Both the position numbers and the translations under genes were made by a program. A DNA stretch of 64,000 bases, taken from NCBI GenBank assembly GCA_018815765.1, contig JAHIWM010000102.1, positions 45,089 through 109,088 of the forward strand. Reading direction: 5' to 3'. This stretch comes from Gammaproteobacteria bacterium. Its GTDB lineage: Bacteria > Pseudomonadota > Gammaproteobacteria > Enterobacterales > Alteromonadaceae. Below, piece by piece: positions 1 through 64,000 of this stretch (the first letter of the stretch is position 1; each line of letters opens with the position of its first letter). The notes under the pieces are model-generated. The model did no database searches. It worked only from the letters and a program-made list of their open reading frames with translations, and was not told the origin of the DNA.

Positions 1-132
1 GCCGGTGACTTAGGTCCTGAAAGCCTGGTCTTTGTGCCAGCAGCAGACAGTGCTACAGGTCAGGCCCTGTTGTTGATGGCGAACGAAGTCAGTGGCAGCT
101 TAACGGTATTTGAAGTTAGTCCACGTTATTAA
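1..132 (+). CDS. 3' fragment of a secreted beta-propeller protein (choice-of-anchor I / phytase-like family, often annotated alkaline phosphatase)
   Basis: Frame 1 is open from the window edge to TAA 130-132. The tail ...[39 protein letters not shown] resembles the conserved last blade of that family. The 5' end is outside the window. Confidence 0.4.
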
Positions 133-318
133 TGCCTGTCGCATTGAGGGGGACAATTCCTCCTCAGTGCTCTCATTCTACTGAAAACACAGCTTTTTTT
201 TCTTCCTTACAATACAATCCTAACCACTGCTACTATACTGAGCCCGGACGATCTGAGCATGATGCTGGTTTATCTGTGATCTTTTATACCGACATCACAT
301 GCTTCTGCCCTGAGGAAT

Positions 319-741
319 ATGAAAGACGTGAAAACCAAGTTAGTTATTGCTGGCTCTGTACTTTGGGCATGTTCTGCCTTAGCCACAGAAGTAGTAACTC
401 ATCCTGCCGTGCCCATGGACCAGCTGACTGTCACTCAGCTGCGCGGTATCTATTCTATGCGGCAACAAAACTGGCCTGACGGTACTGCAGTCCGGGTTTT
501 TGTATTACCTGCAAAAAATCAGCTGCATCAGGCTTTTGCCAAAGAAAAACTACAGATGTTCCCTTATCAGTTGGACAGGATCTGGCAAAAAATTACTTAT
601 TCAGGTTTAGGTGCTGCGCCGGTGGTGCTGAGCTCTGAGCAACAAATGCGTGAAATGGTAGCCACTACCGAAGGTGCTATCGGCTATATCGAGAATTCAG
701 ATGAACTATCCAAGCTTAAAGTCATTCGTGTTACGCAGTAA
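319..741 (+). CDS. small periplasmic PstS/PBP-like domain protein
   Basis: 140 aa with signal peptide KLVIAGSVLWACSALA/TE. The GAIGYI motif near the C-terminus matches phosphate-binding-protein-like domains. GAGGAA lies just upstream of the ATG. Confidence 0.5.
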   Translation: MKDVKTKLVIAGSVLWACSALATEVVTHPAVPMDQLTVTQLRGIYSMRQQNWPDGTAVRVFVLPAKNQLHQAFAKEKLQMFPYQLDRIWQKITYSGLGAAPVVLSSEQQMREMVATTEGAIGYIENSDELSKLKVIRVTQ

Positions 742-1915
742 GCTATGCCTTTTACTGCTACTGGGCTGTTCATTACAGCTGCAGGCAGAAGGGCTAAAGA
801 CTGATAAAGTGCAATGGCATGGTTTTATTTCACAGGGCCTTATTCAGGCGCCTGAAACGAACTTCGTCAATCTGGACGACAGTATTTCTGCTGAACTGAC
901 CGATCTGGGCGTTAATATGTCCTGGGCCTTGTCTGACAACCTGCGGTTGGCAGGGCAGGTGGTGTATCTGGATGGCGGTCGTCGTTACGTCAAAGGCACA
1001 CGACTGGATTATTTGTTTTTAGACTGGACTTTGCACAGTGATTTTGACTGGCAACTGGATATGTTTGTTGGCCGTTTTAAAAACCAGCATTGGCTCTATT
1101 CCGCGACCCGCGATGTACCTTTTACCCGCAACGCTATAGTTTTACCGCAATCTGTGTATTTTGATTCCTTCCGTGATATTGCGGTTGGCAGTGATGGTCT
1201 GGCGTTTAAAGTCACCCGCAATACAGCTATGGGTGAAATTGAGCTGAACTGGAGCTGGGGTTCTACCAATTTAGGCAAAGAGCAGAGTCAGATCCTGTTG
1301 AGTACTTTGGCACAAGGTGATGCTGAGCAAGAGTATGTGCATCAGGCCAGTGTATTCTGGCGCCCGGAGCAGTCGGCCTGGCAGCTTGGCCTGTCCTTAC
1401 TGGATTCTGATTTTAGCTATGAAAAAGCCGATCTGGATTATTACGACGATGGCGCTATGACAGTACAAAGGGTGATGCTTAATGGCCGTTATGCTGCTGA
1501 ATACTGGGAGCTGAGCAGTGAGTGGGTGCAGGAGCGACTGGATATCAGCGACTTCTATGCGCCGGGATTTAAACGCAACAGCTTTAGCCAGGGATGGTAT
1601 GTGCAGGGCCGTTACAATCTGTTGCCACGCACCTGGGCCTTATTAAGTCTGGATATGTTTGATTTGGATAAAGACGATCGCAGTGGACGTAAGTTTTCTG
1701 CAAGTACTGGTGGTTTAGTGCCAGCTTATTTTGGTTATCAGGATGAGCTTACCTTTGGCCTAACTTATGATTTCAAAGATAATTTGCGCCTGACTATGGA
1801 ACATCATTGGGTGAAAGGAACTGCTCGCCTGGCTTACCCTGTGATGCCTGATCTGCAACACAATAAATCTGAGTACTGGCAAATGTGGGCTATGCAATTG
1901 ATGTACTGGTTTTAA
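701..1915 (+). CDS. outer-membrane beta-barrel protein (porin-like, family unassigned)
   Basis: Signal peptide KLCLLLLLGCSLQLQA/EG, alternating-hydrophobic strand pattern, aromatic C-terminus ...QLMYWF. Start is uncertain (ATG 674 or 701, or GTG 728) and overlaps the upstream gene. Confidence 0.55.
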   Translation: MNYPSLKSFVLRSKLCLLLLLGCSLQLQAEGLKTDKVQWHGFISQGLIQAPETNFVNLDDSISAELTDLGVNMSWALSDNLRLAGQVVYLDGGRRYVKGTRLDYLFLDWTLHSDFDWQLDMFVGRFKNQHWLYSATRDVPFTRNAIVLPQSVYFDSFRDIAVGSDGLAFKVTRNTAMGEIELNWSWGSTNLGKEQSQILLSTLAQGDAEQEYVHQASVFWRPEQSAWQLGLSLLDSDFSYEKADLDYYDDGAMTVQRVMLNGRYAAEYWELSSEWVQERLDISDFYAPGFKRNSFSQGWYVQGRYNLLPRTWALLSLDMFDLDKDDRSGRKFSASTGGLVPAYFGYQDELTFGLTYDFKDNLRLTMEHHWVKGTARLAYPVMPDLQHNKSEYWQMWAMQLMYWF

Positions 1916-1920
1916 TCCTG

Positions 1921-4338
1921 ATGCGGCCTTTTGTATTTAGTTTACCCTGGAAAATTTTGCTGGCGACCATCAGTGCCTTGCTTTGTATGACGGTGCTGCA
2001 AACCAGTCTGGGTTTGATGCGGATGAGCGAAGAGTTTGACCGGCAGCAACAAGTCAAACGTGAGTCGGCACGACAACAGTATCTGCAACAAAATACTATT
2101 ATTGAGCAACAGCTGCGGGTATGGCTGGAGAGCTTTTCCGATCTGGTTCAGTTAAGCCAGCAAGCTGACTTTTCTGCCTTTATCGAGCGTTTAGCTGAAC
2201 AAAGTGCCAATATGCAGTTGCACCTGAATATTGAGCAAATCTGGTTGCATAACAGTGATATGCAACTGTTATTCAGCAGCGGACAACAAACCCCTTATTT
2301 TTCTCCCTCTCTGGTACAAAAAGTACTGAAACAACAAAGCCCACTGACGGCTAATTTATGTATGCAATATTGTGTGAAGCAACTGAGCTTACCTGTGCTT
2401 AATAGCTCGGGTGAAGTGGCAGTAATGACGGTAACAACAACCTTGGTTGATGTTTTATCGGCGCTACATCAAAGCCTGAACTCTGATGTGGCCTTAATTC
2501 GTGCCAGCAAAACTGCAGCAGGGACAATTAATCGTGAGCTGATATCCAGTTCCAATCCGGAATTGTTAAAAGCACTGTTGCAGAGAGTTTCTGATCTTGA
2601 GGCCGATTTGGCTTTAAGTAAGGGGCTGGAGTTACAGCACAACGGCCAGCAGTACCTGATTTCTGCGTTTGAGATGCAAAGTCAGGGGGTGTACCTGACA
2701 GTGGTGGATAACATCAGTGACTTTGTTGCGACCAATAACGGTTATCGTCGCCAGTTACTTATTACCTCAGTGATTTTGTTTGGTTGTATGGTGCTGTTGG
2801 TGTATCTGATTATGAGGCGGATCAGCCAGAGGTTAAAAACTCTGAGTAAAGCCCTGCCGCTGCTTTCGCAAAAACAATATGCTGGTTTTCGTCAGCAAAG
2901 CCATTTTCAGGCCAGTTTATGGCCGGATGAAGTAGATTTGTTGCGTCAGGCCGCAGAAGAGCTGAGTGTAGAGCTGGAGCTGCTCAACCATAAAGTAGAG
3001 CAGCACACCAACGAGCTGGAAAAGGTCGCGATGTATGATCTGCTGACGACTTTACCGAACAGGAATATGTTGCAGTATCAGCTAGAACGTATGCTGAGTG
3101 GCCAAATTGCAGAAAAAAAACTTCTGGCTGTGCTTTTTGTCGATTTAGATGACTTTAAACGCATTAACGACAGTTTAGGTCATGCCCATGGTGATAAGTT
3201 ACTAAAACTGGTGGCATTGCGTTTAAAGGACTGCTGCAGGACGAATGATCTGTTGTGCCGCTTTGGCGGTGATGAGTTTGTGTTTGTATTGCCCCAGCTG
3301 ACCGATGTTGAGACACCCTTTCGTTTGGCCAGCCAGATATTGCAACGTATTCAGCAACCTTTGACTATTGATCAACAAAACTTTGTGATGACGGCCAGTA
3401 TAGGTTTAACCATGAGTGCTGCTGAGACTGTGGTGTCTGATGATTTAATACGCCAGGCTGATTTGGCCATGCACGAAGTGAAACTCAATGGAGGGAATGG
3501 CGCTCAGGCCTATAACCTCGATATGTATCAGCGGGTACAACAACGAGTGCTGCTGGAGCAGGATTTAAAAGAAGCCTTAGTGCTGAACCAATTTAGCATC
3601 AGTTTCCAGCCGCAAATGACCATAGCGACAGGTGCCCTGTATGGCTTTGAAGCCTTGATCCGCTGGCGTCATCCGGTGCGGGGTATGGTACCGCCGGACG
3701 AGTTTATTCCGGTGCTGGAGCAATCCAGACAAATAGTACCTTTAGGTTACTGGATCATCGAACAATGTATGCAGCAATGCCTGAGTTTATTGCATAGCGG
3801 CTGGCATCATTTCCGTATCGCAATTAATTTGTCGGCAGAGCAGTTTGTTGACCCGGAGTTGATCCCAACACTAAAACGGTTATTGGATAAGTACGAACTG
3901 CAGGGCTCGTACTTTGAATTGGAACTGACAGAACGCACGTTAGTGCAAAGTATCGAAACCATGCTGAATATCATGTCGCAAATCAAAGCCATGGGCATTC
4001 ATTTTGCTATTGATGATTTTGGTACAGGTTATTCGTCCTTGAGCTATCTGAAAAAGATGCCTATGGATTGCATCAAAATTGATAAGAGCTTTTTGTCCGG
4101 CATGTTAGAAAACGCTGCAGACTTTCAGATCATCGCCTCGACCATAGCCATGGTGCAAAAGCTACAACTACAGGTTGTGGCAGAAGGGGTGGAGACGCGT
4201 GAACAATTGGAGTTACTGCGCCAGCAAGGCTGCGATATAGCGCAGGGTTATCTGATCGCCAGACCCATTCCACAAGCTGAACTGGCTGGCTTCTTAGAAG
4301 AACATTTCCCGAAAGGTATTTGGCGGGGTCATAACTAA
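1921..4338 (+). CDS. membrane sensor diguanylate cyclase/phosphodiesterase (periplasmic sensor-TM-GGDEF-EAL)
   Basis: Motifs RFGGDEFVFVL (GGDEF); EALIRW, ELTER, DDFGTGYSSLSYL, KIDKSF and VAEGVET (EAL). Two TM segments flank a roughly 270-aa periplasmic region. ATG 1921 follows the upstream stop at 1915; the ORF-track start at 1885 overlaps that gene. Confidence 0.85.
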   Translation: MRPFVFSLPWKILLATISALLCMTVLQTSLGLMRMSEEFDRQQQVKRESARQQYLQQNTIIEQQLRVWLESFSDLVQLSQQADFSAFIERLAEQSANMQLHLNIEQIWLHNSDMQLLFSSGQQTPYFSPSLVQKVLKQQSPLTANLCMQYCVKQLSLPVLNSSGEVAVMTVTTTLVDVLSALHQSLNSDVALIRASKTAAGTINRELISSSNPELLKALLQRVSDLEADLALSKGLELQHNGQQYLISAFEMQSQGVYLTVVDNISDFVATNNGYRRQLLITSVILFGCMVLLVYLIMRRISQRLKTLSKALPLLSQKQYAGFRQQSHFQASLWPDEVDLLRQAAEELSVELELLNHKVEQHTNELEKVAMYDLLTTLPNRNMLQYQLERMLSGQIAEKKLLAVLFVDLDDFKRINDSLGHAHGDKLLKLVALRLKDCCRTNDLLCRFGGDEFVFVLPQLTDVETPFRLASQILQRIQQPLTIDQQNFVMTASIGLTMSAAETVVSDDLIRQADLAMHEVKLNGGNGAQAYNLDMYQRVQQRVLLEQDLKEALVLNQFSISFQPQMTIATGALYGFEALIRWRHPVRGMVPPDEFIPVLEQSRQIVPLGYWIIEQCMQQCLSLLHSGWHHFRIAINLSAEQFVDPELIPTLKRLLDKYELQGSYFELELTERTLVQSIETMLNIMSQIKAMGIHFAIDDFGTGYSSLSYLKKMPMDCIKIDKSFLSGMLENAADFQIIASTIAMVQKLQLQVVAEGVETREQLELLRQQGCDIAQGYLIARPIPQAELAGFLEEHFPKGIWRGHN

Positions 4339-4391
4339 TTCGGGTCAGAGTAAAATTAAGTCTGCAGTTTAATTTTACTCTGACCCGAATT
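4337..4391. repeat. palindromic intergenic repeat, subfamily A copy 1 (bidirectional terminator-like)
   Basis: AATTCGGGTCAGAGTAAAATTAA-gtctgcagt-TTAATTTTACTCTGACCCGAATT forms a perfect 23-bp stem. It fills the gap between the convergent stops at 4338 and 4397. Near-identical copies are at 17558 and 42550. Confidence 0.85.
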
Positions 4392-4396
4392 AGTTT

Positions 4397-7300
4397 TTAG
4401 CGGCAAAGCTGGCCTTGTTGGATATAAGGACTCAGAATTGGCGCCATGCCTTTCAGTACCTGCAGTGGTAAAGCTGAAGTGAAACTGAAATCTTCGGCAC
4501 CTTTGCCCGGTACAAAAGCTGTCAGAGTACCGAAGTGATTGTCTCCCAGATAAAACACAAAGGTAGCGGTGCGGTTGATGGTGGTGGCTTGCACAGTACG
4601 GCCACGGATCACTTGAGTGGCCATCTTGTTATCACCAGTGCCCGTTTTGCCCCCTATCAGTAAAGGTGTGCCATCCATTTTAGTAAATGAACCCTGTAAA
4701 CGACGGGCTGTACCACCGTTGGCTACTTCCGATAACGCAAAACGTAAGGCTCTGGCCACTTCTGATTTCATCACCCGCTGGGCCTCGTAAGGCTGATATT
4801 TTAACTTCACTTCATAAGGGGTGTTGGCAGCAAAATGCAGCTGATCCACTCGTACTGTAGGCAATAACATACCGTCATTCTGAATAATACCAATCAGCTC
4901 AGCTAAAGAGGCAGGTCTGTCGCCTGAGCTGCCCAGCGCCGTGCCCAGTGAAGGCACCAGGTGGTCAAAAGCGTAACCGAGTTTTTTCCAGCGCTGGTGA
5001 ATATCCAGAAAAGCTTCGACTTCCAGCATAATGCGGATACGGGTATCACGTGCGCTGCGATTCGAGGTTTTAAACAACCAGCGATACACTTGTTGGCGCT
5101 GGTCGACAGAAGCGTCAACCGCTTCTTTAAATGTGGCTTGTGGGTTTTTGTGCATAAAACTCAATAACCACAGTTCCAGCGGGTGAACTTTGGCGATGTA
5201 GCCCTGATCCATCAGACTGAACTTGCCAGGACCGTATTTGTTATACAGCTCATCAATATCTTTGACCGTCAGGTTTTCTTCCGGCAGACGTTGCTGCAAA
5301 AAGGCACTGAAGTTAGCGAAGTCGGCATCAGGCAATAAGTACCTGTGTACCGCCGCCAGCCGATCTGGTGTTTGTTTTAACCCTTCAAAAAAGGTAGTTA
5401 AACGGTCTTCTTCGGTTTTTTTCTGGTATTTACGCCAGAAACGCTGCAGGAAAGAGCTACCTTCTTTGTCGGCAAAACGGCGTAAGTAATCTTCACGACG
5501 TGGATCTTTATCGTTTTTCAGTAATAAAGAGGTGCTGCCCGCGGTTTGGTAGCTGCTGCTGTAGGCCACTATGTCGCGCATAATACGCACGAAAGGCAGG
5601 TTAATGGATTCTTTTAATGACTCCAGTACAGTTGGAACTCTACTGTCTTCTTTTCTCTGGAAGTTATTAAATACCTGCAAGCCACCACCGGTAAAAAAGC
5701 GTTCGGAAGGTGAGGCTGAATAAGTACGCTGCAAGGCTGCGTCGAGCATCTTCGGCAAAGCACGATCTGCTGTATGCGCCATGTAAGTGGCAGCCCAGCG
5801 GGTTAAATTATCGTTTGGTGCTATTTCAAGGTTGAGCAGGTTTTCCGGTAACTCATCAATAAAAGAGTCATGCAGCTCGGCGATAATCTCCAGATAAGTG
5901 GTCAGCACCCGTAGTTTGGCGGTAGAACCTAATTCCAGCTTGCTGCCTTCGTTTAAATCAAAAGGCTGATCAGTGTTGTCGGTTTGCACCCGCACTCTGT
6001 TGCCACCTGGTGTTTTTTCAAACAAGGTAAAGCTGTAGGTTACTTTGTCTGTATTAGTGGCACTTAACAGTTTTTCGCCCAATAAACCTACTTTTTCTGC
6101 CACAGCAGGGGAGGCCAGACTATTGAGGTAGTGACTGACTTTTTGCTGCAATTCATGGTGTAGCGACACTTTAGCTGTTAAATCCAGCCGGTCTAAATCG
6201 TACAGCTGCTGATTCAATAAGGTACCCAGACGACCCCGCGCTACGTTGATCCCTTTGAGGGTTTGCGCGTCCTGTTTAATGCCGGTAGCCTTGCCGCCTT
6301 TAAATAATAAACGTTGTGACATGGCGGAATCAGCCAGATCTTTGTCTATCACTTTGGCATTCGCCAGCACCCTTAAATGGCTGTTGGTTAACTCTTCTAA
6401 ATCATCATGGCCTTGTAACAAGTAATAAGACGGACGACGCTGAGCTATCATCAACGCCAGCACCTGACGTAATGCCAAACCTCTTAAGCTCTTATTTTGT
6501 TCCGTGGGTTCGGCATTTAAAACCTTATTGAATCGACCAAAGTCGGTGCCAAACCAAGCCCATAATGCATCACCCACACCATGTACTTCGCCAAAACCAG
6601 GGGCTGAAGACAAGGGCACAGAGTTTAAGTAATCCAGCACAATTTCATGCCGGGTTAAAGAGGTATCGGCGCCATAACGATAGGCCCGCACTGAACCTGA
6701 CACCATCTGCAAAAACTTATCGGTGAAACTTTGGGTTAAGCCCTGGGGTGAATGGCGGTATTTTTCAATCTGAGTGGCCAGCGTACTGCCCCCTGCTGAC
6801 TGGCCCTCTAAATTTAAAACTTTAGTCACCTGAGACACAGCTGCCATCATAAAACGTGGCCAGTCTACGGCTGGGTTAGCGCGGGCAGGTGAGGTTAAAA
6901 GTTTACGGTTTTCTATAAATAACAGGCTGTTACGTACAACAGCAGGTACATCAGCCGGATGGTCGTAAACCCGTTGCGGATGAGAAAACGAAAACAGCTC
7001 TTCGTTACGGCAATCGCCAATTAATAAACCACCCTGAGCTTTTTCACGGTAGGGCGGGAAAAATCCTAATTGGGTGTAAAACAGCAGATCAGGTGAAAAA
7101 ACTGCTTGTTGTTCAATAACAAAATTGCTTTGAGTCAGACGCGGAATGAATTTAGGTAGTTTGGAGTAACCCAAACGTTGATCAAAAGGACCTGCAATAG
7201 GATAAGACACCTGATCGGTAGCGCCAGACTGCAACTTATAGGTTAGTTTTTTGGCATAAGCACTTATTTCTGTCGCCTGATAATGCGCGGTATGCAGCTC

Positions 7301-7495
7301 ATAAATCACCAGCGCTGTGCCGGATAACAACAGTAAAATAAATAACCATGGAATAAGGCTACGACGGCGTGGCCGAACAACAGGCGCGGGTTGTTCCGAC
7401 TGTCTTTCGTCACGGTAGTTATCAAATTGCATCTGATTATAATCTGGTGGGGATGACAAGTTCTTATCCATGAGTTCAGGCATCTGCCATGTCAT
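4397..7495 (-). CDS. large bitopic GT51 transglycosylase / penicillin-binding-like protein
   Basis: 1032 aa with an N-terminal TM segment (IPWLFILLLLSGTALVIY). GT51-like motifs are FIENRKLL, GGSTLATQIEKY and EIVLDYLNSVPL. Downstream are SxxK-like LGSTAKL and KTG-like GGKTGTGDN. Confidence 0.6.
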   Translation of the reverse strand: MTWQMPELMDKNLSSPPDYNQMQFDNYRDERQSEQPAPVVRPRRRSLIPWLFILLLLSGTALVIYELHTAHYQATEISAYAKKLTYKLQSGATDQVSYPIAGPFDQRLGYSKLPKFIPRLTQSNFVIEQQAVFSPDLLFYTQLGFFPPYREKAQGGLLIGDCRNEELFSFSHPQRVYDHPADVPAVVRNSLLFIENRKLLTSPARANPAVDWPRFMMAAVSQVTKVLNLEGQSAGGSTLATQIEKYRHSPQGLTQSFTDKFLQMVSGSVRAYRYGADTSLTRHEIVLDYLNSVPLSSAPGFGEVHGVGDALWAWFGTDFGRFNKVLNAEPTEQNKSLRGLALRQVLALMIAQRRPSYYLLQGHDDLEELTNSHLRVLANAKVIDKDLADSAMSQRLLFKGGKATGIKQDAQTLKGINVARGRLGTLLNQQLYDLDRLDLTAKVSLHHELQQKVSHYLNSLASPAVAEKVGLLGEKLLSATNTDKVTYSFTLFEKTPGGNRVRVQTDNTDQPFDLNEGSKLELGSTAKLRVLTTYLEIIAELHDSFIDELPENLLNLEIAPNDNLTRWAATYMAHTADRALPKMLDAALQRTYSASPSERFFTGGGLQVFNNFQRKEDSRVPTVLESLKESINLPFVRIMRDIVAYSSSYQTAGSTSLLLKNDKDPRREDYLRRFADKEGSSFLQRFWRKYQKKTEEDRLTTFFEGLKQTPDRLAAVHRYLLPDADFANFSAFLQQRLPEENLTVKDIDELYNKYGPGKFSLMDQGYIAKVHPLELWLLSFMHKNPQATFKEAVDASVDQRQQVYRWLFKTSNRSARDTRIRIMLEVEAFLDIHQRWKKLGYAFDHLVPSLGTALGSSGDRPASLAELIGIIQNDGMLLPTVRVDQLHFAANTPYEVKLKYQPYEAQRVMKSEVARALRFALSEVANGGTARRLQGSFTKMDGTPLLIGGKTGTGDNKMATQVIRGRTVQATTINRTATFVFYLGDNHFGTLTAFVPGKGAEDFSFTSALPLQVLKGMAPILSPYIQQGQLCR

Positions 7496-7575
7496 TCGAT
7501 TTTAACTGGTATAAGCCTGCTTTGCAGCTGAATTTTGTTGAAGTTTTTGCATCAAACATACTGATTTGTCTCCAT

Positions 7576-8418
7576 TTACTGCTTTTTTTCCGGTTTCGAC
7601 TCTGAAGGCGCTGGTAAAACCTTCCTATCAAACCAAAGTTCGAGGCTTTGACGGAAGTTTGGATCCGCCTGAACTTTAGTAAGCACAGTATTTATGCGTT
7701 TTATTTGTTGTCGCCCCCAGTCGCTATTACTACAGCCAACAGCTCCGGCAATAGGCTGAGACAACTCGGCAATAGGCACATAAACCAGACCTTTAGCCTG
7801 CTCTGGTGCTGTTTTGTTCATGTACGTCAGAATAATGTCGTAATCCAGCATGAAATCTATCCGGCCACTCTGAATCATTTTTAATAAGGCCACCGGACTG
7901 TCGTCACCGGATCGGATCAAGCCATTTTTACGGTAAGGCTCTAACAGCGGTTCAAGCTCACCGTATCTGCGCCCAGCAGCCAACCCAAGTTTAAAGGTTT
8001 GTGCCTCTAATAACTTTTCCAGGGTTAAGGGGGTGCCAAATTGCTGATTGAAGTGATGGGCCAGAGCTTCGCGGGTGATCACGCCCTGAGGCCTGTACCA
8101 ATGAGTAGGTGTGCTGAATACTGCGGTTTTAGTGGGCTCTTTTCTGTGGATCATGCAAGGAAAACACAACTTTTCCCTTTTATTCAGAGCCTGATGAATA
8201 CGGGTTTGTGGCATCAATAAAAGCTGATGTTTTGTTTCGGGCAGTTGTTTTTGGATACTACGCAAGAGTTGATCACACAGACCTTGTTGGTCAAAGGGAC
8301 CACCGACAATATGAAAAGGAGGAGCTGCATTGATCGCCCAGCTCAGCTGAGGTTTGGCGGTATTTGCTATGCTAGGGTTACTGAGCAGCAGCGCCACAAG
8401 AACCAAAACAAATTGCAT
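7576..8418 (-). CDS. periplasmic family-3 solute-binding-like protein (orphan)
   Basis: 280 aa with signal peptide LVALLLSNPSIA/NT. Overall pattern resembles amino-acid-ABC-type binding proteins. No permease or ATPase gene is adjacent. Confidence 0.5.
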   Translation of the reverse strand: MQFVLVLVALLLSNPSIANTAKPQLSWAINAAPPFHIVGGPFDQQGLCDQLLRSIQKQLPETKHQLLLMPQTRIHQALNKREKLCFPCMIHRKEPTKTAVFSTPTHWYRPQGVITREALAHHFNQQFGTPLTLEKLLEAQTFKLGLAAGRRYGELEPLLEPYRKNGLIRSGDDSPVALLKMIQSGRIDFMLDYDIILTYMNKTAPEQAKGLVYVPIAELSQPIAGAVGCSNSDWGRQQIKRINTVLTKVQADPNFRQSLELWFDRKVLPAPSESKPEKKQ

Positions 8419-8489
8419 TTGAGCGGTGCCTTAGGTTTTTCCTTAACATATTGTTAATCTAACCAAAGCATCGCAGGAGGACAAGGTTT

Positions 8490-8524
8490 AATTCAGTTCA
8501 GCAACAGAATCGCTGAACTGAATT
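8490..8524 (-). terminator. hairpin downstream of slyD
   Basis: AATTCAGTTCAGC-loop-GCTGAACTGAATT gives a 13-bp stem, 19 nt past the slyD stop. No clear U-run follows on the minus strand. Confidence 0.3.
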
Positions 8525-8542
8525 CATAAGCACAATGCTGGT

Positions 8543-9025
8543 TTAGTGGTGGTGATGACCACCTACACCATGAGCGTGACCATGCTCTATCTCTTCAGCT
8601 GAGGCTGCACGCACATCAATCACGTCAATCTCAAAACTCAGAGTTTTGCCGGCTAATGGGTGGTTGGTGTCTACTTCAGCTTTAAACATACCCACTTTAA
8701 CCACTGTGACCTGACGTTGACCCTGTTCAGTATTCACAACGGCCACCATGCCTGGTTTCCATTTTTTTGCGCCAACCAGGTGTTTTACCTGAACACTTTG
8801 AATCGAGTCTTCAGTGCGCTCACCGTAGGCATCAGCAGGTGCTAAAGTAGCGGTAAATTTGTCACCGGCCTGATGACCTTCCATTGATTTTTCTAAACCT
8901 TCAATCAGGTTGCCATGACCTTGCAGGTATAAAACCGGGTCCTGGCTTCTGGAGTTTTCTAATACGCCAGTCTCGTCTGACAGGGTGTAGTGGAATTGAA
9001 CCACGGTATCTTTAGTAATTTGCAT
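8543..9025 (-). CDS. slyD: FKBP-type peptidyl-prolyl isomerase / metallochaperone SlyD
   Basis: 160 aa. The N-terminus MQITKDTVVQFHYTL..., the IF-domain pattern and the His-rich tail EHGHAHGVGGHHHH are typical of SlyD. Confidence 0.9.
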   Translation of the reverse strand: MQITKDTVVQFHYTLSDETGVLENSRSQDPVLYLQGHGNLIEGLEKSMEGHQAGDKFTATLAPADAYGERTEDSIQSVQVKHLVGAKKWKPGMVAVVNTEQGQRQVTVVKVGMFKAEVDTNHPLAGKTLSFEIDVIDVRAASAEEIEHGHAHGVGGHHHH

Positions 9026-9098
9026 TGTCTGTTTATCCGCTGCTTGCTAAAAAATGGCCGCTATTATTACGCAACGGCGTTATCGGGTCGACTTTTTT

Positions 9099-9950
9099 CT
9101 ATGATTGATGCAGTAAAGCCGGGTGAGTTTGAGCCCAGCTTAACGGGTCCAAAGCGTAAAAGGATCGTAACTGCTGGTACAAAGCGCCATGCTGGGCAGT
9201 GAATAAATCAGGTTGTTCAAAAAACACCTCTGAAATGACCGCAAAAAACTCTGCCGGATTAGTGGCGGCGTACGAGTCAAACAAAGTAGGTAAGCCCAGT
9301 GCTAACTGCTTTTGCAGTTGTTCAAATTCGCGGGATAACACCAAAGACCACTCTTTATAAGCTTCTGTGCTGTTCAGTAAAGGAGCACCTGTGGCCTGAC
9401 CTTTTAGTTGATCCAACTGATGCGCAAACTCATGGATCACCAGATTATGACCATCGTTACAAATCGCTGCTGATTTTAAGGTATCGACCCATGACAAGAT
9501 AATCTGGCCGGTTTGCCAGGACTCTCCCAAACGCACTTGTGCCATTTCGCTGACGACTCCTGCTGTATCTGATTGCGCAGTGGGCACCACAAAAGCGGCC
9601 GGATAAATCAGAATTTGTTTTAACTTTGGGTAGTAATGAGCAGGTTTATTTAGCAGCAGCAAACAGGCCTGAGCTGCTATGGTGACTTTCATCTCGTCAG
9701 TGACAACTAAGTCAGCACAGCCAACAAATTGTTTTTCTGCGACAAAGACCTGGATCAGTTTTTTCAGTTGCAACTGCAAGTCAGCAGGCAAAGCCCGAAA
9801 GTAAGGCATACGATGTTTTAAAACTTGACGCCACGCGGCAGGAAAAGGCTGCTGCTGAATTTTTTTCCGGCGATATGTCTTCCAGACCGGAGGCAAAAAT
9901 ACCGCAGCTAACACCACTAATGTGAGCAAGGCTAACAACAATAAAGGCAC
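9099..9950 (-). CDS. mtfA: M90-family zinc peptidase MtfA (Mlc titration factor A-like)
   Basis: 283 aa with an N-terminal TM segment. HEFAHQLD zinc motif and NPAEFFAVISEVFFEQP are characteristic of MtfA/YeeI. Confidence 0.8.
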   Translation of the reverse strand: MPLLLLALLTLVVLAAVFLPPVWKTYRRKKIQQQPFPAAWRQVLKHRMPYFRALPADLQLQLKKLIQVFVAEKQFVGCADLVVTDEMKVTIAAQACLLLLNKPAHYYPKLKQILIYPAAFVVPTAQSDTAGVVSEMAQVRLGESWQTGQIILSWVDTLKSAAICNDGHNLVIHEFAHQLDQLKGQATGAPLLNSTEAYKEWSLVLSREFEQLQKQLALGLPTLFDSYAATNPAEFFAVISEVFFEQPDLFTAQHGALYQQLRSFYALDPLSWAQTHPALLHQS

Positions 9951-10090
9951 TGAATGTGCTCCAACTGATCTCTGATGAAGCTGTTATGGCGGCGCTACAG
10001 ATAAATTCAAGGTCAGAGTGACTGAAGAGGTTGCGTCTTTACAGAAAAAAACTATACCCTTTGAGTATCTATAAGTGATCGAGCCTGCTG

Positions 10091-10744
10091 ATGAATCTGT
10101 TTCAACTGAATTTGACCCCTGGGTTAGTGCACCCCATTTTATTGCAACTGCGAGATCCTCAGATCCAAAAAGATCGGCTGCGTTTTAAATTTAACTTAGA
10201 GCGTTTAGGTTTTTTGCTGGCAGCAGAATTAGCAAAAACTTTGCCTGTGCATAAAGTTGAAGTGCAAACCGTACTGGGAACAACAGAAATTGCAGTGCCT
10301 GCACAGCCTCCGGTATTAGTGACCATATTAAGGGCAGGCCTGGCGTTTTATCAGGGCTTTGCCAATGCCTTTGATGATGCAGACAGTGGTTTTATCGGCG
10401 CTTACCGTGTCGAAGGCGAGTCGGCAGAGCAGCTTGAGATCCGGATGAATTACGCGGCTTTGCCTGATCTAACAGGTCGCGATTTGATTTTAATAGACCC
10501 AATGTTGGCGACAGGCGGGTCTTTGCTTAAAGTCTGGCAACTGATTGCTAGTCAGGCAACACCCCGTTCTGTGCATGTGGCCGCCGCTATTGCCGCGCCT
10601 GAAGGTGTGGAGGCGTTACGCCAGCATTTACCGCAAAACAGTTATTTGTGGTTAGGTGCTTTGGATCAGCAACTGAATGAGCAGGCTTATATAGTACCAG
10701 GCCTTGGTGATGCAGGGGATCTGTGTTTTGGCCCTAAGCTCTGA
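10091..10744 (+). CDS. upp: uracil phosphoribosyltransferase
   Basis: 217 aa. PRPP-binding loop LILIDPMLATGGS and C-terminal YIVPGLGDAGD are Upp signatures. Confidence 0.85.
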   Translation: MNLFQLNLTPGLVHPILLQLRDPQIQKDRLRFKFNLERLGFLLAAELAKTLPVHKVEVQTVLGTTEIAVPAQPPVLVTILRAGLAFYQGFANAFDDADSGFIGAYRVEGESAEQLEIRMNYAALPDLTGRDLILIDPMLATGGSLLKVWQLIASQATPRSVHVAAAIAAPEGVEALRQHLPQNSYLWLGALDQQLNEQAYIVPGLGDAGDLCFGPKL

Positions 10745-10755
10745 GGTTTTGGATC

Positions 10756-11790
10756 TCAGGGCGTTTTAGCCGCTAATGGTTGGCGGATCATCCATTGTTG
10801 TTTGGGCGCTATGATCTGCTGCAAAGGTAATTGTTCAATACTTTGCCCATCCAAAATCCGTATTTGCGGACTGACTTGTTTGGCGTAAGGTTGTTGTTGC
10901 AGGATGCGCAGTGCCAAATCAATACTGATGCGGGCCTGGATCACTGGCGAATCAGTTGCTGCTGCCAGCAACTGACCGCTTTGGATCAGCCGCACTACTT
11001 GTGGATTGGCGTAATACGCCATCACTTCAGTTTTTGTCAGGCTTTCAGCCGAGATAAAATTTTGGGCAACACCAGCAGCGACTGCATTGGCCAGCACATA
11101 GTTCGGCTGTTGGTGGCTAAACAGCTGTCGTACTAAAGTAGCCTGCGAGAAATTGTCTGTGGCGCCATAACCGCCATGCATAAGTTTAATCTGGCTCCCT
11201 TCTAATTCTTGTTTTAAACCCCGTTCTGCATCCTGTACCCATGCAGCCTGAACAGGTCCGGGAAACCAGGCTATAGTCGCATTCAGTTGCGGATTGAGTT
11301 TTAATAAATACTGGATGCTTTTGGCCGCCATATCCGCAAAAGATAGCGAAGAGCGGGCGGTAATAGCTGGGCTTTTGATACCATTAATCAGGTCAATCAC
11401 CGGAATACCGGAATCTTTAAGCTGTAAAATTAAGTCGTTTAAGCCTTCACTGGAGATGGCGGCAATAATCAGCGCATCGGCTTTATTATTGACACAATCC
11501 TGTAGCTGCTGGCGTTGGCGCGGTAAATTCTCATAACCTCCGGCTTCATAAATTCCTAATTGCACGCCCTGGCGTTTCGCTTCTTCTGCTAAACCCCAGG
11601 ATACGCCCCACCAGTAATGATCTTTGCCATGGGGCAACAAAGCACAGAGCCGCCATGCTTTAGTTATTTTTTGCAGCGGTTGATACTGCAGCTTTTTACC
11701 ATCAGCCTGCACGTCAACCGGATACCAGTTCTGCTCTGCCTCTAACGAGAAGCCAAAACCAAAACCTATCATCAACAACGCTCTGAACAT
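10756..11790 (-). CDS. TorT-like periplasmic binding protein (type-I PBP fold)
   Basis: The segment KAWRLCALLPHGKDHYWWGVSWGLAEEAKRQGVQLGIYEAGGY closely parallels my recollection of E. coli TorT (KRAWKLCALYPSLKDSYWLSLNYGMQEAARRYGVDLKVLEAGGY). No torS, torR or torCAD is nearby. Confidence 0.55.
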   Translation of the reverse strand: MFRALLMIGFGFGFSLEAEQNWYPVDVQADGKKLQYQPLQKITKAWRLCALLPHGKDHYWWGVSWGLAEEAKRQGVQLGIYEAGGYENLPRQRQQLQDCVNNKADALIIAAISSEGLNDLILQLKDSGIPVIDLINGIKSPAITARSSLSFADMAAKSIQYLLKLNPQLNATIAWFPGPVQAAWVQDAERGLKQELEGSQIKLMHGGYGATDNFSQATLVRQLFSHQQPNYVLANAVAAGVAQNFISAESLTKTEVMAYYANPQVVRLIQSGQLLAAATDSPVIQARISIDLALRILQQQPYAKQVSPQIRILDGQSIEQLPLQQIIAPKQQWMIRQPLAAKTP

Positions 11791-11872
11791 GAAATCCCCT
11801 TTTTATATCTGTTTAAAACTAGAGGAGATTTCAGCACTTGGCGAATAGTCTTTTCTGATGATCAGAGCCGGG

Positions 11873-13144
11873 CTAGTGTTGTGCCAATTTTTTTCGCAAA
11901 TGCCAGAAATACCAAAGCACCATAGCCACGACCAGCGGAATACTGATGGACTCTATGGTTTTTGCTGGCCACTGCGGGATCCAGTGCACTATGGCTTGCT
12001 GAGCTTTGGTGAGAAGTTGCAGTGAGTAGTAGCTGATGGCGACGACCGACAAGCGTTCGACCGCACTTTGTAATTTAAGCTGCAAGTGAGCTCTTTTATC
12101 CATAGACGATAACAGCGTCTGATTTTGCCATGCCAGCTTTAAGTTGATTTGAGTGCGCAATAATTCAGTGGAACGTCCCAAACGTTCTGCCAATTGCTGC
12201 TGGCGCCTTAAAATCGACTGAGCTGTGCGCCAGGCCGGTGTTAAACGTCGTTCGGTAAAATGTTGTAACGACATTAAACCTTCAACAGGCTGTTCATCCA
12301 GACTTTTTAGCCTGTCCAATGTCAGCTGATAGTAGGCGTGGCTGGCTTGTAATCTGCTGCTGTTCTCTGAAATCTGATGTTCAGTCTGCGCTGCCAATTG
12401 GATCAGTTCATCCAGCAACTGCTCATCATTGCCTTGTTTTTGCTCAATACGCGAGGTAATGACCGCCAGTTGTTGTTCTTGTTGTGGCAACTGATGCAGT
12501 GCCTGCTTGCAATAAGGCCAGGCTAAAAGAGCCAGCTTGCGATAGTTGCCTAAATCAAACAGTTGCTGCACTAATGCGCCTAAAGCACTGCGGCTTAAGC
12601 CATTATCCAGCACCAGCATACGGCCTGCACCTTCATTGTGTTTGCGAAAATCAGTCCAAATTCTGGCTTTGCCATTAAATACCATGCTGCTGATCAAATG
12701 TTCACTGACAAAAAGCTCTGTTGGGTCTTGGGTCGCCAGTTGAGCCGGCTGAACTATGCTCAGTTGCACTACACGAAACAACTGGCCAGGTAAGCTGCTA
12801 AACCATTCATTGTCAGGCACTAAATCCTGTGGATCACAAAACAGGCTTGGGGCCGCACCGCTGCGAATAAAGGTATAAGTGGAGAATTCATTATGGCGCT
12901 CCCAGCGTAGCCAACTGCCGCCCAACTGCAGATTACAGTCTTGTTCATGCGGTTCAAGGTCTTTGCCATGTTGCTGTGCCAGCTGTTGCATGGCCTGATA
13001 CTCAGCAGTACGTGAAGTGCTGGATAAAGTCAGCACAAACTGACAGAGCTGACAGGGAGAGTCCAGAGCCGGGAAAAAGCGTTGCTGTAACTCCTGTTCC
13101 AGCAAATCGCGTTGTGGGTGTTGGCGTAAATAAAGTTGAACCAT
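11873..13144 (-). CDS. DUF3422-like membrane-anchored protein
   Basis: About 423 aa from ATG 13144 (MVQLYLRQHPQRD...). It has a HNEFSTYTF motif, long coiled-coil-like middle region and C-terminal TM segments. The ORF-track start at 13204 adds a doubtful 20 aa. Confidence 0.4.
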   Translation of the reverse strand: MVQLYLRQHPQRDLLEQELQQRFFPALDSPCQLCQFVLTLSSTSRTAEYQAMQQLAQQHGKDLEPHEQDCNLQLGGSWLRWERHNEFSTYTFIRSGAAPSLFCDPQDLVPDNEWFSSLPGQLFRVVQLSIVQPAQLATQDPTELFVSEHLISSMVFNGKARIWTDFRKHNEGAGRMLVLDNGLSRSALGALVQQLFDLGNYRKLALLAWPYCKQALHQLPQQEQQLAVITSRIEQKQGNDEQLLDELIQLAAQTEHQISENSSRLQASHAYYQLTLDRLKSLDEQPVEGLMSLQHFTERRLTPAWRTAQSILRRQQQLAERLGRSTELLRTQINLKLAWQNQTLLSSMDKRAHLQLKLQSAVERLSVVAISYYSLQLLTKAQQAIVHWIPQWPAKTIESISIPLVVAMVLWYFWHLRKKLAQH

Positions 13145-13401
13145 AACAGACTCCAAAACTAAAAAACAAACAAGCCACAGAACTGAAGCAGTATCCGTAC
13201 CCATGCATGACAGCCTGATGTCAATTATTTGATTTTATTGATAAATTCACTGTTTTATTTAGAGTTCTTCTTTATTGATCAATAGCTTAATGTCCTTTCT
13301 CTGTACAACAAAGCACTAAACAAGTGCATTTCTGTTAACACTTTATTTTCAAATAAAACGGACTACAGTTAAAACAGGAACATAACAAGGAGGCCAAACA
13401 A

Positions 13402-14232
13402 ATGCGAGTTTTGTATTTGTCATTGTGTTGTACGACCATGCTGGCGACTGCTCCGGCTTTTGGTCTTGAAACATTACCCCAGTTACAACTGGCCCAATCC
13501 TATCAGCAGCAGGAGGCCGTCTCTGTTTTTTGGATCAGTGAAAAACTCGATGGGGTACGTATCTTTTGGGATGGTAAGCAAGCACGCAGTCGCAGCGGGC
13601 AGTGGATTAAGCTGCCAGACGAGTTACTGAAGCAACTGCCTGATTTTGCTTTAGATGGCGAATTGTGGGCTGGCAGGGGAAAATTTCAGCAGGTGATGCA
13701 GGCGTTGCAAAGCTCCGGAACTGAACTCTGGCAAGGCATTCGTCTGATGGTGTTTGATGCACCACAACAACCCGGCACTTTTACTGAACGGTTGCAGTTT
13801 TTAAAGCAGCAACTGGCGGATACTGCTTTTGTGCAGTTATTGCCCCAACAGCAGCTGCAAACAAAAGCCCAGCTTGACGAGCTATTACAACAAGTAGTGG
13901 CCGAAGGTGGGGAAGGGCTGATGTTGCACAGTGGTGACGCTCTTTATCAAAGTGGGCGGGTCAGTCATTTACAAAAACTGAAACTCTTTGAAGATGCTGA
14001 AGCAAGAGTCGTCGCGCATTTACCGGGTAAGGGTCAATTTAGTGGCATGCTGGGCGCGTTATTGGTGGAGTTACCTGATGGCCGCCGTTTTAAATTAGGT
14101 TCGGGTTTTACTGTGGCAGAACGTCAAAATCCACCAGAAATAGGGTGTTTAGTCACTTTTCAATACCAGGGGCTGACCCACAAAGGCACGCCTCGTTTTG
14201 CGGTTTTTCTACGAGAGCGATCAGAGCCATAA
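13402..14232 (+). CDS. ATP-dependent DNA ligase with signal peptide (LigE-type, predicted periplasmic)
   Basis: 276 aa with signal peptide LCCTTMLATAPAFG/LE. Adenylation motif I is SEKLDGVR, followed by EGLMLH and the C-terminal OB-like GTPRFAVFLRER. AAGGAGG lies 8 nt upstream of the ATG. Confidence 0.8.
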   Translation: MRVLYLSLCCTTMLATAPAFGLETLPQLQLAQSYQQQEAVSVFWISEKLDGVRIFWDGKQARSRSGQWIKLPDELLKQLPDFALDGELWAGRGKFQQVMQALQSSGTELWQGIRLMVFDAPQQPGTFTERLQFLKQQLADTAFVQLLPQQQLQTKAQLDELLQQVVAEGGEGLMLHSGDALYQSGRVSHLQKLKLFEDAEARVVAHLPGKGQFSGMLGALLVELPDGRRFKLGSGFTVAERQNPPEIGCLVTFQYQGLTHKGTPRFAVFLRERSEP

Positions 14233-14304
14233 AAAGTCAGTCAGAGGCTCTTGTAGGTGCTGCTATTAGCCGCCAGAATAGCGACCTTCATTGATGAGGT
14301 AGCT

Positions 14305-14928
14305 ATGATCAATCTGGCCTTGATGGGCGCTTTTATTCCGACTTTTTTATTTGTCTCTGTCACGCCAGGTATGTGTATGACCCTTGCTATGACGTTGGGT
14401 ATGACTCAGGGCGTGCGTCGCACTTTATGGATGATGTGGGGCGAAATGTTAGGTGTGGCTTTAGTGGCCATTTTGGCTGTATGTGGTGTCGCCGCTATGA
14501 TGCTGCAATTTCCTGCTGTGTTTCAGTGGTTTAAAATTGCTGGTGCTTTATTTCTGGCTTATATCGGTTGGCAAATGTGGTGGGCCAAAGGCAAGTTAGC
14601 TATTCCTCAAGCTGGTGTAAGTCGGGAACGGATGCCAAGACGCACTTTATTTAGTCAGGGTTTTGTCACTGCTGTGTCTAACCCCAAGGGCTGGGCTTTT
14701 CATATGGCCTTGTTACCACCTTTTATCGACAGCCAACTGGCATTTTGGCCTCAGTTGCTGGTGTTGGTCTGTATTATTATTTTGCTGGAGTTTCTCTCTA
14801 TGTTGCTCTACGCCAGTGGCGGCAAAGCCTTGGGCGCCTTTTTTCAGCAACAAAACAAAGTGCAGTGGCTCAATCGTATCGCTGCCAGTTTAATGTTTGG
14901 TGTGGCGTTGTGGATGCTGCTGGGTTAA
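14305..14928 (+). CDS. LysE/RhtB-family amino-acid exporter
   Basis: 207 aa with multiple TM helices. The N-terminal FLFVSVTPGMCM and SNPKGWAF motifs match the family. GAGG precedes ATG 14305; the ORF-track GTG at 14257 is less likely. Confidence 0.75.
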   Translation: MINLALMGAFIPTFLFVSVTPGMCMTLAMTLGMTQGVRRTLWMMWGEMLGVALVAILAVCGVAAMMLQFPAVFQWFKIAGALFLAYIGWQMWWAKGKLAIPQAGVSRERMPRRTLFSQGFVTAVSNPKGWAFHMALLPPFIDSQLAFWPQLLVLVCIIILLEFLSMLLYASGGKALGAFFQQQNKVQWLNRIAASLMFGVALWMLLG

Positions 14929-14952
14929 CGCTTAACCAGCTTAGAAAGTGCC

Positions 14953-16200
14953 TTACCAGCGATAACCGAAAATCAGGCTGCTGGAGCGTTGTTTAGCCTC
15001 AGCCAGCCAACCATCCCACTGGGTTCTGTTCGGTTGGACGCTGGTTAAACTGTTGTGCTCCAGTGCAATGTTAAAGTGCTCTGTCAGCTGATAAGTCCAG
15101 TTCAAGGTCCAGCTGTGGCCTTTGCCATTGTTATCATCTGTTGGAGTCTGGTCTTTATCTATCACTTCAAAACGGTCGTAACGGGCACTTAAACTGTGCT
15201 GTTCCAACTGATAGTTCAGCATCAGGTAACTGCTGCGATAATCTGCCACTACTGTGTTTTGTCCCATAGCTGTATCGCCATTCAGATACTGCGCTAGCAG
15301 CCGCCATTGTTCTGTCAGTTGATGTTGCAAAGCCAGACTGACGAAACGGCTATCCCATGCATATTGGTCGTCCTTAAAAGTAGTAGGCTCGCCTCTGTTG
15401 TCATACCAATACAGCCGGACTTCGGTCTGGTCTTTGTGTTGCCAGTGTAGTCCTGTGTAGTAGCCGGTTTTATGATCCAGCTCGCGATTAGGCTCCACCC
15501 AGGCCGGTTGTTTTTCAACTACACCGCCTACCGCTATGCTGGGGTAATTAGCAAAATCAACCCGCTCCCCAATACCGGTTTGCAGGTTATGCAAAGCAAA
15601 ACCGCGCCAGGTTAAAATGGAACCGGCTGGATCATTGCCCTGAAACAATGCCCCTACCCATTGAACACTATGATCTGATTTAAAAAAACGGCCGGGACGA
15701 CTGACGGATAATTCAACAGCTCTGGTTTTTATTTCTTCGGCTATCCAGCTATCGATGGCTGAGAATGAACTGGTATAAGGCGACGTCCATGCCAGATCGG
15801 TATTCTCCAGTGACATGGCCGGATAAAATACCCCGGCTCTGCCACGCACTCTGTAGCCTGACACAGGCAAAGGACTCCAGTTTAGCCAGGCTTCTGTGAC
15901 GCCGATACCGGCTTCTGGAGCTCTGTGCCACTGCGCATGCACTATGGCTGAAAAATCAGAATCGGTTTCAAGCAAAGCGACCAAATACTGTGGCCCAGCG
16001 CCTGCGTCGGTGTGATGACCAAACTGACCAGTGCCTTTTTGCCACCATGGCGTTAAATAATGAGCTGTATCATTTTGTTTATTCAGGTAAAATTCGCCGC
16101 GACCATGCAGGCTTAGCTGCTCAAAAGCTGGTGCTGTCATGCTGAAAAGCAGAGCTGGTATCAGACTGATACAAAAAAGAGCTGGGCGAGTGGGCGACAT
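14953..16200 (-). CDS. outer-membrane beta-barrel protein (family unassigned)
   Basis: 415 aa with signal peptide IPALLFSMTAPA/FE. Amphipathic strand pattern and terminal ...LIFGYRW. Confidence 0.5.
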   Translation of the reverse strand: MSPTRPALFCISLIPALLFSMTAPAFEQLSLHGRGEFYLNKQNDTAHYLTPWWQKGTGQFGHHTDAGAGPQYLVALLETDSDFSAIVHAQWHRAPEAGIGVTEAWLNWSPLPVSGYRVRGRAGVFYPAMSLENTDLAWTSPYTSSFSAIDSWIAEEIKTRAVELSVSRPGRFFKSDHSVQWVGALFQGNDPAGSILTWRGFALHNLQTGIGERVDFANYPSIAVGGVVEKQPAWVEPNRELDHKTGYYTGLHWQHKDQTEVRLYWYDNRGEPTTFKDDQYAWDSRFVSLALQHQLTEQWRLLAQYLNGDTAMGQNTVVADYRSSYLMLNYQLEQHSLSARYDRFEVIDKDQTPTDDNNGKGHSWTLNWTYQLTEHFNIALEHNSLTSVQPNRTQWDGWLAEAKQRSSSLIFGYRW

Positions 16201-16385
16201 CCTGTGTTCCTTATTTTTTATTCTGCTGTGATAGTAGCAGTTCGCTGTGGCCTATAAAAAGCAGCGACTAACAAAAACTGCGGATAGAACAAAGTTTTGC
16301 AGCTTTCTCTGGCAGATAATGACAAGCGGCCTAAACTGCTTTAGTTTAACCAGACTTTTCCCCCTCTGGCCCCGGAGATCATTGA

Positions 16386-17024
16386 ATGGCCTTTTTAACC
16401 CGCATTTTATCTGGTTGTTTATTGTTCTGTTTTAGTACAGTGGCTTTGGCGGCGGTCCAGATCACTGTGACTGACCAGCAAGGCCAACCGCTGGAAGATG
16501 CAGTGGTCGAATTACTGGATCCGGCCAATCAACAATTTTCACAAAAAAAAGCGGAAGTGAAACAACAAGACCTGACTTTTATTCCTTTTGTCTCGGCTTA
16601 CCAAACCGGCACTGCTGTTGATTTTCCGAATATGGATAAAACCCGGCATCATGTGTATTCCTTTTCACCGGCCAAAGTATTTGAGCTGAAGTTGTATGCG
16701 AATAAACCTGAAGCACCTGTCTTGTTTGATCAGGCCGGTATTATCGCTTTGGGCTGTAATATTCACGACTATATGCAGGCCTATATTTATATTGGCGACA
16801 GTCCGTTTTTGCAGGTCACGGATGGCAAAGGTCTGGTGGCTTTTAACGATATTCCGGATGGCACTTATCAGCTCAAACTCTGGCATCCATGGCAAAATGC
16901 CGACTGGGTGACTCAGCAAGTCCAAATTAAACAAGGCCAGCTGATGAGTTATCAGCTGGCTATTACCGCTCAGGAAAAACCAAAGAAACCGAAAAAAGGT
17001 TTTGGTGCTTCCTATACTCCCTGA
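16386..17024 (+). CDS. secreted cupredoxin-like protein (often annotated 'methylamine utilization protein')
   Basis: 212 aa with signal peptide CFSTVALA/AV. Putative type-1 Cu ligands are H in TRHHVYSF and C-x2-H-x2-M in GCNIHDYM. Confidence 0.5.
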   Translation: MAFLTRILSGCLLFCFSTVALAAVQITVTDQQGQPLEDAVVELLDPANQQFSQKKAEVKQQDLTFIPFVSAYQTGTAVDFPNMDKTRHHVYSFSPAKVFELKLYANKPEAPVLFDQAGIIALGCNIHDYMQAYIYIGDSPFLQVTDGKGLVAFNDIPDGTYQLKLWHPWQNADWVTQQVQIKQGQLMSYQLAITAQEKPKKPKKGFGASYTP

Positions 17025-17049
17025 TTTTTTAACCTAAAGGAGCCGACTC

Positions 17050-17547
17050 ATGGCCACAGTAACATTAAAAGGTAATCCATTTCAGACCATAGGCGAACTG
17101 CCGGCAGTGGGCAGCAAAGCCCCTGATTTCACCTTAACAGGAGCAGGTTTGGCTGATGTCAAACTGGCAGATTTTGCTGGTCAACGTCTGGTGCTGAATA
17201 TTTTCCCAAGCGTAGATACACCAACCTGCGCCACTTCAGTGCGCACTTTTAACAAAGCATTATCGAGCTTAAGCAATACAACAGTGTTGTGTGTTTCTGC
17301 AGATTTGCCTTTTGCTCAGGCGCGTTTTTGTGGCGCTGAAGGGTTGGAGCAAGTGAAAAACGGTTCAAGTTTCCGCAGTTCATTTGGCAAAGACTATGGC
17401 GTGGCATTTTCTACTGGTCCTCTGACTGGTTTATTGTCCCGCGCTGTTGTCGTTGTTGGCACTGACGGTACAGTGTTATACACAGAACAAGTGGCTGAAA
17501 CTGCTGATGAACCTTCGTACGAAGGCGCTTTGGCCGTCTTAGCTTAA
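17050..17547 (+). CDS. tpx: thiol peroxidase Tpx
   Basis: 165 aa. FPSVDTPTCA (peroxidatic Cys), VLCVSADLPFAQARFCGAEG and the end EPSYEGALAVLA align with E. coli Tpx as I recall it. Confidence 0.9.
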   Translation: MATVTLKGNPFQTIGELPAVGSKAPDFTLTGAGLADVKLADFAGQRLVLNIFPSVDTPTCATSVRTFNKALSSLSNTTVLCVSADLPFAQARFCGAEGLEQVKNGSSFRSSFGKDYGVAFSTGPLTGLLSRAVVVVGTDGTVLYTEQVAETADEPSYEGALAVLA

Positions 17548-17557
17548 CTATTAAATT

Positions 17558-17613
17558 AATTCGGGTCAGAGTAAAATTAAATCTCGCAGTTTAATTTTAC
17601 TCTGACCCGAATT
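17558..17613. repeat. palindromic intergenic repeat, subfamily A copy 2
   Basis: AATTCGGGTCAGAGTAAAATTAA-atctcgcagt-TTAATTTTACTCTGACCCGAATT, located 10 nt after the tpx stop. Confidence 0.85.
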
Positions 17614-17627
17614 AAAAGAGTCCCTTT

Positions 17628-18353
17628 ATGCGATACAGACTACTTTTAGTTTTCGCTTTGTTTATGCTGCCTCCGGTCTTGGCTGATAGCACTGCCTCGC
17701 CAGATAAAATCCTGCGTATGGGTATTCATAATTTTCCACCTGATTTTGTGGTCAGTACTGATGGCAAAAGTTGTAGTGGTGAAGGATATCTATTGGCTCA
17801 GCGGGTGTTTGCACAAGCAGGTTTTAAGTTAGAAGCGGTTTGTACCACACCAGCCCGGATGTATTTGCTATTAGATCAAGGTGAAGTGGATTTTAGTATT
17901 AACGTAAAAACCACAGCTGCGATCAGTAAAAAACATAGGTTTATCGAACCTGCTTATATGCCGATGCAGCTGATGCTGTACAGTCATGCACTTAGCTCTA
18001 CTGCACCACAAGATAAAACCGTGGCCGCTATCCGCTCTTTTGATTATTTAGGTCAGCGCCAGCAATTGCTGCAGCAAGGTTATCAGCTGGTGGATATGCC
18101 AGACAGTATCAGCGCTGTGCAGTTGTTTTTGCACCAACGTACTCAGCATTTGATTAGTTATCAGGGACCTTTTGTGGCTTATGCTGATAAACAATCCACT
18201 GATGTTGTCACTGGCTTAAAACAAAAGAAACTGGCAGAAATAGACGCCTATTTTGTGGTGTCCGCTGCTTCAGCTGATCATCAACGCATTATTGAAGTTT
18301 TACAGCACCACGCCAAAGCTCATAGCTGCAGTTATCTGAAGGGCTGTGGTTAA
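17628..18353 (+). CDS. periplasmic family-3 solute-binding-like protein (orphan)
   Basis: 241 aa with signal peptide FALFMLPPVLA/DS. SBP_bac_3-like pattern with no transporter genes adjacent. Confidence 0.45.
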   Translation: MRYRLLLVFALFMLPPVLADSTASPDKILRMGIHNFPPDFVVSTDGKSCSGEGYLLAQRVFAQAGFKLEAVCTTPARMYLLLDQGEVDFSINVKTTAAISKKHRFIEPAYMPMQLMLYSHALSSTAPQDKTVAAIRSFDYLGQRQQLLQQGYQLVDMPDSISAVQLFLHQRTQHLISYQGPFVAYADKQSTDVVTGLKQKKLAEIDAYFVVSAASADHQRIIEVLQHHAKAHSCSYLKGCG

Positions 18354-18465
18354 GAAGATTTGCTGACCTTTCTGCCCGCTACTTGCCTGAACTTTAAAAG
18401 CATTGCTTTTTTACCTCTGTTTTTGCTTGAATAGCTGCCTCTTTTTATCTGTGCAGAATCTTTCT

Positions 18466-18921
18466 ATGTCCATCGAAGCTCTTGACCCTTTATCTGCTCC
18501 GGCAGCTCATTTACTGGCTTTATCCGATGCTTATATGGCGTCTTTATACCCGGCTGAAAGTAACCATATGGAAAGCCCATCTGCTTTGGCTTTGCCTAAT
18601 GTCCTGTTTTTAGGTGCTTATCTGGATGGTGAGTTAGCAGGCTGTGGCGCTGTTAAAATAATGCATGATGATGGTAGTTATGGCGAAATTAAGCGGGTGT
18701 ATGTGCTGGATGCATTCAGAGGCCGTGGCCTGTCAAAACAGCTGATGCAGGCACTGGAAGCTCATCTTATAGAGCAGCAGATCTCACTGGCACGGCTTGA
18801 AACCGGTATTTCTCAGCCCGAAGCTTTGGGCTTGTATGAAAAACTGGGCTATCAGTACAGAGCACCTTTTGCCTCTTATCAGTTGGATCCTTTAAGTGTG
18901 TTTATGGAAAAGCGCCTTTAG
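18466..18921 (+). CDS. GNAT-family N-acetyltransferase
   Basis: 151 aa from ATG 18466. The acetyl-CoA-binding motif RGRGLSKQLMQALE fits Q/RxxGxG/A. Confidence 0.75.
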   Translation: MSIEALDPLSAPAAHLLALSDAYMASLYPAESNHMESPSALALPNVLFLGAYLDGELAGCGAVKIMHDDGSYGEIKRVYVLDAFRGRGLSKQLMQALEAHLIEQQISLARLETGISQPEALGLYEKLGYQYRAPFASYQLDPLSVFMEKRL

Positions 18922-19064
18922 CCTGTCGCTTTTTGTCCCCGAAATAGTTGTATTGACGCTGGTCATCAGCGCATTTTTTAAGCTAAGCTGCTTCTTGTGC
19001 CTGATTGATGTACACCCTAATCAGGCTTCCTATTGATACTAAACGGAAACAAGGAGTCTGGTTT

Positions 19065-19652
19065 ATGCGTTTTTATTCTGCTCAATTATGGATGCTGCTG
19101 GCCGCTTCACTGCTGGCAGGTTGTAGCACTTTACCTTCATCAACCTCACCACTGACTAAATCACCCGCTACCACAGTGCCAGTAGGGGCAACTGACTGTG
19201 TCGGGACTATTCAGGCGCCAGCTGCTGGTCTGGAGGCAGCTTCAGATCCAGAGCTGCTGCAATCTGCTTTAGGCCAGCCGGACAAAGGTCAGCTTTGCAT
19301 GGGACAAGTCTTTGTGGCTACAGCACCAGTGACGGTGTATAGAGTCTGGGATCAGGCCAAAAGCTATACGCTGTATGGCCGTTGGTGGTCATTTATGTTA
19401 CCCACGGGCCCGACCGATCAGTACAGAGAAGCCAATGCCATTTGTCCAGGCTGGAGCGTACTCAACCAAATGAGCAGTTGTACTTTAAAAGTGGGTAGTA
19501 AAATTGTGGTAGGGCCAGGTCAAAGCGCTGATTGTGGCGAAGGTCTGGTCTATCCTAAGTCTGCTGTGAATCAGGTCTACATCAATAACGATTCACGTAA
19601 CAATGTGCTTTGGGTAGAAAACTGTGACGCAGGCAGTAACTGGCCGCAATAA
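19065..19652 (+). CDS. Cys-rich lipoprotein of unknown function
   Basis: 195 aa from ATG 19065, with AAGGAG 8 nt upstream. Lipobox is LLAGC. Seven further Cys residues are present. No family recognised. Confidence 0.5.
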   Translation: MRFYSAQLWMLLAASLLAGCSTLPSSTSPLTKSPATTVPVGATDCVGTIQAPAAGLEAASDPELLQSALGQPDKGQLCMGQVFVATAPVTVYRVWDQAKSYTLYGRWWSFMLPTGPTDQYREANAICPGWSVLNQMSSCTLKVGSKIVVGPGQSADCGEGLVYPKSAVNQVYINNDSRNNVLWVENCDAGSNWPQ

Positions 19653-19830
19653 GGACGAGTCCAGAATTGCCGTATGCGGCCTTAGCGTTGCCGATTTAGG
19701 CCAAAGCTCTGATGTAAGGCTCTGGCCTTAACCTCACTCTGCTTTGATGTTTCTGCTACAGCCCTCTTGTCTAAAGGCAAAGGGCTTGTGTTCAGCTTTC
19801 TCACTTTATTGTTGTTTTAGATTTTTTAAA

Positions 19831-19848
19831 AGTTAACACTTGTTCACT
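19831..19848. promoter_or_regulatory. imperfect 18-bp palindrome, candidate TetR-type (DesT-like) operator
   Basis: AGTTAACA-CT-TGTTCACT matches in 7 of 8 arm positions. It lies in an AT-rich region about 150 bp upstream of the desaturase operon. Confidence 0.3.
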
Positions 19849-20000
19849 CACTTTTATTTTTTCGTTCAAATATTGGATTTTAATAATTTATTTAAATTCA
19901 ATTAATTATGTTTTTAATGTCTGATTTGAAAAATAGGAAAGTGGTGTTTTATTTATTTTTAGTGTACAACTGTGCGCTGAAATTAAGTGGAAGGACCAGT

Positions 20001-21119
20001 GTGAACAAAACGATCTCTTTATGGGGCCAGAGCCTCTATCGCCAATTTAGTTTAATGCTGGCGAATCAGCCTAAGCTGGGTTATTACCTGCATCCTTTGT
20101 TGAACTGGAATAAACCTGCGCTGCATCCGGACTATCACAGTGCCCGCGTTGTTGATTTTTGCTGGGAAACCGAGCAGATGTTGAGTGTCTGGTTAGAGCC
20201 TGCTTCGTCCTGGGCTGGTTTCACCCCAGGTCAGCATCTTCTGGTCACTATGCTGCATAAAGGCCGTTATATCAGCCGCAGTTTTAGTATCAGCTCGTCC
20301 TCTGCTTTATTTGCGCAGCAAAAACAAATCCGCATCAGTTGTCGTATTCAGCCTCAAGGCGAGTTTACTAAAGCTTTAGCCGCAGACATTTCTAAGCTGA
20401 CTCATCTGAGTATCAGTGATGCGATGGGAGATTTTGTGCTGGCGACTACAGCTGATACTGCGCTTGAAAAAAGCATAGTGATGGTGGCGGCAGGTTCAGG
20501 CATTACACCACTTTGGTCCATGCTAAGTAGTTTACGCTGCTGGACTTCGCCTGTGGTTCTGTTTTATTGCGTCAAAAATACAGCCCAGGCCGCCTTTTTG
20601 ACTGAATTAAAACTACTGGCGGCAAAACAGCCTTTATTTGAACTGCAACTGATTGAAACTGCAGCCGCAGGCCGGTTGAACTTAGTGCAGCACTTAAAAG
20701 CTAAAGCCGGTTTTTCGCTGACCAAAAGTCTTTACTATTTTTGTGGCCCTGCGGCTATGAGCCGTCAGTACAAGGACGATTTGATACAACAAGGAGTGTC
20801 ATCGACGGCCATTCATGCCGAACTTTTTGGATTGGCAGTGACTGCAGCAGAAGGGCCAGTAAAACAAGCCCTGTTTATGCAACAGGGCAAAGTGACAACA
20901 GTAGAAGCCGCTGCAGGAGTGCCATTGTTACAAGCCGCAGAGCATCAAGGATTAACGCCACGTTTTGGTTGCCGGATAGGCGTCTGTTATCAGTGTGTGT
21001 GTCAGAAAAAATCAGGCCAGGTACTGAATTTACGCACAGGACAAATCTCAGGTGACGGCCCTGAACAAATTCAGTTGTGTATCAGCGCTGCGCACAGCAA
21101 CTTGCAGATAGAGTTATAG
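20001..21119 (+). CDS. ferredoxin-NAD(P) reductase-like oxidoreductase with C-terminal 2Fe-2S domain (DesC-like partner of desaturase)
   Basis: Motifs are an FAD-binding RSFSISS, NAD-binding AAGSGITPL and the plant-type ferredoxin Cys cluster CRIGVCYQCVC. GTG 20001 is preceded by GGAAGGA; the ORF-track ATG at 19908 lies in AT-rich sequence. Confidence 0.7.
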   Translation: MNKTISLWGQSLYRQFSLMLANQPKLGYYLHPLLNWNKPALHPDYHSARVVDFCWETEQMLSVWLEPASSWAGFTPGQHLLVTMLHKGRYISRSFSISSSSALFAQQKQIRISCRIQPQGEFTKALAADISKLTHLSISDAMGDFVLATTADTALEKSIVMVAAGSGITPLWSMLSSLRCWTSPVVLFYCVKNTAQAAFLTELKLLAAKQPLFELQLIETAAAGRLNLVQHLKAKAGFSLTKSLYYFCGPAAMSRQYKDDLIQQGVSSTAIHAELFGLAVTAAEGPVKQALFMQQGKVTTVEAAAGVPLLQAAEHQGLTPRFGCRIGVCYQCVCQKKSGQVLNLRTGQISGDGPEQIQLCISAAHSNLQIEL

Positions 21120-21123
21120 GATC

Positions 21124-22206
21124 ATGATGAAACTTACAGAACAACAATTATCGGAATTGGCTGCTGAGCTTGATCAGGTGAAAGCCGGTGTGATGAGTCA
21201 GCTGGGTGATAAAGAAGCGCGTTATATCCGCCGTATGTTACTGACGCAGCGCTTAAGCGCCATTTCAGGTCGTGTATTGATGGTGCTGGGTTTTATTACG
21301 CCTTGGCTATGGGTTTTAGGTGTTGCGCTTTTGGCGTTGGCAAAAATTCTCGACAATATGGAAATAGGTCATAACGTTTTGCATGGGCAATACGACTGGA
21401 TGAATGATCCTGTGCTGCATTCACAACGTTTTGAATGGGATATCGCTTGTGACGCTGGTTCCTGGAAACGCACTCATAACTTTGAGCATCACACCTACAC
21501 CAATATCATCGGCAAAGACCGCGACTTTGGTTATGGCTTGTTGCGCCTGAGTAATGACTTTCGCTGGCGGCTGCGTAACTTATGGCAGTTTGTGACTTAT
21601 CTGGTGTTAAGCACCTTGTTTCAGTGGGGCGTGTCGTATCACGAGCTGGCGGGTGAGCGGGTATTTTTTGGTAAAAAGAAACCCGATCGGGTCAATAGCG
21701 TCAGCCATACCGATTTGAAAAAAGCCTTTTTTGGCAAAGGCGCACGTCAGCTGTTTAAAGATTATGTATTTTTTCCTTTGATAGCCGGGCCTATGTGGTT
21801 ATGGGTGTTAACTGGTAATTTGCTGGCGAATATTATCCGTAATTTATGGACCTCCACTGTGATTTTTTGTGGACATTTTACTGCAGATGTTCACACTTTT
21901 ACCCAGCAGCAATGCGAAGGCGAAAGCCGTGGGCACTGGTATTATCGGCAAATTTTAGGCTCGTCCAACTTTACCGGACCCCGTTGGTTTCATATTTTAA
22001 CCGGCCATTTAAGTTGCCAGATTGAACATCACTTATTTCCGGATATGCCAGCTTTGCATTATTTGACTGTGGCACCGCAAGTACAGGCTATTGCGAAAAA
22101 ATATGGCATTGCTTATAACAGCGGCAGTTTTTTACGCCAGTACGCTACGGTAGTGGCCCGGATTATCAGATATTCTTTTCCTGGCGGCCGAGCGACCACA
22201 GTATAA
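21124..22206 (+). CDS. membrane fatty-acid (acyl-CoA/lipid) desaturase (DesB-like)
   Basis: 360 aa with three His boxes: HNVLHGQ, HNFEHH and QIEHHLFP. Translationally coupled to the reductase upstream. Confidence 0.8.
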   Translation: MMKLTEQQLSELAAELDQVKAGVMSQLGDKEARYIRRMLLTQRLSAISGRVLMVLGFITPWLWVLGVALLALAKILDNMEIGHNVLHGQYDWMNDPVLHSQRFEWDIACDAGSWKRTHNFEHHTYTNIIGKDRDFGYGLLRLSNDFRWRLRNLWQFVTYLVLSTLFQWGVSYHELAGERVFFGKKKPDRVNSVSHTDLKKAFFGKGARQLFKDYVFFPLIAGPMWLWVLTGNLLANIIRNLWTSTVIFCGHFTADVHTFTQQQCEGESRGHWYYRQILGSSNFTGPRWFHILTGHLSCQIEHHLFPDMPALHYLTVAPQVQAIAKKYGIAYNSGSFLRQYATVVARIIRYSFPGGRATTV

Positions 22207-22245
22207 AAGTGGCCGCGCCACCACAGCATAAAAAAGGACATAGCC

Positions 22246-23049
22246 ATGTTATTTGCCGATGTACTACAGCAGTTTAAAGCCGGACAGCCGGATCAGTTGC
22301 AAATCGAAGTGCCAGAGCAATGGGGCCAGGGTAGGGCGGTGTTTGGTGGTATGGCATCTGCTTTAGCTTTGGCGCATTTAATCACAGAGCTGCCGGCACA
22401 AATCCCGCTACGCTCAGTGTCTGTATCTTTTGTTGCACCGTTAAATGCAGGGCCTGCCACTGTATCGCGGCGTATTTTGCGTCAGGGCAAGTCAGTCATT
22501 CAGGCGATGGTGGAGATTACTCAGCAGGAGCAGGTGGCATTAGTGCTGCTGGCGAGCTTTGGTGCTGAACGTCCATCGGCTTATCAGATTAAAGCAGAAG
22601 CAGCGCCAGACTCTGGTACTCAGGTGATGGTATTGCCAAAACAAGGGCCAGCACCTGAGTTTACCCGGCATTTTGATTACCATATCACTCGTGGTTCTAT
22701 GCCATTTTCAGGCGGCACAGGCACAGAATTAGGTGGGCTTATCCGTTTTGCTGAAGGTGAAAGCGCAGCTGTAGGTGTGCTGGAGTTATTGGCTTTGGTC
22801 GACGCCTGGCCTCCGGTCAGTTTAACCTTGTTGAACCAGCCGGCTCCCGCCAGTTCGTTAACCTGGACTATAGAGTTTATCCAGCCGCATCAGGGCGTTG
22901 AGACTAAGGCTCTGACGACTGACTGGTGGTCTTATCTGGCTAGCATTGAACACGGTGCTGATGGCTATCATCATATCGAAGCCAAGTTATGGCAACCGGA
23001 CGGCCAATTAACTGCAATCAGCCGCCAGACAGTGACAGTGTTCGCCTGA
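22246..23049 (+). CDS. acyl-CoA thioesterase (TesB-like double hot-dog)
   Basis: 267 aa. The N-terminal WGQGRAVFGGMASALAL pattern is typical of the thioesterase-II-like family. Confidence 0.55.
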   Translation: MLFADVLQQFKAGQPDQLQIEVPEQWGQGRAVFGGMASALALAHLITELPAQIPLRSVSVSFVAPLNAGPATVSRRILRQGKSVIQAMVEITQQEQVALVLLASFGAERPSAYQIKAEAAPDSGTQVMVLPKQGPAPEFTRHFDYHITRGSMPFSGGTGTELGGLIRFAEGESAAVGVLELLALVDAWPPVSLTLLNQPAPASSLTWTIEFIQPHQGVETKALTTDWWSYLASIEHGADGYHHIEAKLWQPDGQLTAISRQTVTVFA

Positions 23050-23149
23050 ACTTGCTCAAAATTTATACTCGCCCGAAGAGAGGGCTTCTGTTATAGTGCG
23101 CGCCCTTTTTCCCGTGCCAGTTTCTGTGTCAATAGAGAGTACCCATTTT

Positions 23150-24526
23150 TTGAGCAACGCCACTTTTACCAGTCTGCCTTTAGCAGAACATTTATTACAA
23201 AGCCTTGAGAGTCTTGGTTACAGTCAGATGACGCCTATTCAGCAACAGGCTTTGCCTGCGCTGTTGGAAGGCAAAGACATTCTGGCCAAAGCCCGTACCG
23301 GTAGTGGCAAGACAGTGGCTTTTGCTCTGACCTTGTTGCATAAACTGGCGGTAAAACGTTTCCGTATTCAATCGCTGGTGCTTTGTCCTACCCGTGAACT
23401 GGCTGAGCAGGTTGCGCAGGAAATCCGTCGTTTAGCCCGCAGTCAACACAATATCAAAGTATTGACTTTGGTAGGTGGTGTTTCTGTTGGCCCACAAATT
23501 GGCTCGTTAGAACATGGCGCTCATATTATTGTTGGCACACCGGGTCGGATCCTCGAGATGATCGACCGTAACCTGCTGAACTTGTCGGATGTCGAAACTT
23601 TGGTGCTGGATGAAGCGGATCGTATGCTCGACATGGGCTTCGCTGATGATATCGGCGTTATTCTGAACGCTCTGCCTGCTGATCGCCAAACCTTGTTGTT
23701 TTCAGCCACTTACCCGGACAAAGTGAACGATTTAAAACGTCACTTAAAAACCGATGCTGTGCAGGTTTTTGTTGAAGATGCTGAACAAACTGAAATAGAG
23801 CAGAAGTTTATTGAAGTAGAAGCCAACGACAAAATTGCAGCTTTAAAGCAACTATTGTCCTGGCATGGTGCCAAGCCCACACTGATTTTCTCCAATATGC
23901 GCAAAGACACTCAGGATATTTGTGATGAACTGGCGGATGCCGGTTATAGCGTGATGTCATTGCATGGTGACTTAGAGCAGCGTGACCGTGAACGTGTGCT
24001 GATGCAGTTTACCAACCAAAGTTGCCTGATTATGGTGGCAACCGATGTGGCTGCCCGTGGTCTGGATATCAGTGCTTTGCCTTTGGTCATTAACTACGAT
24101 TTATCCAACGACCCTGAAGTGCATGTCCACAGAGTAGGGCGTACTGGCCGTGCTGGTGCTGAAGGTCTGGCGTTAACGCTGGTGACTCCCTCACAAATGG
24201 GCCGTTTGGCCGCACTGGAAGATCAACTGGGTTTAACAGCTCAGTGGGCAGAGTTAACTGCTTATCCTGCTAAAGACGGTGTACCAGCGCGCGCGCCTAT
24301 GCGTACTGTGATGATCGATGGCGGCAAAAAAGACAAAGTTCGCCCAGGCGATATAGTAGGCGCTTTAACAGGTGAGCTGGGTTTATCCTTTGACCAATTA
24401 GGTAAAATCAACGTGCTGGCGATGGTCAGTTTTGTCGCTGTTCGCAACGACGTGGCGAGCGCAGCCTTAAAACGTTTAAGCGAAGGCAAAATCAAAGGCC
24501 GTCAATTCCGCTGCCGTTTTGTCTAA
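23150..24526 (+). CDS. dbpA: ATP-dependent RNA helicase DbpA
   Basis: Motifs AKTGSGKT, PTRELA, DEAD (LVLDEADRMLD), SAT and HRVGRTGRAG, plus a DbpA-type C-terminal RNA-binding domain (DGGKKDKVRPGDIVGALTGE). TTG 23150 aligns with the E. coli N-terminus. The start is uncertain; the ORF-track start is GTG 23096. Confidence 0.85.
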   Translation: MSNATFTSLPLAEHLLQSLESLGYSQMTPIQQQALPALLEGKDILAKARTGSGKTVAFALTLLHKLAVKRFRIQSLVLCPTRELAEQVAQEIRRLARSQHNIKVLTLVGGVSVGPQIGSLEHGAHIIVGTPGRILEMIDRNLLNLSDVETLVLDEADRMLDMGFADDIGVILNALPADRQTLLFSATYPDKVNDLKRHLKTDAVQVFVEDAEQTEIEQKFIEVEANDKIAALKQLLSWHGAKPTLIFSNMRKDTQDICDELADAGYSVMSLHGDLEQRDRERVLMQFTNQSCLIMVATDVAARGLDISALPLVINYDLSNDPEVHVHRVGRTGRAGAEGLALTLVTPSQMGRLAALEDQLGLTAQWAELTAYPAKDGVPARAPMRTVMIDGGKKDKVRPGDIVGALTGELGLSFDQLGKINVLAMVSFVAVRNDVASAALKRLSEGKIKGRQFRCRFV

Positions 24527-24537
24527 TAAAAAATATG

Positions 24538-24592
24538 AAAATGGGGTCAGATCACATTGTTAACTGTTAACAATGTGATCTGACCCCATTTT
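24538..24592. repeat. palindromic intergenic repeat, subfamily B copy 1
   Basis: AAAATGGGGTCAGATCACATTGTTAAC-t-GTTAACAATGTGATCTGACCCCATTTT, located 11 nt after the dbpA stop. An A-run and a T-run flank the stem. Confidence 0.85.
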
Positions 24593-24688
24593 TACTTATG
24601 CTTACAAAAAGTATCTGATGTAAGAGGAAAAATTGCCCGAATGCACTAAGCTCAAAGCGGATAGACACTAAAAATAAAGAGGCCGCTT

Positions 24689-25531
24689 ATGAACGTTCAA
24701 CACCTTCTATGCAGCGCTGTAGTTTGTCTGCTGTTGTTTGGCTGCAAACCTGCCGACACTCAAACCTCTGCTGTTGTTACTCCTGATGCTGTCACTAAAG
24801 TGGCAGAAACTCCCTCTGAACCCAAAGCCACACCTTGCCAGTTGAAACTGGGTTTTGAATCCTGGGAACCCTACCAATATGTCGGAATGGAACAACAAGC
24901 CAGTGGACTGGATATTGAAATAGTACAAGCCGTTGCCGGACGTATGAACTGTACGCTGGTGCTGCAGCATGGCACCTGGCAGGATTTGCTAGGTCAGTTC
25001 AGGCAAGGACAGTTGGATGTGCTGCTGGGAGCATCCAAAACACCAGCCCGTGAAGAATTTGCGCTATTTTCCGAGCCTTACCGCGCTGAGCAGTTCCAAC
25101 TGTTTGTTCGCAAGGATGACGCCGATAAATACAACTTTGACTCTGTGGCAGAAATGGTCGCTGCTAAACACAAAGTTGGGCTTATCAGCGATTATTACTA
25201 TGGCGAACAAATTACAGCTTTGTACGGTGACGATCAGATGCGTCCACAGTTTGTTGAATCGATGATGAGTGAACAAAACATCGCAGTATTACTGGACGAT
25301 CAGGTTGATGCTGTGCTGGAAGATAGTTTTGTCGGTGCCGCTATTATCCGTCGTAAAGGATTAGAGCAACAGGTGCAACCTCATAGCATCAAGCTGGATG
25401 AAACGCCTATTTATGTGATGTTCAGTAAGTCAACAGTACAGCCAGAGCAGGTCAGCTCCTTTAATCAGGCGCTGCAGCAGTTAAAAGATAGTGGTGACTA
25501 TCAGTTGCTTATAGGTAAGTATCAAAGCTAA
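24689..25531 (+). CDS. family-3 solute-binding-like lipoprotein (orphan)
   Basis: 280 aa with lipobox LLFGC. SBP_bac_3 pattern (WEPYQY..., GLDIEI, DVLLGASKTPAREE). No ABC partner genes adjacent. Confidence 0.55.
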   Translation: MNVQHLLCSAVVCLLLFGCKPADTQTSAVVTPDAVTKVAETPSEPKATPCQLKLGFESWEPYQYVGMEQQASGLDIEIVQAVAGRMNCTLVLQHGTWQDLLGQFRQGQLDVLLGASKTPAREEFALFSEPYRAEQFQLFVRKDDADKYNFDSVAEMVAAKHKVGLISDYYYGEQITALYGDDQMRPQFVESMMSEQNIAVLLDDQVDAVLEDSFVGAAIIRRKGLEQQVQPHSIKLDETPIYVMFSKSTVQPEQVSSFNQALQQLKDSGDYQLLIGKYQS

Positions 25532-26196
25532 TCACCAAACTGGCGGGCCAGCAACGAAGCAGTAAAGCTGGCCTTTAAATAAAATCCTCTGGGCAGGGTT
25601 TGAATAGGTTGACCATCAGCGCCAATAGCGGAAGTTAAGGCTTTGCTATTGGCCGCTTTAGGGCGTAATTGCAGTACTTTGCCATGTGCGCCTTTAATCT
25701 GATCGATGCCACCTAATACAATTAGCTCCATCAACTCCTCCCAGTCTTGTTGCAACAGGGCTTGCTGCTCTGCATCCGGGCTCCATAAAAATGCGCTGCC
25801 AATTTGACGTTCAGCCAGTGGAATAGTGCGTTCAGCCAGTATAGGCACAAACAACACCTTGCTGAGTTTGCGACAAACCCAGGACTCATGCCAGCGTAAA
25901 CCTGCCACGTCGGTTAAAGGCGCCACACACACATAAGTGCTTTCCAGCGGTTTACCAAATCGATCCACAGGTAAGGTTTTCAGTTCTACGCCTAAATGTG
26001 GGAAATCTGGTTCAGCTTTACTGCCACTGCTGGCGCCCAGCACCAATTCAAGCAATTGACCCACTGTGCCTTTTTCGCGTTGTAGATTGGCAGGCAGCTG
26101 CAGGTGACATTGCTCTGCCAACTGGCCCAAAGTCAGGCCTGCAATCAGGGCGCAACGTTCCACTAATTCTTCGATGTTTTTGGGGGGCTGGCTCAT
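25528..26196 (-). CDS. mutH: DNA mismatch-repair endonuclease MutH
   Basis: 222 aa from ATG 26196 (MSQPPKNIEELVERCALIAGLTLGQLA...). Motifs PDFPHLGVELKT and the catalytic region are present. It is divergent from rppH as in enterics. The ORF-track start at 26295 adds 33 unlikely residues. Confidence 0.85.
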   Translation of the reverse strand: MSQPPKNIEELVERCALIAGLTLGQLAEQCHLQLPANLQREKGTVGQLLELVLGASSGSKAEPDFPHLGVELKTLPVDRFGKPLESTYVCVAPLTDVAGLRWHESWVCRKLSKVLFVPILAERTIPLAERQIGSAFLWSPDAEQQALLQQDWEELMELIVLGGIDQIKGAHGKVLQLRPKAANSKALTSAIGADGQPIQTLPRGFYLKASFTASLLARQFGD

Positions 26197-26287
26197 AAAA
26201 GCGTCATAAATACAGCAGTGATTCAGGTCTCTAAAAACATTAACATTTTTTGATTTATTTTGCTGCTCAAAAAGCAAACAAAGCGAG

Positions 26288-26493
26288 TTATGCACAGTTG
26301 TAACACTGCTGAAATAGCAAGCGTTCGGATCTAACTGGATGTTTTTTATAGATTTTTTTGATTTGTTAGTTGTGTGTTATTCCAGCTATTGCAAGTTATT
26401 CAAGAATAAAAACACCCTTATGCACAGCTTTATGTACAGAGCCTGTGTAGAAGTTCACAGTGGCTGCTAATTAATCATCTAAATTGTGGATAA
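26288..26493. promoter_or_regulatory. DnaA-box cluster in the mutH-rppH spacer (DARS2-like candidate)
   Basis: TTATGCACA at 26288-26296 and 26418-26426, TTATGTACA at 26430-26438, and TGTGGATAA (reverse complement TTATCCACA) at 26485-26493. The consensus is TTATNCACA. The surrounding sequence is AT-rich. Confidence 0.5.
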
Positions 26494-26577
26494 CTCTGTA
26501 GAAAATACAATTTGCCGAAGTCGTGACTTTATGAAAGAATCGATGAAACAACAGCTGTAAATAAGCTAGAGGTTTTT

Positions 26578-27096
26578 GTGATCGACGCTGAAGGCTTCCG
26601 GGCCAACGTCGGCATTGTAATATACAACCACCAGGGACAGGTGTTTTGGGCAAGGAGATACGGTCAACATTCCTGGCAGTACCCACAGGGCGGCATTGAT
26701 GATGGGGAAACCCCTGAGCAAGCCATGTACCGCGAGTTAAACGAAGAAGTTGGTTTACAGCCTGAAGATGTAGAAATTATTGCTGTAACCAAGCACTGGC
26801 TAAGGTACAAGTTACCTAAACGTTTAATTCGACGGGACAGTAATCCGGTGTGTATAGGGCAAAAGCAAAAATGGTTTTTGTTGCGCCTGACCTGTAAGGA
26901 TGAAGACGTAAATCTGTTAAAAACTTCGCATCCGGAGTTTGATGACTGGCGTTGGGTCAGTTATTGGTATCCGGTGCGTCAGGTCGTCGCCTTTAAGCGG
27001 GAAGTGTACCGCAAGGTGATGAAAGAGTTTGCCCCTATTGCTTTGCCGTATCTTCGTAGAGATGGAAAAAATGAGAAGTTAATCAGAAGGGGTTAG
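26578..27096 (+). CDS. rppH: RNA pyrophosphohydrolase RppH (NudH)
   Basis: 172 aa with a GTG start. N-terminus [15 protein letters not shown] and Nudix box [23 protein letters not shown]. Confidence 0.9.
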
Positions 27097-27098
27097 GA

Positions 27099-29366
27099 AT
27101 GCTGAGCCAGTTAAGGCGCATAGTGCAGGATGTGGCGCAAGAGCCGGTACTGAATAACGCATTGGCTGGCTTAGTCTCGAATGTAAAAAATGCCCTGAAA
27201 ACAGAGTGTTGCTCTGTTTATTTAGCCGACTATGATCAGCAGCATTTTATGCTGATGGCCACAGACGGCTTAAATCCTGAAGCGGTAGGCCAAATCTCTA
27301 TTGGCTTCTCCGAAGGCTTGATTGGCTGGGTAGGTCAGCGTGAAGAGCCGATCAACCTAGCGCAAGCTCATTTACACCCCCGTTTTAAAGTCACCCCTGA
27401 AGTCAGTGAAGACCGATTTTCGGCCTTTTTAGGTTGCCCTATTATTCATCATCGTAAAGTGCTGGGTGTATTAACCATACAGCAGGGCGAATCACGGGTA
27501 TTCAGTGAAGATGAAGAGTCTTTCCTGGTGACTTTGGGCGTGCAACTGGCGTCAGTGTTAGTCAATGCAGAAATGCGACAGGCGGCCAGTCAGAATTCAA
27601 AACAACAAAAAAGTACAGGTCAGTTGCTGGGTCTACCCGGTGCTCCTGGTATAGCTATAGGCGAAGGTTTTGTGCTGGAACCGTCCAGTGACTTTGATGC
27701 GATATCACTAAAAAAAGTCGACGATCCGGAAAAGGAACTGTCACGTTTTTATAAAGCCGTCAAAATTACTAAAGCCGAATTTAATCGTTTAGCCGAACGT
27801 ATGGCCGGGCATTTGCCGCCGGACGCTTTGGCTATTTTTGATGTGTACCATCAGTTATTAGACGCGGCCAGCCTTGGCAATGAAATTGAAAAACAAATCC
27901 ACGAAGGCTGGTGTGCTAAAAGCGCACTGAAACGTGTGGTTGAAAAGTTTGCCCGTCAGTTTGACGATATGGACGATCCTTACCTGCGCGAACGCGGGAC
28001 TGATATTCGGGATTTAGGCCAAAGGGTACTGAATCATTTGCTCGATACTGAACAACGACATCATAAGTTGCCGGAAAAGGTAGTGCTGGTGGCCGATAAC
28101 GTCACCGCCACTATGCTGGCCGAAATTCCGCGTGCTCAACTGGTAGCTATTGTTTCGCTGAAAGGCTCAGTCAACTCACACGCCGCTATTATGGCCCGGG
28201 CTTTGGGCATTCCTGCTGTGATGGGCTTGGACGAGCTGCCCCTGTTTCACTGGCAAAGTCAGCGTTTAATTGTCGACGGTTACCGTGGCCAGATTTTAGT
28301 AGGGCCTGCCGAGGCCATAGTGACTGAATATCAGGCCTTGATCAGCGAAGATGCGCAGCTTAGCGCGCGTTATCAGTCGGAAATGCATTTAAACGCTCAG
28401 AGCGCTTGTGGTGCGCCTTTTAGCTTAATGATTAATGCTGGTCTTGCGATAGAGTTGGAAAGTGCTCAGCCGTCTTATACAGATGGTATTGGGCTGTACC
28501 GCACTGAATTCCCTTTTATTATGCGCAACCGTTTTCCAACAGAAGCGGAGCAAATCGAACTCTATAAAAAAGTGCTGGCGTCGCACCCCACCAAAGCAGT
28601 GGTGATGCGTACTCTGGATGTGGGTGGTGATAAAGCGCTGCCTTATTTCAGCATTATTGAAGAAAATCCCTTTTTAGGCTGGCGTGGTATTCGGTTAACT
28701 TTGGATCACCCGGAAATTTTTCTGGTTCAAATTCGCGCTATGCTCAAAGCCAATATAGGCCAGGGCAATTTACATATTTTGCTGCCGATGATTTCGGATT
28801 TGGCCGAAGTGGATGAATCGCTGCGTCTCATCAAACAAGCCACTTTTGAGCTGACGGATGAATTAGCAGGCACAGAAGTACAGCTGCCTAAAGCTAAAGT
28901 CGGCGTGATGATTGAAGTACCGTCCATTATGTATCAGTTGCCTGAGCTGGCACGTAAGATAGACTTCTGTTCTGTCGGCACCAACGATTTAACTCAGTAT
29001 TTATTGGCTGTTGATCGCAACAACCCGCGGGTCGCTGGCTTGTATGATGCGATGCATCCTGCGGTATTGCGTGCTTTGCATCAAATGTCATTACAGGCTC
29101 AGGGTTTACAATTGCCTATGAGTATCTGCGGTGAGCTGGCGGGTGAACCTGCTGGTGTGCTGATTTTAGCCGCTATGGGGTATGACAAATTCAGTATGAA
29201 CAGCAGTAACCTGGCAAAAATTAAATGGTTACTACGCAGAGTGAATATGTCAGAACTGCAATTGCTGCTACCGGAAATTCTGGCCTGCCAGTCGCCAAAA
29301 CAAGTTCGTCTGCACGTACAACGTTTCCTCGATCAAAAACAGCTGTTGAACCAATTACGTGCTTAA
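27099..29366 (+). CDS. ptsP: phosphoenolpyruvate-protein phosphotransferase PtsP (EI-Ntr, GAF-containing)
   Basis: 755 aa with an N-terminal GAF domain. Phospho-His region GSVNSHAAIMARALGIPAV and PEP-binding C-terminus SVGTNDLTQY. Conserved rppH-ptsP linkage. Confidence 0.9.
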   Translation: MLSQLRRIVQDVAQEPVLNNALAGLVSNVKNALKTECCSVYLADYDQQHFMLMATDGLNPEAVGQISIGFSEGLIGWVGQREEPINLAQAHLHPRFKVTPEVSEDRFSAFLGCPIIHHRKVLGVLTIQQGESRVFSEDEESFLVTLGVQLASVLVNAEMRQAASQNSKQQKSTGQLLGLPGAPGIAIGEGFVLEPSSDFDAISLKKVDDPEKELSRFYKAVKITKAEFNRLAERMAGHLPPDALAIFDVYHQLLDAASLGNEIEKQIHEGWCAKSALKRVVEKFARQFDDMDDPYLRERGTDIRDLGQRVLNHLLDTEQRHHKLPEKVVLVADNVTATMLAEIPRAQLVAIVSLKGSVNSHAAIMARALGIPAVMGLDELPLFHWQSQRLIVDGYRGQILVGPAEAIVTEYQALISEDAQLSARYQSEMHLNAQSACGAPFSLMINAGLAIELESAQPSYTDGIGLYRTEFPFIMRNRFPTEAEQIELYKKVLASHPTKAVVMRTLDVGGDKALPYFSIIEENPFLGWRGIRLTLDHPEIFLVQIRAMLKANIGQGNLHILLPMISDLAEVDESLRLIKQATFELTDELAGTEVQLPKAKVGVMIEVPSIMYQLPELARKIDFCSVGTNDLTQYLLAVDRNNPRVAGLYDAMHPAVLRALHQMSLQAQGLQLPMSICGELAGEPAGVLILAAMGYDKFSMNSSNLAKIKWLLRRVNMSELQLLLPEILACQSPKQVRLHVQRFLDQKQLLNQLRA

Positions 29367-29462
29367 CAGGACCAAGGGCTGTTACAATGTTTGACCTTAT
29401 CAAGATGTGTGCATCCAAGCCGATGCCCTACTGATTTATTGATTAGAACAGGACTTTTCATA

Positions 29463-30290
29463 GTGGACTCTTATTTTTTATTCCCGCAAATTGACCCGGT
29501 GATCTTCAGCATAGGGCCAGTGGCCGTGCGCTGGTATGGCTTGATGTATGTGATCGCTTTTTTACTGGCGAACTGGCTGGCGAACCGGCAAGCGGATAAA
29601 CCGGGCTCGGGCTGGACCCGGGATCAGGTCAGTGACTTGCTGTTTTTCGGTTTTTTAGGCGTGATTGTTGGTGGTCGCGTTGGCTATGTATTGTTTTACA
29701 GTTTCAGTAACTTTATTGCCGATCCGCTGTATTTATTCCGCACATGGGAAGGCGGCATGTCCTTCCACGGTGGTGTGTTAGGTGTAATGGCCGCTATGGC
29801 CTGGTTTGCCTGGCGCAATAAAAAACGCTATCTGGAACTGGGTGATTTTGTCGTGCCGCTGCTGCCTTTGGGTTTAGCTTTTGGTCGTTTAGGTAACTTT
29901 ATCAACGGCGAATTGTGGGGCCGCACTACAGACGTGCCATGGGCTGTGTTATTCCCTAACGCCGGTATGTTGCCACGCCATCCGTCTCAGCTGTATGAAC
30001 TGTTGGGCGAAGGCATCATTTTGTTTATTTTGCTGCAGTTGTACAAACGTAAAAATCCACCTGCAGGTAACGTCGCTGGTTTATTCCTGCTGGGTTATGG
30101 TACAGCGCGTTTTATTATCGAATTCTTCCGTGAACCGGATGCACATTTAGGCTTGTTGTCTCTGGGTATGTCTATGGGGCAGTGGCTCTGTATTCCAATG
30201 ATTGTTGCTGGTTCAGGCCTTATGATCTGGGGCTACACCCGTGAAAAGAATGGCCGTGAAAATACGGTGAAGAAAGAGAGCAAGGCATGA
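29463..30290 (+). CDS. lgt: prolipoprotein diacylglyceryl transferase Lgt
   Basis: GTG 29463 gives [29 protein letters not shown], which aligns with the E. coli Lgt N-terminus. Motifs [14 protein letters not shown] and HPSQLYE are present. Confidence 0.9.
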
Positions 30291-31120
30291 AGCAGTATTT
30301 AGACTTAATGCGCCATGTGCTTGAACATGGCCACAAAAAATCTGATCGTACCGGCACTGGCACCATGAGCGTGTTTGGCTATCAGATGCGTTTTGACTTA
30401 AGTCAGGGCTTTCCGTTGGTGACGACCAAAAAGTGTCACCTGCGCTCCATTATTCATGAGCTGTTGTGGTTCCTCAAAGGCGACACCAATATCCAGTATC
30501 TGAAGGATAACAAAGTCAGTATTTGGGATGAATGGGCGACAGAGCAGGGCGATTTGGGCCCTGTCTATGGTGCGCAGTGGCGTAGTTGGCAAACACCGGA
30601 TGGCCGGGTGATTGACCAGATCAGCCAGCTCATTCACGACATTAAAACCAATCCGGATTCACGCCGTTTAATCGTCAGTGGCTGGAATCCAGCTGTATTA
30701 CCTGATACCAAATTCAGTCCAAAAGACAATGCGGCTATGGGCAAACAGGCCTTGCCTCCTTGCCATACCTTGTTTCAGTTTTATGTGCACGACGGCAAAT
30801 TATCCTGTCAGTTGTATCAGCGCAGCGCCGACATATTTCTTGGCGTGCCCTTTAATATCGCAAGTTATGCGCTGCTGACCATGATGGTGGCGCAGGTCTG
30901 TGATTTAACGCCTGGTGATTTTGTGCATACTTTTGGTGATGCGCATTTGTACAGCAATCATATGGAACAGGTGAACGAGCAGTTAAGCCGAACGCCGCAC
31001 CCATTGCCACAAATGCAGCTGAATCCTACGGTGAAAGATATTTTTGGTTTCACTATTGATGATTTTCAGCTGGTTAATTATTTAGCGCATCCAGCTATCA
31101 AAGCCCCAATCGCCATCTAA
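30287..31120 (+). CDS. thyA: thymidylate synthase ThyA
   Basis: 277 aa. Motifs DRTGTGT, the active-site LPPCH, and DAHLYSNH. There is an ATGA overlap with lgt. Confidence 0.95.
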
Positions 31121-31125
31121 AACTG

Positions 31126-31180
31126 AAAATGGGGTCAGATCACATTGTTAACAGTTAACAATGTGATCTGACCCCATTTT
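31126..31180. repeat. palindromic intergenic repeat, subfamily B copy 2
   Basis: AAAATGGGGTCAGATCACATTGTTAAC-a-GTTAACAATGTGATCTGACCCCATTTT, located 5 nt after the thyA stop. Confidence 0.85.
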
Positions 31181-31209
31181 GTTTGCTCCAAAAAACCGTC
31201 AAAATTATC

Positions 31210-31225
31210 TGGCATCAATTTTGCT
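31210..31225 (+). promoter_or_regulatory. sigma54 (-24/-12) promoter of the flgO-like operon
   Basis: TGGCAT-CAATT-TTGCT against consensus TGGCAC-N5-TTGCW. The GG-to-GC spacing is exact. It lies 48 nt upstream of GTG 31273. Confidence 0.7.
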
Positions 31226-31272
31226 GTATATCATGCATAGATAAATAAGCGACGGCTACGCCGGGGGCTACA

Positions 31273-31869
31273 GTGCGGATATTCGGGTTAGTCATTACAG
31301 TATTGCTGTTGTGCAGCTGCAGTTCTTTGCCACAAGGGCAAGATATTGCCGATCCTGTAAAGATCTCAAAAGCAGAACAACATCCTCCTTTGTTGTTTTA
31401 CACCGAGCGTCTGGCAGACCAGCTGTTTCATCAATTACAACCTCTGGAATTCGGTGCTATAGCTGTCACCACTTTTGCTGATGTGCAGCTGCTGGCTCCC
31501 GATACCAGTCGTAAGTCCAGCTATAACGCCTCCCTGCAGTTGCAGGAAAGTATGCAGACTGTGGCCACTCAGCTCGGTTATCAGGTCAGTGAAATACGCT
31601 TAAATGATGCTGTGCTGGTGCACCCAGGCTTTGAGAATTCCTTAGGCCGCGATTTAAGCCTGCTGGCGCAAAATCAACAGGCGCGTTATGTGATTACAGG
31701 GACCCTGACCGAAGGGGAAGTGCATATCACAGTGAATGCCAAATTAATTGACCTGAAAAGCCAGCAAGTACTTGCTGCGGCATCCAGTGTTATTCCAGTA
31801 GCTGTGTTATGGCCCAACGAGCAGTTGCAATTGCGCCATAATAAGTTGTATCGCAATTCGGAGTCTTAA
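31273..31869 (+). CDS. flgO: FlgO-family outer-membrane lipoprotein (paralog 1)
   Basis: 198 aa with a GTG start and lipobox-like LLCSC. Domain segment: IAVTTFADV...LQLQESMQTVATQLGYQVSE...YVITGTLTEGEVHITVNAKLIDLKSQQVLAAASSVIP. Its position next to the flg locus matches Vibrio flgO. Confidence 0.5.
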   Translation: MRIFGLVITVLLLCSCSSLPQGQDIADPVKISKAEQHPPLLFYTERLADQLFHQLQPLEFGAIAVTTFADVQLLAPDTSRKSSYNASLQLQESMQTVATQLGYQVSEIRLNDAVLVHPGFENSLGRDLSLLAQNQQARYVITGTLTEGEVHITVNAKLIDLKSQQVLAAASSVIPVAVLWPNEQLQLRHNKLYRNSES

Positions 31870-31872
31870 TTG

Positions 31873-32619
31873 ATGACTAGATATCGCCACCTTATTCTTT
31901 TATGCGGCATGACAACTCTGGCTTCTGTATCAGGTTGTACGCCTTTGATAGATACTGACTCCGAAGGTAAACCAGTGGCACCAGCGAATAAGGTGGAGCT
32001 GCAGCAAGGCCGTGTGACCTACAAAAAGGATGAGCCAGCAGTTCATCCGGATCAGCTGTATGTCAGTCAATATGACAGCGCCACCACTCAAAATGCCCGT
32101 ATGGCGGGGATGAATCCAACCAGCTATAAGCCTGAACCAGCCATTACAGTGAATCATTACGTCCAAAGTATGATGCATGACTTAGCTGCTAACCTTGAAG
32201 TGTTAAGCACAACCTTTAGTGTTGGTGTCACCAGCTTTGTTTATCTGGACGGTGATTATCAGCAAGGCGATTTGCTGGGTAATCAGTTATCTGAAGCTTT
32301 TATGCATGAGGCCACCCAGTTTGGTATGGCGGTCACAGATTTTAAAACCACAGATTATATCCGTGTAACACCCACAGGCGACTTTACTTTTAGCCGCGAT
32401 TTCCTTGAGCTGACCCAACAATACCCCATCAGTGTAGTGCTGGGGGGAACCTTAGTCCGCCATCAGGGCGGGGTAATGGTGAATGCGCGTATGGTGAACG
32501 TCAACGATAAAAAAGTGTTGGCGACAGCTCAGACCTTGATTCCACAAAACGTGGTACAGGCGCTAAAAGCGACACATAGCGCACCTTTGTTGCAGCTCAA
32601 AGCGGCTGGAACACCTTAA
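31873..32619 (+). CDS. FlgO-domain lipoprotein (paralog 2)
   Basis: Lipobox VSGC. The C-terminal domain VGVTSFVYLDGD...LGNQLSEAF...VVLGGTLVRHQGGVMVNARMVNVNDKKVLATAQTLIP is clearly paralogous to the genes on either side. Confidence 0.5.
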   Translation: MTRYRHLILLCGMTTLASVSGCTPLIDTDSEGKPVAPANKVELQQGRVTYKKDEPAVHPDQLYVSQYDSATTQNARMAGMNPTSYKPEPAITVNHYVQSMMHDLAANLEVLSTTFSVGVTSFVYLDGDYQQGDLLGNQLSEAFMHEATQFGMAVTDFKTTDYIRVTPTGDFTFSRDFLELTQQYPISVVLGGTLVRHQGGVMVNARMVNVNDKKVLATAQTLIPQNVVQALKATHSAPLLQLKAAGTP

Positions 32620-32641
32620 CAGGCTGAAACTGGATCTCTCT

Positions 32642-33961
32642 ATGAACTCACTGAATTCAACAATGACGTCAGCGTCAGCCAAAGTACTGTTAATAGTCGC
32701 AGCGCTATGGTTATCAGGTTGCGCTAGTTCAACAACCGAAAGTGCTGAAGCGCAAGTACAGGCAGAACAAACTGAACTTAGCGCTGAGGAACAACTGGCA
32801 CAACTGCAAACGCAAATGCAGGCGATGCAATCTGATTGGGAAAAACAAAAACCTGCGCTGGATCGTTTAGTCACCAATGAAGAAGATCTGCAGTTTTTAA
32901 TCAAAACGCTAAGCGATATGTCGCAAATTGATGACGCTCCTTCACGGTCTGCTTATCTGGGCAAAACGGAGATGACTGCGGAGCAACGTGAAGCGCTTTA
33001 TTCCATCACTCATGTGATCAACAACCAGCAGCAACTATTGGATATGGTGCAAAACCTGACCGATATCCTAAAAAATAATGCCGGAACAGTGAATACTGTA
33101 CAAAGTTCAACGACACAGAGTACACAAACTTTAGCGCCATCTGCAGCACCACAAGATGCACCTGTTGAAGTAAGCCGGGCTAATTATGAAGTCTCCGCAA
33201 ACTCCGAATTTAGCAGCAGTAGCAGCTCTTCAGCTGTAACGACGACTTCAACCACTTATTGTGAGTGTGAACCTTCCACGTCGCAGAATAGCTCTGTGGC
33301 GCAAGGCACAAGCAACAGGAACACAGAATGGTTTGGCTTAACTCAGCCCTATCAGGAAGCTGCTCCTGCTATGGGCATGGCACAAAACTCCCAGTTAGAC
33401 AGTAGCGCTGTAAACAATGGTCAACCTATTCCTGGCTTAGCGGTAAAACAATTTAGCCGCAGAACTTTACCTTCAGAGCTGGCGGCGGCCGGTGCGGATC
33501 TGCAGGCATATAATGCAGCGCCGATGTTCCAGCAAAGCCGTAAATCCTTAAGTGACTATGTTGCGCAGCTGGCATTTAAGTTGGCTGGTAACCAACAACT
33601 GCAAGGTGTGAAAGTTGGGGTAGCGAGTTTTGTATTTTTTGATTCTCAGCTTGAACAAACCAGTGCCGTAGGGAATCAGCTTGCAGAAGAGTTGAGCACA
33701 GTGCTGCCAGGTTATGGTGCTTCAGTGATTGAATACAAACTGACAAAAAATATTACTGTAGGTCCAACAGGTGATTTATCTTTATCCCGCAGTACCAGTA
33801 AGCTGCGCAACCCTCAGGGTATGGATTATATTTTAACTGGTACTATGGTTCCTACCCGCCGTGGTCTGCAAATCAATAGCAGGGTAGTGTCTACACAAAA
33901 TAATGTGGTGATAAGTTCTGCAACTACATTAATTCCTGCACTGGTATTACAACAGCTTTAA
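32642..33961 (+). CDS. FlgO-domain lipoprotein with coiled-coil and Ser/Thr-rich linker (paralog 3)
   Basis: 439 aa with lipobox LSGC. It has an N-terminal coiled coil, a low-complexity SSSSSSSAVTTTSTT stretch, and the C-terminal domain VGVASFVFFDSQ...VGNQLAEEL...YILTGTMVPTRRGLQINSRVVSTQNNVVISSATTLIP. Confidence 0.5.
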   Translation: MNSLNSTMTSASAKVLLIVAALWLSGCASSTTESAEAQVQAEQTELSAEEQLAQLQTQMQAMQSDWEKQKPALDRLVTNEEDLQFLIKTLSDMSQIDDAPSRSAYLGKTEMTAEQREALYSITHVINNQQQLLDMVQNLTDILKNNAGTVNTVQSSTTQSTQTLAPSAAPQDAPVEVSRANYEVSANSEFSSSSSSSAVTTTSTTYCECEPSTSQNSSVAQGTSNRNTEWFGLTQPYQEAAPAMGMAQNSQLDSSAVNNGQPIPGLAVKQFSRRTLPSELAAAGADLQAYNAAPMFQQSRKSLSDYVAQLAFKLAGNQQLQGVKVGVASFVFFDSQLEQTSAVGNQLAEELSTVLPGYGASVIEYKLTKNITVGPTGDLSLSRSTSKLRNPQGMDYILTGTMVPTRRGLQINSRVVSTQNNVVISSATTLIPALVLQQL

Positions 33962-33990
33962 ATCATTTTGTTTACTTCTGTACTTTCTGG

Positions 33991-34028
33991 TAAGGAATTA
34001 TAAATGATCTTTTATAATTCCTTATTTT
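33991..34028 (+). terminator. rho-independent terminator of the flgO-like operon
   Basis: TAAGGAATTATAAA-tgatct-TTTATAATTCCTTA forms a 14-bp perfect stem followed by TTTT. It begins 30 nt after the stop at 33961. Confidence 0.7.
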
Positions 34029-34292
34029 GGATTTTAACTATTTTGTACTATCCTTCTTTTGTTTCCTGATGCAAACGTTCCTGCTTTTTTACCTTCCTGC
34101 GCGTGAAAATATCCTGTTTGCGACCTGTTTTTAGAAGCTCTGGTGGTGTACAGTAGATTTTACTTAATTTCATAAATTTCAAAATCATCAAAAATATTTA
34201 CCGATTAAGTGAAAATAATTGCATTAAAAAATAGAAAAAACAAAAAAATTGAAATTTTTTGCATAAAAAAGTGAAAAATTAGAAAAATGTAA

Positions 34293-34319
34293 TAAAGTTT
34301 TAAGAGTGGCAGTCGATAC
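34293..34319 (+). promoter_or_regulatory. sigma28 (FliA)-type promoter of the DUF4402 fibre operon
   Basis: TAAAGTTT-N11-GTCGATAC against consensus TAAAGTTT-N11-GCCGATAA. The spacing is identical to the flagellin, flaG and flgM motifs in this window. It lies 80 nt upstream of ATG 34399. Confidence 0.6.
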
Positions 34320-34398
34320 ATTGATACGCTAAGGTTAAACTCAATTCGTTACCTGAGCGGGTTCATTGTAACTATTTGATCAATATAGGAAAGAGAAC

Positions 34399-35073
34399 AT
34401 GAATACTAATAATTTTTCTCGAAAAGCAGGTGTCGCGGTTGCTTTATCAGCAGCTCTGTTGTCTATGCAGGTATCTGCAGAAACAGCTTCAGCTGATATT
34501 TCTGTAACAGTAAATAACGCTATTACTTTCGTAAAGAACACCGATCTGAACTTTGGTGATGTTCGTGCAAGAGCGTCGTTACCTGCTGGCGAATGCAGCG
34601 GATTATACCTGCCTGCCAACCCAGCCTCACCACTACGTGTAGTAGATTTAGCGGGTGATACTGACCTGGTTAACACTGGTGGTACTGACGTTTGTACTGG
34701 AGAAGGTGATGCGGTCATGACATCTTTAGGAACAACTCCGGCTACCCGCGCTGGCTTTACTGTGAGTGGTGCTGCAACTTTTACCGACTTAACTATTACA
34801 ATTCCTGAAACAGTTACGCTGAACAATCCAAACCCAACTGCTCCTGACTTTGTTTTAACCTATATCCATGGTTACCGCACGTCGGCGCCAACGGGAGACG
34901 TTAGTTTTGCTATTGCTGCAACTGAAGGTGTGGCAACCGTAACTACTGATGGTACTGGTGGTTTCACCTTTAACTTAGGTGGCGCTTTAGTGACGCAGCC
35001 TGCCATTGCAACTACAGCTGTTTATGATGATACAACTTACACTGGTAGTATGATTGTCGAAGTCGCTTATTAA
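34399..35073 (+). CDS. secreted DUF4402-like fibre subunit (putative major subunit)
   Basis: 224 aa with signal peptide LLSMQVSA/ET. N-terminal alternating strand ADISVTVNNAITFVKNTDLNFGDV, middle AGFTVSGAATFTDLTITIPETVTL, and C-terminal YTGSMIVEVAY. The pattern matches my recollection of DUF4402 (SCPU/Csu-like). GGAAAGAG RBS. Confidence 0.6.
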   Translation: MNTNNFSRKAGVAVALSAALLSMQVSAETASADISVTVNNAITFVKNTDLNFGDVRARASLPAGECSGLYLPANPASPLRVVDLAGDTDLVNTGGTDVCTGEGDAVMTSLGTTPATRAGFTVSGAATFTDLTITIPETVTLNNPNPTAPDFVLTYIHGYRTSAPTGDVSFAIAATEGVATVTTDGTGGFTFNLGGALVTQPAIATTAVYDDTTYTGSMIVEVAY

Positions 35074-35093
35074 TTTATTTATATTGTAAGTGT

Positions 35094-35125
35094 AAAGGGA
35101 AGTTAAAATAACTTCCCTTTATTTT
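35094..35125 (+). terminator. intra-operon hairpin (attenuator-like) after the putative major subunit gene
   Basis: AAAGGGAAGTT-aaaat-AACTTCCCTTT forms an 11-bp perfect stem followed by ATTTT. It sits between the stop at 35073 and the next ATG at 35140. Confidence 0.55.
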
Positions 35126-35139
35126 AATCAGAGAATGCA

Positions 35140-35592
35140 ATGACTAAGATTGTACCATTTTTGTTATTGTGCTGGTCCTTTTGGACGGAAGCGGCGCTGG
35201 AAGAAGTGATTAAATTTCATTTTGGCGACATTGCTGTTACATCAACTGCTGTAGTGAGTACCGTCACAGTCCCCTTGTCCGGCCCATCCTGGTCGGATGG
35301 TGCTATCCATATTATCAAGCCAGGTCAGGCGGGTTTATACCGGTTAACTGAGTTTGTACCTTTCAGATACATCAATATTACACCTATGATGCCACAGGTA
35401 TCGGATCCGATAACCACCTCAGATGGCTTTGAGCTGGTTTCGGTGGATATGCCAAGTCAGTTAAGCACTGACAGTAATGGCACAGCTATGCTGCCAATAG
35501 GTGGGGTATTGCGCACCCGAACAACTACCGGTGAAGGTTATTTCAATACCACGTACCATATCTACTTAACTATTACTATTGAATACGAGTGA
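35140..35592 (+). CDS. secreted DUF4402-like minor subunit
   Basis: 150 aa with signal peptide LLCWSFWTEA/AL. IKFHFGDIAV parallels LNFGDV of the upstream gene. C-terminal YHIYLTITIEYE. Confidence 0.5.
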   Translation: MTKIVPFLLLCWSFWTEAALEEVIKFHFGDIAVTSTAVVSTVTVPLSGPSWSDGAIHIIKPGQAGLYRLTEFVPFRYINITPMMPQVSDPITTSDGFELVSVDMPSQLSTDSNGTAMLPIGGVLRTRTTTGEGYFNTTYHIYLTITIEYE

Positions 35593-35604
35593 GGTTTTAG
35601 ATTT

Positions 35605-36411
35605 ATGACTTCTGTATCCCGCATTTTTTTTGCTGCGTTTTTAGTGCTTTTATCTTTTCAAAGCTTCGCAAATTTACTGATTTCACCTACCAGAGTTGTT
35701 ATTGATACCAATGAAAAAACAATGCAGGTCGCATTGGTGAATGATTCAGATCGGCCGCAAACTTATCGATTAGAGTTTGAAAACAAAACCGTAAACGAGT
35801 ATGGCGCTTTTACAAAATTAGATGACAAATCAGTCGTAGGCTTTAATAGGGCTGATACTATGCTCAGAGTGTCTCCGCGTCAGGTGTCATTGCAACCCAG
35901 AGAAAAGCAAATCATTAAGTTGTCTTTAAGAAGGCCCCGAGGTTTGGCTGCGGAAGAGTTTCGCTCCTACCTAAAATTTGTCGCTATTCCACCTCCTGTG
36001 ATGTTAGCTGCGCCAGATCAGGCTCAGGCGACTCAACTTCGAATGTTAATGAGCTTTTCGATTCCTGTAGTAGTTAAAAACGGTGCGCCGAAATCTGAGG
36101 TGAAAATTACCAGTTTATCCAAAGATGCTATGGCAAAAGAGCAGCCTTTTATTGTGACTTTGGAGCGAGCTGGCAGCAGTTCTGTTTTTGGTAATTTGAA
36201 GTTATATACCCAACCTGATATTAACAATGGAAAGCCAGTCGCCTTACTAAATGAGGCTGCGTTTTATACAGATACAACACGCCGTACCTTTAAATTGATT
36301 TCTATGCCTGATACCAAGTTAAGCCCAAATGGCCTTTATAAATTGGTTATTGAAGGCGTGGACAAAGAAAAGGGCATAGTACTTGCTAGCAGGGAGATTA
36401 GTCTTAAATAA
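35605..36411 (+). CDS. PapD-like periplasmic fimbrial chaperone
   Basis: 268 aa with signal peptide LLSFQSFA/NL. LLISPTRVVIDTNEKTMQVALVNDSDRPQTYRLEF is the typical chaperone N-terminal strand pattern. Two Ig-like halves are apparent. Confidence 0.65.
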   Translation: MTSVSRIFFAAFLVLLSFQSFANLLISPTRVVIDTNEKTMQVALVNDSDRPQTYRLEFENKTVNEYGAFTKLDDKSVVGFNRADTMLRVSPRQVSLQPREKQIIKLSLRRPRGLAAEEFRSYLKFVAIPPPVMLAAPDQAQATQLRMLMSFSIPVVVKNGAPKSEVKITSLSKDAMAKEQPFIVTLERAGSSSVFGNLKLYTQPDINNGKPVALLNEAAFYTDTTRRTFKLISMPDTKLSPNGLYKLVIEGVDKEKGIVLASREISLK

Positions 36412-36431
36412 CATGATGTTTCCAGAGGGTT

Positions 36432-39400
36432 ATGCAAAACAAAAGGTCATTAAACCGCATCGCTATCAGTGTTGGGATAAGCCTTGGGTTATGGTGTGAT
36501 TTAGCTTTTTGGAATCAGGCATGGGCGGCGGCAAATGTCGATCAAGCTCGTACATCTGCCGCGCAAAACAAAAATATTTTTAGCCTAATTAAAAAACTGC
36601 GTCAAAACTATGGCGCAACCGAACAAATCCCTTTGTCTGCAGATGGGAATCCAGGCAACTCTGTAAATGCCTCTTCCTCTGTTGTATCACAATCTGCTGT
36701 TGTCGGAAGCCGCTTTGCCGAAGGTGAAGAAATCATTTTTGACGTTTCTTTGCAAGGCTATAAATTATCTGAACTTTACGCTATTAAATCAGCTACTGGT
36801 TACAGAGTGGGTTTTGCTAATCTTTTAGAAATTCTCGATTTACCTATTAATTTCTCTTTGGAGCAAAGTTCTGCCAATGGCTGGTTTTTGCGGGAAGACA
36901 ATTTGGTGAGTCTTGATTTTTCTACTCTAGATCAGCTAAAAGCAGTGATTGGTGGCAAGACAATTCTGCTCAGCGCTGACGACTACGAACTTGCGGCTGA
37001 TGATATCTACATTGAACTGGCCGAAGTCAGTCGATGGTTTAATTTAACATCACAAGTAAACGAAGAATACCTCAAGCTTGATTTGAGTACAAAAGACAAG
37101 CTTCCTGTGATAACCAGATTTGAGCGCCAGAACAGAAAACAAGTTGTAGCAGCCTATGGCTCTGAATCTGTTTTACCTGCTACCGGAATAAGCTATACAC
37201 CTTACTCGGCACCGCTGGTTGATATGCAGTTTGGGGTTTCGCATAGCAGTATTTCTAATAATGCTGCGTATGCTGTTAGTTCGAATCAGGATTTAGCGTA
37301 CTTTAATAGTGAGCTATTTGTCAGTGGCAATACTGAAGAGACTGTACAGTCAGTGCGTTTTAGCTTGAATAAAGAGTCTGCAGAAGGCGATTTACTACCA
37401 CTCATTCCGGTAACACGGCTTGATGTGGGCGATGTGTCTCCCTACAGCATTGGCAGCGCTTCAAGCGGGTTGAGCCGTGGCGTGAGCATCAGTAATACAC
37501 CACTGAACCAGTTGTATGACAATCGTAGAGTCACTATTGCAGGTCAGGTTCCTGTTGGATGGGATGTTGAGGTGTACCGAAACGGTGTATTGATCGATAG
37601 AGCTATTGCAGTTAGTGAAGGACGATACGAGTTTCTCGATATTGAGCTGTATTTTGGAAAAAATGAATTTGAGATTGTGCTCTATGGTCCTCAAGGTCAG
37701 GTTGAAACTCGCAATGAAAATTATGTGATTGATCGAAATGAAGTTTTAGCTGGGCAATCTTTTTATAATGTATCTGTTGTTGAGTTAAACCGCTCCTTAT
37801 TCGATTTTTTGTTTGATGACAGGCAACCGAACACAGGTTGGTTGTCCAGCTTTGTGTTTAATCAGGGGGTTACAGATTGGCTGGCTTTTAAAGCTGGATT
37901 CTCGAGTTTCGATTCCGATATCGAAGAATCTCAGCAGAGTGCTGTAGTCGGTGTGAACTTGAATTTGGCTCAACTTGCTTTATTGAATTCCTCTATTCGG
38001 GTCGAAAAAGATGAACGTACTACAGTAGACTCAAGCCTCAGAACTGAATTAGGTTCAACGGACTGGAGCTTTACTTATGGTAAAACTACAGAAGATGATC
38101 CGCTGTTAAAAAATCGCGACTCGGAACGTTATGGGGTTGGTTTTCGCGGTGGAATATTTGGATTTGTTAATTACGCTAATTCGTATTCTGTTGATACCTA
38201 TGGTGACGGTAATGAAACGGTCACTGCGAGTAATGCCACCAGTTTGAGTTCTTCTTTAGGGGCAATATCTAATTCGTTAATTTATCAAAAGGTAAAAGAC
38301 CCATACGCTTTTGATGAGTTAAGAGATGCTTTGGCTGAGGACGATATCCCTTTTGACGAGAATGGCAATCCTGATGAAAATCTGGATTTAAATAATCCGT
38401 TGATACGCTCTGAGCGGCAGTCAACACGAGGAGTGTTAAGTTATGCCAGACGCTTTGGGTCAGTGTTAACTCGTTTTAGTAGCGCATACCAACTCCAGCC
38501 AGAGCGTGAAACAATTTCATATTCAGCCAGTACTAATATTCCGATCTCCGAGGGTATTACCACAGATTTACGTTTTTCATATTTCCCTCAGTTTGGCAGA
38601 CGTCAATATGGTATGGGGTTGTCATGGCGATATAGCGATTTTATTTTTAGCGCCTTTGGTAATTACACCGATTCAAATAGTTATCAGATTGGTTTGTCAA
38701 CACGACTGAGTTTTGGTGCTGGATCCAAAGCTGAAAATTACGCGTTATCTGGCAAACAAGTGGGGCCTTACGGTGGGGCTGTAGTGAAAGTTTATGAAGA
38801 CAAAAATCTGAATCAGCAACATGACTATGGTGAGCCCCTGATCAAAAATGCCAGAGTGAAGGCGGTACAGGCTAACACTGAGGCTAGCACTGGTAGCGAA
38901 GGTTATGCTGTGTTGTCAGGCATAGTATCAAATACTAAAACCGATATTGTGGTGGACAGGTCAAGTCTGGAAGATGACCGTATGGTATCCACTATCCCGG
39001 GTTTCTCTATTAGTTCACGCAAAGGCTTTTGGGAACCTCTGGAATTGCCTGTCAGCCGTACTGCCGAGATCGAAGGTAAAGTGTACTTTTATGATGAAAA
39101 TGAAGTGCAGCAGCCAGCCACTTACGTAGGGGTACATTTGATCAACAAAGCCGGTGAGACGGTCAATACCACTCAGACGGAATACGATGGCTATTACTTA
39201 TTTACTGACGTATTGCCAGGCTTTTACAGAGTAGAGATAGATAAACGATCGTCACGCCGTAAATCATTAAGAGATACCGATCCGCTGGTTTTTGCCGTGC
39301 GGGGTGGGGTAGATATTCTGGATGGCACCACTATTGTAATGCAGCAGGCGCAACTGGAGCCCGGTTATGCCGTCACTATGGGCCGGTTTAACTCAGCTGT

Positions 39401-39602
39401 GCTGTTAAAAACTTACTGGAGTCTGGTATCTAAAACTGGCATGAACGTTGCAAAATTGAAACCGTTCTATATTCAAAATGACGGTAAACATCACTTATAC
39501 GCCGGCTTCTATAAAGATAAAACAACGGCAGACGAGTTATGTAACAGGCTGGCTAAGCGCGGATTCTCGTGCTCTGTCAAAGAGTTCGAATTTAAGCTCT
39601 AA
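36432..39602 (+). CDS. usher-like outer-membrane assembly protein with C-terminal CarboxypepD_reg-like and SPOR domains
   Basis: 1056 aa with signal peptide AWA/AA. Usher-like N-terminus EIIFDVSLQGYKLSELYAIKSATGYRVGFANLLEILDLPI. Plug-like RRVTIAGQVPVGWDVEVYRNGVLIDRAIAVSEGRYEFLDIELYFGKNEFEIVLYGPQGQ. It then has a long beta-rich region, a GKVYFYDEN...DGYYLFTDVLPGFYRVEI segment, and the SPOR-like tail YAVTMGRFNSAVLLKTYW...HHLYAGFYKDKTTADELCNRLAKRGFSCSV. Confidence 0.5.
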   Translation: MQNKRSLNRIAISVGISLGLWCDLAFWNQAWAAANVDQARTSAAQNKNIFSLIKKLRQNYGATEQIPLSADGNPGNSVNASSSVVSQSAVVGSRFAEGEEIIFDVSLQGYKLSELYAIKSATGYRVGFANLLEILDLPINFSLEQSSANGWFLREDNLVSLDFSTLDQLKAVIGGKTILLSADDYELAADDIYIELAEVSRWFNLTSQVNEEYLKLDLSTKDKLPVITRFERQNRKQVVAAYGSESVLPATGISYTPYSAPLVDMQFGVSHSSISNNAAYAVSSNQDLAYFNSELFVSGNTEETVQSVRFSLNKESAEGDLLPLIPVTRLDVGDVSPYSIGSASSGLSRGVSISNTPLNQLYDNRRVTIAGQVPVGWDVEVYRNGVLIDRAIAVSEGRYEFLDIELYFGKNEFEIVLYGPQGQVETRNENYVIDRNEVLAGQSFYNVSVVELNRSLFDFLFDDRQPNTGWLSSFVFNQGVTDWLAFKAGFSSFDSDIEESQQSAVVGVNLNLAQLALLNSSIRVEKDERTTVDSSLRTELGSTDWSFTYGKTTEDDPLLKNRDSERYGVGFRGGIFGFVNYANSYSVDTYGDGNETVTASNATSLSSSLGAISNSLIYQKVKDPYAFDELRDALAEDDIPFDENGNPDENLDLNNPLIRSERQSTRGVLSYARRFGSVLTRFSSAYQLQPERETISYSASTNIPISEGITTDLRFSYFPQFGRRQYGMGLSWRYSDFIFSAFGNYTDSNSYQIGLSTRLSFGAGSKAENYALSGKQVGPYGGAVVKVYEDKNLNQQHDYGEPLIKNARVKAVQANTEASTGSEGYAVLSGIVSNTKTDIVVDRSSLEDDRMVSTIPGFSISSRKGFWEPLELPVSRTAEIEGKVYFYDENEVQQPATYVGVHLINKAGETVNTTQTEYDGYYLFTDVLPGFYRVEIDKRSSRRKSLRDTDPLVFAVRGGVDILDGTTIVMQQAQLEPGYAVTMGRFNSAVLLKTYWSLVSKTGMNVAKLKPFYIQNDGKHHLYAGFYKDKTTADELCNRLAKRGFSCSVKEFEFKL

Positions 39603-39606
39603 CTGG

Positions 39607-40443
39607 ATGGTATCAAGAATGAATTTTACTCTAAAGTACGGCTTGGGCTTTTGTCTTGCCTCCTCCTTGTTCGGTTGTTCATCAGCTCCGGCTGTAACAG
39701 AGGACAATCAATCAGTCGCAGTAAATGCGGAGATGGAAGAGTGGCGCAAACTAAAACCCGGTGTTCAGCGTTTAATTGCTATGGAATCTGATTTAAAACA
39801 GCTGATTATCCAATTAGACGAATTTGCCAAAGCTACAGATCCTGATTACCAGTCAGATATTGCGCCACAGCATAAAAATACGCAGGTCGATGTTTTGGAC
39901 AAAAATGTTTTCAAAGAAACAGTGGTAACGCCAACACCAGCTGAGCCTGAGCCTGTAACGCCTGTGCTGGCGCAAACTGTGGTCAGTGCAGAAAAATCTG
40001 AAGCTAAAGTTCAGCAGATTGTTGCTGCAACTCAGGCTGAGCCATCAGTTGCCAGAGTTGATCACACTCCGGCAGTTGCTCTGACTGCGCAGCCAACACC
40101 AGAAGTTAAGCCTGAGGTCGAAGCAGTTGTGGAAGAGGTTTCTCCGGTTACAGAAACAGTAAAAGTGCAGCAACGTTACGCTTTACAGCTTGCATCCGTA
40201 GTCAATCCGAATCAATTGGTCAGTACCTGGACCCAGATACAGCGCAGACACAGTTCAATACTCTCAGGAATGGAGCCGCTGTATGAGAAATTTCAGAAAG
40301 GAAAAACCACCTTTTATCGCCTGAAAGCTATGGGCACATTGACTGTAGCCGATGCCCGTAGCGCATGCAGCAGTATTGTAGGGCAGGGCGGCCAGTGTTT
40401 TATCGGTAGCAACAGTGGTGTGAAGAGCGTCACTGAGTTATAA
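39607..40443 (+). CDS. SPOR-domain lipoprotein
   Basis: Lipobox LFGC, with start at ATG 39607 or 39619. It has an N-terminal helical motif, a Pro/Glu/Val-rich linker, and C-terminal SPOR domain YALQLASVVNPNQLVSTW...TTFYRLKAMGTLTVADARSACSSIVGQGGQCFI. The ORF-track start at 39478 overlaps the previous gene. Confidence 0.6.
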   Translation: MVSRMNFTLKYGLGFCLASSLFGCSSAPAVTEDNQSVAVNAEMEEWRKLKPGVQRLIAMESDLKQLIIQLDEFAKATDPDYQSDIAPQHKNTQVDVLDKNVFKETVVTPTPAEPEPVTPVLAQTVVSAEKSEAKVQQIVAATQAEPSVARVDHTPAVALTAQPTPEVKPEVEAVVEEVSPVTETVKVQQRYALQLASVVNPNQLVSTWTQIQRRHSSILSGMEPLYEKFQKGKTTFYRLKAMGTLTVADARSACSSIVGQGGQCFIGSNSGVKSVTEL

Positions 40444-40477
40444 AAGTAGCAGGCTGCTAAGCCTGATAATTGAAAGC

Positions 40478-40506
40478 AAAAAGAGCCTTTATGGCTCTTT
40501 TTTTTG
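40478..40506 (+). terminator. rho-independent terminator of the fibre operon
   Basis: AAAAGAGCC-tttat-GGCTCTTTT followed by a T-run, about 35 nt after the stop at 40443. Confidence 0.7.
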
Positions 40507-40600
40507 CTCTGGGATCCGGGTTTATCTGCTAACTAACCGCCAGTCCACAAAGCTGTTGCGGCTAAAGCTCACTCTGAGTATGAATAAGCTGAAAAGAAGA

Positions 40601-40675
40601 TGGCCGCCCCAACAGGAATCGAACCTGTAACTGCCCCTTAGGAGGGGGCCGTTATATCCATTTAACTATGGAGCG
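40601..40675 (-). tRNA. argW: tRNA-Arg (anticodon CCT)
   Basis: The reverse complement folds as a cloverleaf. Acceptor stem CGCTCCA/TGGGGCG, D-arm GTTAAATGGATATAAC, anticodon stem-loop GCCCC-CTCCTAA-GGGGC, T-arm ACAGG-TTCGATT-CCTGT, discriminator G, encoded CCA. It closely resembles E. coli argW as I recall it. Confidence 0.9.
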
Positions 40676-40782
40676 GACTAGCAGAAGGCACTAAGCTAGC
40701 ACAGCTGGTGGACCCTGTGAACTCCAGTTGAATCAACAGGTTCTTTATTGAACAATAAGCGGCGGTTTTAGCGGATAATTCG

Positions 40783-41940
40783 TTAACGTTGTTCTTTATC
40801 ATTAATCAAAGTTGCGGCATCGCCCACTTGCACATTAGCTAATAAATCCATATTGATACTTTCAGCCCAGGCATTTTGATGGTTCAGCTCTGTGATCTTC
40901 ACTTTCAGCTCACTGACGGTAAGTTGATCCTGCAGTTGACCAAAACTGTCTTTGTGTTGACGACGAAACAGTATCGTCAGCTCATCACCCATTTTTAAGC
41001 CTTGTCTGCTGCCAAGATTCAGCAACACTTTCTGCTGGTTCACCAGTGTAATATCCGCCAGTATAGTTTCACAGCGCAGCGCTTCCTCTACATCCTGGGC
41101 TGCGGCGTTGAGCACCCGCTCAATAGATTTGCCGTAGTCGGTTTGCCAGAAACGCTGGGTTTTCGGGCTGATCACTGTCGTGCTGCGAAAGCCCCATACC
41201 GCAGAGGTCTGATAGGTTTGGCTGAGCAGTACTTTTTGCTCCTGAATATCAGACAACTCCAGTTGCAGCTGATAAAAGCGTTCGCGTTCCTGATCAGACC
41301 AAAAGGTCCAGTTGGTGCCAACGCGCTCTCCTAAAGAAACGTCACCTAAACTGGCTTTGAGTAAATAGCGGCCGCCATAGTTGCGCTGTAAAGCACCACG
41401 CTCGGCATAGCTCAGCTCTTTTTGCCGGATAGATTGGGGCAGTAACTTGAGCAGGCTGGAACCTGAGGATTCCTCCAGCTTCTGAATAAACAGGCTGGTG
41501 CTGGCTTGATCCAGTTCGTACAGTTGCCCTGTAATGGCCTGTTCCCTGTTCTCGATGAAAAAAGGACTTATCAACAGTTCTTTTTTTAGCTGCAGATTAG
41601 CGCACTGGTTTTGATCCGGGTAAATATCCGCACGGATAGTGACATTGATGTAACCATTTTCTTCAGTCTCAGAGACGATTTGTACATTTTGTACTTCACC
41701 CTGAGATTGTAAAAACATGGATTCCTGAGTCAACAAACCGTCCGTCACCTGTTGTACTGTGCGAATGGAGGCTCCTGAGTAAAGCAGAGCCTTACGCACT
41801 GCATCTTCAGTGGCTGCGGTTCTGGCTGCAGTAGTGTCGCCGGTTCGCAACACGGCCTGACCTGTGGCTTCGTACCAATCAGCCGAGGCTGTGCCCGGAA
41901 GCAAGGCCAGCAGTGACAAACTTAGCGCAGATAGACGCAT
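40783..41940 (-). CDS. flgT: flagellar H-ring assembly protein FlgT
   Basis: 385 aa with signal peptide LLALLPGTASA/DW. The N-terminal WYEATGQAVLRTGDTTAARTAATEDAVRKALLYSGASI matches the LPP20/FlgT N-domain pattern. Position beside flgP matches Vibrio. Confidence 0.7.
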   Translation of the reverse strand: MRLSALSLSLLALLPGTASADWYEATGQAVLRTGDTTAARTAATEDAVRKALLYSGASIRTVQQVTDGLLTQESMFLQSQGEVQNVQIVSETEENGYINVTIRADIYPDQNQCANLQLKKELLISPFFIENREQAITGQLYELDQASTSLFIQKLEESSGSSLLKLLPQSIRQKELSYAERGALQRNYGGRYLLKASLGDVSLGERVGTNWTFWSDQERERFYQLQLELSDIQEQKVLLSQTYQTSAVWGFRSTTVISPKTQRFWQTDYGKSIERVLNAAAQDVEEALRCETILADITLVNQQKVLLNLGSRQGLKMGDELTILFRRQHKDSFGQLQDQLTVSELKVKITELNHQNAWAESINMDLLANVQVGDAATLINDKEQR

Positions 41941-41974
41941 GACAAACCCTCAATAAAATAACTACCTGATGAGA

Positions 41975-41990
41975 AGCAAAAGCTATGCCT
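41975..41990 (-). promoter_or_regulatory. sigma54 promoter of flgT
   Basis: The minus strand reads AGGCAT-AGCTT-TTGCT with exact GG/GC spacing, about 35 nt upstream of ATG 41940. Confidence 0.6.
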
Positions 41991-42030
41991 GAATGTGTAT
42001 TTTGCGCTATAAAAAATCAATTTATAGAAA

Positions 42031-42046
42031 AGGCACGGATTGTGCA
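42031..42046 (+). promoter_or_regulatory. sigma54 promoter of flgP
   Basis: AGGCACG-GATT-GTGCA with exact spacing, 49 nt upstream of ATG 42095. Confidence 0.6.
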
Positions 42047-42094
42047 TTATTTACTGCAATGAACCTAAGCAGAAATGGGCAGAGGCACGCCATT

Positions 42095-42550
42095 ATGAAC
42101 AAACTGACAATCAGCGCATTGTTACTGACCTTATTACCGGGCTGTAGTCTGGTGTCTGACCGCCATGTTGAATGGGAAACTGTTGAACCAGAACGTTTTC
42201 CAGTGTTAAAAGCCGTGGGTTATGCGCCATTAAGTCAGCAACCAGGAGCCAGTGAGCAGGAACGAATGCTAATGGCGATGAAAGCCTCTAAGCTTGAAGC
42301 TTACAGAGAACTGGCTGAACAGGTGTATGGCCAAAGAATTGACGCTCAAGCCAATATGCAGCAAATGATGGTAGGTAACGATCAATTGAGTTCTTCGGTT
42401 AGCGGTATTATTCGGGGTGCCCGTGTGGTGAAAACTTACCCTGTAGGTGATGTGTATGCCACAGAACTCGAGCTGGACTTTAAGCAAGTGTACGATTTAT
42501 ACCTGAATAGTCAGCCAGCCCGCCGTATTAAAAATGTGAAGTACTACTGA
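42095..42550 (+). CDS. flgP: flagellar outer-membrane lipoprotein FlgP (LPP20 family)
   Basis: 151 aa from ATG 42095 with lipobox LLPGC. LPP20-like MLMAMKASKLEAYRELAEQVYG segment. The ORF-track start at 41993 precedes the promoter motif. Confidence 0.7.
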   Translation: MNKLTISALLLTLLPGCSLVSDRHVEWETVEPERFPVLKAVGYAPLSQQPGASEQERMLMAMKASKLEAYRELAEQVYGQRIDAQANMQQMMVGNDQLSSSVSGIIRGARVVKTYPVGDVYATELELDFKQVYDLYLNSQPARRIKNVKYY

Positions 42551-42607
42551 AATTGGGGTCAGAGTAAAATTAATTGCTAGGTAATTAATTTTACTCTGAC
42601 CCCAATT
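42550..42607. repeat. palindromic intergenic repeat, subfamily A copy 3
   Basis: AAATTGGGGTCAGAGTAAAATTAATT-gctaggt-AATTAATTTTACTCTGACCCCAATTT exactly fills the gap between the convergent flgP and flgN stops. Confidence 0.85.
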
Positions 42608-43042
42608 TCAGGCTTTGATCCCTGGGCCTTTATCCACCTGAGCGGCTTTACCTTTATTGGTGTAGGTTAAACCAGCACGGCCACGGCTTTGCAACAGTTC
42701 TGTTTTAAAACGTTCAATAACTAGCTGGCTTTGTTCCACGCTTTGGCTGTTCACCTGATTTTGAAACTTACACTGTGCCAGCTTATCTTCCAGCCGTTGT
42801 AAGTGTTCTTTAAACCAATCTTGCAACTTAGCTTCGCCAAGCTCTGGTGATGCGGTCAGTTGCTCGTCTGTGGCCTGAACTAAATCAAGGGTTTGAATTT
42901 TTTCATCAGTATTAGTTTTTAGTGCTTCAACATCACGGGTCCGGATGGCGTCCAGTTCCTTATGAAGCAACAAAAGCAGCACATCCAGGTGCTGCTCTTG
43001 CTCATTTAACAGGGTGAGGATAGAAGAGTGGGCGCTACTCAT
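42608..43042 (-). CDS. flgN: flagellar export chaperone FlgN
   Basis: 144 aa, helical. LLNEQEQHLDVLLLLLHKELDAIRTRD matches the FlgN pattern. There is a 4-nt overlap with flgM upstream. Confidence 0.75.
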   Translation of the reverse strand: MSSAHSSILTLLNEQEQHLDVLLLLLHKELDAIRTRDVEALKTNTDEKIQTLDLVQATDEQLTASPELGEAKLQDWFKEHLQRLEDKLAQCKFQNQVNSQSVEQSQLVIERFKTELLQSRGRAGLTYTNKGKAAQVDKGPGIKA

Positions 43043-43380
43043 TTTTTACTAAAAAACTCGCCTTCAAACTGTACGATACGACGTGCCAGTTGTTCTACGT
43101 TCACTTTGTATTTGCCTTCGGAAATCTCTTGTTTGATCTTATCCACTTTCTCTTGATCAATACCTGAGCTGGCTTTCGCTTTTTCCTGGGCTTTGCTGAA
43201 TTGCTGTGCCTGAGAAGTCAGCGATACTGAATCCTGTTTCTGTGCAGCCGTGCCTGTAGTGGTCTGCTGCTGGACAGCCTGTTGCTGTGCAACCTGCTGT
43301 TTCTGAACATTTTGTTGTTCTACTTTGTCAGCTTTCACTTGTTGAGTGACAGGCTGACCTGTGTTCACATTAATCGCCAT
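43039..43380 (-). CDS. flgM: anti-sigma-28 factor FlgM
   Basis: 113 aa with a Q-rich disordered N-terminus. C-terminal IDQEKVDKIKQEISEGKYKVNVEQLARRIV is the sigma28-binding helix region. Confidence 0.85.
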   Translation of the reverse strand: MAINVNTGQPVTQQVKADKVEQQNVQKQQVAQQQAVQQQTTTGTAAQKQDSVSLTSQAQQFSKAQEKAKASSGIDQEKVDKIKQEISEGKYKVNVEQLARRIVQFEGEFFSKK

Positions 43381-43421
43381 TTTTCTACCCTCTTAATCCG
43401 GTTTCGGATCCCTTACTTTGT

Positions 43422-43448
43422 ATAACGGCAGCACCTAATAAAACTTTA
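43422..43448 (-). promoter_or_regulatory. sigma28-type promoter of flgMN
   Basis: The minus strand reads TAAAGTTT-N11-GCCGTTAT, 41 nt upstream of the flgM ATG, in the flgA-flgM spacer. Confidence 0.55.
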
Positions 43449-43456
43449 GATATTAT

Positions 43457-44158
43457 TTAAAATTTTATTGCAACTTTTTTCACCGCAACTACTTCTGCAA
43501 CTACGGTTCTGTTGGACTGCCTGTTTGTCACCTGTATCTGGTCGCCCAAAATGCCATCCATTTGCGCTATACCAACAGTTCTGACTTCAAGACCGTTATT
43601 CAAACCACTAATTGTAACTATATCGCCTTTACATACAAGACAAAGATCCTGCAATGTGACAACTTGCCCGGTAGACAGGCTTCTTTTTACCCGCGCACCC
43701 AACACCAGGGCGGGGTTTTTAATTAAAGAACCACGAGCCAGTCGTAGATCGGTTTGACCCAGCGTCAACATATCGGCCGTAATCAAAGAACCTAAAGCGA
43801 TATTTCGCGAACTATGCACAGCTTCAGTTTGCTGAGTAAAACGCGCTGATAGAAAAAGTTGCCAGGGTTGTGGGCTTTGGCAGCGAATTTGTACTGTAGC
43901 CTGATTGTTCACAGGGCCGGCAAAACTAAACTGTAAAGGTTGATCACATTCTTTATCAGCTAAACGTGAATCCAGCGTCGAAATCTGGCCTTCAGCACCT
44001 GCCGGAACTTCTTTTTGCTGCTTTAACCAGTCTGCTGTTGCCGCAGTCAATTGTTGTGGGCTAAAACTTGCCGCCTGTAGTGAAAATGCCGCACAAAAAA
44101 CACTGGCTGTAAAAGCGCAGAACAGTGGGTATTTCAAAAATTTATCGTACATTTTCAT
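43457..44158 (-). CDS. flgA: flagellar P-ring formation chaperone FlgA
   Basis: 233 aa with a signal peptide. The C-terminal SAF-like region KGDIVTISGLNNGLEVRTVGIAQMDGILGDQIQVTN is typical of FlgA. Confidence 0.8.
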   Translation of the reverse strand: MKMYDKFLKYPLFCAFTASVFCAAFSLQAASFSPQQLTAATADWLKQQKEVPAGAEGQISTLDSRLADKECDQPLQFSFAGPVNNQATVQIRCQSPQPWQLFLSARFTQQTEAVHSSRNIALGSLITADMLTLGQTDLRLARGSLIKNPALVLGARVKRSLSTGQVVTLQDLCLVCKGDIVTISGLNNGLEVRTVGIAQMDGILGDQIQVTNRQSNRTVVAEVVAVKKVAIKF

Positions 44159-44245
44159 ATGGTTTCAGCTATGCTTTATCGGCAAAGGGTTATAACATAC
44201 TTAAGTATGTCAATTTTCAGTCATTTTTTATCCTAGAGTGACCTA

Positions 44246-44261
44246 AGCAAGAATCGTTCCC
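44246..44261 (-). promoter_or_regulatory. sigma54-like motif upstream of flgA
   Basis: The minus strand reads GGGAACG-ATTC-TTGCT. The -12 element is perfect; the -24 element has GGaAC instead of GGCAC. It lies about 88 nt upstream of ATG 44158. Confidence 0.4.
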
Positions 44262-44303
44262 GATTTCTAAGATCACTAATTCTTTCACGCAGGGGAGTCT
44301 TCT

Positions 44304-45233
44304 ATGGCGGGTATTCTGGATTCAGTCAATCAGCGCACTCAATTGGTAGGGCAGAACAGACTGGAGCTTTTATTATTCCGCTTACAGGGTCGCCAGCGTT
44401 TTGGCATTAACGTGTTTAAAGTACGTGAAGTGCTGCAATGCCCTCCGTTAACAGCCATCCCTAAACGTAATAAGTATGTCAGAGGTATAGCCCATATTCG
44501 TGGCCAGACCATTTCTGTGATTGATTTAAGTCTGGCGACTGGCGGGCGTGCCATCGAAAACACCAAAGACTGCTTTATCATCATCGCCGAGTACAATCGC
44601 TCTGTGCAGGGATTTTTAGTGCAGTCGGTCGAGCGTATTATCAATATCAACTGGGCCTCTATTATGCCGCCGCCAAAAGGCACTGGTGGTAAACAGAGTT
44701 ATCTGACCGCAATCACTGAGATTGATAAAGAGCTGGTTGAGATTATTGATGTTGAAAAAATTCTGGAAGAAATTTCACCGTCACCTACTACTATAAGCAG
44801 CAATGTCGCAACCTCGACGATCAGTGAGGATTTAGGCGACAGATTAATTCTGATTGCAGATGACTCAGCTGTTGCGCGTAATCAGGTGAAAAGAGCGTTG
44901 GAAGGCTTAGGGGTGCAGATGCATCTGGTCAACAATGGTCGTGAAGCTTTAAACTATTTACAGGAAACTGCGGCTGCCTGTCAAAATTCGGTCACTGATA
45001 AAGTAGGTTTGTTGATTTCTGATATCGAAATGCCGGAAATGGATGGGTATACCCTGACAGCCGAAATCCGCCTTGACCCGAAGCTTAAGCCATTACATGT
45101 TATTTTACATACGTCACTCAGTGGGGTATTTAACCAGCAGATGGTGCAGAAAGTAGGCGCAGACGATTTTATTGCGAAATTTAACCCAGATGAATTAGCC
45201 GAATCCGTGCGGAAATGGTTGCATACTGATTAG
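44304..45233 (+). CDS. cheV: chemotaxis coupling protein CheV (CheW-like + receiver)
   Basis: 309 aa. CheW-like N-terminus (ELLLFRLQGRQRFGINVFKVREV) and a C-terminal REC domain (ILIADDSAVARN...DIEMPEMDG). Confidence 0.85.
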   Translation: MAGILDSVNQRTQLVGQNRLELLLFRLQGRQRFGINVFKVREVLQCPPLTAIPKRNKYVRGIAHIRGQTISVIDLSLATGGRAIENTKDCFIIIAEYNRSVQGFLVQSVERIININWASIMPPPKGTGGKQSYLTAITEIDKELVEIIDVEKILEEISPSPTTISSNVATSTISEDLGDRLILIADDSAVARNQVKRALEGLGVQMHLVNNGREALNYLQETAAACQNSVTDKVGLLISDIEMPEMDGYTLTAEIRLDPKLKPLHVILHTSLSGVFNQQMVQKVGADDFIAKFNPDELAESVRKWLHTD

Positions 45234-45240
45234 AGGTTTT

Positions 45241-46080
45241 ATGTTAGTGGCAAACAAAGAGCTGCAGGAAAGTGAGTATCGTCTGTTTCGGGATTTCCTG
45301 GAGCAGCAATGTGGTATTGTACTGGGCGATAACAAACAGTATCTGGTTAAAAGCCGTCTGGCGCCTTTAATGCAGCGCTTTGGCTTGTCGTCCTTGTCCG
45401 AGTTGTTAAACAAAACCTTAAGCCCGTTCGAGAGGCAACTACGTTCCGCTGTTATTGACGCTATGACAACCAACGAAACCTTATGGTTTCGTGACAACTA
45501 TCCCTATGAGCTGTTGAAAAAACAAATCCTGCCTGAATTTGAGAAAGATCATAAAACCGTCAAGATTTGGTCGGCGGCCAGTTCTTCTGGTCAGGAACCA
45601 TACTCTATTGCCATGACAGGGCTGGAATACCAGCAGGGCCGACCCTCTGCTTTCCCTCTGGGTTTACATATTCTGGGTACTGATATCTCCAATGCCATGC
45701 TGGAACACTGCCAACGGGCTGAATACGACGGTTTGGCTTTATCCCGGGGTTTATCACCAGAGCGGCGTAGTAAATTTTTTGACGATTCCGGTAACGGCAT
45801 GATGCGGCTAAAAGATGCCGTCCGTAAAAACGTTTCATTCCGTCATTTAAACCTGCTCGACAGCTATACGCTGTTAGGCAAATTTGACATTATTTTCTGC
45901 CGGAATGTACTGATTTACTTTTCTCCTGAAGTAAAAATCAAAATTATCAAACAGTTCTCGCAAGCCCTGAACCCGCGTGGTTACTTGTTTCTTGGGGCTT
46001 CTGAATCCCTTTCCAGCCTGAACAACGACTTTGATATGGTGCGTTGTAATCCAGGCATTGTGTACCGCAAAAAAGTCTGA
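45241..46080 (+). CDS. cheR: chemotaxis protein methyltransferase CheR
   Basis: 279 aa. Motifs TTNETLWFRD, SAM-binding IWSAASSSGQEPYSIAM, and FCRNVLIYF. Confidence 0.9.
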   Translation: MLVANKELQESEYRLFRDFLEQQCGIVLGDNKQYLVKSRLAPLMQRFGLSSLSELLNKTLSPFERQLRSAVIDAMTTNETLWFRDNYPYELLKKQILPEFEKDHKTVKIWSAASSSGQEPYSIAMTGLEYQQGRPSAFPLGLHILGTDISNAMLEHCQRAEYDGLALSRGLSPERRSKFFDDSGNGMMRLKDAVRKNVSFRHLNLLDSYTLLGKFDIIFCRNVLIYFSPEVKIKIIKQFSQALNPRGYLFLGASESLSSLNNDFDMVRCNPGIVYRKKV

Positions 46081-46090
46081 TTAAAAATTC

Positions 46091-46106
46091 TGGCCTGAGT
46101 TTTGCT
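46091..46106 (+). promoter_or_regulatory. sigma54 promoter of flgBCDE
   Basis: TGGCCT-GAGTT-TTGCT with exact spacing, about 37 nt upstream of ATG 46143. Confidence 0.65.
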
Positions 46107-46142
46107 TAGTATTTGCCATCTCTGAAAGACAGGATGGCAATA

Positions 46143-46544
46143 ATGGCAATCAGCTTCGACAAAGCATTTGGGCTTCACCCCGATGCGCTACTGATCCATG
46201 ATAAACGTTCTCAAGTCTTGGCCGAAAATATCGCAAATGCCGATACTCCGGGTTACAAGGCAAAAGACATGAATTTTCAAACTGCATTAGCAGGTGCTCA
46301 GTCGCGCCAATCAGGTTCGCTTGGCCGCACTGATCCTAAGCATTTTGAAATATCTACTGCCCGCCATGCTGACTCTCAGTACCGTATTCCTAATCAGCCT
46401 GATACCGGGGATGGCAACACCGTTGACATTCACGAAGAGCGAAACGCTTTTACGCGTAATAGCATGGAGTATCAAACCACACTGAATTTCCTGAACAGTC
46501 GTATTAGCGGCCTGAAAAAAGCCATTACCGGAGGTACTCAATAA
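46143..46544 (+). CDS. flgB: flagellar proximal rod protein FlgB
   Basis: MAISFDKAFGLH... matches Vibrio-type FlgB N-termini. NIANADTPGYKA rod motif. AGGA lies 8 nt upstream. The ORF-track TTG at 46113 falls at the predicted transcription start. Confidence 0.9.
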   Translation: MAISFDKAFGLHPDALLIHDKRSQVLAENIANADTPGYKAKDMNFQTALAGAQSRQSGSLGRTDPKHFEISTARHADSQYRIPNQPDTGDGNTVDIHEERNAFTRNSMEYQTTLNFLNSRISGLKKAITGGTQ

Positions 46545-46960
46545 TGAGCCTTTATAACGTTTTTGATATTGCTGGTAGTGGAATGTCTGCACAGCAAGTG
46601 CGGTTAAATACAACCGCCAGTAATATGGCGAATGCGAACAGCATCAGCAGCAGCATCGACCAAACCTATAGAGCTCGTCATCCTGTATTCGCAACAGCGC
46701 TGGAACAAGCCCAGCAAGGTCAGGAAGGGGCGAAAGTGCAGGTATTGGGTATCGTTGAATCAGATGCGCCACTGAATATCGAGTACGCTCCACACCATCC
46801 TTTGTCTGATGACAAAGGTTATATCTACAAACCTAACGTCAATATTATGGAAGAAATGGCCAATATGATTTCAGCCTCACGCTCTTATGAAACCAATGTG
46901 CAGGTGGCGGACGCCGCGAAACAAATGGTCAGCCGCACGTTGATGATGGGCCAAAGGTAA
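46544..46960 (+). CDS. flgC: flagellar rod protein FlgC
   Basis: 138 aa. FDIAGSGMSAQQVRLNTTASNMANANS and the C-terminal SRSYETNVQ motif. Confidence 0.9.
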   Translation: MSLYNVFDIAGSGMSAQQVRLNTTASNMANANSISSSIDQTYRARHPVFATALEQAQQGQEGAKVQVLGIVESDAPLNIEYAPHHPLSDDKGYIYKPNVNIMEEMANMISASRSYETNVQVADAAKQMVSRTLMMGQR

Positions 46961-46970
46961 GGGGTAGGAA

Positions 46971-47714
46971 ATGAGTAAAGTAGACAATACGACGAATCCC
47001 CTGGATAGCATGTATTGGGGAGATAAACCTACAACTCCTGAATCAGATGGAAATGGCGCACTCACCCAATCCGACTTTTTTGCGTTATTGACACAGCAAC
47101 TGGCCTATCAGGATCCAACCAAGCCGGTTGAGAATAATGAGATGATCGCGCAGATGACCAGCTTTACCATGGCTGACGGTATTTCTCAGCTTAATACCAA
47201 CTTTAAAGATTTTGCCACGACCATGAACTCCAGTCAGGCGCTGCAGGCGTCTTCTCTGGTTGGACAGTATGTGTTGGTAAAAGCGGACGATATGGTTTTT
47301 GACGGAAAAAATGAAGTGGTTGCCAGTGCTAACTTCCCTGAAGATGCAACAAATATCAAAGTACAGATTAAAAACGCTGATGGTGTTGTGGTTCGCTCCG
47401 CCACTATAGAGAAAGCCGATGCGGGACGTTTGCAACTGCCATGGGATGGTACTACTGATACTCAGGTTCTGAATGAAGACGGCACTCCTAAGGTTGATGA
47501 CAAAGGTAATCCTGTCATGGAGCTGGCAAAAGCAGGCGTTTACACCATTTCGGTGGAAGCCAGCATTGCAGGTAAAAACGAAGCCATAGTCACTTCCGTA
47601 TACTCCCCTGTGACCAGTATTACTTTAGGCAATGGCACCACTCAGGGCCTGTTATTAAATGTGTATGGCCAAGGCCAGAAAAAATTATCTGATATTGAAG
47701 AAATTGCTACCTAA
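46971..47714 (+). CDS. flgD: flagellar hook capping/assembly protein FlgD
   Basis: 247 aa. FFALLTQQLAYQDPTKPVENNEMIAQMTSF is the FlgD N-domain signature. Confidence 0.9.
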   Translation: MSKVDNTTNPLDSMYWGDKPTTPESDGNGALTQSDFFALLTQQLAYQDPTKPVENNEMIAQMTSFTMADGISQLNTNFKDFATTMNSSQALQASSLVGQYVLVKADDMVFDGKNEVVASANFPEDATNIKVQIKNADGVVVRSATIEKADAGRLQLPWDGTTDTQVLNEDGTPKVDDKGNPVMELAKAGVYTISVEASIAGKNEAIVTSVYSPVTSITLGNGTTQGLLLNVYGQGQKKLSDIEEIAT

Positions 47715-47734
47715 TCAATGAATTGAGGTGAACT

Positions 47735-49036
47735 ATGAGTTTTAATATAGCGTTAAGCGGCCTGGCTGCGGCTCAAAAGGATATTGATACCACAGCGAAT
47801 AACATCGCCAACGTCAATACCACGGGCTTTAAAGAATCCCGTGCTGAATTTGCTGATGTGTATGCAGCTTCGGTATTTAGTTCGAACAAAACCAAAGTGG
47901 GTGATGGTGTAACTACTTCTAAAGTAGCGCAGCAGTTCTCTCAAGGCTCGCTAAAATTTACCAATAACTCGCTCGATTTAGCGATCACAGGTGATGGTTT
48001 CTTTGCAATAGCTCCTGAAATTGGTAACCGTGACTACTCCTACACCAGAGCCGGTGCTTTTAAGCTGGATAAAAACAATTTTATCTCCGATAACAACGGC
48101 GGCTTTTTACAAGGCTTCCCGGTGAACCCTGCGACAGGTGAAACGACGTCGGTCAGTTTAAGTACCACTTCACCTATTCAGATCCCGAATACAGCTGGTG
48201 CACCACGTGCAACACAAAACGTGTTTCTGACGATGAACCTGGATTCACGTCAGCAGCCTAAAGCAGTACCGTTGCCAGCTTTTGATGCCACCAACTCAGC
48301 CACTTACAATAACCAGACTTCTACTACTATCTATGACAGTTTGGGTGAGCCACATATTTTATCTATGTTTTTCCGTCGTACCGATCCGGTCACAGATAAC
48401 GACTGGGAAGTTTATGCCGTGTTGGATGATAATAATGCAGCTCCCTTTACTTTGCCTGCGGCCACCCCTGTACTGGATTTCGACTTAAATGGTAACCCTA
48501 CAACAACGCCTATGCCTTCATTGGTCATGCCTAAAGCAACCTTAGATGGTTTATTAGCCAACGGCGCGCAGTTTACTACAGACGTTTCGATCAATTTTAC
48601 TGATCCGGCTGGAACAAAAAATCCAACTCAGTACTCCTCGAAGTTTGAGTTAGGTAGTCTGGATGGCGATGGTACTACTGTAGGTCGTTTAACCAGCGTA
48701 GATATTGATGCTGCTGGTAAAGTGATGGCATCATACTCCAATGGTGATCAAACTTATTTAGCTCAGGTCGCTATGGTGAAGTTTGCCAACCCACAAGGTT
48801 TGACTCAAGCCGGTAATACCTCATGGCGTCAAAGTTTACTGTCAGGTGAAGCTTTAGCTGGTGAAGCCAACTCTGGTACTTTTGGTGCTATTAACTCTTC
48901 AGCATTGGAAAGTTCGAACGTCAATCTGACCAACGAATTGGTGGATTTGATTGCGGCTCAGCGTAACTTCCAGGCCAACTCAAGGGCGCTTGAAGTGAAC
49001 AGTACCTTACAAAATACAGTGCTGCAGATCCGATAG
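47735..49036 (+). CDS. flgE: flagellar hook protein FlgE
   Basis: 433 aa. N-terminus MSFNIALSGLAAAQKDIDTTANNIANVNTTGFK and C-terminus LESSNVNLTNELVDLIAAQRNFQANS. Confidence 0.9.
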   Translation: MSFNIALSGLAAAQKDIDTTANNIANVNTTGFKESRAEFADVYAASVFSSNKTKVGDGVTTSKVAQQFSQGSLKFTNNSLDLAITGDGFFAIAPEIGNRDYSYTRAGAFKLDKNNFISDNNGGFLQGFPVNPATGETTSVSLSTTSPIQIPNTAGAPRATQNVFLTMNLDSRQQPKAVPLPAFDATNSATYNNQTSTTIYDSLGEPHILSMFFRRTDPVTDNDWEVYAVLDDNNAAPFTLPAATPVLDFDLNGNPTTTPMPSLVMPKATLDGLLANGAQFTTDVSINFTDPAGTKNPTQYSSKFELGSLDGDGTTVGRLTSVDIDAAGKVMASYSNGDQTYLAQVAMVKFANPQGLTQAGNTSWRQSLLSGEALAGEANSGTFGAINSSALESSNVNLTNELVDLIAAQRNFQANSRALEVNSTLQNTVLQIR

Positions 49037-49044
49037 CAGCTAAT

Positions 49045-49099
49045 AAAATGGGGTCAGATCACATTGTTAACAGTTAACAATGTGATCTGACCCCATTTT
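49045..49099. repeat. palindromic intergenic repeat, subfamily B copy 3
   Basis: AAAATGGGGTCAGATCACATTGTTAAC-a-GTTAACAATGTGATCTGACCCCATTTT, located 8 nt after the flgE stop. Confidence 0.85.
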
Positions 49100-49123
49100 C
49101 TTTTCTGGAATACGGAGGTTAGG

Positions 49124-49528
49124 GTGAACTTCAGAACTTTTTTGGTATTTGGTACGCTGATGGCATTTTCATCTGTTGCTTCTGAACAGGACGTACTGGT
49201 GACTATGGATTTTGTGCTTAATGCTGGCGCGTCTCAAAGCCGTACCTTTAAAATTCTGACGCCTGAACATGTTGAACAGCTCGTAATGGTTGGATTTAAT
49301 CCGGTAAAAGCTTTGTCTGTGGATTGTACCCTCCGCTTGTATAGCCCTTCCAATAAATTGGTGGGAACCTATAGTTGTCATCAACTCGAAAATCACTTTT
49401 TTAAAGCGCCTTTGCCAGCTGTCCCAGGCTATAGCGCACAGATTGAAGTGACCAATTCAAACTTCACTACAGCCAACACGTCATTTTCTGTGATCAACAG
49501 ATTTAAGTTTGTGTCGGTAGTTAAATAG
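49124..49528 (+). CDS. small secreted beta-rich protein of unknown function, inserted between flgE and flgF
   Basis: 134 aa with a GTG start and GGAGG 5 nt upstream. Signal peptide LMAFSSVA/SE. Two Cys residues. Loose resemblance to PPC-type beta-sandwich domains only. Confidence 0.5.
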   Translation: MNFRTFLVFGTLMAFSSVASEQDVLVTMDFVLNAGASQSRTFKILTPEHVEQLVMVGFNPVKALSVDCTLRLYSPSNKLVGTYSCHQLENHFFKAPLPAVPGYSAQIEVTNSNFTTANTSFSVINRFKFVSVVK

Positions 49529-49640
49529 ATTGACCCGCTTTAACTGGTATCAGATAAAAACTACCTCACTATTAACTTTCTTTTTAAATACAGCACGATA
49601 GAGCTAACTTCCTCAGCCCAATCTCAGTATGTTTTTTTCT

Positions 49641-49656
49641 TGGCATCAGTCTTGCT
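49641..49656 (+). promoter_or_regulatory. sigma54 promoter of flgFGHIJ
   Basis: TGGCAT-CAGTC-TTGCT with exact spacing, 33 nt upstream of ATG 49689. Confidence 0.65.
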
Positions 49657-49688
49657 TTACTTAACTTATCTCAAGTGGAGGCCAGACT

Positions 49689-50432
49689 ATGGACCATTTA
49701 CTATATATCGCGATGAGCGGTGCCAAAGAGAATATGAATGGCATCAGCATTAAAGCGAATAACCTTGCAAACAGCACCACCACAGGCTTTAAGGCTGACT
49801 TAGAGCAGGCTCGTGCTATGCAGGCTTTTGGCGAAGGGTTACCCAGCCGGGTGTTTTCACTGACTGAACGCCCAGGTCAAAATTTTGACGATGGCTCTTT
49901 TATTATCACAGAACGGGAACTGGATGTTGCTGTACAAGGCAAAGGCTGGTTGTCAGTACAAGATGCTGAAGGCAATGAGGCTTACACCAGAGCTGGTAAT
50001 TTGCAGCTGAGTCCAGAGGGATTGCTGCAAACGGCTTCAGGCTTAAATGTAGTGGGGGAAGATGGGCCTATTCAATTGCCTTTACCTATAGCAAAAATGG
50101 AAATAGGCAACGACGGCATTATCAGTATTCAGCCACAGGGAGCGCCTGCCAACGTGATGCAGGAAGTCGGCCGACTGAAGCTGGTAAAGCCGGAGTTTCA
50201 GGATATTGAAAAAGGCACGGACGGTTTGTTCCGGCGCAAAGATGGTGAAGTGGCAGAATTAGATGCAACGGTCAAAGTGATGAGCGGGGCAGTGGAAGGC
50301 AGTAACGTCAACGCAGTTGGCGAAATGACCCAGATGATCAGTTTACAGCGTCAGTTTGAAGTACAGGTCAAAATGATGAAAACCGCCGAGGATATTGATC
50401 GGCAACACAACCAAATTATGAGAATAGTCTAA
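49689..50432 (+). CDS. flgF: flagellar proximal rod protein FlgF
   Basis: 247 aa. MDHLLYIAMSGAKENMNGISIKANNLANSTTTGFK and C-terminal LEGSNVNAVGEMTQMISLQRQFE. Confidence 0.9.
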   Translation: MDHLLYIAMSGAKENMNGISIKANNLANSTTTGFKADLEQARAMQAFGEGLPSRVFSLTERPGQNFDDGSFIITERELDVAVQGKGWLSVQDAEGNEAYTRAGNLQLSPEGLLQTASGLNVVGEDGPIQLPLPIAKMEIGNDGIISIQPQGAPANVMQEVGRLKLVKPEFQDIEKGTDGLFRRKDGEVAELDATVKVMSGAVEGSNVNAVGEMTQMISLQRQFEVQVKMMKTAEDIDRQHNQIMRIV

Positions 50433-50454
50433 GGCTTAAGCCTGGGAGGTTAGC

Positions 50455-51243
50455 ATGCATCCAGCTTTATGGATCAGTAAAACCGGTTTGGACGCGAAGC
50501 AGCGTGATATATCGGTGATTTCAAATAACCTGGCCAACGCCAGCACTATTGGTTTTAAGAAAAGCCGCGCTGTATTTGAAGATTTGTTGTATCAAAACAT
50601 CAATCAGCCAGGTGGCCGCTCCTCTCAGAATTCTGAGTTGCCTAACGGTTTAATGTTAGGTGCAGGTACCAAAGTTGTCGCGACTCAGAAAAGCTTCACT
50701 CAGGGCAATATGATCACCACGGAAGGCAGTCTGGATGTGATGATCCAGGGCCATGGTTTTTTTGAAGTGTTGATGCCTGATGGCACTACTTCTTATAGTC
50801 GTAACGGCCAGTTCACCACAGACAGTGAAGGCAATATGGTGACCTCAGGCGCTGGCTACCAGATTCAGCCCAACATTGTTATTCCTGAAGATGCGCAGAG
50901 CATCACCATTTCTCAGGATGGCGAAGTGTCAGTCAAGTTACCAGGCCAGATCGATCAGGCTGTTGTAGGTCAGTTGACTGTGACTAACTTTGTCAATCCG
51001 GCTGGTTTAGAACCTATAGGGCAGAACTTATTTACTGCAACGGGAGCTAGTGGTGATCCGGTGCAAGGTATTCCTGGTCTGGAAGGGCGGGGTATTTTAG
51101 TTCAGGGCGCATTGGAAACTTCAAACGTCAATGTGACGGAAGAACTGGTCAGCCTGATTGAAAGTCAGCGGGTTTATGAAATGAATTCCAAAGTGATTTC
51201 AACTGTTGACCAGATGCTGGGTACTGCTATTCAGCAGCTGTAG
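50455..51243 (+). CDS. flgG: flagellar distal rod protein FlgG
   Basis: 262 aa. LWISKTGLDAKQRDISVISNNLANASTIGFKKSR and LETSNVNVTEELVSLIESQRVYEMNSK. Confidence 0.95.
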   Translation: MHPALWISKTGLDAKQRDISVISNNLANASTIGFKKSRAVFEDLLYQNINQPGGRSSQNSELPNGLMLGAGTKVVATQKSFTQGNMITTEGSLDVMIQGHGFFEVLMPDGTTSYSRNGQFTTDSEGNMVTSGAGYQIQPNIVIPEDAQSITISQDGEVSVKLPGQIDQAVVGQLTVTNFVNPAGLEPIGQNLFTATGASGDPVQGIPGLEGRGILVQGALETSNVNVTEELVSLIESQRVYEMNSKVISTVDQMLGTAIQQL

Positions 51244-51253
51244 GAGTAAGTGG

Positions 51254-51934
51254 ATGAACAAGTTAATTCTGCTCGTTTTAACAGTACAACTTTGTGTAGG
51301 TTGTGCCGGCAGCTTTAATGAACCTATGCCGGATGATCCTAATTTTGCGCCTTTGCCACCAGAGCCAGAGGCGGTTCCGCTTTCAAACAATGGATCATTG
51401 TTTGCACAGGGTTTATCCAATGGCTTGTATTCGGATAACAAAGCCCGTCGTCCGGGTGACATTATCACTGTGGTATTAAAAGAAAATACCCAGGCATCTA
51501 AAACGGCTAAAACGGAGTTTGGCAAAGACAGCTCGGCGAGCTTTGATCCTATGGTTGGCTTAGGGGGCCGTGATGTCAGTGTACTAGGTAACACACTGCA
51601 ATTTGGTGCTAATTCAGCCTCAGACTTTAAGGGCGATTCCAAAGCAGACCAAAGTAATAGTTTAGTCGGCGATATTTCGGTCAACGTATTGCGTGTGATG
51701 TCCAATGGTAATCTGGTGATCCGTGGCGAAAAGTGGCTGACGCTAAATACCGGCAAAGAATTTATCCGCTTAACCGGCGTGATCCGGGCTGAGGATATCG
51801 ATTCGAGAAATACCGTTGAGTCGACCAAAATTGCCAATGCCCGAATAGAATACAGCGGTACAGGTGCGGCCCATGGGGGGCAGGGGCCTGGTTGGCTGAC
51901 TCAATTCTTTAATGGTGTGTTGTGGCCATTTTAA
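51254..51934 (+). CDS. flgH: flagellar L-ring lipoprotein FlgH
   Basis: 226 aa from ATG 51254, with AGGAG 7 nt upstream. Lipobox CVGC. Motifs [16 protein letters not shown] and [17 protein letters not shown]. Confidence 0.9.
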
Positions 51935-51944
51935 TACAGGTGAA

Positions 51945-53045
51945 ATGATGAAACTGATCCAAAGCCTTATGGTTGTTGTGCTGTCTGGAGCTTTATCTTT
52001 CCCGGCTTCAGCCGCCCGCATTAAAGATTTAACCAGTGTACAAGGAGTGCGCAGTAACCAATTGGTTGGTTATGGTCTGGTCGTTGGCTTACCAGGCACA
52101 GGTGAGCAAAGCCCTTTTACTGAACAAAGTTTCAGAACCATGCTGAGCAATTTTGGTATCAATATGCCTGCTGGTATGAAATCACAGATTAAAAACGTGG
52201 CTGCTGTGGCAGTGCATGCTGAATTGCCTGCTTTTAGTAAGCCAGGTCAAACCATTGATATTACGGTCTCCTCTATGGGCAGTGCTAAAGGTTTACGTGG
52301 TGGTACTTTGCTACAAACCTTCCTGAAAGGTTTAGACGGTAATGTTTATGCCGTAGCGCAAGGCTCATTGATTGTCAGCGGTTTAGGTGCTGAAGGGGCT
52401 GATGGTTCCAGAATTTTGGTTAACACGCCTACAGTAGGGCGTATTCCTAATGGCGCAACTGTCGAGCGTGAAGTACCTTCACCTTTTGCTGATGGTGACT
52501 TTATTACGTTTAACTTAAACCGGGCCGATTTCACTACAGCCAAAACTTTGACAGAGACTATTAATAACTTTATAGGTCCGGACACTGCTCATTCTTTAGA
52601 TTCTTCTTCTGTGCAGGTGCGTGCGCCACGGGATATGGATCAGCGGGTATCCTATTTATCAACGCTGGAAAACTTAACGCTGGAACCTGCCAGTCAATCT
52701 GCCAAAATTATTATTAACTCCAGAACCGGCACTATAGTGATTGGCAAAGACGTACGGCTGTTTCCTGCCGCCGTCACTCATGGCGGATTAACAGTAACAA
52801 TTGCAGAAAACCCCACTGTAGTGCAGCCAAATGTTTTGGCGGGTGGGGACACTGCAGTAGAGCAAAATACTATTATTGATGTGCGACCCGATCAATCCCG
52901 TATGTTTAAGTTTGATCCAGGCACGACGCTGGATGATTTAGTCAGCACCGTCAATGCCGTTGGCGCAGCGCCTGGTGATTTGATGGCCATTTTAGAAGCC
53001 TTAAAAGAAGCGGGCGCCATTCATGGTGAGCTTGTGGTGATCTAA
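51945..53045 (+). CDS. flgI: flagellar P-ring protein FlgI
   Basis: Signal peptide followed by [32 protein letters not shown]-terminal [14 protein letters not shown]. Confidence 0.95.
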
Positions 53046-54053
53046 ATGAGTAAAGTTGAGAACAAGGTCAATTATCATGATTTAACCGGTCTGGCGCAGC
53101 TGAAACACAGCTCCGGCGGAGATGATGATGCGGCGTTGAAACAGGCGGCTAAACAATTCGAATCTATTTTTATGGGCATGTTGCTTAGCAGCATGCGCAA
53201 AGCCAATGAAGTATTCGAAGATGAGGGTGTTCTCAACAGTAATGCGACCAAATTTTATCAGGATATGTACGACAAGCAGTTATCGACTGAGCTGTCAGAA
53301 AAAGGCAGCTTAGGCTTAGCTGATTTGCTGGTGCAGCAATTGCGACCCACCAAAGGCAAGACCACTCCGGCTTCCATGCTGAAAGTTCCGACAGAGGCTG
53401 CACCTGTGCCAGATAAAAGCGCCAGTGCAGATACCCAGGTTCCTGCTGTCACTCCCATTAAAAAATCTGCTGAAGTTACGCAGCCTGTAGCTGCAACTGC
53501 ACCACAGGTGATTACTGAAACTTTGGCTTCTGAACCTGAGCGGGATCTCGAAGACTGGAATTTTGAAACTCCGGGCGAGTTTATCCAAAAATTAATGCCG
53601 GCAGCCAAACAGGCCGCACAAAAATTAGGTTTAGAACCTCTGGCGTTATTAGCTCAGGCGGCGTTAGAAACAGGCTGGGGTCAGCGTACATTTAAAACAG
53701 CTGAAGGCAATAACAGCTTTAATTTTTTTGGTATCAAAGCCCATAACAGTTGGCAGGGGGATGTCGCTGTGGTGGATACTTTAGAGTATCGTCAGGGCGT
53801 GGCACAAAAAGAGAAAGCCAAATTTCGGGCTTATGACTCGCCGGAGCAAAGTCTGGGCGACTATGTCGACTTTATTAAATCCAACCCCCGTTATCAGCAG
53901 GCTGTGGCTATGGCTGATAACCCGAAAGCTTACTTTCAACAGCTGCAGGCTGCAGGTTATGCCACAGATCCAAACTATGCTCAGAAAATTTTATCGGTAT
54001 TTAACAGTGATACCTTCAAACAGGCACGGAACCTGCTTACAAACAAAGAGTAG
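53046..54053 (+). CDS. flgJ: flagellar rod assembly protein / muramidase FlgJ
   Basis: 335 aa. Rod-binding N-terminus (AAKQFESIFMGMLLSSMRK) and glucosaminidase C-terminus (AQAALETGWGQ..., YATDPNYAQKI). Confidence 0.9.
   Translation: MSKVENKVNYHDLTGLAQLKHSSGGDDDAALKQAAKQFESIFMGMLLSSMRKANEVFEDEGVLNSNATKFYQDMYDKQLSTELSEKGSLGLADLLVQQLRPTKGKTTPASMLKVPTEAAPVPDKSASADTQVPAVTPIKKSAEVTQPVAATAPQVITETLASEPERDLEDWNFETPGEFIQKLMPAAKQAAQKLGLEPLALLAQAALETGWGQRTFKTAEGNNSFNFFGIKAHNSWQGDVAVVDTLEYRQGVAQKEKAKFRAYDSPEQSLGDYVDFIKSNPRYQQAVAMADNPKAYFQQLQAAGYATDPNYAQKILSVFNSDTFKQARNLLTNKE
54022..54037 (+). promoter_or_regulatory. sigma54-like promoter of flgKL inside the 3' end of flgJ
   Basis: AGGCACG-GAAC-CTGCT with exact GG/GC spacing, 92 nt upstream of ATG 54129. 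Confidence 0.5.
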
Positions 54054-54128
54054 AGAATAGAGCCTATACTTTTAGTTGGCGCTGTCGACCCATAAAGTTA
54101 CGATGCACAGGCATCACTGGAGATTTAG

Positions 54129-56156
54129 ATGTCGGATAATTTACTGCGGATTGGAACCTCAGCCATACTGGCAAGTACTGCTTTGCTTTCAACCACAAGT
54201 AATAATATCGCCAACCTGAATACTCCGGGTTATACCAGGCAGCGTACAGAGTTTGAATCCAACATACTGGGCCTGGGCGTAGGACGAGGTACAACTGAGC
54301 GTCTGGTGAATGATTTTGCACAAAAGCAAATGTGGCGCGATATGAGCTCTGTGAGTTACGCCAATCAGTATTTATCTGAAGCCAGTCGCGTTGATACCTT
54401 GATGTCTGACCAGTCCAATAGTATTTCAACAGGTATGTCGTCATTTTTTAGTCAGTTGCAAACCGCGATTAATGACCCAACAAATGCATCCTCACGCCAG
54501 TTAGTGATGGGCAGCGCTCAAACTTTATTAAATAAATTCAATACGTTGTCTAATCAAATGACAGCGCAAAATAAGTATCTTAGCCAGCAACTGGAAACGG
54601 ATGCGGCAGATGCCAATGAGCAAATTGGCGTGATCGCAAGGTTGAACCAGGAAATTATGGCCTACGGCAATAATCCGGCTAAACCACCACCGCTGGATTT
54701 ACTGGATAAAAGGGATCAGGCTATTAAAGAGTTGTCCGTTCTGGTTGATATCAATGTGTTGGACGCAGAAAATGGTGATAAACAAGTATTCCTGAGCAGC
54801 GGCCAGTCTTTAGTACTGGAAAACGGCAAGTTTAATTTATTCAGCGTGGCTGGTAATCCGGACCCAAACCGCAAAGTTTTGCAGCTCAAAGCCGGGACTA
54901 ATCAAAATGTGATTGTTAACGTTTCTGAAACTGATTTGGGCGGCAAGATAGGCGCGTCGCTTGAGTTCCGCACCAAAGTATTAGATCCCGCACAAAGAGA
55001 GTTGGGGCAGCTGGCTTTAGCGTTCACCGATGCCTTTAACACCCAAAACCGTTTAGGTATGAATGCCGATGGTAATTTAGGCGGTGACTTGTTCACTTTA
55101 CCTAATTTTAATGCCTTGCCTTTTAGCAGCAACACCGGCAGTGGGGCAATTACTGCCTCAGTGGCAGCAGGGCAAGGCAAAAATATTCCGGCCAACGATA
55201 TACGTATCACTTTCACTGCTGCCGATGCTTTTACAGTTGAAGCTTTGGACGCTTCAGGCAACGTGATCCCAGGTACCGCCATCAGTCGGGCTGGTGTCAC
55301 TTTTCCTGTGACCGTGACGTCGGACGATACCAATGATTTTTTTGGCTTAAATATTACCTTAACCAATGGTGCTCCGGCTTTTGCCGCTGGCGATAAGTTT
55401 GATTTAAAACCTTTAAGTATTGCTGCGCAAAATATTAGCCTGGCCACCAACCGCCCTGAAGCTATAGCTTTAGCATCGCCACTCAAAGGTGAAAAAACGC
55501 TAACTAACCTTGGCAATGCTGAGATTGATAAGATTTCGATAAACAGTGTGGGGCAGGCAGGTAACAGATTATCGCAGCCAGCTAACTTTACGGACGGCCC
55601 TATTGCCATTACTTACCTTGGTAATAATCAGTTCCTGATAGAAGACTCCGGTGCTCCTGTTGTCAGTGAGACCATCACCTTCGCTGGAACTGATTATCAG
55701 AACTTATTAGGCGGCTCTGTTAACTTTGCTAATGCTGGTTTTGATTTTTCTGTTAAAGGTGTGCCGCAAGTGGGCGATACCTTTAGTGTTGCTTACAACA
55801 CTGGCGGTTTTGAGGACAACAGAAACGGTCTGATGCTGGGCAATTTGCAAAATGAGGATATGGTTCGTATTAATGCGGCGACCACAGTGAATGCTGATAA
55901 ATACCAGACCTTTAATCAGGCGTATTCAGAGTTAGTGGGGACTGTAGGTACTCAAACCAGTCAGGCGCGTGTTGCTGCCGCATCCTCTAAATCTTTATTA
56001 GAGCAAACGACAGCCTGGCACGAGTCTTTATCAGGTGTCAGTCTGGATGAGGAAGCGGCTGACTTAGTCAGGTTTCAACAAACCTATGCCGCAGCTGCCA
56101 AAATTCTGTCTACGTCACAAACAATTTTTGACACGCTGTTGCAGGCGGCGAGGTAA
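54129..56156 (+). CDS. flgK: flagellar hook-filament junction protein FlgK (HAP1)
   Basis: 675 aa. N-terminus LSTTSNNIANLNTPGYTRQ and C-terminus GVSLDEEAADLVRFQQTYAAAAKIL. Confidence 0.9.
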   Translation: MSDNLLRIGTSAILASTALLSTTSNNIANLNTPGYTRQRTEFESNILGLGVGRGTTERLVNDFAQKQMWRDMSSVSYANQYLSEASRVDTLMSDQSNSISTGMSSFFSQLQTAINDPTNASSRQLVMGSAQTLLNKFNTLSNQMTAQNKYLSQQLETDAADANEQIGVIARLNQEIMAYGNNPAKPPPLDLLDKRDQAIKELSVLVDINVLDAENGDKQVFLSSGQSLVLENGKFNLFSVAGNPDPNRKVLQLKAGTNQNVIVNVSETDLGGKIGASLEFRTKVLDPAQRELGQLALAFTDAFNTQNRLGMNADGNLGGDLFTLPNFNALPFSSNTGSGAITASVAAGQGKNIPANDIRITFTAADAFTVEALDASGNVIPGTAISRAGVTFPVTVTSDDTNDFFGLNITLTNGAPAFAAGDKFDLKPLSIAAQNISLATNRPEAIALASPLKGEKTLTNLGNAEIDKISINSVGQAGNRLSQPANFTDGPIAITYLGNNQFLIEDSGAPVVSETITFAGTDYQNLLGGSVNFANAGFDFSVKGVPQVGDTFSVAYNTGGFEDNRNGLMLGNLQNEDMVRINAATTVNADKYQTFNQAYSELVGTVGTQTSQARVAAASSKSLLEQTTAWHESLSGVSLDEEAADLVRFQQTYAAAAKILSTSQTIFDTLLQAAR

Positions 56157-56159
56157 TTT

Positions 56160-57386
56160 ATGCGTACCACTTTTAATATGAAGTATAGCCAGAGCCTTGA
56201 TTCAATTTTAGGTACTCAGGATAAATTACAGACCGCCAGCTTAATGCTGAATAAACAGACCAAAATTTTAACTGCGGCTGATGATCCATCAGGCGCAGCC
56301 CGTGCTATAGGTCTGGAAGCGAATATTCAGCAAACCAGTCAATATCAGAATAATAACTCAGCGGCTCGTAACAGCCTGGAATTGCAGGAAACCGTGCATA
56401 AAAGTATCCGTGGAGCTATGGACAGAGCTCGTGTGCTTACGCTGTCTCTGGGCAATGGCACTTACGATGAAGATGATCGTAAAGCTATTGGCGAGCAGTT
56501 GGGTAATATTCGTGACGAACTGTTTGATTTAATGAACCGCCGTGATGAGTTGGGTGGGTATTTATTTTCTGGTTTTCAGGACCAGACTCAACCATACAGC
56601 CTGAACACCGCCAATGGTAAATATGAATTTAATGGTGACGAAGGTCAAAAATCTATTCAGTTGTCTTTGTCTATCTCAATAGCAGCCAATGATAGCGGCC
56701 GTAGTATTTTTGACAGTGTCGACAAAAGATTCCAGACCACAGATCCGACAGTTGGCGCTCCTGTTACTGCTGCTAGCGTGACTGTCGCCAACCAAAGTGT
56801 GTTTGATAATTTCTATAAGCAGAACTATGACGGTTTAACACCAGGTAACAATGATTACTCAGTGGTATTTTCTGCGCCATCCAATTATGAAATTCAGCGT
56901 AATGGTGCTCCTCAGGTTCCTGCTGTGACTGGCGTTTATACACCGGGCGAAGCTATTAATTACAATGGCCTGACTATTGATGCCACTGGGGCTGCGCCAG
57001 GCGGCACAGTTGACTTTAGTTTACAGCCACCAGAAAAAACCAATATTCTGAATTCTTTAACTGACTTAATTAATGGCATTGAAGCTGGTGACAGCGGCGA
57101 TGTTCTGAACGAACGCATTTTGGATGCTACAGTTGAAATCGACAATGCTTCGACGAAAGTTGATTCCGCTATGTCTTCTATAGGTGGACGTCTTAATGTC
57201 ATTGAAAGTATTTTTGGCAGTAATGAAGATGTACTTATTGCCACTAAGTCACATAAAGCTGATGTGGTAGAACTGGATTACAGCACTGGTATTACTGAAT
57301 TAGTCAAACAGGAAACGGCTTTGCAAGCGGTACAGGCTACCTTTAGCAGAGTCACAGGTATCAGTTTGTTTGATTACATTAATTAG
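56160..57386 (+). CDS. flgL: flagellar hook-filament junction protein FlgL (HAP3)
   Basis: 408 aa with a flagellin-like N-terminus (KILTAADDPSGAARAIGLE) and a C-terminal helical region. It follows flgK by 3 nt. Confidence 0.85.
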   Translation: MRTTFNMKYSQSLDSILGTQDKLQTASLMLNKQTKILTAADDPSGAARAIGLEANIQQTSQYQNNNSAARNSLELQETVHKSIRGAMDRARVLTLSLGNGTYDEDDRKAIGEQLGNIRDELFDLMNRRDELGGYLFSGFQDQTQPYSLNTANGKYEFNGDEGQKSIQLSLSISIAANDSGRSIFDSVDKRFQTTDPTVGAPVTAASVTVANQSVFDNFYKQNYDGLTPGNNDYSVVFSAPSNYEIQRNGAPQVPAVTGVYTPGEAINYNGLTIDATGAAPGGTVDFSLQPPEKTNILNSLTDLINGIEAGDSGDVLNERILDATVEIDNASTKVDSAMSSIGGRLNVIESIFGSNEDVLIATKSHKADVVELDYSTGITELVKQETALQAVQATFSRVTGISLFDYIN

Positions 57387-57401
57387 GGATAATTTGGGCA
57401 G

Positions 57402-58967
57402 ATGATAGGGAAATTTATGCTCCTGAACGAGCTGCAGAACTACGATAATTCTTATTTAAATGAAAAAAGCTGGCCTATTGTAGATTTTTATAACTGGGAT
57501 GAGCAGAGCTTTGAGCCACTTCCTGTTGAGCAAAAAATTGAGTTATTACTCACTTTTAACCCATTATCCGCCCCAGTCAAACTATGGTATTGGATGCAAT
57601 GGAATTTAGTTGCACCTGAAAAGGTTGATAAAACGGATTTCTACAATCTTTTCGGAGATTTGCCGCTAAGTCAAAAATACATGGTATACAGCCAGTTAGT
57701 TAGAGCTGGTTTTGTTGGTAAGTCTCAGGGCATTGATACTTATCCTTTATTTGTCATGATTTTCGATGAGTTTGCTCTTGCTCGCAATGCTATTGGACAG
57801 GTAGCCCATTTAACAGCTGATGCGAATGAAGATGTTGTATTTGTGCTAACGAATCTGTTTGTCGGTTCGTCTCACGGTCCAACGTTGACTACTCTAAATT
57901 ATGCTAGTGCATTGCGACGAATGGGGAAACACCCAATCGTTATATCTACGACCTGCGTACCTAAAGTGGCTATGTATAAATATCCGCTTCCAGCTCCCGT
58001 GTTTTTTGGCAATGTCAGAGAAGAATATTTCAAAAATAATACGTTATTCAACATTGATCACAGAACCGAGACCGAATTAGCCGGTAGGGTTATGGTTGAA
58101 TGTTGGGGCGAACAATTCGATTTCGTTCAGTTGGCTCCCATGGATGATCCTGCACATTTACAAGAGCTGATCCAATTAGTTAACAGTCTCAACCCTCGTT
58201 ATATTCTTGGGGTTGGTGCTATGAATCCTGTGCTTGAGTTGATAGCCGCAGCGCGACCTGTATTAAATATCCCTTGCGTCACATCTCTGGTGACTACCCC
58301 ACATTCGGTTCCTGTATTACACAGAGAACTGACACAGAGTGATGAGCTGCGTCTTCAGCATATTGACTATAAAAAGCCAGTGTTAATTAGCCGCTTACCT
58401 TTCAGGTTGAGAGAGAATAAAGGTCTTCGCACTAGCTCAATAGAGGATCGTGCTTTAAATTTCGTTGTCGTAGGGCATCGATTGGAGCAGGAAATTAAAG
58501 CTGATTTCATTCAGACTTTAGTGACGTTAAAGACAATGTTCTCACAAGCTGCATTTGTATTTATTGGCCCTGACAACTTGCCTGCATTGCCAGCTATGAT
58601 TCAACAATGTAGCTATTTCACCGGCATGGTCAGCAACGCTATCGAGTTAATTGGCACCTGTCACTTTATGTTGAATCCAAGACGCCAAGGAGGAGGAACG
58701 TCCGCAATAGAAGCTATGAGTTTAGGCATTCCAGTCTTAACCGAACCTTTCGGAGATGTTTATCAGTATATTGGTGATGCTTTTGTTTGTTGTAATGATG
58801 ACGAACGCGTTGAGTTTATTCGCACCTATTTAAATGAATCTGAATGTCGTAGTTTTTACGATGAGCACTGCCGTGCTGTCTATGACGCTGCTACTGATAC
58901 AGCCAGCCTGCTTCAGCATTTATTACTTGATTTTGATCAGTACATTTATCAGCATTTTGCCGTCTGA
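57402..58967 (+). CDS. GT-B-fold glycosyltransferase-like protein (GT41/FlmG-like C-terminus), candidate flagellin glycosyltransferase
   Basis: 521 aa, beginning 15 nt after flgL. The C-terminal half has LNFVVVGHRLEQE...FIGPDN... and NPRRQGGGTSAIEAMSLGIPVLTEPFGD, resembling the donor-binding half of GT-B enzymes. The N-terminal roughly 300 aa are unassigned. Confidence 0.5.
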   Translation: MIGKFMLLNELQNYDNSYLNEKSWPIVDFYNWDEQSFEPLPVEQKIELLLTFNPLSAPVKLWYWMQWNLVAPEKVDKTDFYNLFGDLPLSQKYMVYSQLVRAGFVGKSQGIDTYPLFVMIFDEFALARNAIGQVAHLTADANEDVVFVLTNLFVGSSHGPTLTTLNYASALRRMGKHPIVISTTCVPKVAMYKYPLPAPVFFGNVREEYFKNNTLFNIDHRTETELAGRVMVECWGEQFDFVQLAPMDDPAHLQELIQLVNSLNPRYILGVGAMNPVLELIAAARPVLNIPCVTSLVTTPHSVPVLHRELTQSDELRLQHIDYKKPVLISRLPFRLRENKGLRTSSIEDRALNFVVVGHRLEQEIKADFIQTLVTLKTMFSQAAFVFIGPDNLPALPAMIQQCSYFTGMVSNAIELIGTCHFMLNPRRQGGGTSAIEAMSLGIPVLTEPFGDVYQYIGDAFVCCNDDERVEFIRTYLNESECRSFYDEHCRAVYDAATDTASLLQHLLLDFDQYIYQHFAV

Positions 58968-58979
58968 GCCTTCCTGAAA

Positions 58980-59020
58980 TCTAAGCATATTTATCTGAAT
59001 TAGATTTGCTTAGAATTTTT
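58980..59020 (+). terminator. hairpin plus T-run after the glycosyltransferase-like gene
   Basis: TCTAAGCA...TGCTTAGA forms the stem, with an inner ATCT/AGAT pairing, followed by ATTTTT. Confidence 0.35.
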
Positions 59021-59031
59021 CTAAAAAATAT

Positions 59032-59058
59032 TAAACTTTTTTTCTTCAGTGCCGATAC
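59032..59058 (+). promoter_or_regulatory. sigma28-type promoter (distal) of flagellin 1
   Basis: TAAACTTT-N11-GCCGATAC. Confidence 0.55.
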
Positions 59059-59124
59059 ACAATAATCATTATAAATGAACCTATGACTCCCTCTGATTTA
59101 TTACTAATAAAATATAAATTTTCC

Positions 59125-59151
59125 TAAAGAAATTCCGCTCTTGTCCGATAC
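59125..59151 (+). promoter_or_regulatory. sigma28-type promoter (proximal) of flagellin 1
   Basis: TAAAGAAA-N11-TCCGATAC, 68 nt upstream of ATG 59219. Confidence 0.55.
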
Positions 59152-59218
59152 ATTAATTAAGCAGGGATTAAAAACAATAAATACTCTGCATATACTATAA
59201 TGTTCAGGAGAAATAAAA

Positions 59219-60046
59219 ATGGCTTTATTTGTAAATAGTAATATTTCAGCATTAAATGCTCAAAGACAATTAATCAATTCAGGCAAATCTTTAGATACCG
59301 CGTTTCAGCGTTTATCTTCAGGTTTTCGTATCAACAGTGCTGCAGATGATGCTGCAGGCTTGCAGATCAGCAACCGCTTAACATCACAGATCAATGGTCT
59401 GAACCAAGGCATAAGTAATGCGAACGATGGTATTTCTTTAGCCCAGACTGCTGAAGGTGCGATGGAAGAAATCACCAACGCGCTGCAGCGTATCCGGACT
59501 TTGGCCATACAGTCACAGAATGGTATTAACAGTTCAGGTGACCGTACAGCACTGCAAAAAGAAGTGTCAGCACTGAAAACGGAAATTAACCGTATTTCAA
59601 CTACAACCCAGTTTGGTGGTGTGAATCTGCTGGATGGAAAGTACTCTTCAACTTTCCTGGTGGGTGCGAATGCGGGCCAGACCATCAGTATCAATATTTC
59701 CAGACCCAATGGTTATGGGACTTCAGGCCTTGGTATGACGAGCTTGTCTGTAGCTTCGACAGGACTTGCATCGGCAGCCATCACCAGTATTGACAGTGCA
59801 ATCAAAGCAATAGACAGCAAGAGGGCAGACCTGGGTGCGTTGCAAAACCGTTTCCAGTCTACCATCCGAAATTTATCAAATATTGTGGAAAATATTTCCT
59901 CAGCACGTAGCCGTATTAAAGACACAGACTTTGCGAAAGAAACTGCAGAGCTGACCCGTGCTCAGATTTTACAGCAGGCCAGTACCACTATTTTATCGCA
60001 GGCGAATCAGCGACCACAGGCCGCACTTTCACTGCTGCAGGGTTAA
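59219..60046 (+). CDS. flagellin (short, D0/D1-only type), copy 1
   Basis: 275 aa. N-terminus FVNSNISALNAQRQL...[23 protein letters not shown] and C-terminus [15 protein letters not shown]...[26 protein letters not shown]. Confidence 0.95.
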   Translation: MALFVNSNISALNAQRQLINSGKSLDTAFQRLSSGFRINSAADDAAGLQISNRLTSQINGLNQGISNANDGISLAQTAEGAMEEITNALQRIRTLAIQSQNGINSSGDRTALQKEVSALKTEINRISTTTQFGGVNLLDGKYSSTFLVGANAGQTISINISRPNGYGTSGLGMTSLSVASTGLASAAITSIDSAIKAIDSKRADLGALQNRFQSTIRNLSNIVENISSARSRIKDTDFAKETAELTRAQILQQASTTILSQANQRPQAALSLLQG

Positions 60047-60218
60047 TAGTCAGTACGGCACTTTATTGAAATAAATCGAACGAGGCTGGCAGAACAGATC
60101 TGCGAGCCCCTGACAATCAACTTTATGACGCTTGCTGGTTCAGGCAATACATACCGGCCGTCAAAGGAAAAGAGGAAAAGCTTTATGGCTATATATACAC
60201 TAACCGGAGGATGACACC

Positions 60219-61043
60219 ATGTCATTATATGTAAATACCAACGTATCAGCGATCAATGCACAACGTCAGTTAATTAATTCTGGCGGTTCACTGGATACAG
60301 CTTTTAAACGTTTATCATCAGGTTTTCGTATCAACAGCGCAGCTGATGATGCGGCTGGTTTACAAATCAGTAACCGTTTATCTTCTCAGATTAACGGTTT
60401 GAACCAGGCGATTAGTAATGCCAATGACGGTATTTCTTTAGCACAGACTGCTGAAGGTGCGATGGAAGAGATCACAAACTCATTGCAACGTATCCGCACT
60501 CTGGCAGTCCAGTCACAGAACGGTATCAACAGTTCAGGCGACCGTACTGCGTTACAAAAAGAAGTATCAGCATTAAAGACTGAAATAAACCGTATCAGAG
60601 ATACAACTCAGTTTGGGGGCGTGAATTTACTGGATGGTAAGTTCTCTGCAAACTTCCTGGTGGGTGCTAACGCCGGACAGAATATTTTAGTGAAAATGTC
60701 CCGTGGTGGTGGTTATGGTACGTCGGGTTTGGGTATTAAGTCGCTGACAGTTCAAACTGTTGGTGGTGCTTCAGCAGCTATTGCCAGCATCGACAGCGCT
60801 ATCAAAGCAATTGATAGTCAACGTGCAGATTTAGGTGCTATCCAAAACCGTTTTCAGTCTACTATTCGTAACCTGAGTAACATTGTGGAAAACGTATCGG
60901 CCGCACGTAGTCGGATTAAAGATACGGACTTTGCGAAGGAAACTGCAGAGTTAACACGTTCGCAGATCCTGCAGCAGGCCAGTACTACTATCCTGTCACA
61001 GGCGAATCAGCGTCCACAGGCTGCCTTATCACTGTTAGGTTAA
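60219..61043 (+). CDS. flagellin, copy 2
   Basis: 274 aa, highly similar to copies 1 and 3. GGAGGA RBS. I could not find a sigma28 or sigma54 motif in the 172-nt spacer upstream. Confidence 0.95.
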
Positions 61044-61075
61044 TTTAAAAAAAATAACCGCAATGACATGGTAAT

Positions 61076-61128
61076 AAAATGGGGTCAGATCACATTTCTG
61101 CAGAGGAAATGTGATCTGACCCCATTTT
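61076..61128. repeat. palindromic intergenic repeat, subfamily B variant (copy 4)
   Basis: AAAATGGGGTCAGATCACATTTC-tgcagag-GAAATGTGATCTGACCCCATTTT has the same outer arms as B1-B3 and a different inner stem and loop. A long T-run follows. It lies 32 nt after the flagellin-2 stop. Confidence 0.85.
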
Positions 61129-61227
61129 TTTTGCTTTTTTAAAATATTTTACCGTTTATAACTTTATGAAAAATAAAGGAAAGTGAGTTTTTTTGCCATC
61201 AAGTGGAAAATAATTGCCTTTTTTTCC

Positions 61228-61254
61228 TAAAGTCCTGAAGTTAGTTGCCGATAC
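61228..61254 (+). promoter_or_regulatory. sigma28-type promoter of flagellin 3
   Basis: TAAAGTCC-N11-GCCGATAC, about 100 nt upstream of ATG 61356. Confidence 0.65.
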
Positions 61255-61355
61255 CTAGTTAAGCCAAATTGCAGTTTGGCGAAAATTGCGGGGTTCCGCT
61301 TAACAATAAAGTTGTGTCAGGGTTTGCAGACTCGTCGCAACTTAAGGAGTGACTT

Positions 61356-62180
61356 ATGGCTTTAGCAGTAAACACCAACGTATCCGCGTTAAACGCACAA
61401 CGTCAGTTATTATCATCTGGCAGCGCTTTGGATACTTCATTCAAACGTTTATCTTCTGGTTTCCGTATCAACAGCGCGGCAGACGATGCTGCTGGTTTGC
61501 AAATCAGTAACCGTTTATCTTCCCAGATCAACGGTCTGAACCAGGCAATCAGTAATGCCAACGACGGTATTTCTTTAGCACAGACTGCTGAAGGTGCGAT
61601 GGAAGAGATCACCAACTCCTTACAACGTATCCGTACTCTGGCAGTTCAATCTCAAAATGGTATCAACAGTTCAGGTGACCGCACTGCACTTCAGAAAGAA
61701 GTATCTGCGCTGAAAACTGAAATCAACCGTATCAAAGATACCACTCAGTTTGGTGGTGTGAATTTACTGGATGGTAAGTTCTCTGCTAACTTCCTGGTAG
61801 GCGCCAATGCTGGTCAGAACATTAATGTTGCTATGTCTCGCAGCGGTGGTTACGGTACATCTGGTCTGGGTATTAAAGACTTAAGTGTTAAAACAGTAGG
61901 TGGTGCTTCTGCTGCTCTTGCCAGTATCGATAGCGCTATCAAAGCTATTGACTCTACACGTGCAGATTTAGGTGCGATCCAAAACCGCTTCCAGTCTACA
62001 ATCCGTAACTTAAGCAACATCGTTGAAAACGTATCGTCTGCACGTAGCCGTATTCGTGACACCGATTTTGCGAAAGAAACTGCTGAGTTAACCCGGGCAC
62101 AGATATTGCAGCAAGCCAGTACTACTATCTTGTCTCAGGCTAACACCAGACCTCAAACTGCACTATCCTTATTAGGTTAA
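61356..62180 (+). CDS. flagellin, copy 3
   Basis: 274 aa, about 90% identical by eye to copy 2. AAGGAG RBS. Confidence 0.95.
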   Translation: MALAVNTNVSALNAQRQLLSSGSALDTSFKRLSSGFRINSAADDAAGLQISNRLSSQINGLNQAISNANDGISLAQTAEGAMEEITNSLQRIRTLAVQSQNGINSSGDRTALQKEVSALKTEINRIKDTTQFGGVNLLDGKFSANFLVGANAGQNINVAMSRSGGYGTSGLGIKDLSVKTVGGASAALASIDSAIKAIDSTRADLGAIQNRFQSTIRNLSNIVENVSSARSRIRDTDFAKETAELTRAQILQQASTTILSQANTRPQTALSLLG

Positions 62181-62190
62181 CAGTAGAATA

Positions 62191-62222
62191 GGCGGGGACT
62201 TATTAAAGTCTTCGCCAGTTTT
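62191..62222 (+). terminator. hairpin plus U-run after flagellin 3 (overlaps the flaG promoter motif)
   Basis: GGCGGGGACTT-atta-AAGTCTTCGCC forms an 11-bp stem with two G.U pairs, followed by AGTTTT. Confidence 0.45.
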
Positions 62223-62230
62223 GCCGATAA
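62204..62230 (+). promoter_or_regulatory. sigma28-type motif upstream of flaG
   Basis: TAAAGTCT-N11-GCCGATAA has a perfect -10 element. That element ends only 8 nt before ATG 62239 and 14 nt before ATG 62245. Confidence 0.5.
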
Positions 62231-62238
62231 AGAGGTAG

Positions 62239-62649
62239 ATGCATATGAGTTCAGTAATAACGGGTAATTTTGGTTATCAGCCAACGGCGCCCGCCGCTGT
62301 GGCTAATGTTGCAGTCGAGCTGAACAAAGTTAAAAGTAGCTCTGAGGCTATTCAACCAGAGAGCAAAGCAAAAACTGAGCAAGAGCAGACGATGCAGGCA
62401 GTTAGTGTGGATGAACTGGGAAATGCCGTTGAGGATATCAATCAGTTTGTGAATTCTCAGGGACGCACTTTAAATTTTTCTGTCGATGAAGAATCAGGTA
62501 AGCCGGTGGTTAAGGTCATTGATTTTGAAACCAAAGAAGTGATTCGTCAGATCCCATCTGAAGAAGTGCTTACTATGGCTAAGGCAATCAAGAGATTACA
62601 GGAAGACCTTGGTTCTGCAACAGGTTTAATGTTTGATAAAACGATATAA
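62239..62649 (+). CDS. flaG: FlaG-family flagellar protein
   Basis: 136 aa. The C-terminal LNFSVDEESGKPVVKVIDFETKEVIRQIPSEEVLTMAKAI is the FlaG signature. Start may be ATG 62239 or 62245. Confidence 0.85.
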   Translation: MHMSSVITGNFGYQPTAPAAVANVAVELNKVKSSSEAIQPESKAKTEQEQTMQAVSVDELGNAVEDINQFVNSQGRTLNFSVDEESGKPVVKVIDFETKEVIRQIPSEEVLTMAKAIKRLQEDLGSATGLMFDKTI

Positions 62650-62662
62650 GAGAGGATGAATC

Positions 62663-64000
62663 ATGGCGATCCGGTCGTTAGGTGCTGCATCAGGGCTTGA
62701 CCTTGAAAGTCTGGTAACACAGTTAGTCCAGGTGGAACGAGACAGTAAAGTAAGCCGTCTGGACACTACGAAAAAGGAACTTGATTCAACTCTTTCTGGT
62801 TTCGGCAAATTAAAATCAGCTTTGACTAAGCTCAAAGATGCTTCGGTGGCACTGGGCGAAGATAAGCTGAGATCCAGAACCACAACAATAAAACAGCCAA
62901 CCGATACTAAAACCTACCTGGAAGCTAAATCCAGCGGTACAGCTGCTGCAGGCAATTTTGATATTAAAGTCAAATCTGTAGCCACTGGCAGCAGAATTGA
63001 AAGCCCTGACAATGCGTATAGCGGCGCCACTGCATTGATCAGCACTACTGCAGGTAAGTTAACCTTCGAAGCTGACGGGAAAAGCTTCGATGTCGATGTT
63101 AAAGCTAATATGACACTCGATGAATTCCGGAAGGCGGTGAATAATGCCTCAGGAAATTTTGGCGTAACGGCGAATATTATTAATGCCGGTGATGGCACTG
63201 GTACAAAATTAGTTCTGAACTCTTCTGTTACAGGTGAAGGTAATGATCTTAAGATCAGCAATAATAATGCTGAACTGGATGCGTTATCTACAGTTGCCAA
63301 CGGCAGTACAGTGGACGGTTCAGGTGGGCTTGAAGTTGCCATAGAGGCAGGTGATGCCGAAGTTGAGATTGATGGTATTAGTGTAAAAAGTAAAACCAAT
63401 ACTTTTACCAATGCTATTCAGGATACAGAACTCAAAGTATTGGCCGTTACACCCACTGACAATAATGCCACTTTGACTATAGCTACTGACAAGAAAGCTG
63501 CGGAAGAAAAAATTCAGGCTTTTATTACGGCCTATAATGCTTTGATCACTGAAGTGGATAGTTTAACCAAGAATCGTACCTTGGGAGACGACGGTAAAAC
63601 TGTTCTGTCTGAAGGGGGAGCTTTAAGCGGCGACCCTATGGTTCGTAGTATTATGAATCAGGTTACAAAAAGCTTAGGCGGTGTTTTTTCATCTGGTGGC
63701 TCAGAGCTCAATAACTTGTACGCTTTGGGAATCACCCTGAATGATCAGGGCAAGATGGAGATTTCAACATCTACTTTATATGGTGGAGACTCGGGTCGTA
63801 CGCGTTTTGACAACGCACTTGAGAACAACTACGACCGAATTGCAGATTTATTTGGTGGTACTGATGGTATCAGCGAATCCTTAGATGATCTTATTTCTCA
63901 GTTTACAGCCCGTGATGGCCTGTTAGTGAACAAAGAAGACTCACTTAAAGCACAATTAAAGAAAAATACTAAAGATCGTGATGCTTTTGAACGATATATA
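62663..64000 (+). CDS. fliD: flagellar filament cap protein FliD (HAP2), 5' part
   Basis: ATG 62663 with GAGAGGA RBS. The frame is open for 446 codons to the window edge, which is why it is absent from the ORF track. N-terminus MAIRSLGAASGLDLESLVTQLVQVERDSKVSRLD is typical of FliD. Confidence 0.85.
   Translation, partial: MAIRSLGAASGLDLESLVTQLVQVERDSKVSRLDTTKKELDSTLSGFGKLKSALTKLKDASVALGEDKLRSRTTTIKQPTDTKTYLEAKSSGTAAAGNFDIKVKSVATGSRIESPDNAYSGATALISTTAGKLTFEADGKSFDVDVKANMTLDEFRKAVNNASGNFGVTANIINAGDGTGTKLVLNSSVTGEGNDLKISNNNAELDALSTVANGSTVDGSGGLEVAIEAGDAEVEIDGISVKSKTNTFTNAIQDTELKVLAVTPTDNNATLTIATDKKAAEEKIQAFITAYNALITEVDSLTKNRTLGDDGKTVLSEGGALSGDPMVRSIMNQVTKSLGGVFSSGGSELNNLYALGITLNDQGKMEISTSTLYGGDSGRTRFDNALENNYDRIADLFGGTDGISESLDDLISQFTARDGLLVNKEDSLKAQLKKNTKDRDAFERYI

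Follow-up and report, generated by a model that had tools for sequence, protein, structure and literature searches.

Our findings suggest that an operon of five co-directional genes (g1-g5; plus strand, 34399-40443), located in the Rheinheimera-like polar-flagellum block of the window (the whole 64,000-nucleotide stretch of DNA that was analyzed), specifies a divergent machine of the chaperone-usher type, by which a surface fibre is assembled. We assign this reading a probability of roughly 0.72, and the operon most likely represents a previously undescribed, widespread and unusually fast-evolving variant of the chaperone-usher pilus machinery. The proposal is founded on a chaperone with a PapD_N domain, on the FimD/PapC fold predicted for the large outer-membrane protein, on two classes of DUF4402 subunits and on the conservation of this core. 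A hairpin downstream of g1, peptidoglycan-binding modules, the sharp borders of a diverging cassette and glycosylation-type or Wzy_C neighbours in related loci point in the same direction. It is weakened by the lack of any Pfam Usher, PapD_C, Fimbrial or SCPU match and of a significant PDB sequence match, by a best E-value of only 8e-3 for the fold of g1 and by a pTM of 0.60 for the model of g4.

An ORF scan of the window recovered all five ORFs, whose lengths and terminal peptides agree with the initial annotation. The first two encode secreted subunits of a long and a short class, respectively (g1, 34399-35073, 224 aa; g2, 35140-35592, 150 aa), and are followed by genes for a PapD-like periplasmic chaperone (g3, 35605-36411, 268 aa), an usher-like outer-membrane protein (g4, 36432-39602, 1056 aa) and a SPOR-domain lipoprotein (g5, 39607-40443, in an ORF that is open from 39478 and has an alternative start at 39619). 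Intergenic gaps measure 4-66 nt, and NCBIfam offers no informative match for any of the five products. Terminators flank the operon, one after flgO3 and one after g5. The former, a hairpin with an RNA fold z of -4.8 (33986-34031, plus strand), lies in an AT-rich region of 437 bp (33962-34398, plus strand) that also contains the presumed operon promoter and leader. GC content drops to 0.37 here, and close relatives share 92% identity across this region, although the genes downstream of it diverge. An Rfam scan of this region returned no family and no riboswitch, just spurious miRNA and snoRNA matches on the terminator hairpin. Terminator and RNA fold analysis places the second, a bidirectional intrinsic terminator, in the g5/flgT interval (40478-40502). 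Within the operon, a 14-bp stem-loop followed by a U-run in the g1/g2 interval (35092-35122, plus strand; z -3.7) is a candidate attenuator; in a scan of 41 subunit-gene junctions from related loci, no fewer than 16 showed comparable hairpins 3' of the long-subunit gene. Such an attenuator would generate an excess of the major-subunit transcript.

What kind of proteins are the two small subunits? The product of g2 scores 23.4 bits against DUF4402 (PF14352), for which the gathering threshold is 25.2, and g1 has no Pfam match of its own. Their assignment to this family is nevertheless supported by their relatives: 13 of 20 aligned subunits match DUF4402 (best E 1e-10), g1 aligns with such proteins, and neighbouring-locus orthologues carry the DUF4402 annotation. 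The long class is distinguished by an N-terminal extension of about 13-15 residues with alternating hydrophobics, which in g1 comprises residues ~28-40 (ETASADISVTVNN) and is missing from the short class to which g2 belongs. One short and at least one long subunit gene is the pattern of most gammaproteobacterial loci. In chaperone-usher pilins, an incomplete Ig fold that lacks its G strand is completed by a donated strand; in the AF2 model of g1, residues 28-42 are unstructured and residues 43-224 form a beta-sandwich. A Foldseek search of the PDB with this model gave no match below E 1e-3; the weak matches, from 8e-3 upward, include CfaB, CooA and an archaeal bundling pilin. The donor-strand fibrils of TLP-1 from pond water (PMC11494351) were considered as a further counterpart and are absent among the 50 fold matches listed. 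The subunit-family profile detected nothing significant among PDB sequences. A proposed kinship to the SCPU/Csu pilins found no support, because neither g1 and g2 nor their 20 relatives match SCPU (PF05229) at E <= 1, the Fimbrial model of Pfam likewise finds none of them, and Csu pilins do not appear among the fold matches of g1. The dimorphism of the subunits makes g1 a candidate major, polymerizing pilin, with its extension as the candidate donor strand, and g2 a candidate tip or initiator subunit.

The chaperone assignment of g3 is supported by a PapD_N score of 26.0 bits (cut-off 23) and by matches to the same model in 17 of 18 family members, with a best E-value of 4e-9. Two motifs stand out in the family: a near-invariant PTR motif (P28 invariant, R30 at least 90%) and a conserved GEYRSHL motif, in which E118-L123 are mostly at or above 90%. 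The second PapD domain, PapD_C (PF02753), is not detected in g3 or in 18 relatives at E <= 1, and PDB sequence searches with g3 and with the chaperone profile yielded nothing significant, CsuC, PapD and CupB2 appearing at E ~1 (CsuC at 0.86 against the profile).

For g4, the claim of an usher-like outer-membrane protein stands at the level of the fold and fails at the level of sequence. The AF2 model (pLDDT 81.7, pTM just 0.60) has FimD or PapC as its top 18 Foldseek matches (E 4e-27 to 4e-14, with up to 970 aligned columns); those that extend over the full length of the protein, including N-domain, barrel and C-domains, range from 4e-27 to 1e-16. The model is thus consistent with a barrel and predicts an usher architecture, with an N-domain (~100-220), a large barrel of presumably about 22-24 strands (~262-761) that harbors a conserved inserted domain as putative plug (~329-433), and two C-terminal beta-sandwiches (781-972), followed by a SPOR domain (975-1055). 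By contrast, g4 gives no match to Pfam Usher (PF00577), PapC_N or PapC_C at E <= 0.1, and only 1 of 48 relatives matches Pfam Usher (E 0.0017). PDB sequence and profile searches with the g4 family found no usher, only SdrD-B-type matches to the C-domain. Pfam recognizes a SdrD_B/CarboxypepD_reg domain in g4 (SdrD_B, 36.3 bits). We thus regard g4 as usher-like at the level of its predicted fold. Given the missing usher signature, g4 might instead be an outer-membrane channel for something else, for example a polysaccharide or one individual secreted protein, and the small proteins might be accessory factors of the periplasm or the cell surface. The lower-ranking resemblance of its fold to LptD, PelBC and TonB-dependent barrels, and the sugar-biosynthesis or Wzy_C genes that adjoin the operon in some genomes, would fit such a channel. 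We consider it very improbable, because unrelated barrels appear only from about 1e-6, some 20 orders of magnitude behind the ushers, because a PapD_N chaperone is always encoded beside the g4-type protein in related loci, and because the N-terminal dimorphism of the subunits is just what a donor-strand polymer requires.

A distinctive feature of the machine may be its attachment to the cell wall. The C-terminal SPOR domain of g4 (PF05036; 31.6 bits, cut-off 21) was overlooked in the initial annotation; 14 of 48 relatives also end in SPOR, and one carries LysM. The product of g5 had been described as a SPOR lipoprotein, and this description is well founded. Its most likely start is M39607 or M39619, just 3' of the g4 stop, which reveals a lipobox (LFGC) and shortens the protein from 321 to 274-278 aa. 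Its SPOR score of 20.2 bits is marginally under the 21-bit cut-off, counterparts encoded at other loci reach 26-39 bits, and a SPOR lipoprotein gene is present in most gammaproteobacterial loci of the family. Since g4 ends in SPOR and is followed by the separate SPOR lipoprotein g5, the fibre machine is probably tethered to peptidoglycan. SPOR domains bind denuded glycan strands, and the machine may for this reason be placed at septal or polar sites. If g4 is indeed an usher, it would be the first known to us with a fused peptidoglycan-binding domain.

How might such a machine build a fibre? The sequences indicate that all five products are exported by Sec. We envision that, in the periplasm, g3 binds the incoming DUF4402 subunits and that g2, having no N-terminal extension, enters the usher first and so comes to lie at the fibre tip. 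Polymerization of g1 would follow by donor-strand exchange, the extension of ~13 residues of each subunit being inserted into the preceding one. The growing fibre would exit via the barrel of g4, whose predicted order of domains is that of FimD and PapC, and anchoring by SPOR may direct the whole machine to the septum or the pole. We are not aware of a fibre having been seen in any member of this family.

The operon is also a hot spot of divergence. Across g1, g2, g3 and the N-terminal ~800 residues of g4 (34399 to ~38900, plus strand), nucleotide identity to the closest relatives falls to 0.58-0.76, compared with ~0.9 on either side, and the borders are sharp; the C-terminal domains of g4 and g5 belong to the ~0.9 zone. 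Subunits, chaperone and the N-domain and barrel of the usher thus appear to form a recombining, fast-diverging cassette, and fast divergence is what would be expected of an exposed structure under diversifying selection. The family of usher-like proteins is large, with at least 4,035 clusters (50% identity, E<=1e-30) and no fewer than 595 loci in the species genomes of GTDB, and ranges over marine and freshwater Gammaproteobacteria, Alphaproteobacteria and Bdellovibrio-like bacteria. The best usher identity among GTDB representatives is 37%. Of the 80 related loci long enough to cover the core, nearly all have kept subunit, chaperone and usher together. In three lineages, glycosylation-type (sugar-biosynthesis) or Wzy_C genes lie 3' of the operon. 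Our searches of the published literature on DUF4402 (PF14352, IPR025514), on SPOR-linked chaperone-usher systems and on Pseudoalteromonas chaperone-usher or flgO genes found nothing on this type of operon.

Does the position of the operon in a flagellar block have a meaning? The operon does lie, as had been stated, between flgO-like genes and flgT/flgP. Upstream, three FlgO genes on the plus strand (FlgO1, 31273-31869; FlgO2, 31870-32619; FlgO3, 32642-33961) encode lipoproteins that score 103-147 bits against Pfam FlgO and are possible accessory proteins. Of the three, FlgO2 matches V. cholerae FlgO best (PDB 9yds, E 3e-28) and is likely its orthologue, and the FlgO sequences fall into three paralogue clades. 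Downstream follow flgT (40783-41940, minus strand), an LPP20/FlgP-like gene (41993-42550, plus strand), flgN, flgM, flgA and cheV. It is conceivable that the operon is an unrelated island that came to lie here by chance or hitch-hiking, so that its neighbourhood is without biological meaning. Its GC content of 0.41-0.44, below the 0.46-0.49 of the flanks, is consistent with this, as are the cassette-like divergence with sharp borders and the occurrence of the core operon at unrelated positions in many genomes. We nevertheless judge a mere accident of position improbable: the slot thyA - flgO genes - operon - flgT is filled in both Rheinheimera and Pseudoalteromonas, and FlgO-domain lipoprotein genes adjoin the operon in seven genera and persist through four different gene arrangements. 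FlgT- or FlgO-like genes accompany the operon even at sites with no flagellar cluster close by, which argues that these lipoproteins travel with it. The earlier statement that no such operon had been linked to flagella thus needs to be qualified, in that linkage to FlgO-/FlgT-like genes is recurrent.

The opposite view is that the operon is an accessory of the polar flagellum, which together with the FlgO paralogues, FlgT and FlgP builds or decorates the H-ring or disk, or a fibre at the flagellar base. Besides its place between flgO1-3 and flgT/flgP and the linkage to FlgO-domain genes just described, this view can draw on a FlgT_M paralogue (a FlgT-like gene) inside the operon of Cellvibrionaceae and on an N-terminal helix motif that g5 has in common with residues 65-98 of FlgO3 (E 1e-5). 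Furthermore, two peripheral densities of the V. cholerae H-ring are unassigned (bioRxiv 10.64898/2025.12.02.691832). A sigma-54-like motif, TGGCATGAACGTTGCA (39437-39452, plus strand), lies inside the 3' end of g4, ~170 nt before g5, with one mismatch to the consensus. It is identical in loci L084 and L086, and two-mismatch versions occur at the equivalent place in L016 and close by in L013. Its conservation could reflect coding constraint, and the putative site leaves flagellar-type control of g5 possible. Against a flagellar accessory, the neighbourhood survey called for in the initial annotation shows many lineages in which the core operon has no FlgO, FlgT or FlgP neighbour, namely Thalassomonas, Glaciecola, Vibrio, Psychromonas, Marinomonas and all Sphingomonadales loci. 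In Alteromonas, Bowmanella and Lacimicrobium, FlgO genes are adjacent, but there is no flgT or flgP within 10 kb, and the neighbours of the Cellvibrio locus are non-flagellar. No sigma-54 or sigma-28 consensus is found in 33900-34420, ahead of g1, nor do the corresponding regions in four relatives contain one, yet such sites do precede flgO1 (sigma-54-like, at 31210), flgT and flgB. In addition, the operon is isolated by terminators on both sides and is hypervariable, whereas the flagellar genes are 90-99% conserved. The missing consensus before g1 and the non-obligatory co-occurrence with flagellar genes also speak against membership of the flagellar regulon or the H-ring. We therefore consider a dedicated flagellar accessory rather unlikely. 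The flagellar link is genomic only, and a flagellar role for the operon is speculation. Its position in the H-ring block reflects an old, recurrent linkage with FlgO-/FlgT-like outer-membrane lipoproteins and is no demonstration of flagellar function.

Under the preferred reading of a fibre-assembling machine, one might imagine that the usher is encircled by an envelope-spanning ring or scaffold of FlgO-/FlgT-like lipoproteins and SPOR proteins, an outer-membrane and peptidoglycan anchoring module that the fibre machine and the Vibrio-type H-ring would have in common and would have exchanged. This is a tentative idea that we think unlikely. If it were true, the fibre of Rheinheimera and Pseudoalteromonas would form at the flagellated pole, either as a part of the flagellar outer-membrane complex or docked to it, and this could account for the H-ring densities that are still unassigned. 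The chaperone-usher reading itself, if correct, would add a large, unannotated branch to this pathway, which current genome annotation misses because the Pfam Usher model does not detect its ushers and its pilins go under the name DUF4402. A true fusion of usher and SPOR would also suggest a testable way of controlling where pilus assembly takes place, at the septum or the pole, while the recurrent pairing with FlgO-/FlgT-like genes offers a handle on the origin of Vibrio-type H-ring proteins. Finally, judging by its hypervariable cassette, the fibre of these aquatic bacteria is likely to be targeted by phages or grazers.

From a comparative perspective, the operon combines features of several known systems. 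It resembles the Vibrio H-ring locus in that FlgO-domain lipoprotein genes and flgT/flgP flank g1-g5, but flgO and flgP form one operon in Vibrio, with nothing between them and flgT. In the window, by contrast, g1-g5 and flgT separate flgO from flgP, there are three FlgO paralogues, and g1-g5 bear no likeness to known flagellar proteins. With the archaic (sigma) systems Csu of Acinetobacter and CupE of Pseudomonas it shares small operons, short pilins and an occurrence in environmental bacteria; their ushers, however, belong to Pfam Usher, from which g4 falls outside, and g1 and g2 are not recognized as SCPU proteins. The alternate (class 5, alpha) pili CFA/I and CS1 are similar in having chaperones that are very divergent from PapD, and CfaB and CooA are among the best fold matches of g1, at E-values that are not significant (0.03-0.09; CfaB probability 0.93, TM ~0.37 on target). 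They differ in showing no sequence similarity and in having no SPOR or FlgO-type partners. Type 1 (Fim) and P (Pap) pili, with FimC/FimD and PapD/PapC, likewise combine subunits, a PapD_N chaperone and a large outer-membrane protein, with one subunit lacking the N-terminal extension and a stem-loop after the major-subunit gene. The predicted order of the usher, with N-domain, barrel with inserted domain and two C-terminal beta-sandwiches, is the same as well. Unlike in these systems, no protein of g1-g5 matches Pfam Usher, PapD_C or Fimbrial, and the subunits are assigned to DUF4402. To this common plan, g4 adds a C-terminal SPOR domain (LysM in one relative), the operon adds a dedicated SPOR lipoprotein, and its surroundings frequently contribute adjoining genes for FlgO-/FlgT-like lipoproteins.

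The five plus-strand genes g1-g5 encode two secreted subunits, a chaperone, an usher-like protein and a SPOR lipoprotein, and we consider it probable (at roughly 0.7) that they constitute a chaperone-usher fibre system of a divergent kind, in which DUF4402 proteins are the pilins, g2 the tip cap and g1 the shaft, and in which the usher is tethered to peptidoglycan through SPOR modules. The co-directional ORFs listed in the initial annotation are present as g1 (34399-35073, 224 aa), g2 (35140-35592, 150 aa), g3 (35605-36411, 268 aa), g4 (36432-39602, 1056 aa) and g5 (39478-40443), the last a long ORF overlapping g4, and the terminal peptides quoted there are correct. Sec-type signal peptides on g1-g4 end in VSA, TEA, SFA and AWA, respectively, and judged by sequence a g5 start at M39607 or M39619 is plausible and would yield the lipoprotein signal LFGC. 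Operon genes are separated by 4-66 nt. An AT-rich 437-bp region (GC 0.37), opened by a strong hairpin that follows flgO3 (33986-34031, z -4.8), lies 5' of g1, and a bidirectional terminator (40478-40502) lies 3' of g5. A minus-strand ORF of 148 aa overlapping g1 (34380-34826) is probably spurious.

The usher assignment of g4 is supported at the level of the predicted fold, because the first 18 places of a Foldseek search against the PDB are all taken by FimD/PapC ushers (E 4e-27 to 4e-14; alignments of up to 970 columns), whereas unrelated barrels, LptD and TonB-dependent receptors among them, come in at about 1e-6. The AlphaFold2 model behind this search was built from 48 homologues (pLDDT 81.7, pTM 0.60) and comprises an N-terminal domain (residues ~100-220), a series of roughly 22-24 long strands (residues 262-761), two C-terminal beta-sandwiches (residues 781-972), the second of which matches SdrD_B/CarboxypepD_reg, and a C-terminal SPOR domain (31.6 bits). 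The strand run is interrupted by an inserted beta domain (residues ~329-433), which holds the most conserved motifs of the family, GWDVELYRNG and YGPQG. By sequence, g4 falls outside the usher family: it matches none of Usher, PapC_N and PapC_C, the Pfam Usher model is matched by just 1 of its 48 relatives (E 0.0017), and PDB sequence searches with g4 or its family found no usher. The earlier usher-like call thus stands for the predicted fold and not for Pfam. That g4 is instead a non-fibre channel is, set against this fold-level match, very improbable. A C-terminal SPOR domain occurs in 14/48 ushers of the family and LysM in 1/48. In the underlying alignment (A1) the LysM-bearing member has LysM rather than SPOR, and some relatives reach 1,200-1,560 aa with extra N-terminal sequence.

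The reading of g3 as a PapD-like chaperone was borne out by Pfam PapD_N, which scores above threshold in g3 (26.0 vs 23 bits) and in 17/18 relatives encoded at other loci (best E 4e-9). A near-invariant PTR and a conserved GEYRSHL-x-F-x-A-x-P mark the family; PapD_C was detected by Pfam neither in g3 nor in the 18 relatives, and PDB chaperones reach E of about 1 at best in sequence searches with the family. The subunits had been ascribed to DUF4402, which holds for the family (13/20 aligned members match, and the relatives and neighbouring-locus orthologues of g1 are DUF4402 proteins) but not for the two window proteins themselves, as g2 stays below the cut-off (23.4 vs 25.2 bits) and g1 has no Pfam match to it. 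No family member matches SCPU or Fimbrial. The alignment resolves two classes with a common core of L-x-F-G, G-G-x-L-x-T and a C-terminal Y-x-G-x3-V-x-V-x-Y. Proteins of the long class, typified by g1, carry about 13-15 extra residues right behind the signal peptide, ETASADISVTVNN, with alternating hydrophobics, which the short class (g2) lacks; most gammaproteobacterial loci surveyed have one short subunit gene and one or more long ones. The AlphaFold2 model of g1 (pLDDT 75.9) leaves residues 28-42 without structure and folds the remainder into a beta-sandwich, with weak PDB matches to an archaeal donor-strand bundling pilin (E 8e-3) and to CfaB and CooA (0.03-0.09). A 14-bp hairpin with a U-run separates g1 from g2 (35092-35122, z -3.7), and similar hairpins lie 3' of the long-subunit gene at at least 16 of the 41 subunit-gene junctions scanned. 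Major-subunit genes of pap and fim operons are likewise followed by a hairpin.

How might such a system operate? Gene order, the chaperone domain, the two subunit classes and, by prediction, the usher fold are established here. Beyond these, we envision a division of labour in which g2 would cap the tip and g1 would build the shaft, with donor-strand exchange between subunits and export of the fibre through an usher anchored to peptidoglycan by SPOR modules, so that the assembly system might be placed at the septum or the pole. In some lineages the fibre may also be glycosylated, as hinted at by sugar-modification islands directly 3' of the operon in R. soli (L016 13750-21840) and Thalassomonas (L002 14010-23078), both with WbqC, methyltransferases, GH32/43-like proteins and a DegT aminotransferase, and by two Wzy_C-domain genes behind a subunit gene in Glaciecola (L003 15291-18832). 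The R. soli island adds a formyltransferase; the Thalassomonas island encodes an HMW1C-like 625-aa protein, whose position in R. soli is taken by a 630-aa protein with no Pfam match.

A profile search of 1.84 billion representatives retrieved 4,035 usher-like clusters at E<=1e-30 and 10,091 at E<=1e-10. At least 595 loci occur among GTDB species genomes, spanning Alteromonadales-type genera, Cellvibrionaceae, Vibrio, Marinomonas, Psychromonas, Sphingomonadales, Rhodospirillales and Bdellovibrio-like MAGs. Of the 80 loci retained, nearly all that are long enough to reveal it have the core of subunit(s), chaperone and usher. A SPOR lipoprotein is encoded alongside this core in most gammaproteobacterial loci; such lipoproteins are largely missing from alphaproteobacterial ones and were found in none of the Sphingomonadales loci.

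In the window the operon is flanked by three lipoprotein genes with FlgO domains (103-147 bits in Pfam), with rppH-ptsP-lgt-thyA further upstream. Downstream come flgT, which has each of the three FlgT domains, an LPP20/FlgP-like gene, flgN, flgM, flgA and cheV. The FlgP-like ORF (41993-42550) is probably annotated too long; its lipoprotein signal, LLPGC, begins at an internal Met near 42095, and the product in relative L086 is called as 151 aa. This flagellar neighbourhood is real and evolutionarily recurrent: 23 of the 80 loci, spread over seven genera (Rheinheimera, Pseudoalteromonas, Alteromonas, Bowmanella, Lacimicrobium, Fluctibacter and Paraglaciecola), have FlgO-domain genes within 10 kb, in four different orientations and positions. 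Placement beside flagellar genes by pure chance is, in the face of this recurrence, quite unlikely; a direct flagellar function is also unlikely, if slightly less so. Among the 80 loci, those of Thalassomonas, Glaciecola, Vibrio, Psychromonas, Marinomonas and all Sphingomonadales have no FlgO, FlgT or FlgP neighbour. Of the seven genera, only Rheinheimera and Pseudoalteromonas also have flgT or flgP nearby, in most cases with flgN, flgM and flgA; the recurring partner is a FlgO- or FlgT-like lipoprotein rather than the flagellum as such. In five Cellvibrionaceae loci (L005, L006, L007-L009) a FlgT-related protein is encoded directly after the SPOR gene, and the one in Cellvibrio L006 (13956-15365, 469 aa, FlgT_M domain, 68 bits) has non-flagellar neighbours (response regulator-GGDEF, LigB, DEAD helicase).

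In Vibrio, flgOP lies next to flgT where the flagellar locus ends and forms a single FlrA-dependent operon (PMC3948606), and FlgO, FlgP and FlgT form a lipid-anchored H-ring with two outer densities still unassigned (bioRxiv 10.64898/2025.12.02.691832). A crude neighbour-joining tree divides FlgO domains into three paralogue clades, with FlgO2 of the window clustering with V. cholerae FlgO (PDB 9yds, E 3e-28). The three tandem lipoproteins at 31273-33961 (FlgO1, 31273-31869; FlgO2, 31870-32619; FlgO3, 32642-33961) are distributed over these three conserved clades, and only FlgO2 closely resembles V. cholerae FlgO; given the two unassigned peripheral rings in Vibrio H-ring maps, FlgO-type paralogues are candidates for additional rings. 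FlgO3 (residues 65-98, 32834-32935) and g5 (residues 45-78, 39739-39840) have a 34-residue N-terminal helix motif in common, W-x-K-x-KP...RL...E-x-DL..LI..L (BLASTP E 1e-5), and this sequence likeness suggests a common binding partner. As for the SPOR lipoprotein originally proposed, g5 has a lipoprotein signal and its counterparts elsewhere score 26-39 bits, but its own SPOR match is marginal (20.2 vs 21 bits).

Sigma-54-like sites precede flgO1 (31210), flgT (41990, minus strand), flgB (46091) and another flagellar gene (49641). Upstream of g1, no sigma-54-like or sigma-28 match was found in the window or four relatives. The region is 92% conserved among close relatives, and an Rfam scan matched no family. 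A sigma-54-like motif with one mismatch, TGGCATGAACGTTGCA (39437-39452), lies within the 3' end of g4 about 170 nt ahead of g5. It is kept in close relatives (L084 15021, L086 15034) and recurs with two mismatches ahead of the SPOR gene in R. soli (L016 12796), where the usher is only 37% identical; a similar motif occurs at L013 12829. Such a site precedes the SPOR gene in 7/39 loci against about 2.3 expected. The motif within g4 could be an internal promoter or mere coding constraint, and we take it as no more than a lead. Similar motifs occur in the usher-SPOR intergenic region of Glaciecola-type loci.

The operon is also a hot spot of divergence. Compared with Rheinheimera soli, the ptsP, lgt, thyA, FlgO1 and FlgT proteins are 89-98% identical and g1-g5 only 28-37%, with a gradient from FlgO1 (91%) through FlgO2 (77%) to FlgO3 (53%). 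The high identity of the flanking proteins makes a Rheinheimera species the probable source of the window. Against the nearest three metagenomic relatives, identity is 87-99% in the flanks, 90-92% in g5 and only 61-75% in g1-g4. The g1 start codon is exactly the point at which sliding nucleotide identity drops, from about 0.9 to 0.58-0.76; it recovers at ~38900, close to g4 residue 820 and the predicted transition from the barrel to the C-terminal domains. Thus, a variable module of subunits, chaperone and usher N-domain and barrel adjoins a constant module of usher C-domains, SPOR domain and g5. Such a mosaic is consistent with allele replacement at the locus of an exposed, co-adapted assembly system.

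Within the literature library searched, DUF4402, PF14352 and SPOR-bearing ushers are mentioned by no paper. We reckon that the operon works like the chaperone-usher pathway, although its proteins fall outside the usher and pilin families as defined by sequence and it adds peptidoglycan-binding and FlgO/FlgT-type partners; we therefore regard it as a variant of that pathway.

Follow-up and report, generated by a model that had tools for sequence, protein, structure and literature searches.

A putative flagellar sigma-28 promoter in front of the major-subunit gene of an uncharacterised pilus in Rheinheimera

The stretch of DNA analysed here (64,000 nucleotides, referred to as the window) comes from a Rheinheimera bacterium and carries, within a cluster of flagellar genes, five co-directional genes of an uncharacterised fibre operon (Table 1). 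The first gene encodes a secreted protein with a signal peptide and no Pfam hit, the presumed major fibre subunit, and is followed by genes for a second, DUF4402-like subunit, a PapD-like periplasmic chaperone, a large outer-membrane protein with SdrD_B, CarboxypepD_reg and C-terminal SPOR domains, and a SPOR-domain lipoprotein. The operon is flanked upstream by three FlgO-domain paralogues and downstream by flgT, a FlgP-like gene, flgN, flgM and flgA. Pfam also identifies three flagellins, FlaG, CheV and FlgK in the window.

Table 1. Coordinates of the features of the fibre locus and of the motifs used for comparison (positions in the window).
Feature	Position	Strand	Remarks
Sigma-54-like motif (31210-25) and three FlgO-domain paralogues	31210-33961	+	Upstream context
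Intrinsic terminator hairpin and U-rich tail of the three-gene flgO-paralogue operon	33986-34031	+	-17.1 kcal/mol, z -4.77, 0 of 200 shuffles as stable; stem conserved in L005, L006, L007 and L010
A/T-rich A-tract region resembling an UP element	34220-34292	+	UP-element function inferred
-35 element TAAAGTTT	34293-34300	+	Identical to the sigma-28 consensus
-10 element GTCGATAC	34312-34319	+	Consensus GCCGATAA; follows an 11-nt spacer
Predicted transcription start	34326-34328	+	Inferred
Predicted 5'-terminal stem-loop of the mRNA (ACGCUAAGGU...ACCUGAGCG)	34326-34359	+	Role in mRNA stabilisation inferred
Rest of the leader	34360-34398	+	Ribosome-binding site AGGAAAGAG at 34387-34395
Major fibre subunit	34399-35073	+	224 aa; signal peptide; DUF4402-like
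Intrinsic-terminator-like hairpin (14-bp stem) plus U-tract	35092-35130	+	Centroid energy -17.1 kcal/mol, z -3.7; probably an attenuator
Second subunit, DUF4402	35140-35592	+	150 aa; PF14352, E 9.9e-5, just below the gathering score
PapD-like chaperone	35605-36411	+	268 aa; PF00345 PapD_N, 26.0 bits against a gathering score of 23
Outer-membrane usher (predicted fold) with C-terminal SPOR domain	36432-39602	+	1056 aa
SPOR-domain lipoprotein	39619-40443	+	274 aa; start at MNFTL..LFGC chosen by comparison with the 275-aa orthologues
Bidirectional terminator between the operon and the convergent flgT gene	40478-40502
Sigma-54-like motif in front of flgT	41990	-
flgM	43039-43380
Sigma-28 motif in front of flgM, between flgA and flgM	43422-43448	-	Conserved in L005, L007 and L013
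Distal sigma-28 motif in front of flagellin 1	59032-59058	+
Proximal, weaker sigma-28 motif in front of flagellin 1	59125-59151	+
Sigma-28 motif in front of flagellin 3	61228-61254	+
Sigma-28 motif in front of flaG	62204-62230	+

The identification of these genes as a fibre operon, proposed in the first-pass annotation, is correct. An AlphaFold2 model of the 1056-aa protein, built from a 54-sequence alignment, has a mean pLDDT of 83 and matches the ushers FimD (3rfz_B, Foldseek E 4.5e-27) and PapC (7lhg_C, E 3.5e-23) over about 950 columns. However, neither the Pfam Usher model nor a PDB sequence search detects it, and the chaperone likewise has no PDB match by sequence. This is therefore a very divergent chaperone-usher system, with the usher fused to a peptidoglycan-binding SPOR domain. 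The subunits have only weak, indirect DUF4402 hits. The major subunit has only eight homologues in a collection of 5.8 billion proteins, one of which hits PF14352, and the second subunit shows weak C-terminal similarity to it. A conserved N-terminal motif of alternating residues (VTVNNAITF) and an invariant C-terminal Tyr in the major subunit are suggestive only. The AlphaFold2 model of this subunit, from an 8-sequence alignment, is of low confidence (pLDDT 62) and gave no Foldseek match with E <= 0.001, the pilins CfaB and CooA appearing only at E about 0.1.

Upstream of the major-subunit gene the sequence reads TAAAGTTT-TAAGAGTGGCA-GTCGATAC, leaving 79 nt between the end of the -10 octamer and the ATG. 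Compared with the sigma-28 consensus TAAAGTTT-n11-GCCGATAA (PMC2859248) it matches 14 of 16 positions with the exact spacer, the two mismatches being C to T at position 2 of the -10 octamer and A to C at its last position. Such sites are rare. Allowing two or fewer mismatches, the window holds four sites on both strands, against 0.06 expected from 100 dinucleotide shuffles, none of which had four, and the other three precede flgM, flagellin 1 and flaG. With three or fewer mismatches there are eight sites against 0.77 expected. The five comparator motifs listed by the first-pass annotation in front of late flagellar genes are all present, and Pfam confirms the identities of these genes.

The conservation of the motif was the main test. 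The usher family has 71 homologues, all annotated as hypothetical, 'sporulation protein' or 'carboxypeptidase-regulatory-like', from Rheinheimera, Bowmanella, Lacimicrobium, Thalassomonas, Pseudoalteromonas, Ningiella, Glaciecola and metagenomes. A scan of GTDB genomes returned only 4 distant loci, and the window's own species and its close relatives were reached through exact-protein look-ups. In total, 15 distinct loci (individually designated L001, L002 and so on) were examined: Rheinheimera (five close loci including the window, sp. D18 and a MAG), three Cellvibrionaceae MAGs, Thalassomonas haliotis, Bowmanella denitrificans, Pseudoalteromonas distincta, Glaciecola sp. MH2013 and Ningiella sp. 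W23. The most distant usher-like homologue examined (P0075, in L017) sits in a tol-pal neighbourhood without a chaperone or subunits and is not part of this system. In 15 of 15 loci, across two gammaproteobacterial orders, a sigma-28-type motif with an 11-nt spacer lies on the coding strand 50-136 nt before the ATG of the major-subunit gene. The -35 element is TAAAG, TAAAC, TCAAG, CTAAG or TAATG, while the -10 element has the form G[T/C]CGA[T/C]A, with an invariant CGA core. Against a null of 2,914 windows of 200 nt, which is conservative because it still contains genuine sites, the best upstream score has an empirical probability of 0.003-0.16 per locus, and across at least eight independent lineages the joint probability is negligible.

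Three features argue that selection acts on the promoter itself. Among the close orthologues, the A/T-rich DNA upstream of the -35 element is full of indels, while the -35 element, the -10 element and the leader are kept. The motif persists where the module is not in a flagellar cluster, as in Bowmanella, Thalassomonas, Pseudoalteromonas and Cellvibrionaceae. Interestingly, in Glaciecola and Ningiella the gene order is rearranged to usher, subunit 2, chaperone, major subunit, and the motif has moved with the major-subunit gene, sitting immediately before this last gene. An A6-8TAT tract abuts the -35 element in fibre promoters of several genera and in the flagellin-1 promoter of the window.

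The fibre and flagellar motifs were then used to recover one another. A weight matrix trained only on fibre sites from other loci ranks the window's fibre site first at 24.4 bits, and its next four hits in 128 kb of scanned strand are flagellin 1, flaG, flgM and flagellin 3. Conversely, a matrix trained only on the window's flagellar sites plus the consensus gives the fibre site 20.8 bits, fifth in the window behind its four training sites, and picks the fibre promoter as the best or near-best hit in most other loci. However, the -35 element deviates in several loci (CTAAG, TAATG, TCAAG), and two loci score poorly with the flagellar matrix (L013 at 5.2 bits and L016 at 9.6 bits). Furthermore, the T at position 2 of the octamer breaks the GC extended -10 described for sigma-28 (PMC12784957). 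GT is found in ten of the 15 fibre loci and GC in five, whereas T at this position occurs in none of the five flagellar sites of the window (the proximal flagellin-1 site has TC). Recognition may therefore be weaker or modulated.

With regard to ALTERNATIVES in the intergenic region, no sigma-70-like and no sigma-54-like site was detected in the 437 nt between 33962 and 34398. The TGGCAG in the spacer is not a sigma-54 element, since its GG is not conserved in the orthologues and the downstream TTGC is absent. The terminator of the upstream flgO operon, which had been the reason given in the first-pass annotation for an independent promoter, is real and conserved in the orthologous loci. Sigma-54-like motifs do precede flgO1, flgT and rod genes and are conserved in the orthologues, although one upstream of flagellin 2 was looked for and not convincingly found. 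This arrangement fits the Vibrio-type hierarchy, in which flgO and flgT are class III genes, and flagellins and flgM are class IV genes gated by FlgM secretion (PMC6504787).

The anatomy of the transcript can be inferred. In the P. aeruginosa fliC open complex the octamer spans -15 to -8 (PMC12784957), which places +1 at about 34327. A conserved (T)ACGC motif lies there, 5-8 nt after the octamer, in the 12 loci where the subunit gene comes first, and in 10 of these 12 it opens a hairpin starting within 1-3 nt of the predicted 5' end, with different stem sequences in different genera, which looks like an mRNA-stabilising stem-loop. The rest of the leader is nearly invariant among the 5 close orthologues, and the motif GATCAA..ATAGGAA recurs in the Rheinheimera MAG L004 and the Cellvibrionaceae loci L001 and L002. 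An Rfam scan of 33900-34500 at E <= 10 gave only noise (microRNA and snoRNA models on the terminator hairpin) and nothing for the leader. The hairpin that directly follows the major-subunit gene contains G+C, is conserved in 5 orthologues and is separated by only about 10 nt from the next ATG. A comparable hairpin follows the major-subunit gene in most of the loci folded, but a run of U after it is weak or absent in L004 and L012. The most economical reading is that sigma-28 drives abundant monocistronic pilin mRNA, with a fraction reading through into the genes for the minor subunit, chaperone, usher and SPOR lipoprotein. This refines the earlier proposal that the fibre genes as a whole are late flagellar genes. 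The hairpin means that the assembly genes might not be under effective sigma-28 control.

Taken by comparison rather than by experiment, the evidence supports, with good confidence, a functional sigma-28 (FliA)-dependent promoter of class IV in the Vibrio-type four-tier hierarchy, belonging to a Rheinheimera polar-flagellar regulon, although dependence on FliA and FlgM is inferred without transcript, mutant or in vitro data and fliA itself lies outside the window. In this view, RNA polymerase carrying sigma-28 would be freed when the anti-sigma factor FlgM, encoded 9 kb away, is exported through the finished hook-basal body. The fibre subunit would therefore be made together with flagellin, in cells that have just completed a flagellum.

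Other explanations are less likely. The motif may be conserved but contribute little, with the operon expressed mainly by read-through from the sigma-54-driven flgO operon or from an unrecognised sigma-70 promoter. Indeed, the flgO terminator stem is A/T-rich, with only two G-C pairs, and was not listed by a consensus terminator scan, a sigma-54-like site precedes flgO1, and the very A/T-rich region at 34160-34290 could hide weak -10-like hexamers. However, the hairpin is stable, has a U-tail and is conserved, no sigma-70 or sigma-54 match lies in the intergenic region, and the motif is kept in Bowmanella, Thalassomonas, Pseudoalteromonas, Glaciecola and the Cellvibrionaceae loci, where the gene upstream of the major-subunit gene is not a flgO paralogue. 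It is similarly doubtful, but cannot be excluded, that the promoter is read by a different sigma factor with sigma-28-like specificity, such as a second FliA paralogue or a factor dedicated to the fibre, in which case expression would not be gated by FlgM export. The T at position 2 and the downstream ACGC motif, features of the fibre sites absent from most of the window's flagellar sites, favour this possibility, whereas the reciprocal recovery by the two matrices and the lack of a sigma-factor gene in or beside the module in any locus examined speak against it.

Still less probable is that the main product is a regulatory RNA, the conserved 72-nt leader acting as a sigma-28-dependent small RNA derived from the 5' UTR or as a binding platform. 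The leader at 34330-34385 is more conserved than the promoter among close orthologues, and sigma-28-dependent small RNAs derived from UTRs exist in E. coli (PMC10578931). Nevertheless, no terminator lies between the promoter and the ATG, no Rfam family matches and, apart from the 5' hairpin and the region around the ribosome-binding site, the leader is not conserved between genera. A chance occurrence, conceivable because the region and half of the motif are A/T-rich, is effectively refuted by the conservation data.

Class 3 (E. coli, Salmonella) and class IV (Vibrio cholerae) sigma-28 promoters of flagellin, flgM, tar and aer share the bipartite architecture and the CGA core, lie in front of a gene for a highly expressed filament subunit and are expected to be controlled through FlgM export. 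Here the gene driven is a chaperone-usher fibre subunit rather than a flagellar or chemotaxis gene, the -10 element has GT instead of GC, and the ACGC start region and 5' hairpin are specific to the fibre promoters. The nearest precedent found for sigma-28 positively controlling an adhesin is the V. cholerae flagellum-regulated haemagglutinin FrhA, a large secreted adhesin whose control is indirect, with sigma-28 acting on the diguanylate cyclase CdgD, which acts on FrhA (PMC6504787). The Fim and Pap pili of E. coli share with this system the FimD/PapC usher fold and a PapD-like chaperone, but the present usher carries a C-terminal SPOR domain and the subunits are DUF4402-like. The archaic (sigma-clade) Csu and CupE pili are also small operons of two or more short subunits, a chaperone and an usher, found in environmental gammaproteobacteria, but neither subunit here gave a Pfam hit to the SCPU (spore coat protein U) family at E <= 0.01. 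No report of a chaperone-usher operon carrying a sigma-28 promoter, of DUF4402 fibres or of SPOR-fused ushers was found, although the literature searched was incomplete. Cultured strains likely to carry the locus exist, such as relatives of Rheinheimera tangshanensis and R. mangrovi, Rheinheimera sp. D18, Pseudoalteromonas distincta, Thalassomonas haliotis and Bowmanella denitrificans.

A more speculative and, on present evidence, unlikely possibility is that the DUF4402 pilus with its SPOR-fused usher is an organelle coupled to the flagellum, its major subunit being a conserved member of the sigma-28 late regulon across Alteromonadales and Cellvibrionales, so that the fibre is made only after hook-basal-body completion. 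The SPOR domains of the usher and the partner lipoprotein would bind septal or denuded peptidoglycan and so place the fibre at the new, flagellated pole. The FlgO-domain and FlgT-like paralogues found beside the operon in several loci, even outside flagellar clusters, would then be parts of the fibre's envelope apparatus rather than, or as well as, parts of the flagellar H-ring. The result would be a pilus for landing or surface sensing built into the motile cell type.

An entire, uncharacterised family of chaperone-usher fibres appears to be wired directly into the last tier of the flagellar hierarchy, and this wiring has been kept across many genera of aquatic gammaproteobacteria. If confirmed, a new class of structural genes joins the sigma-28 regulon, a function-agnostic handle becomes available for studying an unannotated pilus family with DUF4402 subunits and a SPOR-fused usher, and motile cells of these bacteria would be pre-armed with an adhesive or sensory fibre.

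The fibre structural genes are hypervariable between nearly identical genomes. When the window is compared with two orthologous loci (L005 and L007), PtsP is 99% identical, ThyA 97%, the FlgO paralogues 90-96% and FlgT 94-97%. In contrast, identity at the amino-acid level falls to 69-71% for subunit 1, 61-69% for subunit 2, 66-69% for the chaperone and 75% for the usher, while the promoter and leader stay almost invariant. This pattern suggests diversifying selection or allele exchange at a surface structure.

Coordinates of the features described in the text (L, homologous or distant loci)
Source	Coordinates	Strand	Feature
Window	34399-39602		Fibre structural genes compared with L005 and L007
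Window	34281-34292		A6-8TAT tract abutting the -35 element of the fibre promoter
Window	59020-59031		A6-8TAT tract abutting the -35 element of the flagellin-1 distal promoter
Window	34360-34398		Rest of the leader, with the conserved motif around the ribosome-binding site
Window	31210-31225	+	Sigma-54-type motif before flgO1
Window	41975-41990	-	Sigma-54-type motif before flgT
Window	39437-39452	+	Sigma-54-type motif inside the 3' end of the usher gene
Window	49641-49656	+	Sigma-54-type motif before a rod gene
Window	60047-60218		No sigma-28 motif upstream of flagellin 2
Window	57402-58967		Group-1 glycosyltransferase gene
Window	36432-39602		Usher with C-terminal SPOR domain
Window	39619-40443		SPOR lipoprotein
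Window	31273-33961		Region beside the pilus operon with flagellar H-ring domains
L012	13823-17975		Region beside the pilus operon with flagellar H-ring domains
L013	13964-15204		Region beside the pilus operon with flagellar H-ring domains
L004	6948-8825		Region beside the pilus operon with flagellar H-ring domains
L003	16068-17351		Region beside the pilus operon with flagellar H-ring domains
L017	8001-11417		Distant homologue of the usher-like protein

An A6-8TAT tract directly abuts the -35 element, both in fibre promoters of several genera (homologous loci L001, L002, L004 and L011) and in the window's flagellin-1 distal promoter, resembling a proximal UP-element subsite. Downstream, a GATCAA(N)TTATAGGAA motif around the ribosome-binding site is conserved across genera (leaders of the window, L004, L001, L002 and L013), and GGA motifs occur in the hairpin loops of some leaders. 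It is possible that this motif is a binding site for a translational regulator such as CsrA.

Motifs of the sigma-54 type (TGGCAT-N5-TTGC) lie before flgO1, flgT and a rod gene, and another is found inside the 3' end of the usher gene, 180 nt before the SPOR-lipoprotein gene. The sites before flgO1 and flgT and the one inside the usher gene are conserved in L005 and L007, a comparison that does not extend to the rod-gene site because L007 ends before the rod genes. The internal site could be a separate promoter for the last gene of the operon. Alternatively, its conservation could simply reflect that of the coding sequence. Among the three flagellin genes, flagellin 2 is the only one with no sigma-28 motif upstream, and no convincing sigma-54 motif was seen there either. 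It may be regulated differently, as flaA is in V. cholerae. A gene for a 521-aa group-1 glycosyltransferase sits between the hook-associated protein genes and the flagellins and may act in flagellin glycosylation.

The usher carries a C-terminal SPOR (septal peptidoglycan-binding) domain. Across the 15 related loci, at least one SPOR-domain protein, separate or as the fusion, accompanies the operon where the flanks were annotated, although L016 shows none in the precomputed Pfam hits, and in the more distant homologues the usher often lacks the fusion. This hints at anchoring at the pole or division site. A distant homologue of the usher-like protein (26% identity, in locus L017) lies in a tol-pal/TolB neighbourhood with no chaperone or subunit genes. 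Therefore, the barrel family extends beyond pilus operons.

Two to four FlgO-domain paralogues lie beside the pilus operon. In the Bowmanella locus no flagellar gene lies within 10 kb, and in a Cellvibrionaceae MAG (L003) a FlgT_M-like gene lies immediately downstream. These "flagellar H-ring" domains may therefore also serve the fibre apparatus.
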